A stretch of DNA of 64,000 bases from an uncultured Acidobacteriota bacterium (GCA_963827655.1 CAWHCF010000020.1:64001-128000), one strand, 5' to 3'. Counted from the first letter of the stretch, positions 1 through 64,000 are shown. Translations and numbers: made by a program. The notes: generated from the letters alone by a model not told the origin.

Positions 1-2341
1 CCATCGAGTATCCATGGCCGGCGACGCGAGCCGTTTCGGTGACGTCGGTGAACTTCAGGCCGCCGTCGTTGCGGTAGAGGCGGTTCCAGTATTTCGAGGA
101 TTCTTTCTCGAGTGATGGAATGGCGGCGCCGTTGGTGAAAAAGATATCGACCCGGCCGTCGTTGTTGTAATCGAAGGCGGCGATCCCCCCGGCCATGGTC
201 TCGATCAGGCGTTTTTCCGGAGTGCCGTGATTCTCGAGTGTGAAGTTCAACCCCGCCTCGCCGGCGATGTTGCGGAAGCGGATCGGTGCGGCGCCGCGGG
301 CCGGACCCGAGCGGCCCTTCGCGATGCCGTCCGATCGGATCTGCGCCAGCAGTCTGCGGGCAGGCTCGTACGGGCCGGCCGCCTCCAGGTCGGACGCGGC
401 CTCCGGGAGTTTTCCAGCCTCGACCAGCACCCGCGCCCGGTGATAGCGCGCCTCGGCCGAGGCAGGATTCTGTCCCACCGCCGCCGTGAGTCGCGCCAGG
501 GCCTCGTCGGAGCGCCCGAGCCGCAGCAACAGAACGCCCGCGTTCAGGTGCGCATCGAAGAACTGAGGATCGGCCTTCAGGGCGGCCTCGTACTCGGCGA
601 GCGCCTGCTGATTGCGATTCGTCTCGACCAGAATCAAACCCAGCAGAGTGTGCGCCCGGGCGGGCGGTTCGCCCAGCTCCAGCGCGCGCCGGGCGCTTCG
701 TTCAGCTTCGTCGAGCAGGCCTCGCAAGTACTGAACCCGTCCCAGGTAGAAATGCGACGGCGCGTCGCGTGGCCGGCGTTCCACGGCATCGCGAAAAGTC
801 TTTTCGGCCAGTTCGAGCTGCCCTGCCTGCTGAAGCGAGAGTCCGTACAGCAAGCGGCCTGCGAAGTCGTCGGCGTGTTGCTCGAGGTGGCGCGCGAAGG
901 CGCGGGCCGCCTCGGCGAACTTTCTTTCGCGGTAGAGCGCGACGGCCCGCTCGCGCTCCGGGATGCCCTCCAGAAGCTGGCGCGCTCCATCCAGCAGTGG
1001 ATCGCGCTCGAGGGCGCGGAGGAGATAAACGGCGGCGCCTGCAGCGTCGCCGGCGCCGCGCAGGGCGGCCGCCAGGTTCAAAAGCCGGGCCGGGTCATTG
1101 GGGTTTTCGGCGAGCGCTTTCTCGAAATGCCGCGCCGCCTCGACCGTGTCGTTGCGCTTCATCAGGACGAGCCCCAGGGCGGTCTGGACGTCGGCGTCAG
1201 GCTCGCGCAATTCCGAAAGAAGCCGGAACCCTTCGTTCAAGTGAAATGCGGAACCGTCGCGCTCACCCATGCTCACGTAAGCGAGTCCCAGGTTGCGTCC
1301 GGCCAGCTCTTGCGGCGGCTCGCGCCAGGCGCGTAGCCTCACAGGGCCGGGGGCCGCCGGCGCCGCTTCCGGCACGCGCCGGATCCGATGATCGGTGTAG
1401 GCGGTGTGGGCCACTTCGGTTCCGCGCTTCGGCATATGACATCCGGCGCAGTCCGGCGCCGGCTGAGGATGTGAGGGAGAGAGGCTGGCATGACACCCGG
1501 TGCAGCGGGCACGGTAGTTGTCGCCTCGATTGGCTGACGGATCGTGCGGATTGTGGCATGTGCCACACCAGAAGCGGTTGCCGCTAACCTGGGCGCAACG
1601 GCTCAGGGCTAGCTGTTCCGAGTGACTGGTGACCTTGAAGGGGCCGGGCCGTTCGCCGACGTAAACCGAAAAAATCTCCTCGAGCGTTCGGCCTGCGACG
1701 AAGTCCCTGATCAATCGGCCCGGGTTAGGGATGCGCGCCTCACCGCCGAGGTGGCACTGCTCGCAGACGCTGTCGCGCGCGGCCGCCGGAAGTCGCCGCG
1801 GGTTGACGATGGTTTCCGCGGAGGGTCGCGCGAGATGCCCGGCCGTCGGGCCGTGGCAGCGTTCGCAATCAATGGGGCGCGGAGCCGCGGCATCGCCGCT
1901 CGCGTGACAGAAAAGGCACTCGTCAGTGATCCGGCGCCGGAAGCCCGGCGCCCGGTCCGATTCGTAGCCGGGTGAGAGATCCCAGGCCTGGCGGTGGGTG
2001 TAGTAAGAGACCGGCGACTGAACCAGGTGGTCGCCTGCCCGGGCGGCGTAGCTTCGACCCTGGCGCCCGGAGCCGATGAAGAGCTCGATGGGGTATTCCG
2101 CGATCTCGGCCGCTCGCTCCAGCCGGTGACGCATCCCGGTCGAGTCGGCGGTGACGGTGAACCGGGTTCCCGAGAGCGAATGGGCCACGGCCCCCGCCGG
2201 GTGGCCGGCGGGTGACCCCACGGACTGGCCCATCCCAGTCAGTTTGTAGGTCTGAACCTCTTGGGGATGGCAGGCCGCGCACGGGTGCGCCGCATCAGCT
2301 CGAGGGGTTGCAAGAGCCAGCGCAAGCCACAGAACGTGCAT
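1..2341 (-). CDS. Multiheme c-type cytochrome - TPR - FG-GAP/CRTAC1(ASPIC-UnbV)-like fusion protein, 3' end beyond the window
   Basis: Manual translation from ATG 2341: signal-like MHVLWLALALATPRADA, then CAACH, CLFCH, CERCH, CEQCH, CGTCH, CTGCH, CAGCH. An Ala/Leu-rich TPR-like region follows, then in the same frame ETMAGGIAAFDYNNDGRVDIFFTNG...NRLYRNDGGLKFTDVT. It is absent from the ORF track because no stop falls inside the window. Confidence 0.88.
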   Translation of the reverse strand, partial: MHVLWLALALATPRADAAHPCAACHPQEVQTYKLTGMGQSVGSPAGHPAGAVAHSLSGTRFTVTADSTGMRHRLERAAEIAEYPIELFIGSGRQGRSYAARAGDHLVQSPVSYYTHRQAWDLSPGYESDRAPGFRRRITDECLFCHASGDAAAPRPIDCERCHGPTAGHLARPSAETIVNPRRLPAAARDSVCEQCHLGGEARIPNPGRLIRDFVAGRTLEEIFSVYVGERPGPFKVTSHSEQLALSRCAQVSGNRFWCGTCHNPHDPSANRGDNYRARCTGCHASLSPSHPQPAPDCAGCHMPKRGTEVAHTAYTDHRIRRVPEAAPAAPGPVRLRAWREPPQELAGRNLGLAYVSMGERDGSAFHLNEGFRLLSELREPDADVQTALGLVLMKRNDTVEAARHFEKALAENPNDPARLLNLAAALRGAGDAAGAAVYLLRALERDPLLDGARQLLEGIPERERAVALYRERKFAEAARAFARHLEQHADDFAGRLLYGLSLQQAGQLELAEKTFRDAVERRPRDAPSHFYLGRVQYLRGLLDEAERSARRALELGEPPARAHTLLGLILVETNRNQQALAEYEAALKADPQFFDAHLNAGVLLLRLGRSDEALARLTAAVGQNPASAEARYHRARVLVEAGKLPEAASDLEAAGPYEPARRLLAQIRSDGIAKGRSGPARGAAPIRFRNIAGEAGLNFTLENHGTPEKRLIETMAGGIAAFDYNNDGRVDIFFTNGAAIPSLEKESSKYWNRLYRNDGGLKFTDVTETARVAGHGYSM

Positions 2342-2355
2342 CGCCCGATTTTATT

Positions 2356-2427
2356 GGCGTCTTCGTGTCTTCGTGGTTAGCGCTTCGGAAGAAATACCGC
2401 CAGGACGCGAAGACACGAAGAAACGCC
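2356..2427. repeat. Inverted pair of the 9-bp-period motif (GTCTTCGTGTCTTCGTGG / CCAGGACGCGAAGACACGAAGAAAC)
   Basis: Read directly; same family as the copies at ~19078, 25580, 33310, 37578, 45262 and 52141. Confidence 0.8.
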
Positions 2428-2432
2428 ACGAA

Positions 2433-2867
2433 CTAGTTCGGCAGCCGCAGCGATTGATGCGCTACCAGTTGCCAGCGCCCGTTTTGATGGACCCACGTGT
2501 GCACGAAGCGAAGGTGAGCGGGACTGACCGGGCCGCCTTTCTGCGATGTCTCGATCCGTACCACGGCGGTCGCCACTGCGGCGTTGCCGCCCGCGTAAAT
2601 CCGCGCATCGAGCGATTCGTAATCAATCTTGTGGTATTTGCGCGCACCGGAGAGATTGTCGATGTATATCTTCTTGGAGTCGGTCTCTCCGTTCGAGTGC
2701 GTGTAGGTCAGGTCATCGGCCAGCAGATTCTGGAGCGCAGCGGCGTCACCCTTGACGGTAGCAGCCGCCCAGGCCCGGTCGGCGTTTTTGACCGCCTCGA
2801 CCGTCTTCGAGTCTGCAGCCATCAGGGCGGTGCCGGCCAGCAAGCCGAGAAGCAGGATCTTCAACAT
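2433..2867 (-). CDS. Secreted NTF2-like / DUF4440 family protein
   Basis: Signal peptide; WAAATVKGDAAALQNLLADDLTYTHSNG...HTWVHQNGRWQLVAHQS is typical of SnoaL/DUF4440. Confidence 0.85.
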   Translation of the reverse strand: MLKILLLGLLAGTALMAADSKTVEAVKNADRAWAAATVKGDAAALQNLLADDLTYTHSNGETDSKKIYIDNLSGARKYHKIDYESLDARIYAGGNAAVATAVVRIETSQKGGPVSPAHLRFVHTWVHQNGRWQLVAHQSLRLPN

Positions 2868-3003
2868 GATTCAGGATCTCCTTTCGCAACAAGACTGCAT
2901 CATAGAACAGCCCGGTTCTGGCGTGGAAGACAGTTTCCCCGGCTTCAACGACGGTTGGCCTCGATTCTTCACATACGCTCAAACGCGGTCGCGTCTTTGA
3001 CTC

Positions 3004-3807
3004 TTATTTGCCCTTGGCTCTCGCGACGGGCGAATCTCCGCCGTATGGCTGATAGGCTTTGTCGGCCCGCGCGGCGTCCTCGCCGGTCAACTCGTGCTCC
3101 GAATCGAGGAATTGACGGACTCTCGAGGCCCACTCATCAAAGGCTTCCTTGGCCGCCGCAAACTTCTGCATACGGGAGAAGTTGACGGCGCCTACCTCCG
3201 CTCCTGCGCCCAGATTGCTCCTGTCGACCATGGCCGCGATCCGATCGCCGGTCTGTGAATCGACCAGCTCCATCTCGACACCGACCTTGCCGATATTCAA
3301 GGCCCGCTGGAGCGGCTTGCCGGTCTCTGCCGGAATGTCTCCTGCAGCCACCTCGCCCCCGACATCGACGCCGATGAGGGCGGTTCGCAAGCGAAGAACC
3401 ATCGGCCCTGGGGCATCGACCACCGGGAAGGCGTCGGACACAGCCTTGATGAGGGCGTAATGGAAGTAATTCGTCAATGCCTTACGCGAGTCCTCGTTAA
3501 CCTTGCTCTCGTCGGCATCGGTGGCGATGTAGACGTCTATCGGATCGACCACGATCGCGAAGTAGCTGCGCAGATTCTTCTGGGCATCTGGACTGGCATA
3601 GGTCCGCGCATCACCTTCAAGCTTGGGGTTGGGCTTTAACGCCGAGTAGTCCTTCAGAAAGCCGGAAAACTCCTGCCCGGCCGCCATCTTTTTCACGGCT
3701 GTCCTCGTCTCCGCGGCCGGTTTCGGCGTCTGCGAACATCCCATGACCAGTGCGAGCGGCAGCACAAAAGTTAGGCAACGGGACACCGTTCTTAATCTCT
3801 TCAGCAT
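3004..3807 (-). CDS. DUF3313-like lipoprotein
   Basis: Lipobox-like LVMGC, FSGFLKDYSAL, LRLRTAL, EMELVDSQTGDRIAAMVD. Start taken at MLKRLR; the ORF track starts at 3837. Confidence 0.75.
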   Translation of the reverse strand: MLKRLRTVSRCLTFVLPLALVMGCSQTPKPAAETRTAVKKMAAGQEFSGFLKDYSALKPNPKLEGDARTYASPDAQKNLRSYFAIVVDPIDVYIATDADESKVNEDSRKALTNYFHYALIKAVSDAFPVVDAPGPMVLRLRTALIGVDVGGEVAAGDIPAETGKPLQRALNIGKVGVEMELVDSQTGDRIAAMVDRSNLGAGAEVGAVNFSRMQKFAAAKEAFDEWASRVRQFLDSEHELTGEDAARADKAYQPYGGDSPVARAKGK

Positions 3808-3853
3808 GTTTCCCTCCATTACATTCCCAAAATCCACTCACTATGACCCGGGG

Positions 3854-4708
3854 TCAGCTCTTCTTGCTGGCCGGCTCCTGAATCCGCAGCAGGTTGAAGA
3901 CGTGGAACGCGAGCGGCACCGAGTTGGCCTGTATGGTGGCGATGTCGGAGTCCGCTTTGCTCGCCACGTTGCCGAGCAGGATGATGTTGCCGTTCTTTAC
4001 GACGATCTTGATATCGGAGCCGCTGCCCCAGAAGTATCTCGAAAGGTGGCGCTGCAGCGCAGCCCGGGTGGCCGCCCGGATGTCCATGTCCATGCTGCCC
4101 AGCGGCAGTATCTCGATGTTGTTGACGATCCCCTTGACTCCTTCAATCATCTTGATGCGATTGTACGCCTCCGACCGGTTGGTCTGGCGCACGGTCCAGC
4201 CGGTCAGGATGACATCTTCGCCCACCATGGTGAAGGAGATGAAATCGAACTGGCTGATGTAGGGCATCATCGCCAGTTCGTGCCGGACCTTCTCGAAAAT
4301 CTCCGGCGAACCCTTGGCCTTGAAATGCCGGACATCGAGCAGCCTGCGGCTGGGGTCGTCCTCCGGGATGCTGCTCACTTCCAGCGGGTTGGCGGACTGG
4401 AGCTTCATTTCTCCCGATTTCAACTTGATTTCGCCCGTGACCTCGGAGAACTTGCCGACATAGTCTTTTATCATCTTCTGCTTGTTGACGTCGAAGACGG
4501 TGTTGTCCTTCAGGCGGACCACGACTGGATTCGATCCCTCCTTATGCGTCTTCTCGCTGCACGCGACCCGCTCAGTTGTAATGGGACCGAGCATCAGACG
4601 CGCGCACAGGTCGGAGTCCACGTAGGCGTGGAAGGTTGCGACTTCATCTTTGGCGCACAGCACGCCGCCCACCAGCAGGATGAGCATGACTAAAAACGTT
4701 TTCTTCAT
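3854..4708 (-). CDS. Secreted BON-domain protein with an N-terminal Cys-containing domain
   Basis: Signal peptide; VILTGWTV...IEGVKGIVNNIEILP and IKIVVKNGNIILLGNV...VFNLLRI are two BON-like repeats. Confidence 0.8.
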   Translation of the reverse strand: MKKTFLVMLILLVGGVLCAKDEVATFHAYVDSDLCARLMLGPITTERVACSEKTHKEGSNPVVVRLKDNTVFDVNKQKMIKDYVGKFSEVTGEIKLKSGEMKLQSANPLEVSSIPEDDPSRRLLDVRHFKAKGSPEIFEKVRHELAMMPYISQFDFISFTMVGEDVILTGWTVRQTNRSEAYNRIKMIEGVKGIVNNIEILPLGSMDMDIRAATRAALQRHLSRYFWGSGSDIKIVVKNGNIILLGNVASKADSDIATIQANSVPLAFHVFNLLRIQEPASKKS

Positions 4709-5242
4709 TTTTCGTCCCCTTTGTGCGATATGGGTTTATCCGGCGGGTTGAACTCGTCCGACGCCGCTCAGTCCCCCGATAATGGCGTTCCCCTTTACCC
4801 GCCCGTTTCGTCCTCGTTCCCGCGCGGGTCAAAAAGGCCAGACTCAAGACGACAGGTTTAGACTCTGCGTCCGAACTCCAGTTTGGTCTCTTCAACGATG
4901 CGCGGGCCAGTCACAAAATAACCTGGTAGTGCGAACAAGATTCAGCGGCATTATATGACAGAATCGGAGCCGCTGGGCTGGGATTCTTGGGTGAGGTTTC
5001 ACGCGAACGAACGGGCTGTTCTTGACAGACGGGGTCTCGTGGGTCTGGTCGGACACCGGTGCGGCCGGCGGGAATCGGGTCCTTTCGTGAGGCTGGGCCG
5101 CTGAATTCGCTGTCCCGGTGTGTTCTTCTTGCCTGGTGGGTGGGTAACGGGTTCGGGCCGCGCCCGTCCTGCGCTCCGGCCCGAGCGAATCGGTTAGGCG
5201 ATGAGCAAGCGATCGCGGTCGATAGTTTCACTCAACAACGGC

Positions 5243-5271
5243 TTGACATAGCTCCATTCCGAGCTTAGCGT
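5243..5271 (+). promoter_or_regulatory. Putative sigma70 promoter
   Basis: TTGACA (5243-5248), 17-nt spacer, TAGCGT (5266-5271), upstream of a GGAGGAG RBS and ATG 5303. Confidence 0.55.
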
Positions 5272-5302
5272 TTCCCCAAGTTCTCAAATCGGAGGAGTCA
5301 CC

Positions 5303-7325
5303 ATGATCGGTTCGGTCCTGCGCACCATCCTTATAATCGCTGCATTCGCCGACATCGCTTCAGGCTGAGGTCGTCCGGGTTGAGGTCAAGTCGCGCGTCG
5401 ATATTCTCGCCGGCAAGTCCTTCGGCCAGGCAGGTGCCTACGAAAAGCTTTCGGGAAAGGTGCACTTCGCCGTGGATCCGCGCAACAGCGCGAATCAGAT
5501 TATCACGGACATCGATAAGGCCCCGAAGAACGCGGCAGGCAAGGTCGAGTTTTCCTCCGACTTCTACCTGATCAAGCCGAAGAACCTGGAACGCGGCAAC
5601 GGAACTTTGCTTTACGAGGTTTCCAATCGCGGCGGCAAGGGAATGGTAGGCTTTTTCAATTTCGCGTCCGGCAGTCTTGATCCGCAGACAGCGGACCAGT
5701 TTGGCGATGCTTTTTTGCTGGAGCAAGGATTCACGCTGCTGTGGCTGGGATGGCAATTCGATCCACCCCAGCGCGAGGAACTCATGCGCGTTTACGCTCC
5801 GGTGGCGCGCGCGGCGGACGGCAGTCCGATTCAGGGACTCGTGCGCAGCAATTTCGTTCCGACCCAGAAGGTCCAGGAGGCGTCACTCGCCGACCGCAAT
5901 CACATGGCGTACCCGGTGGCCGATCCCAAAGATTCCGCCAGCGTGCTCACGGTCCGCGACTCGGCCGAAGGGGCGAGCCGCACAATTCCGCGCGATCAAT
6001 GGGATTTTACGCCCGACCGCACACGCGTGCGCATGGCGACCGGTTTCGAGCCGCACAAGATCTACGAGGTCGTGTACAAATCGCAGGATCCGCCGGTGGT
6101 GGGCGTGGGTCCGGCGGCGGTGCGCGATATGGTGTCGATGTTGAAGTATGGATCGTCTGCCGAGCTTTCCGTGGCGCCGAGGCGGGATCAAACGCGCGAT
6201 TGCGTTCGGTATCTCCCAGAGCGGGCGCTTCCTCCGCACTTATCTCTACTACGGCTTCAACGAGGACGAAGCGCACCGGAAGGTGTTCGACGGGATCATG
6301 GCTCACGTGGCAGGCAGCGGCCGCGGCAGCTTCAATCATCGGTTCGCCCAGCCGTCGCGCGACGCGCATCCGCACTTGAATTTTTTATATCCGACGGACA
6401 TTTTCCCGTTTACCGACGCGCCGCAGACCGATCCTGAGACTGGCGCCCGCGACGGCATGATGACCCACGGCACGAAGCCTCAGTTCATGCCGAAAGTCTT
6501 CTACACGAACTCGTCATATGAGTATTGGGGGCGCGCCGCATCGCTGTTCCACACAACGGTCGACGGGCTTAAAGACGCGTCCGTTGCTGCCGAATACGCG
6601 CGCCTACCTGTTGTCGGCCGGCCAGCACGGCCCCGCCCCATTTCCCCCCTCACGCTCGATCGGACAGCAGCTGAACAACCCGCTCGACTTCCGCTGGGCC
6701 ATGCGCAAGCTTCTGGTCTCAATGAATCGCTGGATCACGGACGGAACCGAGCCGCCCGAGAGCCGCTATCCGCGCATCGCAGACGGCACGCTTGTCCCGC
6801 CGGACAAGTTGAAATTCCCGAAGATTCCGAACGTGAATCTTGCGACGACTCCTCACAAGGCCTATCGCACGGACTACGGTCCCGACTTTCTCAAGAAGGG
6901 AATCATCACACAGGAACCTCCCAAAGTCGGTTCGTCTTTCCCGATTCTCGTGCCACAAGTCGACGCTGACGGAAACGAGCTTGCCGGCATCCGGATGCCG
7001 GAACTCGCGGTGCCGATCGCAACGTATACCGGATGGAATTTGTTCAACCAGCAGTCCGGTCCAACCAGCGTCGTCTCGAGCATGCAGGGCTCATTCATCC
7101 CATTCTCCCCGCACCCGCGCCGACCGCGAACGAACCAAAGACCCTCGCCTTTCAATCGAAGAGCGCTACCAGAGCCGAAAGCAGTACCTCGAGCTGGTCT
7201 CCAAAGCGGCCGCAGACCTGGTTGAGAAGGGATACTTGTTAAAGGAGGACGTGCCGCGAATCCTGGCGCAGGCCGAAACTCGCTGGGACTACATGCTGTC
7301 TCAACCTGCGGGAAGCTCTCATTGA
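5303..7325 (+). CDS. Secreted alpha/beta-hydrolase-domain protein (Abhydrolase_10-like), split by ~4 indels
   Basis: RBS + ATG 5303. Joined frames give EVVRVEVKSR...YEVSNRGGK...WLGWQFD...AFGISQSGRFLRTYLY...EYWGRAASL...VPQVDADGNELAGIR...SIEERY. GxSxxG nucleophile motif present. Confidence 0.8.
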
Positions 7326-7413
7326 CTCGTGGAGATCTCAGTACACGGTTTTCCTGATGGCTTTAGGGTGTGCCGTGCTTGCCCAAGGCGAAGCAGAGCT
7401 TCTGCCAAACTAA

Positions 7414-7668
7414 GGGCTCGTCGCAAGAAATAACTTCACATTCTGCGCGGTCAGAATCGGTGGGCGGAGTTGTTAAACCCCTACTGTTTCTGTTAGCTGC
7501 CGCTGGTCTTGGCACCCGTCGAGATCGCGCCCCTTCGGGCTGCGGCCCGCAGGCCCGCTGGCTTTGTTGCTCGCTCCTCACGTACCGCGCCCGGTACGCA
7601 TCGTCGCTCGTGCCTCGCCAGCGGGCCTGGGCCTGCAGCAGAATGTGAACCTATTTCTGCGCGAACCC
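7414..7668. mobile_element. MITE family A (255 bp, ~32-bp imperfect TIRs, TAA target duplication)
   Basis: TAA|GGGCTCGTCGCAAGAAATAACTTCACATTCTGC ... GCAGAATGTGAACCTATTTCTGCGCGAACCC|TAA; no transposase. Confidence 0.7.
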
Positions 7669-7700
7669 TAAGACGCCAGGATCGAGTCTGTGACGACCTG

Positions 7701-8453
7701 TCATTGCTTGTTCGTGTAAATATGCCAGGGATACTCCAAGCCCATCTCCGGCGGACCCCCTTCAAATTTCGCGATCCTCCGGAGAAATCCGGAGTTCTCC
7801 ATGGCCGCGCAATAGGTCGGATTCACGTACGCAATGAATACTTGGCGCGGATGCTTTTCCAGAGACTTCTTCATATTGTCGATGACCGGACTCATGACGG
7901 GGAGTTCGAACGGATCGAAGAAATAGAACACGGTGTTTTCGATAGGCAGCTGATACGATGCGGCATCGAGGCATTCGAGCTCGAATTGCTTGCATTTCTG
8001 AGTCCCCGGTCGGTAAATGCGCACATTTTTCTGCGCCGCTTCGTGAAGCTTGGGCGAAAACTCCACGCCGATGACCCTCTTAAAAGGGAACTCCGATGCC
8101 AGCAGGAGAGTCCGGCCTTTGCCCGATCCGAAATCCACGAAGATAAAGTCTTCGTGGCGAATGTTCATAGTCCCGATGATGCGCTCGAACGTGCGGGGGA
8201 GAGTCGCCCGATAGAGAGAGGCGTACCGGACATTTTCAGAGGTGCGTCCAAAATCCGCAGGTCCCAGCATGGCGGTCGTGTCGGTACCGTATCGCCGGTC
8301 GAAGCCGTCTTGCTCCTCAAAATTCCTCCAGACCTTGCGGCGTTTCAGGTAGGTCTTGAGATAGCGCGGCCCCTGTTTCATGGTTCCCAAAACGCCGCGC
8401 TCGTTGAGTGAGGTCTGGGCGATCTTGAGCAGATGTGTCAGTTCAGCAGCCAT
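7701..8453 (-). CDS. Class I SAM-dependent methyltransferase
   Basis: FVDFGSGKGR motif I, VIGVEFS, FYFFDPF, IAYVNP. Confidence 0.85.
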   Translation of the reverse strand: MAAELTHLLKIAQTSLNERGVLGTMKQGPRYLKTYLKRRKVWRNFEEQDGFDRRYGTDTTAMLGPADFGRTSENVRYASLYRATLPRTFERIIGTMNIRHEDFIFVDFGSGKGRTLLLASEFPFKRVIGVEFSPKLHEAAQKNVRIYRPGTQKCKQFELECLDAASYQLPIENTVFYFFDPFELPVMSPVIDNMKKSLEKHPRQVFIAYVNPTYCAAMENSGFLRRIAKFEGGPPEMGLEYPWHIYTNKQ

Positions 8454-8989
8454 TTCTTATATCCTCGAAGGCAAAGTTGAATCCAAACTTGTGAAGCGCT
8501 CGATCGTGTCTCCGTGGATTCTTTTGCACCCACTCACGACCGAGACACGAGAACGCGGAATCAGATCCTGATTTCCGCTTGCGCCGAGTTGCGCACCAAT
8601 TGAACCTCTCGCGTTGACTTCATGAACCGGAGCGCGCGCGATCCGGAGACCGGCGCCGAATAAGAATTCGTCGACGATTCCCGCGTTAATCAAAGGGTGC
8701 AATGCTGGTATGTTCGAAAAGCTGCCGCGCGCGGCTTGGGGGGCGTCAAACGTCCTGGGCATTAACGCTTCTTCAGGGCGCGAGGCCTGTCTCTACCGGC
8801 TACCTTCTGGCTGCTGTACGAACATATGTCCTTCGCCAACATTCTAGCTGGCTCGCACAGAGGACGCATCGGCGCCCGCGACCATTTTTGATGGGCGAGA
8901 AGGACCAATTTAGAGGGGATCCGCCTGGGCCGTTGCACCTACCCCGAGGGGCACAAATGTGCCTGTCCTCACCAAAGCTACTGACGTGC

Positions 8990-9085
8990 GGGGCTACTCA
9001 CTGACGGGCCTTCGGCTCTGGGCGACAACACCGCCGACTCCTACCGCTCTGGCCAATACGTTAGCGTATTTATGAACTAACCGAC
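8990..9085. mobile_element. Solo right end of MITE family B
   Basis: Closely matches ~60693-60788 (GGGGCTACTCACTG...TCTGGCCAATACGTTAGCGTATTTA...ACCGAC) and is followed by TGA. Confidence 0.7.
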
Positions 9086-9087
9086 TG

Positions 9088-9178
9088 AGCAAGCTACCGC
9101 ACTCCAGAACCGCGCCTTTGGTGTGCGCAAGCATGCTTGAGCCTTGTGTTTGAGGCAGCTTGCTGCCGCACACCCAAG
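9088..9178. repeat. REP-like palindromic elements (AGCAAGCTACCGCACTCCA / GGCAGCTTGCTGCCGCAC)
   Basis: Related copies at ~7364-7410, 13131-13160, 25216-25282 and ~28996. Confidence 0.55.
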
Positions 9179-9340
9179 TGATCGAGTCTCGGACAAACGG
9201 CAACCTCGTTTTTCTCACCTCAGGTCCGTTTTTCCGTCCTACCTAGCCATTTGGGCGATGCGCCCATCTTCGAGCCCGCGCTAAGCTTGGGATTGTCTTG
9301 GCGGCATATCCGGCTAGAAAATGAAACTTTGGAGGAACCG

Positions 9341-10270
9341 ATGCAGCACGAACTATCTGTCTCAGGCACGTGGCAAGCGCTTTCCAACGAGTCAGCAGCT
9401 GCCATCGAAAAGGCTGGGCGCGCGGTCGTCGCGGTGCACGCCCGGCGTCGCATCCCTGCGAGCGGAGTCCACTGGCGACCCGGAATCGTGGTAACGGCTG
9501 ACCACAGCCTGGAGCGTGACGATGAGATCGCCGTCACATTACCGGACGGCCGCACGACAGGTGCGGCCTTGGCGGGCCGCGATCCCAGCACGGACCTGGC
9601 AATCCTCAAACTTGAAGCCCCGGCGCTGCCGGTGGCAGAGATCGGCGACATCACAGGTCTGAAGGTCGGGCATTGGGTCCTGGCCGCGGGTCGTACGTCC
9701 GAGGGTGGCTCAAGAGCTAGCCTGGCGCTCGTGGGTGTGGTCGGACCGGCCTGGCGAACCTGGAGGGGCGGGTTGTTGGACCACACGGTGCGCCTCGACC
9801 GCAACCTTCACCCCAACTTTTCGGGTGGGCCCGCAGTGGACGATCAGGGGAGGTTACTCGGAATTAACACGTCCGCACTGTCGAGGTACGCAGCGGTCGT
9901 AATACCTGCTACTACGGTCGAAAGGGTAGCCGCAGAGCTAGAAAGGAAGGGGCATATCGGGCAGGGCTATATCGGCGTCGGCCTGCAACCCGTCCGGCTG
10001 CCTCGCAAGGTTCGCGAAGCGCTGAACCTGGCGAGCGAAACCGGAATCATGATTGTGCGAGTCGAGCCTGACAGCCCGGCCGAGAAGGCAGGCGTGACGC
10101 TGGGAGACGTGCTCGTGGCGCTGAACGGGAGCCCGGTCCGCGACATCGACGACGTGCAAGTCTACCTCGCCGGCGAGCACATCGGCAGGCCGGTGAAAGC
10201 GTCTATCATTCGCGGTGGAATACTGGCGGAAGTTGTCATTGCCGTGGGCGAACGTCCAGCGGCGACTTGA
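9341..10270 (+). CDS. S1C (HtrA-like) trypsin protease with PDZ domain, no signal peptide
   Basis: GGAGG RBS before ATG 9341; TADH, DPSTDLAILK, PNFSGGP catalytic triad; GYIGV...DSPAEKAGVTLGDVLV PDZ. Confidence 0.88.
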   Translation: MQHELSVSGTWQALSNESAAAIEKAGRAVVAVHARRRIPASGVHWRPGIVVTADHSLERDDEIAVTLPDGRTTGAALAGRDPSTDLAILKLEAPALPVAEIGDITGLKVGHWVLAAGRTSEGGSRASLALVGVVGPAWRTWRGGLLDHTVRLDRNLHPNFSGGPAVDDQGRLLGINTSALSRYAAVVIPATTVERVAAELERKGHIGQGYIGVGLQPVRLPRKVREALNLASETGIMIVRVEPDSPAEKAGVTLGDVLVALNGSPVRDIDDVQVYLAGEHIGRPVKASIIRGGILAEVVIAVGERPAAT

Positions 10271-10405
10271 GCCGCTTGCTCCGTTCGTGAGCCAGGTTCG
10301 TCCAGGCAGCGCCCGTCAGTTTTTGGCAACTGCCCAGGCAAGATTCGCCCGAAGTCTCCAGAGCAATTCTACGCGATTGCCGGTCCGGCGCTGCCCAGAA
10401 ACACC

Positions 10406-11047
10406 GTGATCAAAGTATTTGTCTGTGCCAACTCAAGCGTTGAACTTGCCGGACTCGAGGCACTCGTCAGGGCGTCTCCCTCTCTGGAACTGGTCGGAAG
10501 CAGCCTGGGAAGAGCCGGCCTGAGTCAGGCATTCGCGGTTACCCAGCCTGATGTGCTACTGGAGCGCTCGGCCCTCGATGACCTGGAAGAATCACGATTT
10601 CCGGACTGGGATGCGAAGACCGTCCCCAGAGTCTTGCTGGTGGCTGAACCTGAATTCACGGCCGCCATAGCCGCAATGCAGGCAGTGGACTCGGCGCTTC
10701 GCGGGATTTTGCCCACCTATACCAGCGAGAGAGAGATTCAAATCGCCATCGAAGCAGTAGCGGAAGGACTGTTCGTTCTCCACCCCGATGTTGCCGAACA
10801 TGCGGTGACAGCCTCGGGCGCGCCCCGCGCATCGACGGCCTCATTCGGGCAACAACTCTCGCCGCGCGAAAGCGAGGTACTTAATTTACTGGCGGCGGGC
10901 CTGGGGAATAAGGAAATCGCCTGGCGGTTAAAGATTTCGGATCACACGGTCAAGTTCCACGTCACATCCATCTTCAACAAGCTGAACGCGTCGAGCCGCG
11001 CCGAAGCCGTCGCGATCGGAGTCCGGCGGGGTCTGATCATCCTGTAG
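10406..11047 (+). CDS. NarL/LuxR-type regulator with atypical (pseudo)receiver domain
   Basis: C-terminal LSPRESEVLNLLAAGLGNKEIAWRLKISDHTVKFHV HTH; N-terminal REC-like region lacks the canonical acidic residues. Confidence 0.88.
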   Translation: MIKVFVCANSSVELAGLEALVRASPSLELVGSSLGRAGLSQAFAVTQPDVLLERSALDDLEESRFPDWDAKTVPRVLLVAEPEFTAAIAAMQAVDSALRGILPTYTSEREIQIAIEAVAEGLFVLHPDVAEHAVTASGAPRASTASFGQQLSPRESEVLNLLAAGLGNKEIAWRLKISDHTVKFHVTSIFNKLNASSRAEAVAIGVRRGLIIL

Positions 11048-11060
11048 AAAAGAAGTCTCT

Positions 11061-11162
11061 CGATTGCGGATTGCGGTTTGCGGATTTCGGATTTAAGATC
11101 CACTTGACCGAGGGTCGATTTGGATTTGTTGAAAGGTTCCCGAAATCCGAAAAGCCGCAACC
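11061..11162. repeat. Inverted heptamer tandem-repeat hairpin (GATTGCG/GATTTCG type)
   Basis: cgattgcggattgcggtttgcggatttcggattt ... ccgaaatccgaaaagccgcaacc. Confidence 0.7.
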
Positions 11163-11165
11163 GGC

Positions 11166-11999
11166 ATGGACGTCGAGAGATACTTGAAAAAATCGGTGAT
11201 CGAGCTGAGGGAGCGGTTTCTCGATCGGCGCCGAACGGTTCCCGACGGCTTGCTCGAGGCGCTCGAGGCCGATCCGCGCGACGGCGCGCGTCACCTGGCC
11301 GGCCTGATTCGCAAGCGGCGCCTGGAAAACCGCCGCGAGGGGCAACGGCTTCACAACCTGCTTCGGTTTGAGATCGAGTTGTGGTCTCAAGGACTCCAGC
11401 TCATCGCGGGCGTTGACGAAGCCGGCATGGCGCCGCTCGCCGGTCCGGTCGTGGCTGGGGCGGTCATTCTGCCCAGGAGCTACAAGCTCCGCGGCCTGGA
11501 CGACTCCAAGAAGATTCTCGACCCGACACGGCGAGACGACCTGGCAGCGCGGATCAAGCAGGATGCGCTGTGCTGGAGCGTTGCCCGAGCCGAAGTGGAG
11601 GAAATCGATCGGCTCAACATTTACCATGCCGGACTCCTGGCCATGCGGCGCGCCGTCGAGGGGCTCGGCGCCACGCCGGAATTCGTGCTGGTGGACGCGC
11701 GCAAAATTCCTCACTGTTCCTGGCCTCAGCGGGGCATTGTTCATGGCGACGAGCTCTCCGCCAGCATTGCGGCGGCTTCCATCCTGGCTAAAACCACGCG
11801 CGACGCCTACATGCTCGAACTCGACCGGCTCTATGCGGGATACCGATTCGCGTCGCACAAGGGTTATCCGACGCCCGAGCACTGCCGGCTGCTAAGAGAA
11901 CTGGGGCCTCTGCCGGTTCACCGGCGAAGCTTCGCGCGCGTCAGACAATTGCTCGGGCTGGACCCGGTGCAGGCCGAGCTATTCGCACAGGATTCTTAG
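11166..11999 (+). CDS. rnhB: Ribonuclease HII with N-terminal extension
   Basis: [62 protein letters not shown]. Confidence 0.95.
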
Positions 12000-12076
12000 C
12001 GTGCCGTGAGCAAACGGGCGACGCGCAGGACCGCCAAGCCGCGAAGACGCGAAGGAGCGCAAGAAACCCGGTTTGC

Positions 12077-13120
12077 GTGATGCGTCTTTTCCGCCTCAGC
12101 ATATTCGCACTGTTGTGGAGCAGCGGAGTTCTTCCCGCCGCTCTACAGGCGGCCGGCGATCCCTTCCTTTTTTTCAGTCCCTCCGTACTGATCACTCCGG
12201 CGGAGCGCCAGCGCCTCGATCAAGGTCGGGTCCTGGTGCGAGTCCTCCCGGGTCAGGAGCGAGAGATCGCGGTGTTTTCCGCGGCGGCGTTCGATCGAGG
12301 CGGCGAAGCGCTGGTTCAGGGTGTTCGCCGCATTGAAGAGCTGAAACGCGGCCCGTACGTCCTTGCCATCGGCCGGTTTTCCGATCCGCCCCGCATCGGC
12401 GATCTGGCCGGGCTCGACCTCGACGAGGAAGACCTGCAGTCAATCCGGGACTGCCGCCTGTCTGATTGCGCAGTCAAGTTAAGCGGCTCCGAGATGGAAC
12501 AGCTTCGACGGGCGGCCGAGCCGGGGACGAACTCGAAGAACAGTCTGCAAGACGCCTTCCGCAGCCTCGTCCTGGAACGTGTCTCGGCCTACAAGGCTCG
12601 AGGCCATGAAGGAATTCCCGGATACCAGGACACGAGAACGACCGTTGACCTCAAGGTAGAGTTCTCGGGTATTGTGCGGAACTCGCCCTACCTGGTCGAG
12701 CGAATGCCGCAGTTGGCAGCCTATCTGGAAGGGTATCCGCGGATGCAGACGCCCGCGCCGGAATCGTTCTTCTACTGGTCGAAGGAGAAAATCGGGCGCA
12801 AGCCGGTGATCAGCGTGACCCACGTCAGCATCATTCGCGGCGAAAACCGCGCCGACCTCCCCGAGGTCCTGGTCGCGGGTAAACAGGTTTTCGCCACGCA
12901 CTACATGAATGGGGCCCTGGCGCTCACCGCGGTGGTGGGTGGACGCGATGGGGCGCCGCGCTACCTCGTCTACCTGAACCGGTCCCGTGTCGACATGCTG
13001 GGCGGATTTCTCGGATGGATCAAACGAAGCATCGTTGAGGAACGCCTGGAGAGCGAAACCGAAAAGATCTTTCAAGCATTACGAGATCGGCTGCGCAGCT
13101 TCGGAGCCGGCGCAAAGTAG
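12077..13120 (+). CDS. Secreted hypothetical protein
   Basis: Signal peptide; protein-like composition (FFYWSKEKIGRKPVISVTH, KQVFATHYMNG, YLNRSRVD); family not recognised. Confidence 0.7.
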   Translation: MMRLFRLSIFALLWSSGVLPAALQAAGDPFLFFSPSVLITPAERQRLDQGRVLVRVLPGQEREIAVFSAAAFDRGGEALVQGVRRIEELKRGPYVLAIGRFSDPPRIGDLAGLDLDEEDLQSIRDCRLSDCAVKLSGSEMEQLRRAAEPGTNSKNSLQDAFRSLVLERVSAYKARGHEGIPGYQDTRTTVDLKVEFSGIVRNSPYLVERMPQLAAYLEGYPRMQTPAPESFFYWSKEKIGRKPVISVTHVSIIRGENRADLPEVLVAGKQVFATHYMNGALALTAVVGGRDGAPRYLVYLNRSRVDMLGGFLGWIKRSIVEERLESETEKIFQALRDRLRSFGAGAK

Positions 13121-13434
13121 TGGAACCGGGCGAAGCAAGCTTCGCCAAGACCAAGGCGGTAGCAAGCTCTACACTCCAAGAACGCACGTTGTTATGGCAA
13201 GATAATGAGTCGACGAAACCGCGGAGGACGGAAAGTGAAAACCGAATGGCAAGCGAGCTGCGACCGATGCCTCAGAGAAATTGAGGAAAACGAAATAAGG
13301 TATTGCGAACCTTGCGACCTCGATGGTCTCTGCGAAAGCTGCTACAACAGCCATGACTGCAAGGGCTGACCGCAGCATCGTACGTCTCGATTAACCGCAG
13401 AGGCTGCCCTGACTCGGTTGATTCGACTACTGCC

Positions 13435-13965
13435 TCAACGGGGAGGTGTCGCGGCCGCCGCTTTTAGTGCTACCACCTCCTTCAACCTTCCCGTCTTCAC
13501 GTCGTAAATGAATCCCCTGACTGGAATATCTCCTGGTATCCAGGGATGCGACTTCACTTTCTGCATCTGCTGGCGCACGTTCGATTCAAGGTCGCCGAAG
13601 GTGTAAAACCGTGCCGGCGACACCGCCGCAGCTCCCGTCGATGTCTGGAGTCTGGCGCGCAGCTCTTCATCTTTGAAAGTCAACATTCCGCAGTCCGTAT
13701 GATTGATGATGAGAAACTCCTGGGTGCCCAGCAGATGATGGGAAATAATCAGGGAACGCAAGGCGTCTTCCGTGACGATCCCTCCCGCATTGCGAATGAT
13801 GTGGGCGTCGCCGGTCTTGAGGCCGAGCGCCTGCTCGACCGTCAGCCTGGCATCCATGCAGGCAACGATTGCCAGCTTGCGAGCCGGCGGCATCGCGAGC
13901 TGGCCCAGAGCGAAACTTCGGGCATAGGTTTCGTTAGACTTGAGGACTTCATCAATAATGCTCAT
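13435..13965 (-). CDS. Beta-class carbonic anhydrase
   Basis: CMDAR, RNAGG and HTDCG zinc motifs; GAGG RBS before ATG 13965. Confidence 0.92.
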   Translation of the reverse strand: MSIIDEVLKSNETYARSFALGQLAMPPARKLAIVACMDARLTVEQALGLKTGDAHIIRNAGGIVTEDALRSLIISHHLLGTQEFLIINHTDCGMLTFKDEELRARLQTSTGAAAVSPARFYTFGDLESNVRQQMQKVKSHPWIPGDIPVRGFIYDVKTGRLKEVVALKAAAATPPR

Positions 13966-14131
13966 GGCCTTACCTCGCAATCAATGGTATTGAACTCAGC
14001 TGTGTTCGAGACTCCCAGCAATTCTTGCCTATCTTAGTGCCGGAGGCGATGAAATCCAGTTTAAAATTTGCGTCAGGCGCCTTTGCGCGTCTAAGGAGAA
14101 CCTATCCAGATATGAGCCGGAAAAGGAATGG

Positions 14132-15094
14132 GTGATCGGGATTGATATCGGCGGTACCCAGATCAAGGCAGGGCTGGTCGACAACCTCGGCAGAATCTTC
14201 GCACGCAGCGCGATCCCGAGTCCCGACACAAGCCTCAACGCGTTCGGGCGGGCAATGACTTCTCTCGTAACCCGGGCGACGTCCAGCGTGCCGCCCAGCG
14301 GCCGAATCACCGGTGTCGGAATTGGATGCAAGGGGATCATCGATCCCGGTACCTCTCGGGTGCGGATTCTGCCCGGCCCGTTCCGGTTTCTCGAGGGCGA
14401 GCGATTGGACCGGTGGGTCGAGCGGGCGGCGGGGTCCGGACTTGCGATCAGGTCGGACAACGACGCCAAGGCGGCCCTCGTGGGCGAGGCGCGCTGGGGC
14501 GTTGCCCGTGGAAAGAGGCATGTGGTGCTCCTCACGCTGGGGTCGGGTGTTGGCGGGGCGATCCTGTCCGATGGCAAATTAGTGCGCGGCAGATCGGACA
14601 TTGCCGGCCACCTCGGTCACGTGACTGTCGACTTCGAAGGGCCAGTCTGCAGTTGCGGCAATCGCGGCTGCCTGGAAGCTATCTTCTCGGCCCGGGCGAT
14701 CGAGGGTGACGCGCTCGCGGCTATCCGCCGCGGATGCGAGACGCGCCTGCGCAAAGCCTTCGCTGAACGACCTGCAGCCTTGACCTGCCTGGATGTTTTT
14801 TCCGCCGCTCGCGCGGGCGACAAGGTGGCGCAGGCAATCGTTCGGCGCGCCGCCTCGGCGCTGGCGGCCACTTTGGCCGGCCTGGCTCACGCGCTCGATC
14901 CCGAGCTGTTTGTCCTTGGCGGTCAGATTGCCGAGACCGGGAGAATTCTCTTCGGTCCCGTTCGGCGAGAGTTCTTCGAGCGCACCGCGCGCCTTTCCGG
15001 CCGCCGCATCCCGATTCGCAAGGCGGCGCTCGGGGCGGAAGCCGGCCTGGCGGGGGCCGCTGCTCTTGCCTGGGAAGCATTGAACCCGGACTAA
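14132..15094 (+). CDS. ROK family sugar kinase
   Basis: GIDIGGT, DNDAKAA, LTLGSGVGG, GHLGH, CSCGNRGCLE. True start may be ATG ~14112 with an indel. Confidence 0.9.
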   Translation: MIGIDIGGTQIKAGLVDNLGRIFARSAIPSPDTSLNAFGRAMTSLVTRATSSVPPSGRITGVGIGCKGIIDPGTSRVRILPGPFRFLEGERLDRWVERAAGSGLAIRSDNDAKAALVGEARWGVARGKRHVVLLTLGSGVGGAILSDGKLVRGRSDIAGHLGHVTVDFEGPVCSCGNRGCLEAIFSARAIEGDALAAIRRGCETRLRKAFAERPAALTCLDVFSAARAGDKVAQAIVRRAASALAATLAGLAHALDPELFVLGGQIAETGRILFGPVRREFFERTARLSGRRIPIRKAALGAEAGLAGAAALAWEALNPD

Positions 15095-15220
15095 CAGATC
15101 CACCGCCAAGACTCAAAGACAGCAAGAAAGGGATTTCCTCGAAAAACAAAAGTGGCTATGCTGGTTGGACAATGGAACATGTTCCACACACCAGCCGGGT
15201 GGAAAGGAGAAACAGGAATC

Positions 15221-16652
15221 ATGAACAGGCCTTCGAGAAAAGCGCAGAAAGTCGAGCGCCGCGAGTTCCTGAAAGGAATTGCGGCGGCCCCGGCACTCGC
15301 ATCGTTGGGGAGCGGGGTCTGGACCAGGACGGCGCGCGCAGATCGATCGATTCGTGGCTCGAACGATGTGATCCAGGTCGGGGTGATCGGGGTAGGAAAA
15401 CGCGGGCAGGGGCTCATGATCTCCGCCGGCTTTGCTCAGCCGGGCCAGCTCGAAGGGCGCAGGCAGCGCCTCGGCACCGAAGGTCAGCCGCCGCTTGGCA
15501 TCCGGATCTCTGGAATCTGCGATGTCTACGATCCGTATGCCGACTGGGGTGTGACGGCCGCCGGCCAGGGCGCCCGCCGCTATCGGACCCATCAGGAACT
15601 CCTTGCCGACAAGGAGATCGATGCCGTGATCATTGCCACTCCCGACCACTGGCATGCGCCGATGGCCGCGGCCGCCGCGCGCGCGGGAAAGCACGTCTAC
15701 CTGGAAAAATGTTTCACTCATCAGGTGCCGGAAACTTTCGAGCTCCTGCGCGCCGTCAAAGAAAGCAAGGTCATCCTTCAACTCGGTCACCAGCGGCGAA
15801 GCGGTGCGCTGTATTCGATGGCCCGGGACGTCGTGAAGAAAGGCATTCTGGGCAAGGTCACGCTGATTCAGACTTTCTCCAATCGCAACACGGCCAACGG
15901 CGCGTGGGTGTATGCCATCCCTCCGGAAGCCGGGCCCCAAAACATCGACTGGCCGCAGTTTCTTGGGAATGCGCCCAAGAGGAGCTTCGACCTCGACCGG
16001 TTCTTTCGCTGGCGCAAGTACTGGGATTACGGAACGGGATTGCTGGGCGACCTTTTCAGTCATGAATGGGATGGAGTCGACCTGGTGATGGGAGGACTGG
16101 GAATGCCGGCGACGGCGGTGGCCTCCGGCGGGGTCTACTTCTGGAAGGAGAAGCGAGAGGTCCCGGACGTACTCCAGGTGGTCTATGAGTACCCGGAAAA
16201 AGACCTGACCTCTGGTATACAACGCCACTCAGGCGAGCAGCTTTCCGCGCGGCCCGCTCTACATGGGCGCTGAAGCTACGATGGACCTCAGCCGTGGAGT
16301 GCAGGTTTATCCCGATCGTGAATCCCCTCGCTACCAGGAAAAAATCAAGAGTGGTGAAATCCAGCCTGATCGACCGTTCATATCTTCCGGCGGAGCCGCT
16401 TCTCCGACCGAGAGCTTCCTGCGCAGCACCACGGCGTCAGGGGAATCGGTGGATGTAACCTACCTCCACCTGAAGAACTGGGTGGAGTCGATGCGAAACA
16501 ACCAGCCCGCGGCTTGCAACGAAGACATCGGCTGGCGGGAGGCCGTTACAACCCACATGGCGGTCCTCTCCTACAAGTGGGGTTGCCGGGTGCGGTGGGA
16601 TTCGCAAAAGCAGAAAGTGCTGCCCGACGTCGCGGGGAACGTAAAGGCATGA
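15221..16652 (+). CDS. Tat-exported Gfo/Idh/MocA oxidoreductase (one indel near 16210)
   Basis: ERREFLK Tat motif, GVIGVGKRG, IATPDHWH, VYLEKC, WRKYWDYGTG; continues in ORF 16263-16652. Confidence 0.88.
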
Positions 16653-19053
16653 ACTCTCGAATTGCGCTCATACTTCTTCTGTGCGGGCAGCTTCTGGCCG
16701 CCTGCAGCCGTGACCAGACTTCCGAGGTCGAAATAATCCGCGACAGCTGGGGAATTGCCCACGTTTACGGCGGAAGCGACGAGGCCGTCTTCTATGGCGC
16801 GGGTTATGCAACGGCCGAAGACCGCATGTTCCAGATGATGCTTCGCCGGCGGGTCGTCAGCGGGCGGACGGCGGAGATTCTCGGACGCGGGCCTGACGAT
16901 CGCTTCCTCAAGTCGGATCGAAAATTCCGGATTTTCGGAATTAACCGCCGCGCCGTCGAGAGGCTCAAAACGCTGGCCCCGGAAACCCGGAACAATCTCG
17001 CGGCCTATGCCGCCGGAGTGAATGCCTACCTTGACGAGCATCGAGGACGACTCTCTCCTCTGTTCGCCCGCTATGGGGGCGACCCGGAACCCTGGACGGC
17101 CGCCGACTGCCTCGCGATCTGGGATGGTCTCGCCGATCGGTTCAGCATGGGCTGGGTGGAAGAGCTGGCAGCCAAGCGCGATTCGGAACGTCTGGCTGTC
17201 GGCGGAGCGCCGGCGAACCGCCGGGTGCGCCTGGATGATTCGGCGCAGATTGTATCCGAAGAGGAATTCAAGCAGTCGAATCCCGAAGTCTATTCAAGAT
17301 TGAAAACCAGGATGGACGGCCAGAAGCAACGGGCGGAGAGCCGTGCGTTACTGCAGGAACTGAACCTCAGCCACAACTGGGTCGTGTCCGGAACTCGCTC
17401 GACCACCGGAAAACCGATTCTTCAGAGCGATCCCCACTACGGAGTGACGAATCCCGCTTTCTGGTACGAGATCCATCTCAGCGGAGGGCGCTACAACGTT
17501 CGGGGACTGGGAGTCGCCGGAGTTCCCGGGATGTTGATCGGATGGAACGAGCGCTGCGCATGGGGAGCGACGGCGCTCGCCGGAGATACGGCCGATCTGT
17601 TCGAAGAAAAGGTCAATCCGGACAATCCGGATCAGTACTTCTGGAAGGACGCCTGGAATTCATTTGAGCGCCGCAGCGAAACCATCCGAATCAAAGGGGG
17701 GGAAGAGGTTCGTTTCGAGGTGCGGACCAGCCGCCATGGTCCGGTGGTCAACGACCTCCTGAGCGGGTTGAAACCCGGCGAGGTGTTATGCGCTTCATTA
17801 CACTCTCCTGTGGACGCCGACCTCCTCGCTCGAATCGATGCTGGATGTCATGCGGGCCGCCGACTGGTCTTCCGTTCGCAAGGCGCTGGCCGGCTATGCC
17901 GCGCCGCCGCTGCACATGATTTACGCCGATGTCCAGGGAAATATCGGTTACCAGACCGCGACCCTGGTTCCGGCTCGGATGGGCGACACACGGTTCCCCC
18001 GAAAGGGATGGGATGGCGGGGATGAATGGACCATGGTGCCGTTCGAAGAGTTGCCGTCCATGCTCAATCCGCGCGCGGGTCATATCTTCACGGCCAATCA
18101 CCTGGCCGCCGGGTCGTGGTATCCGTACCTGGTCGGGGGCGGACGAGGAGAGGGGCCGCGCAGCTTGCGCCTGAGGGAAATCTTTTCCGAGAATCCCGAG
18201 CGAAAATTTTCCCCCAGAGACTTTGTCACCGCCGTTCACCAGGACGCGGTGAATCCGGTCGTGCGGGATGCGGTTATTCTGGGAAGAAAGGTGGTCGAGG
18301 AGGATGGTGATCGAGATCCACAGATTCGAGAATTGCTCGACAGCCCTGAACGGCTGGGATTTCCGTCTGTCCACGCAATCGGCTGCGTTTCCGTCGGCGC
18401 GCGGGCTGCTGGAAGCGATCGAATCGACGAAGCTCGCGGGCACGCCGCTCGAGGAACGGTATGGCGAGGGCTGGTCGGGCGTCACGGTGATGTTTAAAGC
18501 CATCATGCCTGCTTTCCGCCAGACCGGGCAGACTCCGAGCGATCCCGAGATCCGGCGCTGGCTGAAGAACGCGTTTCGCGAAGGATTCCGCAGGCGCGGC
18601 TACGGCCAGCAACAAACAGAAAACACGGGCTGGATGAAAGCCGAAGCGTCGAAAAACGGCGCGGCGGCCGGCTCGGCCACGGGAGGGCAGCCGCAGCTCG
18701 GCGTCATCCGGCGCATGGCGTATCAGGATGTGGCGGAAGGGTACGGCGCCGAGCGCTTCGGTTCGCTGGCTCCGGAATACGACCTCGATTCGCCGCCGCT
18801 CTGCTGCCCGTTGACCCAGACCATCTGGGCTCAGGAAGGGGGTTCTTACAGCCAGGTCGTCGATCTGAGCGACGTGGATCGCAGCCTGTCGATGCTTCCG
18901 CCCGGGATTTCGGAAAATCCTGCCAGCCCGCACTTCAAGGACCAGATGGATCTCTGGGCCAGGGGCGAGTTTCATCCCGCTCCACTCAGCCGCCCGGGCG
19001 TCGAGGCGATCAAGCGGTCATCGAAACGACTGAGCTACCGCCCCAGCCGTTAG
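16649..19053 (+). CDS. Penicillin acylase (peptidase S45, Ntn-hydrolase) family lipoprotein, split by 2 indels
   Basis: ATGA overlap with the upstream gene; lipobox LAAC; IIRDSWGIAHVY, GYATAEDRMFQM, SHNWVVSG...SDPH, YADVQGNIGY, FTANH, SPHFKDQMDLW. Confidence 0.88.
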
Positions 19054-19077
19054 AAAGCCCTTGTGAGCGTGAGGGTC

Positions 19078-19121
19078 AAACAAATACCGCCAGGCCACAA
19101 AGACACGAGGAGGACACGAAG
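19078..19121 (+). repeat. 9-bp-period motif copy
   Basis: aaacaaataccgccaggccacaaagacacgaggaggacacgaag. Confidence 0.7.
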
Positions 19122-19250
19122 TCTCAGAGTATTCTGCATTTCCTTCGTATATTGCGTCTAGTGGAGTCGCATCTGGTGATATTTGATTTCGCGCTGTTAC
19201 TGCGAGGCCTCGAAGACGCGAAGTGGTCGCTCAGGCCTAGAGGCGCGGAT

Positions 19251-19521
19251 CTAGTCCTTGTACGCACGAATCGTGATCGGATGTAGCCAGAGCATCCGGG
19301 GAAGTCGCCATCGCGGAACGCCACGGCGCGAATTCGTTGAGCAAGCGGAGTGAGATACGCGTGGGCGCCGTTGGGCTCTTCAGATGCCGTTTCAACGAAG
19401 CCGTAGTCAAGCTCGAACATTCTAGATCGAACAGCCAGGAGATATGTTTGGTCGCTTCAGTGCCTTTCGTAACCCGAATTCGAAGGTCCTGCGAAGTGCC
19501 GAGGCTACCGCCGGCGGCCAC
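19251..19521 (-). pseudogene. Degraded small toxin-like gene (RelE/ParE-like, inferred)
   Basis: Frame-hopping remnants PNGAHAY / RIRAVAFRDGDF / RMLWLH / DHDS / AYKD-stop; overlaps the end of the 19505-19729 ORF. Confidence 0.45.
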
Positions 19522-19729
19522 GTGCGCGCCTGGCTCGTTTGGCTCGACCCTTCAATAGACCCCCGATGTCGGTTTCCTGAGGCTTTGTCGCCGCAGCCCA
19601 TGTGAGCCCCCGTTCGATTCGGGAACGATGGGGTTCCTCAAGCGTCCAGAGCTGATTCTCAGGCACCATGGAGATCCGGCCGCTTTTGCCGACCGCCTTG
19701 ATCCTGCTCGATCCCATAGGATGTTTCAT
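19505..19729 (-). CDS. Small AbrB-like antitoxin candidate, possibly internally deleted
   Basis: IKAVGKSGRIS N-terminus and RIERGLTWAAATKPQETD C-terminus; sits upstream of the toxin remnant. Confidence 0.45.
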   Translation of the reverse strand: MKHPMGSSRIKAVGKSGRISMVPENQLWTLEEPHRSRIERGLTWAAATKPQETDIGGLLKGRAKRARRARGRRR

Positions 19730-19867
19730 GCTCTCGACTTGCTGCCTGTGGATTCGGGCATTTCTTTAATGCGATGATGCTAATCGTCGGTGCGTAACGT
19801 AAGGTTCTCAGGCTTGGGCAGGTTTCCCACATCGGAGCACATAAGATCCCCATCCCGGCCCGCGCCA

Positions 19868-20248
19868 TCACAATTTCTGAACCCCATCGAGTTTGCCCAT
19901 CTCCCGGTCGAATGTGCCGAGCGGCAGATGACCGGCTTTGCGGGCCACCTCAAGCACAAGACAGTCGGAGAAGCCCAACGCAGGTCGCTTCCGGTAATGC
20001 TTGAGGGCGGCAGCAACCACGTCGGCATCCTGGACGGTCAGATCTTTGTGGTTGAGAAACATCTCAACGGCGATTGCGATCTCGTTCGCCCCAAGCTCAT
20101 AGACCGCACTCAGGACCCAGACCGTCTCCGCCAGGACAATGTGAGAAACCCACGCCCCCGAAGCCACGAAATCTTCCGCCGCCGCAACCTGTTTGGCGTT
20201 GTCGCGCGTCGTAAGGCGGACAAGGACATTGGTGTCAACGGCGCGCAT
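19868..20248 (-). CDS. vapC: VapC-family PIN-domain toxin
   Basis: MRAVDTNVLVR, VLAETVWVL, GFSDCLV, TFD. Confidence 0.9.
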   Translation of the reverse strand: MRAVDTNVLVRLTTRDNAKQVAAAEDFVASGAWVSHIVLAETVWVLSAVYELGANEIAIAVEMFLNHKDLTVQDADVVAAALKHYRKRPALGFSDCLVLEVARKAGHLPLGTFDREMGKLDGVQKL

Positions 20249-20498
20249 GGCGACCTCTGATGTACTGTCCGACTCCTTTCTTCAAATCCTTAAGAGACCT
20301 CGGCCTGGGAGCGCCCTTCGGGAACAGCGCGCGATGCAAGTCCTCGGATGTGTATCGCCCCGCTCGACGCACCACGATCTTTCCGCCTTCTTCAACCCAC
20401 TCCAGGACGCCTCCCGGACCAACGCCCAGCTTTTTACGGACCTCCGCCGGCACGGAGATCTGACCCTGGACCGTCAACTTCGAATGTGCGAGTGCCAT
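20235..20498 (-). CDS. AbrB/MazE/SpoVT-family antitoxin
   Basis: SKLTVQGQISVPAEVRKKLGVGPG; overlaps vapC. Confidence 0.9.
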   Translation of the reverse strand: MALAHSKLTVQGQISVPAEVRKKLGVGPGGVLEWVEEGGKIVVRRAGRYTSEDLHRALFPKGAPRPRSLKDLKKGVGQYIRGRHARR

Positions 20499-20503
20499 GC
20501 TGT

Positions 20504-20523
20504 TTCATTACCATGGTAATGAA
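20504..20523. promoter_or_regulatory. Perfect 20-bp palindrome, likely TA autoregulatory operator
   Basis: TTCATTACCATGGTAATGAA, 5 bp upstream of the antitoxin ATG. Confidence 0.7.
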
Positions 20524-20759
20524 GACTTTTCAACGACGATTCGGTGAAACCACAAGCTGGCACTCTCTAGCCAACGCCTAAGGTTTCGATTCGACGAGGA
20601 GGGGCGTGATACCGATTTGAGCGGGCCGGTTATGAAAATAATGTAGTCCGGTGACGGTTGCGGGCACTCCAGCATTGCCGGGCGCAGGTCGCCGCAGTGA
20701 AATCGCGCAACTGCCGTGCGAGTGGCGTTCAGCCTACAAAGATTGGGCCACTCGGCGGC

Positions 20760-21743
20760 TCACGGCACTGACGACGCTGAAGATTGCTGCGTTCGGACGG
20801 CTTCGTTTTCGTATTCTCGTTGGAGCTGGTCAATCCTGGCTTGCTGCGCATCGCCGCGATGGATGACCAGTCGATAGCGAAGCACCAGCGGCTTCTCACG
20901 GGAGAGAAGAACCGGAGCGCGGCCGGGGTAAACCGGATTCTGCATGCTCTTGCTCTTTCGCAGTATCCATCGCTGCGGGAATCCCGGCACAGAGGGATGT
21001 GTGAGAATCGCCACGCCGCTCACCTTGCCGGCTCTGAAAGGAACCGGAGAAGTCGAGCCATGGCCCGGCATCGACCGACAGGATCTGGGCCTCGACGGCG
21101 CCGTTACGCCCCACGATGCGGATGTCTTCCGGGAGCCGGATTCGGGGCGAGAAGCCTCCATAGCCCTTGTCGTCTTCAGACCCGCCGATCCGGAGGTCGT
21201 TTTCCAGAGCCAGAAGATTGATCTCGAAATCGATCTTGCGCTTTCCCTCTGAGGCTCGATGGACCCGAATGGTAGTCGTTTCTCTGACCAGCGGTTTTTG
21301 CGATCCCGCGGCATCGACCCAGAGAGGCGACTTCCACAAGACGACAAGCTTGAGCGCGCTGGATGAAGAGTCCACTGGAGACGCCTTTGCCTCCCGCACA
21401 TCCCAGGAAAAGTCCTTCGCCATCCAGGGATCGCCCACCTTCTTTCCACCGACGCTTATCTGGTGCCACGCCCAGAAGATTCCGCGATGATGGAGGTGAT
21501 CGGCCGGGAAATCCTCGGTCAGGAGCTCACCGTCCAGGCCATAAAGCGGATGAATGTAGTTGGCGCGCTCGAACTGCCCGTCGCGCGACTTCGGTTTGCG
21601 CTGGTAAAACAATACCTCCTTGCCATCCTCCACAAGGAGGAAGCCCTCATCCTTTTCGAGAAAACCTTCCTTCTGGGCGGAAGAGGGAGCAGCCGTTAGC
21701 AAGCAAAGCCCCAGCAATAACGGCGACGCTGATGGAATTTCAT
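20760..21743 (-). CDS. DUF6807 (PmoA-like annotated) secreted protein, split by indels
   Basis: RANYIHPLYGLDGELLTEDFPADHLHHRGIFWAW, KGYGGFSPR, then ILTHPS...PLVLRYRLVIH in a second frame. Start uncertain (21743-21762). Confidence 0.75.
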
Positions 21744-21766
21744 GGGCCCATTCTCCAGACACGCCC

Positions 21767-21877
21767 GGCTGCGGCCCAAGGCTTCTTCGTGTCGCTCCTC
21801 AGTACCGCACCGGGTACGCATCGTCGCTCGCGCTCGCCAGCGGCCTGCAGAGAATGCGAACTTATTCTGCGGAACCC
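21767..21877. mobile_element. Degenerate partial copy of MITE family A
   Basis: gctcctcagtaccgcaccgggtacgcatcgtcgctcg...cctgcagagaatgcgaacttattctgcggaaccc matches ~7570-7668. Confidence 0.65.
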
Positions 21878-21965
21878 TTGCGTCTTGGTGGTGGCTTTTC
21901 CATTTGGCTTGACGGGTCCCGAAGCGCATCGGCAAAATGGCAGGCTTAATGAAGGAGCCACACGC

Positions 21966-24900
21966 TTGAAGAATTTGACGAGCATCGCCCTGGCGTGGAT
22001 CGCGCTTGCCGGCCCTCTCGCTGCGCAAACCGAGTACCACTTCGACTTCGGTCCCCCGGACTCGCCTGTCGCGGCCGGCTTCACCGGCGTGCATGCGGGC
22101 GTAACCTATTCACCGGGGAAACGCTACGGCTGGTCGGCCGGCATGCCCGTGGACTATACCGCTCCCAAGCCGGCGCTCAACAGGAGAAGGTGGTACCACT
22201 TCGATCCGCATTTCTTTTACGACGAGATGGCGAGCGACCTTCGAATGGACGGCGTCGAAAGCGACGGATCGCTGTCATTCAAAGTGGATGTGCCGGCAGG
22301 CCGGTATCGCGTGATCGTCACTGCCGGCCATCTGAACGAAGCCCGTTACGGAATCGACATCACCGCCAACGGAAAGCTCGTGGCAAAGAAAGTTGACGCC
22401 CGCCACTGGCTCTCGTCGGAGCGCGGCAGGTTGCACAATGCCTCGGGGTACTACAAGCGGGTAAGATTTTCGGTCGATGTCGGCGGCGCGGGATTGACTC
22501 TCGACTTCAGCGGCGACGATGCTGAGTATCGGCGTCTACTCGAGATCGAGAAGGCGAAGAGTCCCGACCAGTGGCCCAAATCACGATTCAGGAAAGACTC
22601 GCTGCCGGCGGAACACTTGCCCTTCTATGACATCGGGGGTCCGTTCACGAAGGTCAGCCTCATGGGTGTCGAGGTCTACCCGGAAAAGGAGATGCCACTG
22701 CGGATGGATGGCGCGTCGCTGAAGCTGTCGGCCGCCGGTGCCGCCGCAGGAAACCAGGCTCTTCAAAAGGCGATCGCGGCTTTCAATTCCGGTGAATTCA
22801 AGAAAGCAGAACTGGACTTTCTCGCGCTTTCCGATCCGCTGCTCACGGGCATCGGACTCCTGGCGCTGGCGGGCCGGCCCGATTACGAGAATGAGCTGGA
22901 GAACGCTGGTGCAGCCGTCGCCGCCTTGAAAAAGGCTGTCGCCTCGGGGAACGCCGGCCCCAACGTGAAGGAACTGCTCGACAGCGCCGAAATATTTCTC
23001 AACGGCCTCCTGCACTTCAGGGACCGCGCGGTGCCGCCGAATAATGGTCTCCGCTCGACCTGGCGCGCCATAGCCGAATTCGACCAGATACAACCGGACG
23101 ATTGGATGTACTACAAGAGCCTGGTGCTGCAAGCCCGTTACATGATCATGCTCGATCCCCATCATTGGGCCTGGCATGCTCAGGAAGGAAAAAGCAAACT
23201 CCGCGTTGTCGAAGCTCGATTCCCGCAAAATCGATTTGTTCGATTCCACCTTCACGGTGACGTCATGGATTGGCCCGACTGGAAGTCGCCCGACTATCAG
23301 GCCAGGACCAAGGGGGCGCCCACCTGGGCGGCGAACGTCCATGCAGCGTACAACCGCGAAGTCGACCTGGCCGAATGGTGGATCAAAAACCGGCAACAGT
23401 CGGATGGCTCGCTGGGAGGCGGTTGGGGCGACGACGTCGAGATTCTGCGTGTATTCGGCGCATTCGTGGGAATCTGTCCCGATGCGAGCCCCCTGGTGAT
23501 GGAGGGCGTGCGCAAGGTCGCGGACGGGGCCTGGCTCAGCGGAGGGATCGACACCGAGGCAGGATACTTCGCCGAGGTCGGAGATACGGAGCATACCGGG
23601 GAATGGACGGCCGACACGCTGGTCGCCATGATCCGTACCGATTATGGCAACCCGCTCTACATCGAGCGGGCGCTACGGACCGGAAAGCTGATGCGGGACC
23701 TGTGGATGGATCGCAACGAAAAGGGACATTACCTCATGCGGTCGAATTTTCTTGGAGCGACGGGCGTAGGAGGCGATGGAACGGAGAATGACTCATCGAT
23801 CAACTACCGGCCTGCATCCCCGGCGCGAGCGGTTCTCTGGTACAACAACCTGCCGGCGCTCAAGCAGATGTTTCTTGATTGGGCCGACGCATGGCTGGCG
23901 GCGGCGATGTCGACCGAGAAAGGGAAACCGCGCGGAATCCTGCCGGAAGAGATCGGCTTCGCCAGAAGCGAGATCGGCGGGACGAACGCGCCCGCGTGGT
24001 ATCGCGCCGAACACCGTCCCGGGACGGTCAACTCGGACTGGCAGGGAAGCGCCGGATATCACGACCACACCGTCGATCTGCTCGTTTTCGCTCACAAGGC
24101 GACCGGCCAGGTGAAGTACCTGGAACCGATGAAGCTCGAAGCTGATTTCGTCGAGCGTCATTGTCCCAAGGAGATTCTCGCTTCCGAAGAGGCGAAGCAA
24201 GGACGGGTCACCGCCAATCTGTGGAAGGATCTGGCAGAGGGAAGCAAGGAATGGATAGCCGCTCGGCTGGCGGCGTGGCCGAAAAAATGGGACGCGATGC
24301 GGCGCGTGCTTTTTCCGGAGCAATTCCCGGAACAGGCGCAGTTGACGACGCTCGATGAGGTGGAAGAACAAACGCGAAACGAGATTGAGTCGGCCGCCAG
24401 GGAGTGGCCGCTGGTGACATCAGAATGCATCGCCACGGATCGTGTCCACTGGCTGGGCATGGGGAATGCCTTCAAGATCATGACCGGCTACGGCGTCTCG
24501 GGCCAGGTGCCGGCTGTGACGTATCGCGGCTTTGGACGCGATTTTGCCGCTGCCGTACTCAAGGTCGATGCCGCGAATTTGAAAGCCATCGTGTACAGCG
24601 TGTCCGCGGAGCCGAAAGAGGCCGCCATTGTGCCCTGGATACTCGACCTGGGCGCCCGATACGACCTCAAGGCGGGTCCGGACAACGACGGTGACGGACG
24701 GATGGATCACGCGGCCGAGCAGCGCGCCGTGCTGCTCCAGCATCGGGGGCAGGGTGTGCTGCTCCGCTTTCCAGGGCGCACCTCTTACGTGGTCGAACTG
24801 AAGAAGCTCGCAGATCATAAGAGTCAGGAACTCTATCCTGATCTTGGCTTGTCTCAGGAAGACATTCAGTTTGTTCCCGAGTATCGGCGCGTCGATGTGA

Positions 24901-25190
24901 CGGTTCACAACATCGGCGGTGCTGCGGCTCGCAACGTGATGGTCGTCCTGTCGGACGGAGAGAAGGAGGTCGGGCGGCAGAGGATCCCGAACATCGAGGC
25001 GCCGTTGGATCTCGACGCCAAGTGGGTGCGAATTGGCTTTCCATTTACACCCAGCCGCGACCGTCATGAGTTTACGGCCATCTTGGATCCCGACGGCCTG
25101 GTCGAAGAAATCAACGAGTCGAACAACAAAGCCGTCGCCGCGCGCTCCACCCCTCGGTCCCGGTCAAGCGGCACGCAAGTCCCTGAGTAG
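21966..25190 (+). CDS. Large secreted protein: galactose-binding-like N-domain, helical GGGWGDDVE core, C-terminal CARDB-like domain (paralog 1)
   Basis: GAAGGAG RBS + TTG 21966; signal peptide; YHFDFGPPDSPVAAGF, VTVHNIGGAAA, LDPDGLVEEINESNN. Confidence 0.8.
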   Translation: MKNLTSIALAWIALAGPLAAQTEYHFDFGPPDSPVAAGFTGVHAGVTYSPGKRYGWSAGMPVDYTAPKPALNRRRWYHFDPHFFYDEMASDLRMDGVESDGSLSFKVDVPAGRYRVIVTAGHLNEARYGIDITANGKLVAKKVDARHWLSSERGRLHNASGYYKRVRFSVDVGGAGLTLDFSGDDAEYRRLLEIEKAKSPDQWPKSRFRKDSLPAEHLPFYDIGGPFTKVSLMGVEVYPEKEMPLRMDGASLKLSAAGAAAGNQALQKAIAAFNSGEFKKAELDFLALSDPLLTGIGLLALAGRPDYENELENAGAAVAALKKAVASGNAGPNVKELLDSAEIFLNGLLHFRDRAVPPNNGLRSTWRAIAEFDQIQPDDWMYYKSLVLQARYMIMLDPHHWAWHAQEGKSKLRVVEARFPQNRFVRFHLHGDVMDWPDWKSPDYQARTKGAPTWAANVHAAYNREVDLAEWWIKNRQQSDGSLGGGWGDDVEILRVFGAFVGICPDASPLVMEGVRKVADGAWLSGGIDTEAGYFAEVGDTEHTGEWTADTLVAMIRTDYGNPLYIERALRTGKLMRDLWMDRNEKGHYLMRSNFLGATGVGGDGTENDSSINYRPASPARAVLWYNNLPALKQMFLDWADAWLAAAMSTEKGKPRGILPEEIGFARSEIGGTNAPAWYRAEHRPGTVNSDWQGSAGYHDHTVDLLVFAHKATGQVKYLEPMKLEADFVERHCPKEILASEEAKQGRVTANLWKDLAEGSKEWIAARLAAWPKKWDAMRRVLFPEQFPEQAQLTTLDEVEEQTRNEIESAAREWPLVTSECIATDRVHWLGMGNAFKIMTGYGVSGQVPAVTYRGFGRDFAAAVLKVDAANLKAIVYSVSAEPKEAAIVPWILDLGARYDLKAGPDNDGDGRMDHAAEQRAVLLQHRGQGVLLRFPGRTSYVVELKKLADHKSQELYPDLGLSQEDIQFVPEYRRVDVTVHNIGGAAARNVMVVLSDGEKEVGRQRIPNIEAPLDLDAKWVRIGFPFTPSRDRHEFTAILDPDGLVEEINESNNKAVAARSTPRSRSSGTQVPE

Positions 25191-25565
25191 AGGCGTTCGC
25201 AATTACGGTAACGTATTGGAATGCGGAAAGCCTGGACTCTGGCGATTCCGTGGCGCGGCAGCAAGCTGCCGCAGCACAAGGCGCAAGCCGAGGTTACGCT
25301 GCGTCGCGCCCTGAAAGGGCGAAGGAAATTAGCCGGGGGTGAGCGAAGCGCTGCCCCCGGTTGACACGAGCAAAGAGACGCGCCCCGGAGGGGCGCGGGG
25401 CGCGGCCCTCAATGCTCCTGCGCCCCTTCAGGGCGCGTGGACATAATCCCGCAAACCCCGGGCTGCGCTTCGCTTGCCCGGGGCTAATTTCCGTCGCCCC
25501 TCCGGGGCGGTTAGCGCACTCAAAAGCCACCGGGACTACGTTACAGTATTTGTGAAACCGCGTAC
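25187..25565. mobile_element. MITE family B copy carrying a REP-like doublet
   Basis: TGA|GTAGAGGCGTTCGCAATTACGGTAACGTA ... TACGTTACAGTATTTGTGAAACCGCGTAC|TAA; internal CGCCCTGAAAGGGCG...CGCCCCTTCAGGGCG...CGCCCCTCCGGGGCG hairpins. Confidence 0.65.
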
Positions 25566-25579
25566 TAAGCACGGCGTTA

Positions 25580-25633
25580 GTCTCTTTGTGGCCGTGCAGC
25601 GGACCACCAAGACACGAAGACTCGAAGAAACGC
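25580..25633. repeat. 9-bp-period motif (partial inverted pair)
   Basis: gtctctttgtgg...accaccaagacacgaagactcgaagaaacgc. Confidence 0.7.
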
Positions 25634-25646
25634 TAATGCATCTGTA

Positions 25647-28600
25647 ATGGAGGAACATGCTCAGTATCGCTCGAGCTATGAGGTCTTTACCGCCTGGGGG
25701 TTGATTTCAGTTGCTCCCGGGCCGGCCAGCGCCGCCCAGGCAGCGTCGTGGCGTTTTGACTGCGGGGCGGAGGACTCACCGGTTGCGCGGGGATATCGAC
25801 CCCTGACGCCCAGACATCGCTACAGCAAAGAATCGGGATTCGGCTGGGAGAAGGGGAAGCCGTCCGGTCGCGTGGTTCGAGACCTGCCTGATCTGAAACG
25901 ATTCATGCTCTATCCGTACATGATGGAGAACCTGAATGATCTGAATCGGGATTCGATCATCAGCGAAGAGGACCTGACTTTCCGCGTGGATGTTCCCAAG
26001 GGCCGGTATCGAGTGACCGTGATGCTGGGTGACATGTCGCAAGCGCTCGGCTCCATCGACGTTGCGGTCAACGGCCAGGCGGCGGCCGATCACGTCTCGG
26101 CCTGGACGCCCGGCACCAGGGGGCCGGGGAATCACCGCCGGTTGCTGATGGACCCGTATGGCTGGTGGACTCGCGTGCGCCACACGGTCACGGCTCATGA
26201 CGGATACATTCGAATCGAGTTGAAAAAAAACCAGAGCTACTACGACCGGATGCTCGCCTCGCAAGAAAATCATGAAGAGCAATGGGACAAGGATTGGCGC
26301 AGGCATTACCAGCGGGTCGGAGTAACGTCTCCCCCCTATTTTTTCATTGGTTGGCCGTTCGTTCGACACAGCGTCATGGCCATCGAAGTTGTTCCACATA
26401 GGCCGGCGCCTGTAGTGGGCCGCAACGATCGGCTGGAACTCGCGCGTCCGGTTCAGTCACCTGGGCTCACCGAAGCAATCGAGGCTTTCAACCGGGGCGA
26501 TTACAATCGAGCGCACCAGGCCCTGCAGCGCGCGAAGGAGCCCGAGGCGCGGGTCGCGCGAAGCATCGTGCTGCTGTGGCTTGCGGGACGTCTCGAAGTC
26601 GAAAGGGAAAAGGGGCTGGTCTCGGAAGCGCTGGCAACGCTGCGGGAATATGTGAAAGCCCGCCCCTCCGAGAACAGCGTGGCAGAGATCGAGTCTGACG
26701 CCGAGATTTTCGAGAGAGCGCTGCGTCTCCATTTGACTCGCGGGGATGTGGGCAAGAATCACTTCCTGGAAAACATCAAGGCGATCGGCTGGTGGTGGCT
26801 GATCTCAGAGGAATCGCCGCTCTATTATAAATCGCAGCTCTACATCGCCCGCGCGGCGCACATGCTGATCCCTTATTTCCCGACCCGCGGAACCGAGCGG
26901 GAGATCTTCAGGAAGCTGGAGAAGAGATTCCCGGGCAACCGCTACGTGAAGTATCACCTGAATTACGCCTGGGAGCCTCACGGCGACGGGAGCCGGTTCG
27001 AAGACTGGCACATGACAGACTACGGCGCGAAAGTCAAAGACTCGCCCGAGTGGGTGCGCGAGCTCTATCCCGCGTTCGCGGGCCTGGTCGATCTTTCCGA
27101 GTGGTGGTTCAAATATCGGATGGGCTCAGAGGGCGCGCTGGGCGGCGGCTGGGGCGATGACGTCGAAATCATCCCGGTATTCGCGTACATGGGATACGCC
27201 AGCCGGGACGTGTCGAGCATTCTCCTTCCGGGCCTGCGAAAGTTCATGGATGGGCTCTGGCAGTTCTCCGAAGTCGATCCGGACCTCGGTTTCTGCCTGC
27301 CGCTGTCGGACGCGGAGCACGTAGCCGAATGGACCGGCAACACCCTGGGTATGATGGTTCAGATCGACTACGGGAACCCGCAGTGGATCGAACGCAGCAT
27401 GAAGACCGCCAAGCTGATGCGCGACTACTGGACCGCGCCGAATAACAATGGTCACCGCCATTTTCGCGCCAACTACTTTGGCGCCACCCAGGTCGGGAGC
27501 GGCGAACAGATGAACGACTCGTGGATCAACTACCGGGCCATTCGTCCGGCAGCCGCGGTCCGCTGGTACAACCAGAATCCGGCCGTATCCCGGCTGTACG
27601 TTGAACTGGCCGATGCCTGGGGGGCGGCGGCGATGGCCACTGAAAGGGGCAAACCCAAAGGGGTCATTCCGGCGGAAATCTCGTTCCCCGACGGAATCAT
27701 CGGCGGGACTAACTCGCCCAACTGGTATACGGCGAGTCACGGCCCGGAGACAGGCAATGAGGATTGGGTTAACGGGAGCGAAGCCTACAAGGGGTATGTG
27801 TACGACCTGTTTTTCAACGCTCACGGTCAGACAGGCGATCCCAAGTATTTCGAGCCGATGAGGCTCGAATACGAGCTGGCCGCCCGTTACAACAATGTTT
27901 CCGCGTTGCGGACGGGAGCGCGGCTGCAGTCCACGCCGTCCGACGCGGGGCGCGACGCCGGAATGGCGGCGGCGAAGCCCGGCAAGCCCGATTCGCCCTC
28001 CGAAGTCGGGAGCGAACGGTGGGTTGGAGAGAATCTGAAAGGCGCCAGTGAATGGCTCGTTGCCAGACGCATGGTGGAAGGGCGAAAGGGAAAGCTGGAA
28101 GACGACCTGTCCAAAGACGACATCATCCGGAAGGCGCGCTGGGCGAGCAAGGAACTGCGTGAACGCTGGCCGCTCATGACCACAGAGGCCGGACCGACCG
28201 ATCGAGTCGCCTTTGCCGGATGCGTCAATCCGTTCTTGATTTACACCGGAGGCAGAATCGGAGGCCCCTCCCTGGAAGCCGCCGTGACCTACGGGAACAC
28301 GACCAAGGACTTTGCCGCGGCGGTGCTGGCCACCGACGCTCAGGGCTTCCGCCTCCTTTACCACAGCCTGGCATCGGGAGCGCGGGAAATCGAGATTTAC
28401 CCCTGGCACCTGGAGCCGGCCGGCAAGTACATCCTGCGTTACGGTCCTGACTCAAACGAAGACGCGGTCATGGATCTTCGAACCGAGGAGCGCAAGTTTG
28501 ATTTCCCTCAGGTGGGGACGCCGTTCCGAATCCGGGTCGACTCTCGTACAACGTATGTGGTCGAGGTCGAACAGATCGAGCGGGGCCGGCGAACGCGTCT

Positions 28601-28982
28601 GGTGGCCGATCCGGGGCTATCATCGGATGACATCCGTTATGATGAGAGGTGGGGCCTTCTCCTGGCCCGCATTCACAATGTGGGCTCGGAACGGGTTCGC
28701 GACCTGGAAGTGGTGGCATTCGACGGCGATCCGAAGGCCGGCGGGATGAGAATCGGGATGCAAAGTATTCCGAATATCGAAGCGCCCAATGACCTCGAAC
28801 CCAGGACCGTGACCGTAGGGTTTTCGTGGCGGCCGACGAAGAAGATTCACGAGATCTATATCCTGGTAGACCCCGAGGATAAAATAAAAGACGAAATCAC
28901 GACTCTTAACAATGTGGTCTCCAGGAGACTCGAACTCGACCCGAGCCGGCTCATCTTTGAATTCCGCGGAGGAACTGAATAG
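25647..28982 (+). CDS. Large secreted GGGWGDDVE/CARDB-like protein (paralog 2)
   Basis: Collinear with 21966-25190: WRFDCGAEDSPVARGY, GALGGGWGDDVE, DYGNP, NDSWINYR, TERGKPKG, DFAAAVL, IHNVGS, IPNIEAP. True start may be ATG 25658 with an indel. Confidence 0.8.
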   Translation: MEEHAQYRSSYEVFTAWGLISVAPGPASAAQAASWRFDCGAEDSPVARGYRPLTPRHRYSKESGFGWEKGKPSGRVVRDLPDLKRFMLYPYMMENLNDLNRDSIISEEDLTFRVDVPKGRYRVTVMLGDMSQALGSIDVAVNGQAAADHVSAWTPGTRGPGNHRRLLMDPYGWWTRVRHTVTAHDGYIRIELKKNQSYYDRMLASQENHEEQWDKDWRRHYQRVGVTSPPYFFIGWPFVRHSVMAIEVVPHRPAPVVGRNDRLELARPVQSPGLTEAIEAFNRGDYNRAHQALQRAKEPEARVARSIVLLWLAGRLEVEREKGLVSEALATLREYVKARPSENSVAEIESDAEIFERALRLHLTRGDVGKNHFLENIKAIGWWWLISEESPLYYKSQLYIARAAHMLIPYFPTRGTEREIFRKLEKRFPGNRYVKYHLNYAWEPHGDGSRFEDWHMTDYGAKVKDSPEWVRELYPAFAGLVDLSEWWFKYRMGSEGALGGGWGDDVEIIPVFAYMGYASRDVSSILLPGLRKFMDGLWQFSEVDPDLGFCLPLSDAEHVAEWTGNTLGMMVQIDYGNPQWIERSMKTAKLMRDYWTAPNNNGHRHFRANYFGATQVGSGEQMNDSWINYRAIRPAAAVRWYNQNPAVSRLYVELADAWGAAAMATERGKPKGVIPAEISFPDGIIGGTNSPNWYTASHGPETGNEDWVNGSEAYKGYVYDLFFNAHGQTGDPKYFEPMRLEYELAARYNNVSALRTGARLQSTPSDAGRDAGMAAAKPGKPDSPSEVGSERWVGENLKGASEWLVARRMVEGRKGKLEDDLSKDDIIRKARWASKELRERWPLMTTEAGPTDRVAFAGCVNPFLIYTGGRIGGPSLEAAVTYGNTTKDFAAAVLATDAQGFRLLYHSLASGAREIEIYPWHLEPAGKYILRYGPDSNEDAVMDLRTEERKFDFPQVGTPFRIRVDSRTTYVVEVEQIERGRRTRLVADPGLSSDDIRYDERWGLLLARIHNVGSERVRDLEVVAFDGDPKAGGMRIGMQSIPNIEAPNDLEPRTVTVGFSWRPTKKIHEIYILVDPEDKIKDEITTLNNVVSRRLELDPSRLIFEFRGGTE

Positions 28983-29322
28983 ACAAGAGGCGCGCTTGGA
29001 GTGCGACAGCACTCATTTGGTGTGCTGGACCCGGAAGTTGTTGATTCGATGTGCCGGCAGTCAAGCTGCCGCGACCAGCGCTCGCCCGGTTTGGCGAAGC
29101 TGCCTTGCCCGCCCGGCGGTAAAAGAAATGCCTATCACGACCACGTGCATGGGCTCGTGGTCGGCTGTTTGCCGTGTTCGAGATTCGGTGCGTGCCTGGA
29201 AATCAGCTATTTCTCACAGGATCGCGAAGCGCCGCGACGGCACTCCCCTTCATCCAGCAGAATTCGGTTGGCTTTGTTCGCGCGCTCGTAATAAATTTGG
29301 GGAAGGCAAGGAGGCTTGGGGC

Positions 29323-30174
29323 ATGACGATCCAGGGAGTGACCCGGCGGGAGATGATCAAATGGTCTGTGGCGGGAGCGCTGTGGAGGTCCATGCCTCTG
29401 GTTGCCCAGGAGAAGAAGATCCCGATCGGCGTGCAACTCTACTCGGTCCGAGATGACTGCGCAAAGGACTTCGACGCCGCGCTGAAGCAAATTGCGGAGA
29501 TGGGTTTCGAGGGCGTCGAATTTGCAGGTTACTACAAGTACAAGGACGACGCGGCGGGCCTGAAGAAGAAGCTCGACGAGCTGGGCCTGAAGGCCGCCGG
29601 GACTCACATCGGCGCCGCATCGTTCGAGGGCGACAGTCTGAAGCGGACCATCGAGTTCCACAAGACCATCGGGTGCAAGTTCCTCATAGTTCCCGGCGAA
29701 CGCCGTTTCACCGACCCTGAAAAAAGCAAGGAGTATGCGGAGTTGATGAACAAGACCGCCCAGGCGCTCAAGAACGAGGGAATGTTCTGCGGGCACCACA
29801 ACCACACGGCCGAGTTCAAGAAGGCCGACGACAAGACTTACTGGGATCTCTTCGGTGAGCGGACCAGCAAGGACGTGATTCTCCAGATGGACATCGGTTG
29901 GGTGAGGGCGGCAGGGCTCGATCCGGTCGATCTCATCAAGAAGTTTCCGGGGCGGATCAAGACGACCCACGTCAAGGCAAAACCGCCGAGTGGCCAGGGT
30001 AAGGCTTACATCGGCCAGGACGACTACGACTGGAAGCGCGTCCTCTCGGCCTGCTCCGGCATGGGCGGCACCGACTGGTTCCTGATCGAGCAGGAGGAGT
30101 ATCCTGAAGGCAAGACCCCCATGGAGTGTACTAAAATCTCGCTTGACGGCTTGAAGGCAATCTTGAAACGGTGA
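29323..30174 (+). CDS. Sugar phosphate isomerase/epimerase (xylose isomerase-like TIM barrel) with Tat-like signal
   Basis: TRREMIK, IGVQLYSVR, GVEFAGY, HHNHTAEF, QMDIGWV, HVK, IEQE. Confidence 0.88.
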   Translation: MTIQGVTRREMIKWSVAGALWRSMPLVAQEKKIPIGVQLYSVRDDCAKDFDAALKQIAEMGFEGVEFAGYYKYKDDAAGLKKKLDELGLKAAGTHIGAASFEGDSLKRTIEFHKTIGCKFLIVPGERRFTDPEKSKEYAELMNKTAQALKNEGMFCGHHNHTAEFKKADDKTYWDLFGERTSKDVILQMDIGWVRAAGLDPVDLIKKFPGRIKTTHVKAKPPSGQGKAYIGQDDYDWKRVLSACSGMGGTDWFLIEQEEYPEGKTPMECTKISLDGLKAILKR

Positions 30175-30202
30175 CAGCATTATTTCTTCGTGAGGTTAAC
30201 GA

Positions 30203-31532
30203 ATGAGCTCTCGCAGAACACGGATTCTTTGCGTTCTAGTTTTTGCCGGTGTTATTTTGACCGGACCACTGCGGGCGAACTGGCCCCAATGGCGCGGCCC
30301 GAATTCTAACGGCAGCACACAAACGGCGCGCGATCTTCCCGTGACCTGGACCGAGACACAGAACGTCCGGTGGCGCGCGAAGATGCCGAGTTGGAGCGCG
30401 GCCACGCCGATCGTGTGGGAAGACACGATCTTCGTCACTTCGGCCGAAGAAGGGTTTGTGCGCCTGGGCGGCGGCGGTAATCAGGGTCGCCCGGCCGGGA
30501 CGGGCCCCGACAAGGTCTTTCTAATCGCGGTAAACCGCAAAGACGGTTCCAGCCGCTGGCAAAGCCAGATCGACAGCGGCAATCAGCTCTTCCGCAAACA
30601 GAACTCGGCTTCTCCTTCGCCGATCACGGATGGCAAGAACGTCTGGATCATGACCGGCAACGGCAAGTTCGCCTGCTTCACGATGGACGGCAAAGAAGTC
30701 TGGAAGCGCGACATTCAGGCCGACTACGGGAAATTCGGCCTGAACCACGGCTACGCCTCGACTCCTCTGCTGCACGAAGGCCGGCTGTATGTCGAGGTCC
30801 TTCACGGCATGCTCACGGACGATCCGTCTTATGTCTTCGCAGTGGACAAGAACACCGGCAAGACCATCTGGAAGGTAGAGCGGCCCACCGACGCGCCGCG
30901 CGAATCGCCCGATAACTACGCAACGCCGCAACTCGCCACTGTGGGCGGCAAACTGCAGCTGGTCATTTCGGGTGCGGACTACGTTACCGGCCACGATCTG
31001 GACAGCGGCAAGGAGCTGTGGCGGATCGGAGGCTTCAACCCGACCAACAATCCTGCCAACCGAACCATCGCCTCTTCGGTGGTGATAGGCGGTAATGTCT
31101 TCACCACCAGCACGCGCGGCCGGCCTTTCATCGCGTTTTCGCGCCGGCGGTTCCGGCAACATCACCGGCAAGAACGAACTGTGGACCAACAATCTGGGCG
31201 CCGACGTGCCGACGCCGACCACGGACGGCAAGTACATTTACGTCCTGGTCGACAACGGAATCATGAATTGCCTGGAAGCCGCCACGGGCACGGTCGCGTA
31301 CCAGGGGCAACGAATCGAACTCGGAACTTACAGCTCCTCGCCGCTGCTTGCCGATGGCAAGATCTACTGCACCAGCGAAGAGGGCACGACAACGGTCGTG
31401 AAGGCCGGCCCGGCTTTCGAGATCCTAGGTGTCAGCAAACTCGACAGCCACACGCTGGCCAGCCCGGTGGCGGTGGACAACCAGATCTTCATCCGCACGG
31501 CGGATCACCTGTACTGCATCCAGAAGCAGTAG
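30203..31532 (+). CDS. PQQ-binding-like beta-propeller repeat protein (one indel near 31140)
   Basis: NWPQWRGP, SPSPITDG, ASTPLL, YSSSPLLADGKIY, ASPVAVDNQIFIRTADHLYCI. Confidence 0.88.
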
Positions 31533-31572
31533 CGCCTGGTTTTCCTGGTGTCTTCGCGTCTTCGTGGTTGGT
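31533..31572 (-). repeat. 9-bp-period motif copy
   Basis: ggtgtcttcgcgtcttcgtggtt. Confidence 0.65.
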
Positions 31573-31580
31573 TCAGTCCT

Positions 31581-32111
31581 ATGACCAGACCGAAGAAAGA
31601 ACAGGCCGAGCAGGCGACCAGTCCGACCGCGAGCCGTCCGCATATACCCGGCTACGGCATTCCCAAGGACAAGAGGGGGCTGCTTCCATGGTCTCACGTC
31701 GTCGAGCGCGTGGCCAAGGCCCAGCACTATTGGATCTGTACGGTCGGCCCGGACGGCCGCCCGCACGCGACGCCGGTCGATGGCTTGTGGCTTGACGACC
31801 AGCTGTTTTTTGGCGGAAGTCCCCAAACGCGCCGCAATCGCAATCTGGCCGCAAATCCCGCCGTGTGCGTCCATCTGGAAAGTGGCATGGATGTCGTCAT
31901 CCTGCAGGGCGACGCGCGCGAGCTGCGCGGGCCGGATCGCGCGTTGAGCGTTCGACTGGCGGAAGCTTCACAAGAGAAGTACGGCTATGGGATGAAGCCC
32001 GAGCAATACGAAAAAGCGGATGGAATGTTTGTGTTCCGCCCGCGCGTGGTTTTCGCCTGGAAGCAATTCCCCAAGGATGCCACGCGCTGGCGTTTCCAGA
32101 ACGAACGCTGA
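31581..32111 (+). CDS. Pyridoxamine 5'-phosphate oxidase-like (split-barrel) protein
   Basis: [49 protein letters not shown]. Confidence 0.88.
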
Positions 32112-32155
32112 GTCGGCGGTCCATAATCACGGTAAGTAACGTATTGGGCAGAGCT
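32112..32155. mobile_element. Solo end of MITE family B at a TGA stop codon
   Basis: TGA|GTCGGCGGTCCATAATCACGGTAAGTAACGTATTGGGCAGAG resembles the reverse complement of the 60788 and 9085 ends. Confidence 0.5.
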
Positions 32156-32546
32156 CCAGGATGGCAAGTCGAATCCCTGGCCGTCGCAAAACCTCCCGAT
32201 ACATAGTGCGGACGGGCTATCAAGCCCGTCCGACCTACCCAGTGGCACAAATGAGCTTTTCACGGTCATCGCTCATTGCGTCATGATTGTCGAGTCTGTC
32301 ATTGCAATAGCGCGTCTGCGGGCCGGGATTGCACGCTCAGTCCGACTCCGACGGACCGGCTACTCCCATGAATGACACATGGCGCTCGTCAAACCTGACC
32401 AATGGCTTATGACCGGCCAACGACCTTGAAGGCTAGATCCTGCCCATCGCGGTACTTGCGACGGGTCTGATGACCGTCGCCACATAAGGCTTGGGAAGTG
32501 TCTGAGCCGCATTCCACTCACCCCATTTTTCGATCGAATCGGAAAC

Positions 32547-33227
32547 TCAAACTTCGGGAGTGAGCCCCAGAACGATGTCGAATCGAGCGGCAAGCTCGCC
32601 GATGCGCGACCCTTTAATCGGGGCGAAATCCACGATAATGGCGTCGCGCTCCTTCGGGTCTTTGACTCCCTTCAGGACACCGTCGCGGTCGTTAAACGGC
32701 TCCCCCTTGACGTAGCACTGAGTCGTCCACTTCTCGCGGCCCTTCATCTTGAGGGCGAAATGGATGTGCCGTGTGCGGTTCTGATAAAGCACGGGCTTGA
32801 TCGTGCGGAAATAGTATTCGCCCGACGAGGCGGTCATAAAGCGGCCGAACCCCTGAAAGCACTTGTCGCGTGCGGCAGGATTGTTGGTGCCACTGTGCAG
32901 GTAGACGCCGTTGTTGTCCACCTGCCAGATCTCGACCATCACATTGCGGATCGGGTGGCCCTTCGCGTCAAGGACGCGTCCGGTCAGGTGGGTGATTTCA
33001 CCGACCGCGGGGGTGATGCCGTCATTGATAACGAGCAGATCATTGTCCGTGTCGAGCGGGAGGTGGTCGGGATAGAACGGCCCCTCCGTCTGCCGTGGCG
33101 TCAGGACGAGTTGTTCGGCAAACAGGCCGGGTACGCCGAAAAGGCTGTCTACTGAGATGGCCGCGGCTCCGAAAGTCGCGCCCCGAAGAAATCGGCGGCG
33201 GCTCTGCAGCAGGATTGATTCATTCAT
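32547..33227 (-). CDS. Intradiol ring-cleavage dioxygenase-like protein (protocatechuate 3,4-dioxygenase family) with Tat signal
   Basis: SRRRFL, TEGPFYP, VEIWQVDNNGVY, FRTIKPVLY..RTRHIHF (Tyr/Tyr/His/His iron ligands). Confidence 0.88.
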   Translation of the reverse strand: MNESILLQSRRRFLRGATFGAAAISVDSLFGVPGLFAEQLVLTPRQTEGPFYPDHLPLDTDNDLLVINDGITPAVGEITHLTGRVLDAKGHPIRNVMVEIWQVDNNGVYLHSGTNNPAARDKCFQGFGRFMTASSGEYYFRTIKPVLYQNRTRHIHFALKMKGREKWTTQCYVKGEPFNDRDGVLKGVKDPKERDAIIVDFAPIKGSRIGELAARFDIVLGLTPEV

Positions 33228-33309
33228 GACCGTTCTCCTTCGTAAAAAGTTGCCTTATAGTGCCGGCCTGCTCAATGAATTCCGCTAAGATATCACACTC
33301 ACGGACCCA

Positions 33310-33343
33310 CTACCACAAGACGCGAAGACTCGAAGAAACGCCC
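33310..33343 (+). repeat. 9-bp-period motif copy
   Basis: taccacaagacgcgaagactcgaagaaacgcc. Confidence 0.7.
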
Positions 33344-33392
33344 AGAGCGCTTTTGACACTGCAAACAGCTTAACCGGCCGCAAATCTCAGCG

Positions 33393-34940
33393 CTACGGGC
33401 GCGCAGGGGGTTGGCCGGCCTGAACTCGACTATGCTTTGATCCGTACGCGAAGTACACGACGAAACCGATCACCAGCCAGACTATAAGGCGGAGCCACGT
33501 GTCGCCGGGCAGCCCCAGCATCATCAGCAAGGAGATGACGATTCCCAGGATCGGCACCAATGGCACCATAGGCGTCTTGAATGGGCGGTGGAGATCGGGG
33601 TTTGTCCTGCGCAGCGCCCAGATGCCGCCGCACACGATCACGAATGCCAGCAGCGTGCCGATGCTGACGAGCTCACCCAGAATAGCGATCGGGACGATCG
33701 AAGCGAAAAACGCCACGAAGAAACCGACAACCAGCGACGAGATCCAGGGTGTCCGGAAACGCGGATGCACCTTGCTCGCCCATGTCGGCAACAGGCCGTC
33801 GCGCGACATCGAGAAGAAGACGCGCGATTGTCCCAGCAACATCACCACCATCGTGCTGCTCAGACCGGCTATCGCTCCCAGTTTCACGAGAAAACTACCC
33901 CAGCGCACACCGGTCTTGTCGATGCCGATCGCGATTGGATCCGGCACGTTGAGCTGACGGAAGTTGATCAGACCGGTAAGAACCACGGCAACCAGGATGT
34001 AGACGACCGTGCAGATCGCCAGGGACCCCAGGATTCCGATGGGCATGTCTTTTTGAGGCTGCCTGGCTTCTTGAGCCGCCGTGGACACTGCATCGAATCC
34101 GATATAGGCAAAGAAAATCACGCCCGCGGCGCGAACGATACCGCTCAGTCCGTATGACCCGAAACTCCCTTCGTTAGGCGGAATGAACGGCGTCCAATTG
34201 GTGGAAGCGAGGTCGGTGTTCTTTAACAGGTAATTCGTACCGAGTCCGATAAAGATTATCAGGACTGCAACCTTCACGATCACGATCAAGGTATTGAAGT
34301 TGGCCGATTCCTTGATTCCGATGATCAGAATCGCGGTCACGATCATGATCCCGATGAAAGCAACCAGGTTGAAGATGCCAGTGACATGCGGGAGGCTCGA
34401 AATATCGACGCCGGCCGCATCGAGCGTCGGCTTGATGCGCGTAAGGTGCTCCCAGCGGTCTGCGTAGAGCACAAACTCTGTGCCGGGTGTGCCCGTAAGC
34501 TGGGGAGGTATCTTTATGCCGAAATCCTGCAGGAAGCTCAGGACGTAACCGCTCCATCCCGAAGCCACCGTGGCGGCGCCGAACGCGTATTCCAGGATCA
34601 GGTCCCAGCCGATGATCCAGGCGATGAACTCGCCGAGCGTGGCGTAGCCGTAGGTGTATGCCGATCCGGCCACCGGAATCATGGAGGCAAACTCGGCATA
34701 ACACAGGCCGGCGAAGATGCACCCGACCGCCGCCAGGACGAACGACAGCACGATGGCAGGCCCGGCATATTGGGCCGCGGCCGCACCCGTCAGAACGAAG
34801 ATGCCGGTCCCGATGATTGCGCCGATGCCGAGGGACATCAGGTTCCATGGGCCGAGGGCGCGCCTGAGGCTGTGTTCGCCGGTTTCCTCAGCCTCCGACA
34901 GGATCAGGTTGAGCGGTTTCTTTGCCATTAAGTTGGGCAT
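33393..34940 (-). CDS. APC-family amino acid permease (cationic amino acid transporter-like)
   Basis: GIGAIIGTGIF, CYAEFASMIPVAGSAYTY, FFAYIGFDAVST; many TM segments. Confidence 0.93.
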   Translation of the reverse strand: MPNLMAKKPLNLILSEAEETGEHSLRRALGPWNLMSLGIGAIIGTGIFVLTGAAAAQYAGPAIVLSFVLAAVGCIFAGLCYAEFASMIPVAGSAYTYGYATLGEFIAWIIGWDLILEYAFGAATVASGWSGYVLSFLQDFGIKIPPQLTGTPGTEFVLYADRWEHLTRIKPTLDAAGVDISSLPHVTGIFNLVAFIGIMIVTAILIIGIKESANFNTLIVIVKVAVLIIFIGLGTNYLLKNTDLASTNWTPFIPPNEGSFGSYGLSGIVRAAGVIFFAYIGFDAVSTAAQEARQPQKDMPIGILGSLAICTVVYILVAVVLTGLINFRQLNVPDPIAIGIDKTGVRWGSFLVKLGAIAGLSSTMVVMLLGQSRVFFSMSRDGLLPTWASKVHPRFRTPWISSLVVGFFVAFFASIVPIAILGELVSIGTLLAFVIVCGGIWALRRTNPDLHRPFKTPMVPLVPILGIVISLLMMLGLPGDTWLRLIVWLVIGFVVYFAYGSKHSRVQAGQPPARP

Positions 34941-35009
34941 TCAGTTTCTTCCCTCCTGGAAGATCGACGCTTCAAGGCCGCCAAGTGTGGGTTCTTGGGT
35001 GTGGCTGGT

Positions 35010-35051
35010 GGCTGCAGCCGAATGTGAAACTATTTCTGCGCGAATCCTAAG
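35010..35051. mobile_element. Solo right TIR of MITE family A
   Basis: gctgcagccgaatgtgaaactatttctgcgcgaatcc|taa. Confidence 0.6.
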
Positions 35052-35159
35052 CTTAACACTTCGACGTCGCAAGGAAGTACACCTGAATCGCTCGACAGAC
35101 AATCCTTTATTTCGGCTGGGGTTCCTGAACCTGCCTGAATCTGCTACCACCGCTTGGGT

Positions 35160-35193
35160 GGATCCAGGATTCAGGCGGCTACCCGCCCGGATC

Positions 35194-35222
<29 letters not shown>
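35160..35222. repeat. Inverted heptamer tandem-repeat hairpin (ATCCTGA/ATCCTGG type)
   Basis: ggatccaggattcagg ... atcctaaatcctggatcctgaatcctgagtcc; contains the stop of the 35194-36795 gene. Confidence 0.7.
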
Positions 35223-36795
<1,573 letters not shown>

Positions 36796-37022
36796 TTTGC
36801 CACCTCCGTGAAGACCCGGACCACCGCTCGACCTGACGGTTACGAACGGCGTTTACTCGCGATGGAATCATTGGCTTCGGACCGTGAGTGTCCCAATACA
36901 CCCGTCGAGCGTGCAAAGTCAAGCACTCTGGGACCAACAGACTCTGGAACCGGTTCTTCCCCGGCTATACACCTGAAGTGGAGAAACAAAGGCATCTCGT
37001 GATTGTGTCGAAGCGGGGCGGT

Positions 37023-37334
37023 TTATCCGCCTTGTTTGGAAGGAGGCAGGCGATCGGTCCAGTAATTGGGGCGGCGGCTCTGATGTGCTATGGCAAGAAC
37101 GATCAGTTCGCCTTGCTGAATCATGTACAAAATACTGTATGGGAAGCGCGCAAGCACTTTCCGTCGCACGCTGTGTTCACCGGCCGCCGCAATTTCTGGA
37201 AACTCCTCGATGTATTCAACGGCCGAGAGGACTTCGGCGAGCAATCGGTCTCCTAGCCCTTCGGTCGCTGAATCGTAATACTCTACCGCCTCGGTAAGTT
37301 CCACCTCAGCGGCTTCGTGAAAGCGCGACTTCAT
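37023..37334 (-). CDS. RelE/ParE-family toxin
   Basis: MKSRFHEAAEVELTEAVEYY...RRKVLARFPYSILY...LAIAHQSRRPNYW; ATGA overlap with the antitoxin. Confidence 0.9.
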   Translation of the reverse strand: MKSRFHEAAEVELTEAVEYYDSATEGLGDRLLAEVLSAVEYIEEFPEIAAAGEHSVRRKVLARFPYSILYMIQQGELIVLAIAHQSRRPNYWTDRLPPSKQGG

Positions 37335-37564
37335 CGCCGACGGCGCGCTTTCAACTTGGAAAATACCTCTTCCGAAGGAATCGACCTGGCCGTCCGCGCC
37401 CTGAGCTGCTGATAACGCCTGGCCGCTTCCTGCTCCCACAAGCGCTCGTTCTCCTCAGGACTGATTCCATCTAGACTCTCAAGCAGTCGTTTGGCGAGGG
37501 CGGCGCGCGACTCGACCGTGAGTTGGAGCGCTTCGGCAGCGATGTCTTCGAGTTTTCTGTTCAT
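37331..37564 (-). CDS. Addiction-module antitoxin (TIGR02574-like)
   Basis: EALQLTVESRAALAKRLLESLD...WEQEAARRY...IPSEEVF. Confidence 0.88.
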   Translation of the reverse strand: MNRKLEDIAAEALQLTVESRAALAKRLLESLDGISPEENERLWEQEAARRYQQLRARTARSIPSEEVFSKLKARRRR

Positions 37565-37577
37565 TGCTGTTGAAGTC

Positions 37578-37621
37578 CTTGGTGTTTCTTCGTGTCTTTG
37601 TGTCCTCGTGGTATTTGTTTC
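37578..37621 (-). repeat. 9-bp-period motif copy directly upstream of the antitoxin
   Basis: Reverse complement: aaacaaataccacgaggacacaaagacacgaagaaacacc. Confidence 0.75.
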
Positions 37622-40600
37622 TCAACGCAACCGGCTCGCGTCCCGCGCCCAGCGTTTGAGAATCTCGTGTCCGCGGTCGCCGGGTTTGTAGCGCATGCCT
37701 CCCTGGTGGCCGTCCTCCTGTCCGGTTTGAATATTCAGGGGCTTCCGCAGCACCTTGCTCTGCTCGACGTCATCGAGGTTGATCCGGTCGAGAAGCGTGC
37801 GGTAGTTCTTCCAGGCGTCTTGAGCCGACAGGAAGGCAGTCCGGCGGGCCGGCGACGACGAGCTCCATCGAGGGCACACGGCCTGCGCCGTGGCACGAGA
37901 AACACGACTGGCCGTCGTCGCGGTTCTCCCGGTTCAGCTCCGGGATGACGTGATCGAAGAAGTAAGTGAAATTGCGCACCCGCTCCGGCGTCAGAGCCAG
38001 CTTCGGCTGGACGGGATCCCGCTCGACGGCCTCGCGCAACTCGCTGTCGAACGCCGGCGCAAGCATTCGTTTTGCTTCGCCGGCGTTGACACGGCTCGAG
38101 GCGGTGATCACCTCCGGCTGCGAGCGCAACTCGGGCTGGGTCAGCATGCGAACCGCGAGATCGCGCAGCCGGCGGTCCACGTCCGGCGAGAGATTCCTGA
38201 GGTAAAGGTCCAACGCGAAGCGGCGCAGTTCGGCGCGGCCCTCAGGCAAGGGCTTCTGGCCGACCTCGGGAACCGGCGTATCGAAGGTCAGCATCCAGCC
38301 GGCGCTCGCCAGCCAGAAATATTCCTCCAGCGGGTTCGGGAAGGTCTTGGGAACCATCGACAGCAGCGTGTCGGTCCGCATGTCGGGATTGGCTGCAAGC
38401 ACGCCCCCAAGCTGCTCGGCAAGAAACCACTGGGCGTCGTCCTTCGGGTCGTCGAGCCTGGGAATCAGCAGGCTGAAGAACGCGCGCCGGCGATCTTCCG
38501 ACGACGGTATGTCCCAGCGCGCTTGAGTAAGCTGGCGGATCACGGTGCGCGCGGTCTGCTGCCGGGTTTTCTCGTCTGCGGCGCCGCGATACACGCGCTC
38601 CATCAGCGGCTCGACGAACTCCGGCGCTGTGGGAAAAAGCACCGCGCGCGGATCGGAAATCGAAGTCGAGGCGATGGACCGAAACTTTTCCGGACCCTTG
38701 ACGGCGTAGTGCAGAAGCTTCTTCTGAACTCCTTCCTGCACCACGTTGGCCGAGGCTTCGATCGCCAGCTGAACCGCTCTTGGATCATCCGCTCGTTCCG
38801 CCCGTTCCCAGTAATCGAGGACCGCCTTGCCGACCATGGCGGAGGCGTGCGGCGTCGCGTATCCCATCGGACCGGTGCCGTTGCTGCCGAAGGCGGCGTT
38901 GTAATAGGTCGCCGCCACGCCGACCACCCGCTCGCCGATCCGGCTGCCGGCATCGGCCGCGAGCCGGGCCGCGACCGCCTGGAACAGATCCGCGAGCTCC
39001 GGATAGGGATGGTCGTAGTTGGCGCTGGCCCGGTTTCCGTTCACGATGAACAGTGCCTGCAGCTGATACCGCTTTGCGTTCTCGGCCAGAACCGAAGGCT
39101 CGGGGGTTTCCAGCATGGTCAGGAAAGCCTGATTGAGCCGCGGGCGAATGGGCGGATTCCACAGCCACCAGTTCCACGCCGCCCGGGCGGCCCACGCCCT
39201 CACGGCAGGGTTCGGATCCGCGCTCATCATGCGGTCCAGCATGCCGGCCAGCCGCTCGAAATCCACGACCGGAGCGCGGCATCACGGCGCCGGCACGCAT
39301 CACCAGCGCGGCCGCCATTTGCTCGCGCGCCAGGTCGCCGCCGCGTCCGTAGGCGGCCAGGATCTGCTCCCAGCCCTTATCGTCGAGCAGGGTCTGGCGC
39401 ATCCCCCAGCGCGCCGCCTCGCGTACCATCTTGACCGGATCGCCCAGCCCCTTGACGAGCGCGGGGACGGCCTTTTCACTGTGGCGCGCGCCCAGGGCCA
39501 CCATCGCCCAGTAACGGACGGCCGGGCTGGCATGGGTCGCGCCCGCCAGCATGAGATCGAGATGCTTCTCCGCCGGCTCCGTGCTCGACACAGCGCTCCA
39601 GGGTTCCAGGTGCGCCAGCATGCGCATGCGCGCGACGGTGTCCTGCAGCGACTCGCCGCTCCTGGGCTCGAAATCATCCGCCGGCGTTAATTCCGGCTCG
39701 TCCGGAACCAGGCGCCCGAGCGTGTTGAGGACGTAAGCGGTCGTGACGAAGCCGGTCTTGGCCGACCGATTCCAGCGGCCGTACGGGTCCTGCAGGCGCA
39801 GCAGCGCCTGAACGCCTCGGGCGATCACGGGATCCTTCTGGTCTACGCCGAGCGACACCAGCGCATCCAGCGCCAGCGCGGTCGGGGCCGGGTCGGGCGA
39901 CGCATCGACGGTCCCGGGAGCGAATCCCCAGGCGCCGTCTTCCCGCTGCGAGGCGCAGAGCGCGCGCTTGTCCTCCTCGAGCTGGCGCTGCGCGCGCTCC
40001 ACCAGCGCTTGAGCCGCGGCGGCGCCGCCTTTCAGCTTGACGAAGTCGGCCGGAAACACCCGGCGGAAAAACAGGACGCGGTGCGCGATGTCGTCGGTAA
40101 ACTTCGGCTTCACGCCCAGAATTTTCTCCGCCCGTTCCTCGATCCCGGCGAGATAGCGGGGATCAGCGGTCCGGTCCCACGCGGTTCGCAGAATCTCGGC
40201 CGCATAATGAATCACCACCGCCTGTCCGACGTTCGAGCCTTTCCCGGCGGCGTTGATGCCGCCCGGGTCGGACGTCTGGAGCACGTAGTTAGCCGTGCGA
40301 ATCTGCTGCGCCGAATGCAGCTTGCGCGGCGCGATTACGGCTTCCACCGTCCTCACGTTGTGTCCTGCCACGCGCGTGCCCGCCGGACCGTCGCCCAGGT
40401 CGTGAGGCGGCAGACTGGTATTGTTCGCGGCGTCCTTGAGCACGTTGGTCGGCCGCAAGGATTCGTACATCAGGTTCATCAGGTGGCGATAGTTGCCGAC
40501 GTTCTCGACCCGGTAACCGAAGGCAATCGGCACCGCCGGCCCCCAGGCGCCGGATTGCGTGTGGCAGCTGACGCAATTACTGCCGTACATGCTGCCCGTA

Positions 40601-41646
40601 TCACGCAGGCGCCGGTCCAGGCTGTTGCCGCGCGGCCGGTTCAACAGCCACGCATCAACCTGGGAGATATGGTCGTACATCCCCTGCCGCACCGCTTCGC
40701 GGACATTCGTGTAAGGGGCCGGCCGCCGGATGCGCAGTTCCAGATCGTATCCGGGGGAGTTGGCCTCCACGCGCAGGAAATAGGAGCCCCCGGGTTTGAG
40801 CAGCCGGACGATCGCGGTCCGGTGCTCTTCCGTCTGCTCGTGCACGGTTTCGTTGGCGTTTTTTCCTTCCGTGTATTCCTTGGAGTCCGCGGTGTAGAAG
40901 CGCAGGCGCGCGGTCACGAAGGGATCCGTAGGCACCATGTTGCAGGTCAGCAAGCGGGGCTCGGAACCACTGAAGTCGATCCGGTACCAGTCGTCACCCG
41001 ACTCGCCGTAGCGTCCGTTGTCGAAATACTCGATGTCATCGGAGCTTCCCGTGACGCGAATCGCCTGATCGCCATCTCCCGGCTGGAACGGGACCGGCTG
41101 CGCCTGCCGGATTGAGTTGTTCGGCTCCGTCTCGAGGATCAAGCCGCGGGTCGCCTGGCCCAAGGTTATCGGCCGGACCAGAATGCGCAGAGGGACTCGG
41201 GCGCCGGCCGTCCAGGGCGTGTGCTTCGGGAACGGCTTCATCTCCGCGACGATCCCGTTCTCGCGCCAGCGGGGCGTATTGAACAGGGGCTCTTCGTTCT
41301 CGACGGCGTGAAACGAGATCGTGTATTTGCCCGTCTCCGGCGCCCGGTAGAGGGTGTGCACATCAGGGTCAAGCGCGTGCAGCACTTTGCGGAATCCGGC
41401 GTCCGGACCCGGAGCGCCCCATTCGATCGCGATCCGGCCGTTGTCCGGAAGCTGCGAAGGGGACTCGATCCCGGCGGAGATTTCAACCGTGTCTCCGGCG
41501 TTGAGTTGAAGCGTCCGGGAGAGCGAACCGGAGAACTGAAGCCGCTGATCGATTCCGCGGGGTGCGGCGCCACGGCCTCCGACCGGCAGCCAGGAGAGAA
41601 GCAGCGCCACGGCACAGGAAAGCAGAAACACACGAGGCTTGCGCAT
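37622..41646 (-). CDS. Large secreted multidomain protein: PPC-like / CxxCH / prenyltransferase-squalene-cyclase-like repeats / HEAT / C-terminal CxxCH (2 indels)
   Basis: RBS + MRKPRVFLLSCAVALLL; ETEPNNSIRQAQ; NCVSCH; SQREDGAW and LQDPYGRW; ALVKGLGDPVKMVREAARWG; SCFSCH...HQGG. Joins ORFs 38785-41703, 37770-39266 and 37622-37879. Confidence 0.75.
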
Positions 41647-41650
41647 GACG

Positions 41651-42805
41651 TTATCCCCTCCCTGTTCCGAGGAAATATTCGAAGAAGAGACAGATCTGCT
41701 CACTCGCTTCCGGGGAAATCCTGTGCTCCGGGCGATTCGACATCCCGACGCGATTCTCGTATCCGAGCAGACGGTTCACCGCCACGGTGTGGTTCAGCGC
41801 CTTCCAGCGCTCCGGTTGGTCCTCGGAGCCGCCGGATACGAAGAACGGCCGGGGCGCGATCAGCGCATGGAGTTCATGGAGATCATAACCTTTCTCCATC
41901 ATGGTCTTGTACGGACCGATTCGCGGATGCTTCTCGGTCAGGACGCCGCGGGGCCGGAACTCACGAGCCGGCGCATAACCGAGGTACCAGGGCTCCCAGT
42001 AATTCACGTTGGGACGCGTCTCGTCAAAAACGATGCCGGGGTCGGAGACGCAGACGGCCGCGAACTTCTCGGACAGCGCGCCGGCAAACAACGCCCACTT
42101 CCCTCCATAGGAGTGCCCCACCACGCCGATTCGCTTCGGATCCACCTCCGGGCGCTGAGCCAGCCAGGTGGCGGCGTTGGCCGCAACGTACGCCAGGTAA
42201 GAAAGCGGTTGAAGCTGCGCCTTATCCCATGCCGGATAGTAGAGGTCGGCGTCGGGGCGGGGCGCCGTGGGGTTCTGTCCCAGGCACAGGGCGGCGAACC
42301 CGCGCTTGACCATCTGGTAACCGAAGTCGTTCTGCTGACGGCGGTCGGGCTTGATTCCCGCGCCGTCCTCGGGATAGTAGAAGACGTCGAGCACGGCAGG
42401 GAACGGGCCCGTTCCTTCCGGAGTCAACAGGTACGCCGCGGTCTTCCGTCCCGGAGCGATCTCGAGATCGATCCGGCGCCGGACGAAGCCTTCGGTGGTG
42501 TCGCGCCACTGTTCCTGGCCGTGGGGCTTCTCGAGGAGGGGCGGCCACTGCCCGAGGAGCCCGTGCCATTTTTTGAGGAGCTCCTTGCGCCGTTCCTGCC
42601 AGTCTTCCTTCGTCTGAACCCGGCGTCCTTCTTCAAACTGGAGTACCGGACGGAAGGTCCCGAGGTCATCCTTGAACTTTGCCGGCGCGCTAAAGAGAAA
42701 CTCGATCTTCTGCCAGACTTCCTTTGCCGGCGGCGTGTGCTGGACGGGTCCCCAGGCAGCTGCAAGCGTGGAGAAGAGAATTACGATGGGCAGACAGCGG
42801 ATCAT
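41651..42805 (-). CDS. Secreted alpha/beta-hydrolase (dienelactone hydrolase/acetylxylan esterase-like)
   Basis: Signal peptide MIRCLPIVILF; VDPKRIGVVGHSYGGKW; ALIAPRPFFVSGGSED; terminal His. Confidence 0.85.
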   Translation of the reverse strand: MIRCLPIVILFSTLAAAWGPVQHTPPAKEVWQKIEFLFSAPAKFKDDLGTFRPVLQFEEGRRVQTKEDWQERRKELLKKWHGLLGQWPPLLEKPHGQEQWRDTTEGFVRRRIDLEIAPGRKTAAYLLTPEGTGPFPAVLDVFYYPEDGAGIKPDRRQQNDFGYQMVKRGFAALCLGQNPTAPRPDADLYYPAWDKAQLQPLSYLAYVAANAATWLAQRPEVDPKRIGVVGHSYGGKWALFAGALSEKFAAVCVSDPGIVFDETRPNVNYWEPWYLGYAPAREFRPRGVLTEKHPRIGPYKTMMEKGYDLHELHALIAPRPFFVSGGSEDQPERWKALNHTVAVNRLLGYENRVGMSNRPEHRISPEASEQICLFFEYFLGTGRG

Positions 42806-42920
42806 GGGTCCATCATAACGCAACTTCGTCAGACCCGATCTTTCAAGGAGTGTTTGATCGGTGCTTGCTCTGGACGTTAAACGCATCTTGTATTGGTCCA
42901 GTTCGAACGGTGACGCCAGC

Positions 42921-43120
42921 TCGCGCCTGAAGCGCGAAGGAGATTAGCCGGAGGCAAGCGAAGCGCTGCTCCCGGTCAAGATTCCAGGCGAAGAGACGCG
43001 CCAGCAAGGGCGCTGGACGCGGCCCATTACACGAGGCTTCAGCGGCGCACAACTTTAAACTCCTAAACGGGCTGCGCTAATCCTTGCGCGGGGTATTTCC
43101 GTCGCCCGCTCCGGGGCGAA
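42921..43120. repeat. REP-like doublet related to 25307-25509
   Basis: cgcgcctgaagcgcgaaggagattagccggaggcaagcgaagcgctgctcccgg ... atttccgtcgcccgctccggggcg. Confidence 0.65.
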
Positions 43121-43546
43121 ATGCCGCTGATCTTGCGTGGTGGGTTTAGTGCAGTTTTAAGCCCTTTGGCCTTCGTCAGCTTGAAATCTCCGTTCCGACC
43201 GGAACGGTTCCAGCTTCCGGTCATCGTGTCCTTGTCCACCTTTCCTTCCACAGTGTAGTGTCGGTTTTTCGCCTTGTAGTCAACTTCGAACTTCACCGTC
43301 ATGGTCTTGGGATCATACGAGGCTTTATCGAGAGCGATTCCTTCCGGGCCCGGATTCACGGTCCCGGTCAGAGTCTTTCCGTCCCACTTGAGCTCCAACG
43401 TGGCCGGGTTACGATCGCTTGCGCTGGGTCCCCAATCCCCCTTCCAGGTTCCGGTCAGGGGGTCGGATCCCTGGAAAGCCGAGGAGCGGAATGCCCAGAC
43501 TGATAACGAGTGCAACGCCGATAGTGAGAACCATTCTTCCCTTCAT
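43063..43546 (-). CDS. Small secreted beta-rich hypothetical protein (indel near the 5' end)
   Basis: AGGAGG RBS + MKGRMVLTIGVALVI; DPLTGTWKGDWGP...LKWDGKTLTGTVNPG...MTGSW...GDFKLTK. 3' end uncertain. Confidence 0.7.
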
Positions 43547-43630
43547 GGTTTCCTCCTGTTGTGCGTTTTCTCATTGCAGGTAATTACCATCAGGGTCAAA
43601 TCGTATTCCCCAAGACGAACAACCGCAACC

Positions 43631-43705
43631 TGTAAAGCAGCAGGCAGTACGCTGTAAGCAGCCAGGCGGTGTTTCCATCCGCGCCTACTGTTTACTGCTT
43701 ACTGT
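43631..43705. repeat. Inverted heptamer tandem-repeat hairpin (GCAGTAA/TTACTGC type)
   Basis: gtaaagcagcaggcagtacgctgtaagcagccaggc ... gcctactgtttactgcttactg; contains the esterase stop. Confidence 0.6.
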
Positions 43706-44839
43706 TGTGGTGAACAGAAGCGCGGCGAACTCGGCGAGGTTCCGGCGCCAGACCATCCAGGTGTGCGCGCCCGGGGTCTCGATCCCGTTATGCCGGATCT
43801 CTTTCGACTTGAGCCAGTCACGGAACTTCCGGCTTCCTTCGATGAGGCGATCCTCCGTGCCGCACGAAATCCAGAGGAGGCGCAGCTGCGGATTGGCTTT
43901 CGAATCGAGCGCCGGGAAGACCGCGTTGAAGTCCTCACCTATCCCGCCGGAGCTGAAAGCGCCGATCCAGGCGAAGCGCGGGAGCGCGTTCAGGCCGACA
44001 TAAAGAGATTCGGCGCCGCCCATGGACAGCCCGGCGATGGCGCGCGATTCACGGTCCTGCGAGACGCGATAAGCCTTCTCGACTTCCGGCATGACTTCGG
44101 TGAGCAGCGCGTCACGGAATTTTTCGAAACTCCGCTGGCGGAGCTTCGGGTCGCGCGTGGAGGGGCCACCGCGTGAGACATACTCCGGCACGCCATACCC
44201 CAGCGGCATCACGATGAGCATGGGCTTTGCCTTCCCGCGCGCGATGAGATTGTCCAGAATGACGTGAGCGCGCCCCACTGCGGTCCATCCGCTCGCGTCA
44301 TCGCTGAAGCCGTGCAGGAGGTAAAGGACAGGGTAAGGCTGGCCGGCTTTGGGATCGTACTTTGGAGGGGTGTAAACGTAATAGTCCCGTTCATCGCCCA
44401 CCACCCCCGATTTGTAGAAGTGCCGGTGGATCGTGCCGCGGGGAACGTCGTTGACCTCCCAGGGCAGGGACGGCGGGCCGGGCACATGGACGACGCTCTG
44501 GGTGTTGAGCAGGTTGGGCTTCATCATCCAATTGGAGGGATCGATCAGGTTAACGCCGTCGGCTACGAACGCGTACCCGTAAAAATCGGGCTCCAGCCTG
44601 TCGGTTGTGACACTCCAGACCCCCTGTTCGTCTTTCTGCATGGGCACGCGCTGAGCGCCCTCTCGGGCTAAAAGTACCTCCTTGGCCTGCGGAGCGCGGA
44701 AGCGGAACGTGACGCGTTGGTCCGAGTGCACCTCGGGAGACAGAAGCGCCGGAGGCTGCTGAGCCAGACCGGGAACGATTGCGGCCGCAAGACAGAGCAT
44801 ATTGAAAACTGTGGTGCCTCTTCGGAGATTTGGATTCAT
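43685..44839 (-). CDS. Esterase (CE1/enterochelin esterase-like) with N-terminal E-set/CBM48-like domain
   Basis: SPEVHSDQRVTFRFRAP, YPVLYLLHG, AIAGLSMGG, CGTED, GAHTWMVWR. Start at MNPNL or the later MLCLAAA. Confidence 0.9.
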   Translation of the reverse strand: MNPNLRRGTTVFNMLCLAAAIVPGLAQQPPALLSPEVHSDQRVTFRFRAPQAKEVLLAREGAQRVPMQKDEQGVWSVTTDRLEPDFYGYAFVADGVNLIDPSNWMMKPNLLNTQSVVHVPGPPSLPWEVNDVPRGTIHRHFYKSGVVGDERDYYVYTPPKYDPKAGQPYPVLYLLHGFSDDASGWTAVGRAHVILDNLIARGKAKPMLIVMPLGYGVPEYVSRGGPSTRDPKLRQRSFEKFRDALLTEVMPEVEKAYRVSQDRESRAIAGLSMGGAESLYVGLNALPRFAWIGAFSSGGIGEDFNAVFPALDSKANPQLRLLWISCGTEDRLIEGSRKFRDWLKSKEIRHNGIETPGAHTWMVWRRNLAEFAALLFTTTVSSKQ

Positions 44840-44860
44840 AAGAGAGGAAATTCCATTCTT

Positions 44861-45221
44861 GAAGTTTCCGGAAGTTCGTGGCCATCGCTCGACCTTGCTC
44901 GTTCGATCGATTCGAGGAATTCGCGCATACGTTCCAGTCGCTCGGTCGGGCTCAAACGGAGGCATTCGTCGATCTGGGCCACGTCGACGCCGCGATGGCA
45001 GCTTTTCGATTATGTCATCCTGCCAGCCGCTCGACATGGGCCAAGGAATCAAGAAGTTTCCGGAAGTTCGTGGCCATCGCTCGACCTTGCTCGTTCGATC
45101 GATTCGAGGAATTCGCTCATACGTTCCAGTCGCTCGGTCGGGCTCAAACGGAGGCATTCATCGATCTGGGCCAGGTCGACACCTGATGGCAATTTTTCGA
45201 TTATGTCATCCTGCCAGCCGC
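44861..45221 (-). repeat. Tandem duplication (2 x ~170 bp, 192-bp period) of a small antitoxin-like gene
   Basis: Copies 44861-45030 and 45053-45221 differ by several substitutions and one indel; each encodes GWQDDIIEKLPSGVD(L/V)AQIDECLRLSPTERLERM. Confidence 0.85.
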
Positions 45222-45231
45222 GTCGCACCAT
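45049..45231 (-). CDS. Small hypothetical protein (IDECLRLSPTERL motif; nucleotidyltransferase-partner-like, inferred)
   Basis: MVRRGWQDD...ELPETS*; overlapped by an ATG reading MATNFRKLLDSL that is cut off almost immediately. Confidence 0.5.
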   Translation of the reverse strand: MVRRGWQDDIIEKLPSGVDLAQIDECLRLSPTERLERMSEFLESIERARSSDGHELPETS

Positions 45232-45261
45232 GAACACAAGGATATCACAGGAGGTTTGTTT

Positions 45262-45298
45262 CGCACCGCCAACCACAAAGACACGAAGAACGACACCA
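45262..45298 (+). repeat. 9-bp-period motif copy
   Basis: caccgccaaccacaaagacacgaagaacgacacc. Confidence 0.7.
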
Positions 45299-45300
45299 GG

Positions 45301-48300
45301 TCACGGAACCTGCGGAGCCTTGGAGGGAATCACCGGGATTACGGTGATCAACCCCTGAACCTGCACCAGTGCCACGACCGCGAAAGTCTTCCCGCCCTGT
45401 CCGACCAGAACCATCGAACCTTTGAATCTCAGCTTGGTCGGGACATACTCGTGCAGGAACTTGGCCGTCTGCTTCAGGGGCCCGAGCGGATTGAGTTCCG
45501 GCGGGCTGAGCAGATCGGTGATCCCTCCGTTCTCGTCGAGCACGTAAAGTGTGACGTTGATGTTTTCGTTCGAAGGATTCGCGACCGCGAAGCCGGTGAA
45601 GCGGTTCTCCCGGTCGTCATTGTCGACCGGCATCGTGGCTATATTGATGGGATAGCCGCCGAATACTCCCGCCGTGCTCTGCAGGATCGACTGCTGGAGG
45701 TAATCGAACGAGGCGACTCCGCCCACGTGAGCAATCGACGGTACCAGACGACCCCAGCCGATCTTGACCGGATCCGAAGGATTGACCGGGGCGGCCCGGA
45801 AAATACTGGTTCCGGCGGAAGCAATGGACAACCGGAAAGGACGAACCCATCGCCAGGGTTGCGCCGGTGGAAGGATCTATCAGAAGAACCGGAAAGGGAT
45901 TGCCTGCCTGGTCGGTAAGGATGAGCTCGGTTGTGGCGCCGGACGGTCCGGTGTTTGAGATGAGAAAATCGGTCGTATAGCCTCCTCCCACCGGCACGTG
46001 GGCAAAGGTGTACGGGCCCCCGGACTCGATCGTCGTGACGTCACTGGTCGTGTCGCTGCTGTCGTCCCCGCCGCCCGAGACCGTTGCCGTATTGGTGACC
46101 GACGGCGTGCGGCATCCGGCGCAACCGTCACCGCCAGTGTGATCGGCGGATAGCTGCCGCCCGGCGCCAGAGCGTCGCTCCGGGTGCAGATGACCGTCTG
46201 CCGCTGAGATCGTGCAGGTCCAGCCGGAGCCGGATGCAGAGGTTGGTGACAGGCCCGTCGGGAGACGGTCCTGGACCCTGACCTCGCCGCTGGTCGGATA
46301 CTGTCCGGCATTGGAGACCGTGATGGTGTAGGTCGCGCCGGTTTGTCCCTGGGTGAAGTTGCCCGGGTGCGTCTTGCTGATACTGAAGGTCCGGACGCAG
46401 TCCAAGAACTTCAGAGTCTTCGGCCGTGTTGTTGCCCGGGTTGACGTCTCCGCCGCGCGAAACCGTCGCCCTGTTGGTTAACACGTGACCCGATGGCCTG
46501 AGGATGGCGGCGACGTCCGCGGTGAGCGTGATCGCGGGATAGCTCGCTCCCGGCGCCAGAGCGTCGGTCCGCGTGCATGCCACCGTGTCGACCGTGACTT
46601 CGCAGGTCCAGCCGCCTCCGCTCGCCGCTTTCGCGGTCAGCCCGACGGGCAGGTCGTCGACCACATCGACCCGGCCTTGCGTCGGCGCGCCGCCCCGGTT
46701 CGTCACCGTGAGGATAAAAATTACCCCGGTCTGACCCGGCCCGAAGCTATTGGGGTGGGTCTTCGTGATCGTCAGATCCGGGCCCCGCGTGACAGCCGTG
46801 ACGTCGTCCGCCACATTGTTGATTGCAAGGACATCGCCGCCGCCGGCAACGATCGCCCTGTTGGTTACCGATGCCGGGGCGTCATCGGCCACATCCACCG
46901 TGACGGTCACAGGCGGGTAGCTCGCTCCCCCGGCCAGCGGATCTCCTCGGGTGCAATTGACCGTCTGGCCGGAGACCGTGCAGGTCCAGCCCGTACCGCT
47001 GGCGGCAGTGGGAAAAAGTCCGGTCGGGACCGTGTCGATCAGGGTTACGGTGCCGAGCGTCGGCACGGCGCCGATGTTGGACACGGTTATGGTGTAGGTG
47101 GCCCCGCTCTGCCCTTGTGTGAAATTACCTGTGTGGCTCTTTGAGATCGTCAGGTTCTGGCCGCGGTTGATCTGGGTCAAATCAGTTGCCGTGTTATTCG
47201 ACGTATTGACGTCTCCCCCCCCGGAAATCGTCGCGGTGTTGGTTACCGATTCGGGAGCGTCGGACTCAACGTCTACCGTGAGTGTCACCGGCGGATAACT
47301 GGCTGCCGCGGCCAGTGCGTCAGCCTCGAGTGCAGGTAACGGACTGTACCGCGATGCTGCACGTCCAGCCCGTGCCGGTGGCCGTCACTGGTATGAGTCC
47401 CGGCGGGACACTGTCGATCAGGGTAACGGTGCCCGTGGTCGGGGACGCCCCGATATTGCGTACGGTCAGGGTGTAATCCAGGGCGGGGGTGGCTCCTCTC
47501 TGTCCCTGGGTGACGACTGGCGGTATGGGTCTTTGTGACCGTCAAGTCCGGTCCCGGCGCTATGGTGGTCGGTCGCTGGCCGTGTTGTTGCCGGTGTTGA
47601 CGTCGCCGCCGCCGAGGACTGAGGCAGTATTGGTCGCCGAGGCCGGGGCCGTAGCTGCAATGTTTACCGTGATCGTAATGGGCGGGTAACTCGCTCCCGC
47701 CGCCAGGGCATCACTCCTCTGGCATTGGACCGAGTCAGCCAGAACCTGGCATGTCCAGCCGGTCCCGCTGGCTGCTGTCGGCAGGAATGGCAGCGTCATG
47801 GCGTCAGTTACAGTGACGGGCCGCTGGTCGGGGCCGCCCCCTGGTTACTCACCGTGAGGGTGTAAGTCGCGCCTGTCTGCCCCTGGGTGAAATTGCCCGT
47901 GTGGGTCTTGGTGATGGTCAGGTCGGGACCAGGGGTGATCGTAGTGATATCGTTTACTTCGTTGTTGCCCGGATTGGTATCGCCGCCGCCAGTAGCCCTG
48001 ACCGAGTTGGTGAGCGATGCCGGGGCATTGGGGGCCACATCCACCGTCACAGTGATCGGCGGGTAGCTGCCTCCAGGGCTCAGAGGGTCGCTCCTCACAC
48101 AGGTGACCGCCTGCCCGATGATATCGCACGTCCAGCCCGTGCCGCTCGCGGCAGACGGAACCAGGCCTGTGGGAACGATATCGATCGCGGTGACCGTACC
48201 GCTGGTCGGGACGCCGCCGCTGTTCCCCACCGTGATGGTGTAGGCGGCTCCCTTTTGACCCTGGGTGAAGTTGCCGGTGTGGGTCTTGGTCACCGTCAAG

Positions 48301-51300
48301 TCCGCGCCGGCCATGATCGTCGTCGCGTCACTTGCGGTATTGTTGGCTGAATTGTTGTCGCCTCCTCCGGAGACCCCGGCAACATTGGTGACCGTCGCCG
48401 CAGCGTTGGATGCAACGGTCAACGTGATCGTAATCGGCGGATAACTCGCTCCTGCCGCCAGAACATCGCTTCTGCTACATCCGACTGCCAGGGCGCCGGC
48501 TGTGCAACTCCAGCCGTCGCCCACGGCGGACGTAGGGGTAAGTCCCAGGGGAAAAGTATCCGTCACCGTAACCGGGGCCGTCGTCGGCCCGACACCGGAG
48601 TTCCTTACCGTCACGGTGTAGGTCGCCCCCGTCTGTCCCTGGGTGAAGTTTCCGGTATGGCTCTTGGTGATGGTCAGGTCGGCCCCCGGGACAATGGCCG
48701 TGACATCGGTATCCGAATTGTTCGTCGGATTGACGTCTTCGCCGCCCGAAACCGATACTGCGTTGGTCACGGACCCGGGAGCACCGGGCTGAACGCTGAC
48801 CGTCAGGGTGATCGGGTAACTCTGTCCCGCCGCCAGAGGATCGCTCCGGGTGCAGGTCACAATCTGCCCCGAAATAGTACAAGGCAGCCAGCCGGCACCC
48901 GACGCGGATGTCGGCGTCAGTCCGGCCGGAACATTGTCGGTGACCGTCACGACCCCGGTGGTCGGCCCAGAGCCGGAGTTGGTTACCGTGATGGTGTAGA
49001 TTGCCCCGGTCTGTCCCTGGAGGAAGTTGCCCGTAGTGGCTCTTGCTGATGGTCAGGTCGGGGCCGGGCCCGATCGTGGTGATATCGCTGGCCGTGTTGT
49101 TGGCCGTATTGATCTCGCCCCCACTCCGGGGATCGTAGCCGTGTTCGTCACCGATGGCGGGGCTGCCGGCGCCACGTTCACCGTGAGGGTAATGGGCGGA
49201 TAACTGGCTCCCAGGATTGAGAGCGTCGCTGCGCGAGCAACTCATAGCCGGGGCCGTGATGTTGACATACCCAACCGGCGCCGGCTGCTGCCGTCGGCGT
49301 CAGGCCCGCCGGAAGGGGGTCATGGACCGTCCACAAAGCCGGTGGTCGGCCCGCCGCCTATGTTCGTCACGGTCAGGGTGTAGGTCGCTCCAACCTGCCC
49401 CTGCAGGAAGCTCCCCGTGTGCGTCTTGGTAAGGGTCAGGTCCGGCACCGCGATGATCGTGGTTGGATCGCTGGCCGAGTTATTGCTCGAATCCACATCG
49501 CCGCCTCCACCAACCGTCGCCGTGTTGGTCACCGATGCAGGGGCATTGACCGCGACCTGCACCGTGAGGGTAATCGTTGAGCTGGCCCCCGCAGCCAGCG
49601 GCGTCGCTGCGCGTACAAGTGACACTCTGGCCGCCCGCCGTGCACGTCCAGCCCGTGCCGGTGGCCGCAGTCGATGTCAGTCCGGCAGGAAGGCTGTCGG
49701 TCACAACGATCGGGCCACTGGTCGGGGCGCCCCCGGTGTTGCTCACGGTCAAGGTGTAGGTGCCGGTTTGACCTTGCGTGAAGTTACCCGTGTGACTCTT
49801 GGTGATGCTCAGGTTGGGGCCGGCAGTAATGGTGGTTGGATCTTGTGCCTGGTTGTTCGTTTGATTAACGTCCCCGCCACCGAAAACGCTGTGCCGTATT
49901 CGTCACCGACGCAGGAGCGTTGGGCTGAACGTTCACCGTAATGGTGATCACCGGGTAGCTCTGCCCGGTCAGCAGAGGGTCGCTGCGGGTGCAGCTCACG
50001 CCCTGGCCGGAGAGGAGGGCAGGTCCATCCTGTGCCGCTCACCGCCGTGGGAACCAGCCCGCAGGCAATGTGTCAATGACCGTAACCAAGCCGCTGGTCT
50101 CCGAGCCACCCCCGTTGCTCACCGTAATGGTATAGGTTCCCGGCTGTCCCTGGGTAAAGTTGCCCGTATGGCTTTTGGTGATCCTAAGGTCCGCGGCCGG
50201 CATAACCGTCGCCGTGTCGCTGGCGCTATTGTTGGCGGCATTGCCGTCCCCGCCGCCACTCACCGTCGCCATGTTCGTCACCGAGGCGGCGCATTGCCCG
50301 CGACGTTGCCGTCAACGTGATCGGCGGATAGCTCGCTCCCGGCAGCCAGAGGGTGCTCGTCTAGTACACGTGACCGTGTTCCCGAAATGCCGCAGCTCCA
50401 GCCTGGACCGCCGATGCCGGCATCACGGGTGACAGCCCGGTGGGCAAGTTGTCAATGACGTAACCGTGCCGCTGGTCGGGACCGCGCCGTTGTTCGTGAC
50501 CGTGATGGTGTACGTAGCGGTCTGGCCCTGCATGAAGTTGCCCGTATGGGTCTTCGTGATGGTCAAGTCAGGAGCGAGGGCAATGGGCGTCATCACCGTT
50601 GCGGTGTTATTGGCGGCGTTGAGGTCCCCGCCGCCTCCGACTGTGGCCACGTTCGTCACCGACGGCGGCGCATTGCTCGCCACGTTGACCGTCAACGTGA
50701 TCGGCGGATAACTCGCTCCCGGAGCCAGAGGGTCGCTGCGCGTACAGGTGACGGTGTTGCCCGAAATGCCGCAGCTCCAACCTGGACCGCTGACGGCCGC
50801 TGGGTGACAGCCCGGTGGGCAAGTTATCAGTGACCGTAACGGTGCCGCTGGTCGCGACTCCACCGGCGTTGGTCACGGTCAGCGTGTAGCCGGCGCCGCT
50901 CTGTCCCTGGGTGAAAGTGCCGTTGGCCGTCTTGGTGATGGCAGGGTCCGGGCCGCCAGATAATGGTCGTGGGATCGAGCGACTGTATTGTTGGCCGAAT
51001 TGCCGTCATTGCCGCCGGTAACGATACGCTGAATTGATTTCCAGCGGCAGAAGCGCTGGAGGCCACATTGACCGTGAGGGTGATCGGCGGGTAGCTGGCT
51101 GCTGGAGCCAGGGCGTCGCTGCGCGTGCAGGTAACCGAGTTGGTGGAGATGGTACACATCCAGCCTGTACCGGCGGCCGCCGTCGGGATCAGGTCGGGAG
51201 GAAAATTGTCCACGACCGTGACCGTGCCGGTCGTCGGCGCGGCACCGATATTGCGCGCGGTGATGGTGTAAGTCGCCCCGACCTGGCCCTGGGTAAAATT

Positions 51301-51996
51301 GCCCGAGTGAGTCTTCGTCAAGGTCAGGTCAGAGAATGGCTGAGTGCGATCGAAAAGAGGAACGAAGTTTACGACCGGATTCTCATCAGAGCCCCCCAAT
51401 TGGGCGTCGACAACAAGGTTGCCGGTAAGGGTGAATCCCGAAGCATAAGCATTTGGAATATTGCTGATCAGCGCCCAAAGCGTTCCCGCCTGCGGGGGCA
51501 CGACGTTCCCCAGGGTGTTGTGGGGGTCCGCCGGTAATCGTCAGAACCAGATCTGTAATTACGATTTGAGGATTGCCTGCCGGTGATTTTAGCTCAATTA
51601 ATAAATCGCTGAAGGATTGGTTGGCCTGAGTTTGAAGGTCATAGAACTGGTCCCGCGCTCGTCGATCCTGACGCGATCATCGTGATACGCGCCAGCGCAG
51701 GGGGGAGCGCAGGGGTGTAGGTCAGAGTGAAGTTGTTCAGGGCCGGAGGGGTGTTCCAGACCAGGTCGGCTACCTTCCGGTTGCCGGCAAAACTCAGGTT
51801 GCCCGAGCCGACGTAGATTTCGCTGCCCGATTCGGGAGACTCTGAAATTACGCAGCCGCGCTCCCCACTCTCGTTCGGTGATATCCGGGTCTTGCCGCGG
51901 ATCATGAGTGGTGAACGTGATGGTGGCGGTCTGAGCGAATAGATGGGTTTCGGTCCACAGACCTGCGACGGCGAGGAAAAGCAAAGCACGTTTCAT
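45301..51996 (-). CDS. Large surface protein with 14 DUF11 (OmcB-like Ig) repeats and a distinct C-terminal domain, heavily frameshifted
   Basis: Signal MKRALLFLAVAGLW at 51996; 14 copies of (D/N)LT(I/V/L)(T/S)K(T/S)H.G.F.QGQ...GW.C...V.C.R at ~380-bp period between 51330 and 46040; C-terminal YTFAHVPVGGGYTTDF...GFAVANP...VIPVIP. Confidence 0.85.
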
Positions 51997-52140
51997 AGCA
52001 ACGTCCCTCAGGGAAACGATCGCGCTTCTAACTAACTTACTGGTTCGGAGTGCAAAGGCGAGCTCGGGGGGAGCAAGTCGATCGGCAGTTCTATCGCGAG
52101 TCACCCGCCGAAAGCAAGCGAATTTCTTGATACCAAGGGC

Positions 52141-52219
52141 TTGGTGTTTCTTCGTGTCTTCGTGGTTAGTGGTCTGCGAAACAAATACCACCAAGACACG
52201 AAGACACGAAGAAACACCA
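52141..52219. repeat. Best-preserved inverted pair of the 9-bp-period motif
   Basis: ggtgtttcttcgtgtcttcgtggtt ... aaacaaataccaccaagacacgaagacacgaagaaacacc. Confidence 0.8.
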
Positions 52220-52301
52220 GGAACCCGAGGTATAATCCCGCGCATCGGAGCCACAGTCTGAAAACCGCGAGTCGGTTTGCATCCATGGAAAGAGGGGAAC
52301 C

Positions 52302-55300
52302 ATGAGAATTTTTTCTGGCGTATCCATACTGCTTCCGGCGCTCGCTGGAACGCTGGTACTTGCCGTTGACGTCAGCGATACCAGGTTGCTGAGCCAGCCC
52401 GCACTCAGTAAATCTCATATCGCTTTCATCTATGCGGGCGACCTCTGGGTCGCCGACAGCGAGGGCAAGGGGGTGCGCCGCCTCACCACGGACGACGGCG
52501 TGGAATCGAATCCGGCATTTTCTCCGGACGGAAGCTTGATAGCGTTCAGCGCTCAGTACGAAGGCAACACGGACGTTTATGTCGTTCCGGTTGCCGGGGG
52601 CGTCCCCACGCGGCTGACGTGGCACCCGGGGCCGGACGTGGTCCAGGATTTCACGCCCGATGGTTCGGCTGTTCTGTTCACGTCGCCTCGCGCGGTCCAT
52701 ACCGGCCGCTATACCCAGCTCTTCACGGTATCGGCCAAAGGGGGCGCGCCGGAGGAGCAGCTGAAGATCCCGCATGCCTCCAAAGCTACCTACTCTCCCG
52801 ACGGCGGCAGGATCGCTTACAACCCGCTGTACGAAGCCTTCACCCAGTGGAAGAACTATCGCGGCGGAACCGTTTCCACCATCTCGCTCTTCCGCCTGAG
52901 CGACAACTCGGTCGAGAAAATACCGCAACCCGAAGGGCGCGCGAACGACGCCGATCCGATGTGGATAGGGGATATGGTTTATTTCCGGTCGGATCGCAAC
53001 GGCGAGTTCAACCTGTTTTCGTACGATCCGAAATCGAAAGCTGTCCGCTCGCTCACCTCGCTCACCGATTTTCCGATCGTGAGCGCTTCGGCGGGGGGCG
53101 GGCGCATCATCTACGAGCAAGCAGGCTATCTGCACATCTTCGATCCGGCACGCGGACGAAGCCAGCGACTCGTAATTGGAGTAGCCGCGGATCTCGTCGA
53201 GACGCGGCCGCGCTACGCGAAGGGAGCGCGTTACATCCGCAGCGCCTCGATCTCGCCCTCGGGCGCGCGCGCGGCGTTCGATTTTCGCGGCGAAATCGTG
53301 ACGGTCCCGGCCGAGAAAGGCGACCCGCGCAACCTGACCAACACCGTCGGAGTCCACGAGCGCTCTCCAGTCTGGTCGCCCGACGGCAAGCACATAGCCT
53401 ACTTCTCGGACGAATCAGGAGAGTACGGGCTCCACATTCAAAGCCAGGACGGCAAGGGAGACGTCCGCAAGTTCAAGCTATCCGGGGCCGGCTTCTACGA
53501 CACTCTGGTGTGGTCTCCCGACAGCCAGAAGATCTCCTATGCGGACAACTCCTGGAGTCTTTACTGGCTCGACACGAGCACGGGCATTTCAAAGAAAATC
53601 GGCTCCGAATACCTATATGGACCGGGCCGCTCGCGCACGATACCTCACGTCTGGTCCCCCGACTCGAAGTGGATCGCCTACACCTTGAATACCAAGACCT
53701 ACATCCAGACCGTCTACGCCTACTCGATCGAGACAGACAAGTCCTTCCCGATTACCGACGGTCTGAGCGAGGTGAGCGAGCCGGTCTTCGATCCCAGCGG
53801 AAAGTATCTCTACTTCTTCGGGTCGACCGATGCCGGGCCGGTGAAACAGTGGTTCGACATGTCGAATGCGGACATGCGGCTCACCCGCTCGCTCTACCTG
53901 GCGGTGCTGCGAAAAGAGCTCCCCAACCCGCTGGCCAGGGAAAGCGACGAGGAGAAAGGGGTCACTAAAGAGGAGAAGCCCAAGGAACCGGCCCCGGCGC
54001 AAAAGGAGCCTTTCTCGATCGATTTCGACGGGTTCAACAACAGAATCGTTGCCTTCCCTCTGCCCACCGGGGAGTATTCCAACCTTCAGGTGGGAACGAC
54101 TGGTCAAATCTACTATCTTCAGCTCCTCCCGGCGGTCGACGATCCTTCAACGCCCGGTCCGGGCTTCGGCGGCCAGCGATACAATCTGCACCGGTACGAT
54201 CTCGCGAAGCGCAAGGATGAAGTTCTGATCCCGGAACTGGGCAACTACCTGCTTTCCGCTGACGGAAAGAAAGTGCTCTACTCGCTCCGCGACACCTCGG
54301 CTATCGTGCCGGCAACCGAGAAAGCTCTACCCGGCCATCCCAAGCTGAACCTCGAGAGCATCGAGGTTCGCATCGATCCCCGCGCAGAGTGGAACCAGAT
54401 ATTCCATGAGGCCTGGCGCATCAACCGCGACTACTTCTACGCTCCGAACATGCACGGGGCCGACTGGAACGCGATGCGCCGGAAATACGAAGGCTTCCTG
54501 CCCCATGTCGCGGGACGCAGCGATCTGAACCGGATCATTCAATGGATGTGCAGCGAACTCGCGGTGGGCCACCATCGCGTCGGAGGGGGAGACTTCCTCA
54601 ATCAGCCCAAGAACGTTCCCGGAGGCCTGCTCGGCGCAGACTACGTCATCGAGAACGGTCGATACCGCTTCAAGAAGGTTTATGGGGGGCTGAACTGGAC
54701 GCCGGACCTGCGCGCCCCGCTCGCGGCACCCGGCGTCGATGTGAAGGCGGGGGAGTATCTCCTTGCGGTTCGCGGCCAGGAATTGCGACCGCCTGCGAAT
54801 CTCTACAGCCTGTTCGAGAATACGGCAGGCAAGCTCATCGAGATCACGGTGGGGCCGAATCCCGACGGCTCCGCAGCCCGCACGCTTTCGGTGGTTCCAA
54901 TCCCCAACGAGGGAGCGCTGCGCAACCGCGACTGGGTGGAGGGCAATCTGAAGAAAGTAGACGAGGCCACGGGTGGAAGGGTCGCGTACGTCTATGTCCC
55001 GAACACGACCCGTCAGGGGCACACCTATTTCAAGCGTTACTTTTTCCCGCAGGCGCACAAGGAGGCGATCATCATCGACGAACGCTTCAATGGCGGCGGC
55101 CAGGTGGCCGACTACTACATCGACCAGCTGCGGAAACCGTTCACCAGCTACTGGGCCATGCGGTACGGGGCCGACCTGAAGACCCCCGGAGCTTCAATCC
55201 AGGGTCCGAAAGTAATGCTTATCGACGAGACCGCAGGTTCCGGCGGCGATCTGCTCCCCTGGATGTTCCGCAAGTTCAAGCTCGGAAAGCTGGTGGGCAA

Positions 55301-55610
55301 GCGGACGTGGGGCGGACTGGTAGGGACCCTGGGATTCCCCGTCCTGATGGATGGAGCCGTCGTGACCGCGCCGAACCTTGCAATCTGGACCGAGGACGGC
55401 TGGATCGTGGAAAACGTCGGGGTTCCACCCGACATCGAAATCGAACAGACTCCGGCTGAAGTGATCGCCGGGCGCGATCCTCAGCTCGAAAAAGCTATCC
55501 AGGTCGTAATGGAGGAGTTGAAAAAGAATCCACCGCCGCAGCACAAGCGGCCCCCATATCCGGTCAGGGTCACGCCTGCCAAACCGGTGCCGACCGCAGG
55601 CCGCGACTGA
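52302..55610 (+). CDS. Tricorn protease homolog (S41 peptidase, PD40 propellers, PDZ)
   Basis: PALSKSHIAF, WKNYRGG, EAWRINRDYFY, GLLGAD, IIDERFNGGG, AGSGGD, GKRTWGG, ENVGVPPD. Confidence 0.95.
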   Translation: MRIFSGVSILLPALAGTLVLAVDVSDTRLLSQPALSKSHIAFIYAGDLWVADSEGKGVRRLTTDDGVESNPAFSPDGSLIAFSAQYEGNTDVYVVPVAGGVPTRLTWHPGPDVVQDFTPDGSAVLFTSPRAVHTGRYTQLFTVSAKGGAPEEQLKIPHASKATYSPDGGRIAYNPLYEAFTQWKNYRGGTVSTISLFRLSDNSVEKIPQPEGRANDADPMWIGDMVYFRSDRNGEFNLFSYDPKSKAVRSLTSLTDFPIVSASAGGGRIIYEQAGYLHIFDPARGRSQRLVIGVAADLVETRPRYAKGARYIRSASISPSGARAAFDFRGEIVTVPAEKGDPRNLTNTVGVHERSPVWSPDGKHIAYFSDESGEYGLHIQSQDGKGDVRKFKLSGAGFYDTLVWSPDSQKISYADNSWSLYWLDTSTGISKKIGSEYLYGPGRSRTIPHVWSPDSKWIAYTLNTKTYIQTVYAYSIETDKSFPITDGLSEVSEPVFDPSGKYLYFFGSTDAGPVKQWFDMSNADMRLTRSLYLAVLRKELPNPLARESDEEKGVTKEEKPKEPAPAQKEPFSIDFDGFNNRIVAFPLPTGEYSNLQVGTTGQIYYLQLLPAVDDPSTPGPGFGGQRYNLHRYDLAKRKDEVLIPELGNYLLSADGKKVLYSLRDTSAIVPATEKALPGHPKLNLESIEVRIDPRAEWNQIFHEAWRINRDYFYAPNMHGADWNAMRRKYEGFLPHVAGRSDLNRIIQWMCSELAVGHHRVGGGDFLNQPKNVPGGLLGADYVIENGRYRFKKVYGGLNWTPDLRAPLAAPGVDVKAGEYLLAVRGQELRPPANLYSLFENTAGKLIEITVGPNPDGSAARTLSVVPIPNEGALRNRDWVEGNLKKVDEATGGRVAYVYVPNTTRQGHTYFKRYFFPQAHKEAIIIDERFNGGGQVADYYIDQLRKPFTSYWAMRYGADLKTPGASIQGPKVMLIDETAGSGGDLLPWMFRKFKLGKLVGKRTWGGLVGTLGFPVLMDGAVVTAPNLAIWTEDGWIVENVGVPPDIEIEQTPAEVIAGRDPQLEKAIQVVMEELKKNPPPQHKRPPYPVRVTPAKPVPTAGRD

Positions 55611-55612
55611 GA

Positions 55613-55722
55613 CAATCAGCGGTCAGCAGTCAGCGGTCAGCAATCAGCATAAGATCAGCAATCAGCCGTCAGCTATCAGCTTCGAGCGACATAAGCTGAC
55701 TGCTGACTGCTGAAGCTGACTG
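55613..55722. repeat. Inverted heptamer tandem-repeat hairpin (TCAGCNN/GCTGACT type)
   Basis: ~9 units aatcagcggtcagcagtcagcggtcagcaatcagc... facing gctgactgctgactgctgaagctgactg. Confidence 0.85.
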
Positions 55723-55760
55723 AGCGTGATAGAATGACCGCCCATTTGCACCTGGTTGAT

Positions 55761-58700
55761 ATGCCCCGTTCTCTAACCCGCATGATTGCGTTGCTCGTCG
55801 TCGTCGCCGCCGCCGGCGATCGCGCTTCGGCACAGAGCGACGGAGCGGAGTTCTTCGAGAAGAATATCCGGCCGCTGCTGGCGCAAAACTGCTTGATCTG
55901 CCACTCCGCCGCAAGCCGTCCGGTCATGGGTGGTCTCCGTCTGGACAGCCGGGAGGGGATCGAGAAAGGAGGCTCTCGAGGCCCGGCGATCGTCGACGGA
56001 AATTCCGAAAAGAGCCTGCTGATTCGCGCCGTTCGGCACGTGGACGACAAGCTGCAGATGCCGCCTCGGGGCAAACTCAAGGACGCGGACATCGCGCTCC
56101 TGGCGCAGTGGGTGGACAGGGGGGCTCCCTGGGGTGTCGAGCGGTTGCAATCGGACGCAAAGCAGGATTTCTGGGCCTTCCTCGCGCCGAAGGAACCTTC
56201 TATCCCGGATGTAAAAAACCAGGCTTGGGTCAAGTCTCCGATCGATGCCTTTGTCCTGGCCGGGCTTGAAGCCAAGGGCCTGATGCCTGCGCCTCCAGCG
56301 GACAAGCGCACACTGATCCGCCGCGCCACGTTCGATTTGACCGGTCTTCCGCCTAAGCCCGAGGAGGTGCGCGCCTTTCTCGAAGACAAGACGCCGGAGG
56401 CCTTCGCCCGTGTCGTGGATCGACTCCTGGCCTCACCGCGCTACGGCGAGCGATGGGGCCGCCACTGGCTGGATGTCGCCCGTTACGCCGACTCGAACGG
56501 ACTGGACGAAAACCTGGTGTACAAGAACGCGTTCCGCTACCGCGACTATGTGATCCAGGCGTTCAACCAGGACAAGCCCTACGATCGATTCATCCATGAA
56601 CAGCTGGCCGGCGATTTGCTCCCCGATTCGGGAGATCTCAAGACCACCTTCGAGCGCTGGACCGCGACCGGCTTCCTCTCGCTCGGCGCCAAAATGCTGG
56701 CCGAAGATGATCCAGTGAAGATGGAAATGGACATTGTGGATGAGCAGCTCGATACGACCAGCCGCGTGTTCATGGGTCTGACGGTCGGGATGCGCCCGCT
56801 GCCATGACCATAAGTTCGATCCCATCCCGCAGGCCGACTACTATTCGCTGGCAGGGATCTTCAAGAGCTCGAAGACGATGGAGAACTTCAAGGTCGTCGC
56901 CAAATGGCACGAATATGTGCTCGCGCCCAAGGCAGACCGGGACCGGCTCCAGGCTCACGAAGAAAAGATCGAGGCAAAGCGCCGGGAAATTGGCCGCATC
57001 CGGAAAGCAGAGAACTCGAAACTGGTGGCCGAAGGAAGGCAAAAGGTCGGCGCTTACCTCCTGGCGGCGGCCGCGGTGGAGCGCTCTGAACAGATTCGTC
57101 TCCGACCCGTGCTCCGCGACGCAGGGATGTCTCCTGCGGATGGGACGGTCGTGCGCGAGTCGGGTAGCTTTGAGCGTGGCAATGTCTCGCGCAAGCCCGC
57201 AAAGGGACAGAAGAACATCGCCGAGGATGAGAAAGGACCGTTCTTCGCGGAGTACGATCTCGCGATTGCCGCTCCGGGCGAATACCAGATCGATTTCCTT
57301 GAGGAAGAGAAGGGAGCCGGCACCGCCGATCTTTGGATCAATGGGCAGATGGTAAAACGCGGCGCCGAGCCCATCCAGAATCGCGCCGCGTCGCCGGATG
57401 CCGGCGGATGGGCTGCTGCGGGCATCTTCCCGCTGGTGGCGGGAAAGAACACGCTGCGGTTAGAACACAAGAGCCGATTCCCGTACTTCGAAAAGCTTCT
57501 GGTGGCGCCGAGTTCTCTGGCGAAGGGCGTGCCGGTGCCGAGGACGCCGGTGCAGGTGGCGCGCCAGTACGGCATCAATCCCGGATTCCTGGATCAATGG
57601 GTCGATCATTTGCGCCGGTCGAAGGGTGCGCCTCACTCGGTGCTCTACGGCTGGGACGTCTATGGCACCCGGCGGCCGCTGGACGAGTGGACCTCGCCCG
57701 CTGCCAAGCTGTTCCGGGACTTCCACCCCGCGAACCGTGAGGAGCTCGCCGCGCCGCTACCAGGAGTTGTTCAGTGAGTCGGTGCGCCAGTGGCAGGCGC
57801 TGCATCCCGGCGGTGAGGTCGACAACGAAAAGGCGGATGACAAGAAGGAAGAAGCCGGCTTGACCGATGCCGGGTTGGAAGCTCTGCGACAGCTGCTGTA
57901 CGAGAAATTCGGACCGTTTCGTCCGCCGGCGGATTCCAGCCAGTACTTTCCGGCTGAGGCCCAGCGGGAGCTGGCGCGGCTGGAGGGTGAGGAGAAGGAG
58001 CTGGTAGAGGCAACTCCGGAGTTCCCTCACGCGATGGGAATCCGTGAAGGCGAGATCGCCGATCTACCCATTCATATCCGGGGCAGCCACTGGACCCTGG
58101 GCCCGGTGGCGCCGCGCCGGTTTCTGCGCGTGATAGCCGGCGACAATCAGAGTCGCTATCGGCGCCAAGGAAAGCGGTCGCCTCCAACTGGCGCAATGGC
58201 TGACGCAGAAGGACCATCCGCTGACGAGCCGCGTCATGGCGAATCGCATCTGGCGCTGGCACTTTGGCCGCGGGATCGTGCCTTCCACCGACAACTTCGG
58301 GCGTCTGGGCGAGCCGCCCACCAATCAACCGCTGCTCGACTGGCTTGCGCTTCGGTTCATCGAGGGCGGCTGGTCGATCAAGGCGATGCACCGGCTCATC
58401 ATGCTCTCGACCACCTACCAGATGAGCAGCCGGTATGACGCGCGAGCGGCCGAAACCGATCCCGAAAACACGCTGTTGTGGCGCATGAACCGGCGCCGCC
58501 TGGAAGCCGAAAGCATCCGCGACGCGATCATGGCCGTTTCCGGAGACCTGGACTTCACGGAGGGCGGGTCCATTCTGGCGTACAAGGACCGCCAGTATGT
58601 GCAATACCGGCGGGTGGCATTGACTACGATCGTAACATTCGCGCGGTCTATCTACCTGTGATCCGCAGCTCGATGTACGACGTCTTCCAGGCATTCGATT

Positions 58701-59048
58701 TGCCCGACCCTTCCATGTCGAACGGAGACCGGGACTCGACCGTGGTGGCCCCACAGGCGCTGTTCATGATGAACGGGTCCGTGCCGCTCGCAGCACAGCC
58801 GCAAGATGGCCGAGAGATTACTGGGACGGGCCGATCTCGACGATGCCGGAAGGATCCGCGACGCCTATGAGCGCGCGCTCGGCAGACCGGCGGCTGCGCA
58901 GGAAATCGACCGGGCGCTGGCGTTCATCGCTCGAGTGGAACGGGCGATGGAAAAGCGGAAGGAAAATGCGGGCGAACGCCGCGTGTTCGCATGGCAGAGC
59001 TTCTGCAAGTCGCTGATCGCATCGAATGAGTTTATCTATCTGAACTGA
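55761..59048 (+). CDS. Planctomycete-type cytochrome c (PSCyt1) + DUF1549 + DUF1553 protein, split by several indels
   Basis: [104 protein letters not shown]. Confidence 0.9.
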
Positions 59049-59057
59049 GGATCGCCG

Positions 59058-60513
<1,456 letters not shown>

Positions 60514-60788
60514 GTCCTGCTGTCGCAATTACGGAAACGTATTTTGGCAGTTGAGGCCTGAAAGGCCGACAGAGATAGACCCGCCGTAGGGCCGGGAATG
60601 CGTACATTAAGAAGGAGCGCCGAAGGTGCGCAAGCCGGAGTTGGTCCTTCGAACTCGTGGCAGGGGCGTCTCGAAACCCCGCCCTGACGGGCGGGGCTAC
60701 TCACTGCCGGGCCTTCGGCCCTAGGCGACGACAGCGCCGACTCCTGCCACTCTGGCCAATACGTTAGCGTATTTACAAACCAACCGAC
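60514..60788. mobile_element. MITE family B (275 bp) with TAA target duplication, carrying a REP-like pair
   Basis: TAA|GTCCTGCTGTCGCAATTACGGAAACGTATTTTGGCAG ... CTGGCCAATACGTTAGCGTATTTACAAACCAACCGAC|TAA; internal GGCCTGAAAGGCC, CCCCGCCCTGACGGGCGGGG and GGGCCTTCGGCCC hairpins. Confidence 0.7.
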
Positions 60789-60792
60789 TAAG

Positions 60793-62439
60793 CTAGAGCA
60801 AGGGTTTCAGCCGGCCATATCCGGACCGGCTCACCGGCAGCTTCGTCCCGTCGGCAAGGATGGCGACCCGGCTGTCCTTGGCGTACAGTTCAAGCCGCAC
60901 CATGCGCTCGACATTCAAGATATACGACCGGTGAATGCGGATAAAACGGTCGCTGTCGAGCAGCGCTTCCAGCTCGTTTAGCGTTTGCTGCTTGAGGTAA
61001 TCCTTGCCTCCGGCCTTGATACAGACGTAGTCATCCTGGGCTTCGACGTAGTCGATCTTTCCCACAGCAATGACGTGGACCCGGGAGCCATCCCTGACCA
61101 GGACCCGCTCTGATTTTCTTTCGGGAATGCGCGCGCTGGCCGCCAGGCCGGCCGCGGGCAGAGTCTCTCTGCGGCGGAACTTCTCGCGGGCATGGCCGAT
61201 GGCCTCCGCGAGCCGCTCCGGGCTGAAGGGCTTCAGCAGATAGTCCACGGCGTGGACCTCGAAGGCCTTCAGGGCATACTCGTCATAAGCGGTTATGAAG
61301 ATCACGGCCAGGTTTCGCTCGATCAGCTCAAGAACCTCGAAGCCGTTGAGTTTCGGCATCTGAATATCGAGGAACAGGATATCGGGCTTGAGCTCGGTAA
61401 CCGTCTTCACCGCCTCAAAGCCATTGGAGCATTCGGCCAGGATTTCGATTTCGGGGAAGGCGGAGAGATACTCTCTTAGAACTTCGCGAGCCGGTTGCTC
61501 ATCGTCTACGATCACGCAGCCGAGCTTTTCGCGTCCCGAGAAATCGGAGGGGCTCTCCGGGAATCGCCGGCGCGCTTCCAGGCTGAAGTCCGTTTCTTGC
61601 TTGAGTTGACGCAGATCGGCCAGCAGTTCACCGGCTGACTGGTAGCGCGCCCGGAGATTCTTCTCGAGCGTTTTCTTGATGATGGCTTCCAATTCTGCGG
61701 GCAGGTCCGGGTTGATGCCGGCAGGAGGAACCGAAGTCTTGTTCAGGATCGAGTCGAAGACGAGCGCGGGAGTATTCCCCGCAAAGGCTTGCTTGCCCGT
61801 GCTCATCTCGTAAAGCACCGACCCGAAGGAGAAAAGGTCGCTGCGGGCGTCGATCGGCTCTCCGCGAGCTTGTTCAGGAGACATGTAAGCCACGGTTCCC
61901 ATCAATGCATTCGTGCGCGTCAAAGGGGGATCCGATTCCAGGGTGGTATCGCGTCCTTCGGTCCCTTGCGCCGAAAACTTCGCCACGCCGAAGTCCAGCA
62001 CCTTGGCCTGTCCGCGCTCGGTCAGCAAGATATTGGCCGGCTTGACGTCCCGATGCACAATTCCCTTGGAATGCGCGGCGTCCAGGGCATCGACGATCTG
62101 AATCGACAGTTCGAGAATCTCTCCGATCTTAAGGGGCCTGCCGGCGCAGTGCTGGTTGAGCGTATCTCCTTCCAGAAACTCCATCACGATAAAGGGCTGT
62201 TTTTGATGCTCGGCCACATCGTAGATGGTGCAGATGTGAGGGTGATTCAGCGCCGAGGCGACACGCGCTTCCCGCTGGAAGCGTTCCAGAGCGCGGCGAT
62301 CTTTTGACAACTCTTCCGGCAGAAATTTCAGCGCCACGAGCCGATTGAGCCGCGTGTCCTGCGCTTTGTAGACCACGCCCATGCCGCCGGCTCCCAGCTC
62401 CTCGAGAATCCTGTAATGAGCTACGGTTTTGCCGGTCAT
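60793..62439 (-). CDS. Hanks-type Ser/Thr kinase - receiver - LytTR fusion protein
   Basis: LGAGGMGVVY, VALK, HRDVKPAN, DFG, GTVAYMSPEQ, then in frame IVDDE, FLDIQMP, ITAYDEYA, LLKP, FIRIHRSYILN, LPVSRS. Confidence 0.92.
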   Translation of the reverse strand: MTGKTVAHYRILEELGAGGMGVVYKAQDTRLNRLVALKFLPEELSKDRRALERFQREARVASALNHPHICTIYDVAEHQKQPFIVMEFLEGDTLNQHCAGRPLKIGEILELSIQIVDALDAAHSKGIVHRDVKPANILLTERGQAKVLDFGVAKFSAQGTEGRDTTLESDPPLTRTNALMGTVAYMSPEQARGEPIDARSDLFSFGSVLYEMSTGKQAFAGNTPALVFDSILNKTSVPPAGINPDLPAELEAIIKKTLEKNLRARYQSAGELLADLRQLKQETDFSLEARRRFPESPSDFSGREKLGCVIVDDEQPAREVLREYLSAFPEIEILAECSNGFEAVKTVTELKPDILFLDIQMPKLNGFEVLELIERNLAVIFITAYDEYALKAFEVHAVDYLLKPFSPERLAEAIGHAREKFRRRETLPAAGLAASARIPERKSERVLVRDGSRVHVIAVGKIDYVEAQDDYVCIKAGGKDYLKQQTLNELEALLDSDRFIRIHRSYILNVERMVRLELYAKDSRVAILADGTKLPVSRSGYGRLKPLL

Positions 62440-63569
62440 GGCCGTGAACGTCTGGTGGCAAGAGGCTCCCGGTCGCGACCGGTAGTGTTTTGCGGATCCA
62501 GTGGAGGCTTATTCTCGAAAACCGCGGGAAGCGTGAGTTCCACACGGAAGTGGCCATCCTTCTCCTGCACGTCCACGCGAGACTCCGATCCATGAAGCGT
62601 CGCCAGGCGGCTGCGCACATTCTGAAGGCCGAGTCCTTGTCGCGTTGCTTGTGGCCGCTCACGATCGCAGGGGTTATCGATCGCGATTCTGAGCCGATCT
62701 CCCCTTCTTTCGGTCTTGATGCGGATGGTTCCTCCCTCGATCAGCTGGGCGATACCGTGGTTGACGGCGTTTTCAACCAGGGGTTGAAGAAGAAGCGGAG
62801 GCACCAGGCAGTCCTTGCTGGCTTCGTCGATTTCCTGTTCTACTCTCAGGCGCGAGCCGAAACGAACCCGCTCGATGGAGAGAAAATTCGACGCCAGCGC
62901 AATCTCTTCGACCAGGGGAATATTCTGCTGCGCTCCCAGGCTGATGCTCTTGCGGAGGAAATCCGCCAGCAGCAGGCACATCCTTCGCGCGCCCGCACTA
63001 TCGGTGGCGATGAGAGAGCTGACGGAGTTGAGGCTATTGAAGAGGAAATGCGGATCGATCTGGGCTCTCAGCGCCTTGAGCTCAGCCTCGCGAGCCAGAA
63101 TCTCGTGCTCCAGCGCAAGCCGCTCCGATTCCCGGGCGACCTCAAAGCTTCCTATTACGTAGTTCACGGCGATCGCAAGATAGAAAAGGAGGATTCCCAC
63201 GCCGAGCAGCAGCGGGACTTCAGCGTTATAGCGCTCACTGAGCGTGGCAAACTTCGGGATGAACGAGAGCAGGGATACGTAGAGTTTACCCGTGAGGATC
63301 CACCAGGTGCTGGAGAGAAAAGCCGCGATCGTATGGACACTGAAGAGCCGGACAAAGCCTGTGCGCCGAAGCGGGAGCGCGCGGCACAAGTACCAGCTGG
63401 GAAGACAGATGAACGCATACTCGGATGCCAGCGGGAACGCAACGACGACGGACTCCGTCCAGGAGAGGCGTCCCGAGAGTGCCAGCAGAGTAGCGAGAAG
63501 GCAGGCTACGGGGAACCAGGCAGCGAGATAAATTCGAAGAATTCCTTTTTGCGTGGCAATGGGGTGCAT
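62436..63569 (-). CDS. LytS/AlgZ-type sensor histidine kinase
   Basis: N-terminal TM helices; AELKALRAQIDPHFLFNSLN, LQPLVENAVNHG, GLGLQNVRSRL; ATGA overlap with the downstream gene. Confidence 0.92.
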   Translation of the reverse strand: MHPIATQKGILRIYLAAWFPVACLLATLLALSGRLSWTESVVVAFPLASEYAFICLPSWYLCRALPLRRTGFVRLFSVHTIAAFLSSTWWILTGKLYVSLLSFIPKFATLSERYNAEVPLLLGVGILLFYLAIAVNYVIGSFEVARESERLALEHEILAREAELKALRAQIDPHFLFNSLNSVSSLIATDSAGARRMCLLLADFLRKSISLGAQQNIPLVEEIALASNFLSIERVRFGSRLRVEQEIDEASKDCLVPPLLLQPLVENAVNHGIAQLIEGGTIRIKTERRGDRLRIAIDNPCDRERPQATRQGLGLQNVRSRLATLHGSESRVDVQEKDGHFRVELTLPAVFENKPPLDPQNTTGRDREPLATRRSRP

Positions 63570-63571
63570 GC

Positions 63572-64000
63572 TCAGTTCTTGGTTTCGACCCCGCCCATGA
63601 TGGCAAATCCTTTGACTACGAGCCGCTTCTTCGGTTCTCCCTGAGGCGGTCGCGTCGTATCCTCGAATCCGCCCATAAGAGGGAAGCCCTGGGAGACCAC
63701 AGTCCAGTCTTCGGGCACCTTGATCTCGATTCCTCCCCACCAGGCGAAGGTGTGAATGACAGCTTCCTCGCGCTGAATGTCGCACTCGCGCAAATCAATC
63801 TCGCATCCACCCATGATCGCGGTGAACTCTCCACTCCGGAAGTCTTTTGAATTGCAGCTTCGTACGACACCCCCCATTACGGCGATTGCGCTGATTGTGG
63901 AGTCTGGGTCGACGGGTATGTTGGGCTTGTCTGCGATCGCGATCTTTGAACTGCGAGCAAAAGCCTGCCATACCATGCTTCCGCCGATGGCGACCAGGAT
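63572..64000 (-). CDS. LiaF-like cell-envelope stress protein (DUF2154-like C-domain), 5' end beyond the window
   Basis: AIAVMGG...GEFTAIMGGCEIDLR...AWWGGIEIKVPEDW...GFAIMGGVE; frame stays open to the window edge (ILVAIGGSMVW). Confidence 0.85.
   Translation of the reverse strand: MLVAIGGSMVWQAFARSSKIAIADKPNIPVDPDSTISAIAVMGGVVRSCNSKDFRSGEFTAIMGGCEIDLRECDIQREEAVIHTFAWWGGIEIKVPEDWTVVSQGFPLMGGFEDTTRPPQGEPKKRLVVKGFAIMGGVETKN

Follow-up and report, generated by a model that had tools for sequence, protein, structure and literature searches.

A Hanks kinase-receiver-LytTR fusion protein encoded in a LiaF-like/LytS-type two-component operon of an uncultured Acidobacteriota bacterium

We describe a gene in the window (the whole 64,000-nucleotide stretch of DNA analysed here) that almost certainly encodes one real protein with three domains under purifying selection: a Hanks Ser/Thr kinase, a receiver (REC) and a LytTR DNA-binding domain. 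Its catalytic and phospho-acceptor residues are intact, and its REC-LytTR half is orthologous to the ordinary response regulator (RR) of a widespread module made up of a LiaF-like protein, a histidine kinase (HK) and a LytTR regulator. Bacterial phospho-signalling is usually described in terms of two separate languages, one of His-Asp two-component systems and the other of Hanks Ser/Thr kinases; to our knowledge, only individual cases of cross-talk between the two have been reported, all of them in trans. The fusion joins both types of phospho-signalling in a single chain inside a two-component operon, and we regard it as a hard-wired form of the known cross-talk. What is new here is that the RR half comes from a usually unfused module, that the fusion has at least two origins and that its distribution is patchy. 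The kinase-REC-LytTR fusion itself seems never to have been studied before.

Results

Domain architecture and conservation of the fusion protein

The fusion gene lies at 60793..62439 on the minus strand and translates as a single unbroken reading frame of 548 residues. The sequence-only reading had described this frame as a complete kinase, a canonical receiver and a LytTR domain, and all three score above their Pfam cut-offs. The kinase domain (residues 9-267; 61639..62415, minus strand) matches Pkinase (PF00069, 2.4e-50) with 171.8 bits against a cut-off of 31.7. The receiver (residues 309-414; 61198..61515, minus strand), with phospho-acceptor D358, matches Response_reg (PF00072, 9.6e-25) with 87.4 bits against 30.2. 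The LytTR domain (residues 453-547; 60799..61083, minus strand) matches PF04397 (2.5e-22) with 79.3 bits against 22.6 and contains many invariant alignment columns. Kinase and receiver are joined by a helix and then a linker that varies between proteins (residues 268-308; 61516..61638, minus strand); this is the junction singled out in the sequence-only reading, and two independent contigs cover it without indels.

The translation contains the kinase motifs LGAGGMGVV, VALK, HRDVKPAN, DFG and YMSPE and the receiver motifs VDDE, FLDIQMP (with D358), T383 and K403-P404. In an alignment of 28 diverse fusion proteins, which are 52-67% identical to the window protein, the kinase residues G16/G18/G19, K38, E57, H129-R130-D131, N136, D149-F150-G151, T182 and P188-E189 are invariant in all 28 sequences, as are D312, D313, D358, T383 and K403 of the receiver. 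Ser/Thr kinase activity is thus predicted from intact catalytic motifs. When aligned to PknB, the activation-loop residue T174 takes the position of the first Thr in the 'TQT' stretch; it is Thr in 24 and Ser in four of the 28 proteins. The length and sequence of the kinase-receiver linker differ among clades in the same alignment. The AF2 model places a helix at residues 269-291, followed by a segment with pLDDT below 50 at 294-302; the domains themselves are modelled confidently, while the inter-domain arrangement carries no confidence (pTM 0.54, floppy linkers).

The closest solved structure is the kinase domain of M. tuberculosis PknB (E 7e-59, residues 8-278), and none of the solved chains that match one part of the query, kinase or REC-LytTR, also matches the other. 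All catalytic motifs of the PknB kinase domain match those of the fusion, whereas PknB's TM/PASTA region is missing from it: Pfam finds no PASTA repeats, and no segment of the fusion counts as hydrophobic in a crude Kyte-Doolittle scan (window of 19 residues, threshold 1.6), in agreement with the earlier claim that the protein has no TM segment. The NCBIfam model PknB_PASTA (NF033483) scores 328.4 bits against a cut-off of 450, matching only profile positions 8-273 of 563. Given this score and the absence of TM and PASTA regions, the fusion would not be classed as a PknB/Stk1 PASTA kinase. Similarly, the equivalog models for BtsR and LytR (NF008677 and NF010684) score 176.6 against 246 and 116 against 375, which places the fusion in the same superfamily as BtsR and LytR but not among their orthologues.

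Continuity of the kinase-receiver junction

The fusion is not an assembly artefact. The junction is bridged by DNA contigs of two further metagenome studies: X4 record 25 spans 60859-62392 (1534 nt with 31 differences and no gaps), and X2 record 20, for which no indels are listed, spans 61489-62220. These independent contigs answer the earlier concern about a chimeric join or a stop at the junction, since they cross it with neither stop nor indel. Among the best 120 homologue clusters, all 120 contain the three families in the same order, and 118 are 505-566 aa long with that domain order. Near-full-length copies occur in 23 further genomes, of which 22 have no internal stops. Two RNA libraries provide contigs that partly cover the kinase, REC-LytTR and HK regions, and none that lies on 61470-61690.

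A four-gene operon with a LytS-type histidine kinase

The fusion comes last in an operon of four genes, which encode a LiaI-like protein, a LiaF-like protein, a LytS-type HK and the fusion. The tight spacing noted in the sequence-only reading is present at both junctions: the LiaF-like stop TGA (63574-63572) is followed after two bases by the HK start ATG (63569-63567), and an ATGA at 62439-62436 overlaps the HK stop with the fusion start. The operon extends past the window end, so that the LiaI-like gene and most of the LiaF-like gene lie outside.

The HK (377 aa; 62436..63569, minus strand) consists of His_kinase (PF06580; 82.3 bits, cut-off 25.2) and a marginal HATPase_c match (26.5 bits, cut-off 26.4). 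H174, the N-box, an 'NPxD' variant of the G1 box and the GxGL G2 box are kept in five of five orthologues. A start at 63785, given by a mechanical ORF list, was rejected in favour of the ATG at 63569, which is common to four orthologues. The N-terminal ~150 residues have no assigned domain; they are hydrophobic by Kyte-Doolittle and include at least two strongly hydrophobic segments. The multi-TM sensor domain of LytS proper is 5TMR_LYT, for which the HK has no Pfam match at E<=0.01.

The window holds the C-terminal 142 codons of the LiaF-like gene (63572..64000, minus strand); the whole gene encodes 238 aa and reaches 64288. The complete gene (L013 5572-6288) matches LiaI-LiaF-like_TM1 (4.6e-20) and LiaF-TM (8.3e-14), and the LiaF-like assignment follows from these TM domains (PF18917, 71.9 bits; PF22570, 52.6 bits; cut-off 27 each). 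The C-terminal domain scores lower, with LiaF-like_C (PF09922) at 26.5-28 bits under a cut-off of 29 and the NCBIfam model LiaF_C_term at 19.5 against 57. An envelope-stress function is suggested solely by the LiaF-like neighbour, whose C-terminal domain is under the Pfam cut-off. The LiaI-like gene (132 aa; 64275-64673) precedes the LiaF-like gene. No FHA protein, PP2C phosphatase or substrate gene is found within the operon.

About 100 nt past the fusion stop, inspection of the sequence reveals a GC-rich hairpin with an 8-bp stem and a 4-nt loop followed by TTT (60674..60696, minus strand), a possible operon terminator. The hairpin falls short of the T-run criterion used in the terminator scan and is absent from its output, and the sigma-70 and terminator scan gave only background-level matches. 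LytTR domains bind paired direct repeats upstream of target genes. No direct repeats were found in the promoter region of the window operon, and no LytTR-type repeat is shared among the promoter regions of the five loci examined, which makes autoregulation an assumption. Two further candidates were rejected. Composition gives no signal of recent horizontal transfer (the operon GC of 0.585 falls at the 43rd percentile of genome windows), and a linked PspA target is not supported, the sole PspA_IM30 match being on another contig.

Relationship to unfused modules and distribution

We compared 80 related loci, of which 12 are fused and 68 were scored as unfused. The LiaF-like/HK/RR module to which the receiver-LytTR half belongs is widespread, and in 67 of the 80 loci it is unfused. 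In the set scored as unfused, 64 of 68 loci have LiaF-like, HK and RR in this order on the same strand, which upholds the earlier claim of a REC-LytTR protein of ~250 aa as the usual last member of such triplets. The fused and unfused loci share gene order and orthologous parts, and differ in that the window locus and 12 of the 80 loci have a Hanks kinase of ~300 aa ahead of the receiver. The HK adjoins the RR in ten of the 12 fused loci (eight on the same strand, two divergent). The RR half is 58-75% identical to its unfused orthologues, and the HK and LiaF-like proteins are 48-51% and 40-51% identical to their counterparts in unfused modules.

Identical motifs in the HKs of fused and unfused RRs rule out that the partner HK has decayed where the RR is fused. 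We further find no systematic substitution in the fused RR halves relative to unfused orthologues, which suggests that the ordinary RR job is retained. The sole recurrent change is L316P, found in clades A and C.

The fusion is common in soil Acidobacteriota and patchy in distribution: it occurs in one of 137 genomes of the window's class and in 26 of 201 genomes of the family whose loci are titled Bryobacterales/Bryobacteraceae. A 422-aa protein with kinase and REC only (P0295) was rejected as a two-domain sister family; it is a lone truncated copy with a diverging tail, and its nearest relatives (91-94% identity, ~542 aa) possess LytTR. The suggestion that this is an undescribed system holds for the literature, in which we found no paper on the kinase-REC-LytTR architecture (the response-regulator censuses of Galperin might mention the architecture) and no characterised member of the unfused module. 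It does not hold for public databases, where the architecture is already abundant, with well over 200 protein clusters whose copies are automatically named 'protein kinase' or 'LytT family response regulator'. The architecture is uncharacterised rather than unseen.

Repeated origin of the fusion

In a phylogenetic tree, the kinase domains of the fused proteins fall into three clades among ordinary Hanks kinases. Clade-A proteins come from contigs of 5.8-6.4 Mb and clade-B proteins from contigs reaching 6.3 Mb. A single origin of the fused kinases is rejected (AU p 0.0008), indicating that the fusion arose at least twice. Different kinase lineages were thus fused independently to the same RR family, which argues for a selected functional coupling. 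The non-fused kinase paralogues have open frames mostly of several hundred to ~1000 aa, and REC-LytTR takes the place of their C-terminal regions. This replacement, together with the lack of a TM segment, leaves the receiver as the only visible regulatory input to the kinase.

We also observe 83 matches to the fusion protein in the window genome, nearly all within the kinase half.

Discussion

A receiver-gated kinase and its alternatives

We tentatively favour, at a little under an even chance, a bifunctional response regulator in which the HK would phosphorylate Asp358 and the resulting dimerisation would lead both to DNA binding and to activation of the tethered kinase. The HK, taken to be of the intramembrane type and modulated by its LiaF-like partner, would sense a membrane or envelope cue and phosphorylate Asp358, whereupon the phospho-receiver would dimerise in the manner of LytTR regulators such as ComE. 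The LytTR domains would then bind DNA and drive transcription, with the operon itself probably among the targets. The same dimerisation would pair two sensor-less N-terminal Hanks kinase domains, which could trans-autophosphorylate their activation loops (T174 and nearby Thr) and so become active. The active kinase would constitute a second, receiver-gated output acting on Ser/Thr of other proteins and possibly, as feedback, of the regulator itself. Translational coupling to the HK, intact motifs and an activation-loop Thr or Ser in 28 of 28 proteins are consistent with receiver gating, as are the retained RR features, the lack of another visible input to the kinase and the repeated fusion. 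The placement of the kinase N-terminal to the receiver is unusual for an RR output domain and counts against it, as do the low confidence of the modelled inter-domain arrangement, the lack of a substrate, FHA or PP2C gene in the operon and the failure to find a conserved Ser/Thr specific to fused proteins in the RR half or linker.

A more specific version, which we consider unlikely, is a DNA-recruited, receiver-gated kinase: phosphorylated Asp358 would drive dimerisation on LytTR sites, and the kinases would be active only there, phosphorylating targets close to the promoter, for example RNA polymerase, sigma factors or other regulators nearby. If true, this would be a bacterial counterpart of the promoter-bound kinases in eukaryotic transcription, and the repeated independent fusions would imply that the unfused LiaF-like/HK/LytTR modules of many phyla likewise cooperate with a Hanks kinase in trans.

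Alternatively, the kinase could be a second input, phosphorylating its own or a partner's REC, linker or LytTR independently of Asp358, and thereby tuning dimerisation or DNA binding and integrating His-Asp and Ser/Thr signals. This is a possibility of some weight, albeit a rather doubtful one. Phosphorylation of RRs by Hanks kinases in trans is well documented, both for a LytTR regulator (PMC6010298) and for VraR, CovR and WalR (PMC4601284, PMC12189002). Tethering would raise the local concentration, the kinase is catalytically intact as judged by its motifs, and recurrent fusion fits a pre-existing kinase-RR interaction. However, the kinase has no sensor domain to bring a second signal, and no Ser/Thr specific to the fused proteins is conserved or convergent in the RR half or linker. 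Nor does a Hanks kinase gene lie next to the unfused operons in G280 and G174 or the lone RR in G266, and within the whole set of 68 loci scored as unfused, only L086 and L092 have one within 5 kb.

It is quite improbable that the kinase domain is no longer an enzyme, serving instead as a dimerisation or scaffold module (pseudokinase-like) or riding as an evolutionary passenger on an ordinary RR. The domain is dispensable in most lineages, given the majority of unfused loci, and some copies decay: the kinase part of L069 lies in three frames, and the copies in G551 and G581 contain stops. Nevertheless, the invariance of all catalytic residues in 28 sequences is unexpected for a passenger or pseudokinase, and the fusion arose repeatedly and persisted.

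Finally, it is hardly credible that we are dealing with an artefact or with two proteins, whether through chimeric assembly, a join across a frameshift or an internal start from which REC-LytTR would mostly be made on its own. Some features could point that way: PSD1 and DUF1501, the neighbouring genes, both have broken frames and so are either pseudogenes or affected by indel errors, an in-frame GTG (V309) stands at the receiver start, and the RNA contigs leave the junction uncovered. Yet the junction-crossing DNA contigs, the uniform length and order of the homologue clusters and the stop-free further copies largely refute an artefact at the DNA level, and there is no conserved Met at the junction and no conservation of V309 as a start.

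Comparison with known systems

StkP and Stk1 carry PASTA sensors. StkP phosphorylates the LytTR regulator ComE in S. pneumoniae, increasing its dimerisation and DNA binding (PMC6010298), and Stk1 phosphorylates VraR in S. aureus (PMC4601284), which is part of VraTSR, where VraT is a LiaF-type protein (PMC12189002, PMC11237479). In both cases a Hanks kinase acts on a two-component regulator, as proposed for the fusion. However, StkP and Stk1 are separate membrane proteins that act on many substrates in trans, whereas the fusion kinase is sensor-less, tethered and encoded within the two-component operon. A further parallel is the P. aeruginosa RR PA3346 (PMC12189002), which resembles the proposed fusion role in that a receiver gates a Ser/Thr phospho-signalling enzyme; this enzyme is a phosphatase, and PA3346 has an N-terminal receiver and no DNA-binding domain, whereas the fusion combines a kinase with LytTR. 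Activation of a Hanks kinase by DNA is reported for YabT (PMC3708118).

LiaI-LiaF-TM/Toastrack proteins are associated with LytTR according to PMC11237479, which also describes LiaR as a receiver with a helix-turn-helix DNA-binding domain. LiaFSR pairs LiaR with the LiaS kinase, whereas the window operon pairs a LytTR regulator with a PF06580 kinase. Judged on domain content, the likeness of the window operon to Lia is confined to layout, and the two are not orthologous systems. Cyanobacterial HstK-type proteins, reportedly described by Phalip et al. in 2001, contain Ser/Thr kinase and histidine kinase domains. They too place a Hanks kinase and a two-component module in a single chain (cited in PMC1262709 and PMC2176072), but the partner in HstK is reported to be a transmitter (HK), while that in the fusion is a receiver with a DNA-binding output.

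Implications

The fusion is evidence of the Rosetta-stone kind that selection has linked Hanks kinases functionally to the widespread yet uncharacterised LiaF-like/LytS/LytTR membrane-signal module. With four genes, a soluble protein of 548 aa and mutational handles at K38, D358 and T174, the system is compact enough to make a question of long standing testable in vitro, namely whether Asp phosphorylation gates the kinase or the kinase gates the regulator. The fusion is also relevant to what Acidobacteriota do with their very large complements of kinases.

Domain architecture of the fusion

The gene at 60793-62439 on the reverse strand, part of the last 3.2 kb of the window, is an uninterrupted ORF of 548 codons. 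Its product scores 171.8 bits for Pkinase over residues 9-267, 87.4 bits for Response_reg over 309-414 and 79.3 bits for LytTR over 453-547, against Pfam cut-offs of 31.7, 30.2 and 22.6 respectively; a crude hydropathy scan found no membrane segment. By its sequence, the protein joins an intact Hanks kinase, a receiver and a LytTR domain in a single soluble chain. The sequence-only reading had described just such an ORF, which the Pfam matches bear out, and every motif that it named is present in the translation.

The nearest solved structure is the kinase domain of M. tuberculosis PknB (E 7e-59), and L-T174-R-T176 of the fusion aligns with the V-T-Q-T of PknB, whose threonines we take to be autophosphorylation sites. 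In an alignment of 28 full-length fusions, which share 52-67% identity with the window protein, 24 have Thr and four have Ser at position 174. An AlphaFold2 model built with this alignment (mean pLDDT 82, pTM 0.54) has low-confidence stretches in the activation loop (152-179) and in two linkers (294-302 and 427-440); the fusion is modelled as three well-folded beads whose mutual arrangement is predicted without confidence.

Genomic context

Immediately upstream is a LytS-type histidine kinase (HK) gene at 62436-63569, whose 377-aa product has His_kinase (PF06580) and HATPase_c domains. The fusion gene is translationally coupled to it: the HK stop and the fusion start overlap as ATGA, and the HK ATG lies 2 bases past the stop of a LiaF-like gene, both as originally described. 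The window corresponds to G000:C20:64001-128000; read beyond its end, the LiaF-like gene encodes 238 aa, with LiaI-LiaF TM domains scoring well over the cut-off and a C-terminal LiaF-like_C match slightly under it. The first gene of the operon encodes a LiaI-like protein of 132 aa consisting solely of a LiaF-TM domain; it lies on the reverse strand at 6275-6673 of the collection locus L013 (64275-64673 in window coordinates, outside the window) and shares 14 nt with the start of the LiaF-like gene. In four compared genomes (G059, G278, G280 and G174) the LiaI-like query matched only the N-terminus of the LiaF-like gene, so this extra copy may be specific to the window's lineage. A divergent alpha/beta-hydrolase gene lies upstream of the operon, a GC-rich hairpin followed by TTT, not called by a terminator scan, lies about 100 nt 3' of the fusion, and the GC content of the operon is typical for its genome.

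HK motifs are alike in fused and unfused systems. The usual form of the G1 ATP-lid box is DxGxG; residues 299-302 of the HK read N-P-x-D in five of five orthologues compared, a variant common to the partners of fused and unfused regulators. We further note that the sole PspA_IM30 match in the source genome (G000:C41:85224-85871, reverse strand, 35.1 bits) is barely above the cut-off and lies on a different contig, unlinked to the LiaF-like operon.

Possible roles of the kinase

In the fusion, REC-LytTR occupies the position of the long C-terminal regions of non-fused paralogues (frames mostly several hundred to about 1000 aa), and the kinase, to judge from its sequence, has no sensor of its own. 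We tentatively favour a receiver-gated reading, which as a whole stands slightly short of an even chance. The LiaF-like/HK pair would sense a membrane cue, the HK would phosphorylate D358 and the receiver would dimerise, after which LytTR would bind DNA; the same dimerisation would bring two kinase domains together for trans-activation, with the activated kinase providing a second output or feedback. The main rival, by analogy with StkP acting on ComE or Stk1 on VraR, is rather unlikely; in it the kinase would be an independent input and would modify the regulator to which it is fused. Neither the comparison of fused with unfused REC-LytTR halves nor the linker revealed any Ser/Thr specific to fused proteins.

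A passenger kinase or pseudokinase is highly improbable given the invariance of catalytic residues: G16, G18 and G19 of the Gly loop, K38, E57, H129-R130-D131, K133, N136, D149-F150-G151, T182, P188-E189, D201 and R265 are the same in all 28 fusions. In the same alignment, D312, D313, D358, T383 and K403-P404 of the receiver are invariant, as are many LytTR positions.

The adjoining PSD1 (DUF1553) and DUF1501 genes, at 58236-58870 and 59201-60431 on the forward strand, each lie in two overlapping frames. Positions 21-144 and 151-204 of the PSD1 profile fall in separate ORFs, as do 1-145 and 166-362 of DUF1501, and both genes are either frameshifted pseudogenes or products of assembly indels. 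Because the stretch contains such frameshifts, independent contigs over the kinase-receiver junction are important. Logan contigs of four public runs were mapped on the locus: a rhizosphere metagenome contig (X4 record 25, 1534 nt, 31 differences, no gaps) spans 60859-62392, nearly the whole gene, and a soil metagenome contig from a separate study (X2 record 20, 732 nt, 4 differences) spans 61489-62220, including the junction. Both cross the junction without indels, in agreement with the uninterrupted ORF of the sequence-only reading, and no insertions or deletions are listed. RNA contigs from two libraries partly cover the kinase, REC-LytTR and HK regions, none over 61470-61690. All 120 best homologue clusters have the same three Pfam families, 118 of them at 505-566 aa, and six, 93-98% identical, stem from other metagenome contigs. 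The fusion is real; an artefact or a pair of separate proteins is disfavoured by the junction-spanning contigs and scarcely credible.

Repeated capture of Hanks kinases

Trees were built by 'quick' IQ-TREE searches. The tree of the REC-LytTR half (60 rows: 55 representatives below 80% identity out of 242, four added clade-A rows and one outgroup) has five state changes for fused rows, at least two of them forced by well-supported branches. The kinase-domain tree (58 rows) combines 20 fused kinases with 38 non-fused ones taken from the source genome and others; one non-fused row (L023) is from the unpublished genome G024. Its fused rows fall in three clades, each nested among non-fused kinases: clade A (the window protein, P0008 and P0010-16; SH-aLRT 96), clade B (SH-aLRT 96) and clade C (SH-aLRT 100). 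Clade A lies within a 99-supported group containing 28 non-fused kinases; the non-fused rows were picked as those matching the window's kinase best, so sampling is sparse around clades B and C. Enforcing a single clade on all 20 fused kinases, a group defined by architecture and not from the tree, costs 87.2 log-likelihood units (p-AU 0.0008). As read from these trees, this means that one regulator family has captured different Hanks kinases independently at least twice, and probably three times.

Fused and unfused regulators

Among the 120 best clusters for the REC-LytTR half, 119 are stand-alone REC-LytTR proteins (243-326 aa, 58-75% identity). Over aligned regulator halves, the median identity to the window protein is 69% for 121 unfused sequences against 60% for 120 fused ones, so that the unfused regulators resemble it more than most of the fused do. 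Unfused LiaF-like, HK and regulator operons occur in G280, of the window's family (regulator 72% identical), and G174 (66%); in G059 and G278 the fusion is divergently transcribed from the LiaF-like/HK pair. On sequence comparison the regulator half is not systematically different from its unfused orthologues. The only recurrent change seen is Leu to Pro at residue 316 (window about 61492-61494), which is Leu in 84% of unfused regulators and Pro in clades A and C, not B.

We searched the genome collection with an alignment of the regulator half and took as a sample the best 80 loci from at least 602 pattern matches. Of these, 67 are unfused and 12 are intact fusions, ten in clade B (titled Bryobacteraceae, Bryobacterales or Terriglobia) and two in clade C (Vicinamibacteria or Acidobacteriota). 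LiaF-like, HK and regulator genes follow in order on one strand in 64 of 68 loci scored unfused and 8 of 12 fused; the other four fused loci are two divergent, one at a contig edge and L091, where the 5 kb upstream of the fusion contain neither an HK nor a LiaF-like gene. By the titles of census loci, the unfused module spans several Acidobacteriota classes, Ignavibacteria, Bacteroidota, Eisenbacteria, Chlorobi, Limnocylindrales, Nevskia and Massilia. At the remaining census locus, L069 (2033-2880), a clade-B fusion has its kinase part broken over three frames although the HK before it and the REC-LytTR after it are intact, reflecting either a decayed kinase or long-read indel errors. Separate Hanks kinase genes within 5 kb of an unfused module, at L092 (66-902) and L086 (7044-7889), could be split counterparts of the fusion.

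Taxonomic distribution

Searched with the fusion at E<=1e-10, the source genome G000 (8.18 Mb, 90% complete) yields 83 matches, of which one spans all three domains and nearly all others fall in the kinase half; it has only two REC-LytTR loci. At E<=1e-125 the fusion is found in one of 137 genomes of the window's class and in none of 50 of its own family. In an even sample of 401 phylum genomes, with three candidates scored per genome and unpublished G024, G049 and G152 included, full-length matches are confined to G000, G059 and G278. The family of a clade-B carrier has it in 26 of 201 sampled genomes (one, G608, unpublished), one copy each, 23 near full length and three partial, with internal stops in the copies of two (G551 and G581).

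Among the best 150 matches in an exhaustive library of 50%-identity representatives, only the proteins P0245, P0247 and P0278 are complete; P0295 (422 aa) and P0351 (357 aa) are shorter. P0295, a clade-B protein on a 36.5-kb contig, lacks LytTR and has just a divergent tail beyond its receiver; proteins 91-94% identical to it have the full length. A clade-B-seeded search returned all three domains in 117 of 120 clusters, and two ESM Atlas clusters (57 and 58 members, mostly Acidobacteriota) have the exact architecture. Other Atlas clusters (56-103 members, 417-703 aa; mostly Pseudomonadota, Myxococcota and Acidobacteriota, one auto-named NarL/FixJ regulator) list Pkinase and Response_reg without LytTR; going by these domain lists, there may be a broader class of kinase-receiver fusions. 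Another DNA-binding/kinase fusion is P0250 (948 aa), in which Trans_reg_C, a DNA-binding domain of OmpR type, precedes two Pkinase domains.

Relation to known systems

A LiaFSR orthologue is ruled out because the kinase and regulator families differ, and LytSR and BtsSR because scores fall under the equivalog cut-offs; identity as a PASTA kinase was likewise rejected. The fusion has relatives in concept, among them HstK, reportedly a kinase-histidine-kinase fusion. Others are regulators phosphorylated by Hanks kinases in trans (PMC6010298, PMC4601284, PMC12189002), the receiver-gated Ser/Thr phosphatase PA3346 (PMC12189002) and YabT, reportedly a Hanks kinase activated by DNA (PMC3708118). An association of LiaI-LiaF-TM/Toastrack proteins with LytTR has been noted (PMC11237479). 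The terms 'receiver' and 'LytTR' are both absent from a survey of Ser/Thr-kinase architectures in prokaryotes published in 2005 (PMC1262709), and full-text searching among papers open without subscription found no described kinase-receiver-LytTR protein. The architecture is already visible in databases and is uncharacterised. In it, Ser/Thr-kinase signalling and His-Asp signalling are hard-wired to a single transcription factor, an arrangement that is real and conserved and has evolved repeatedly.
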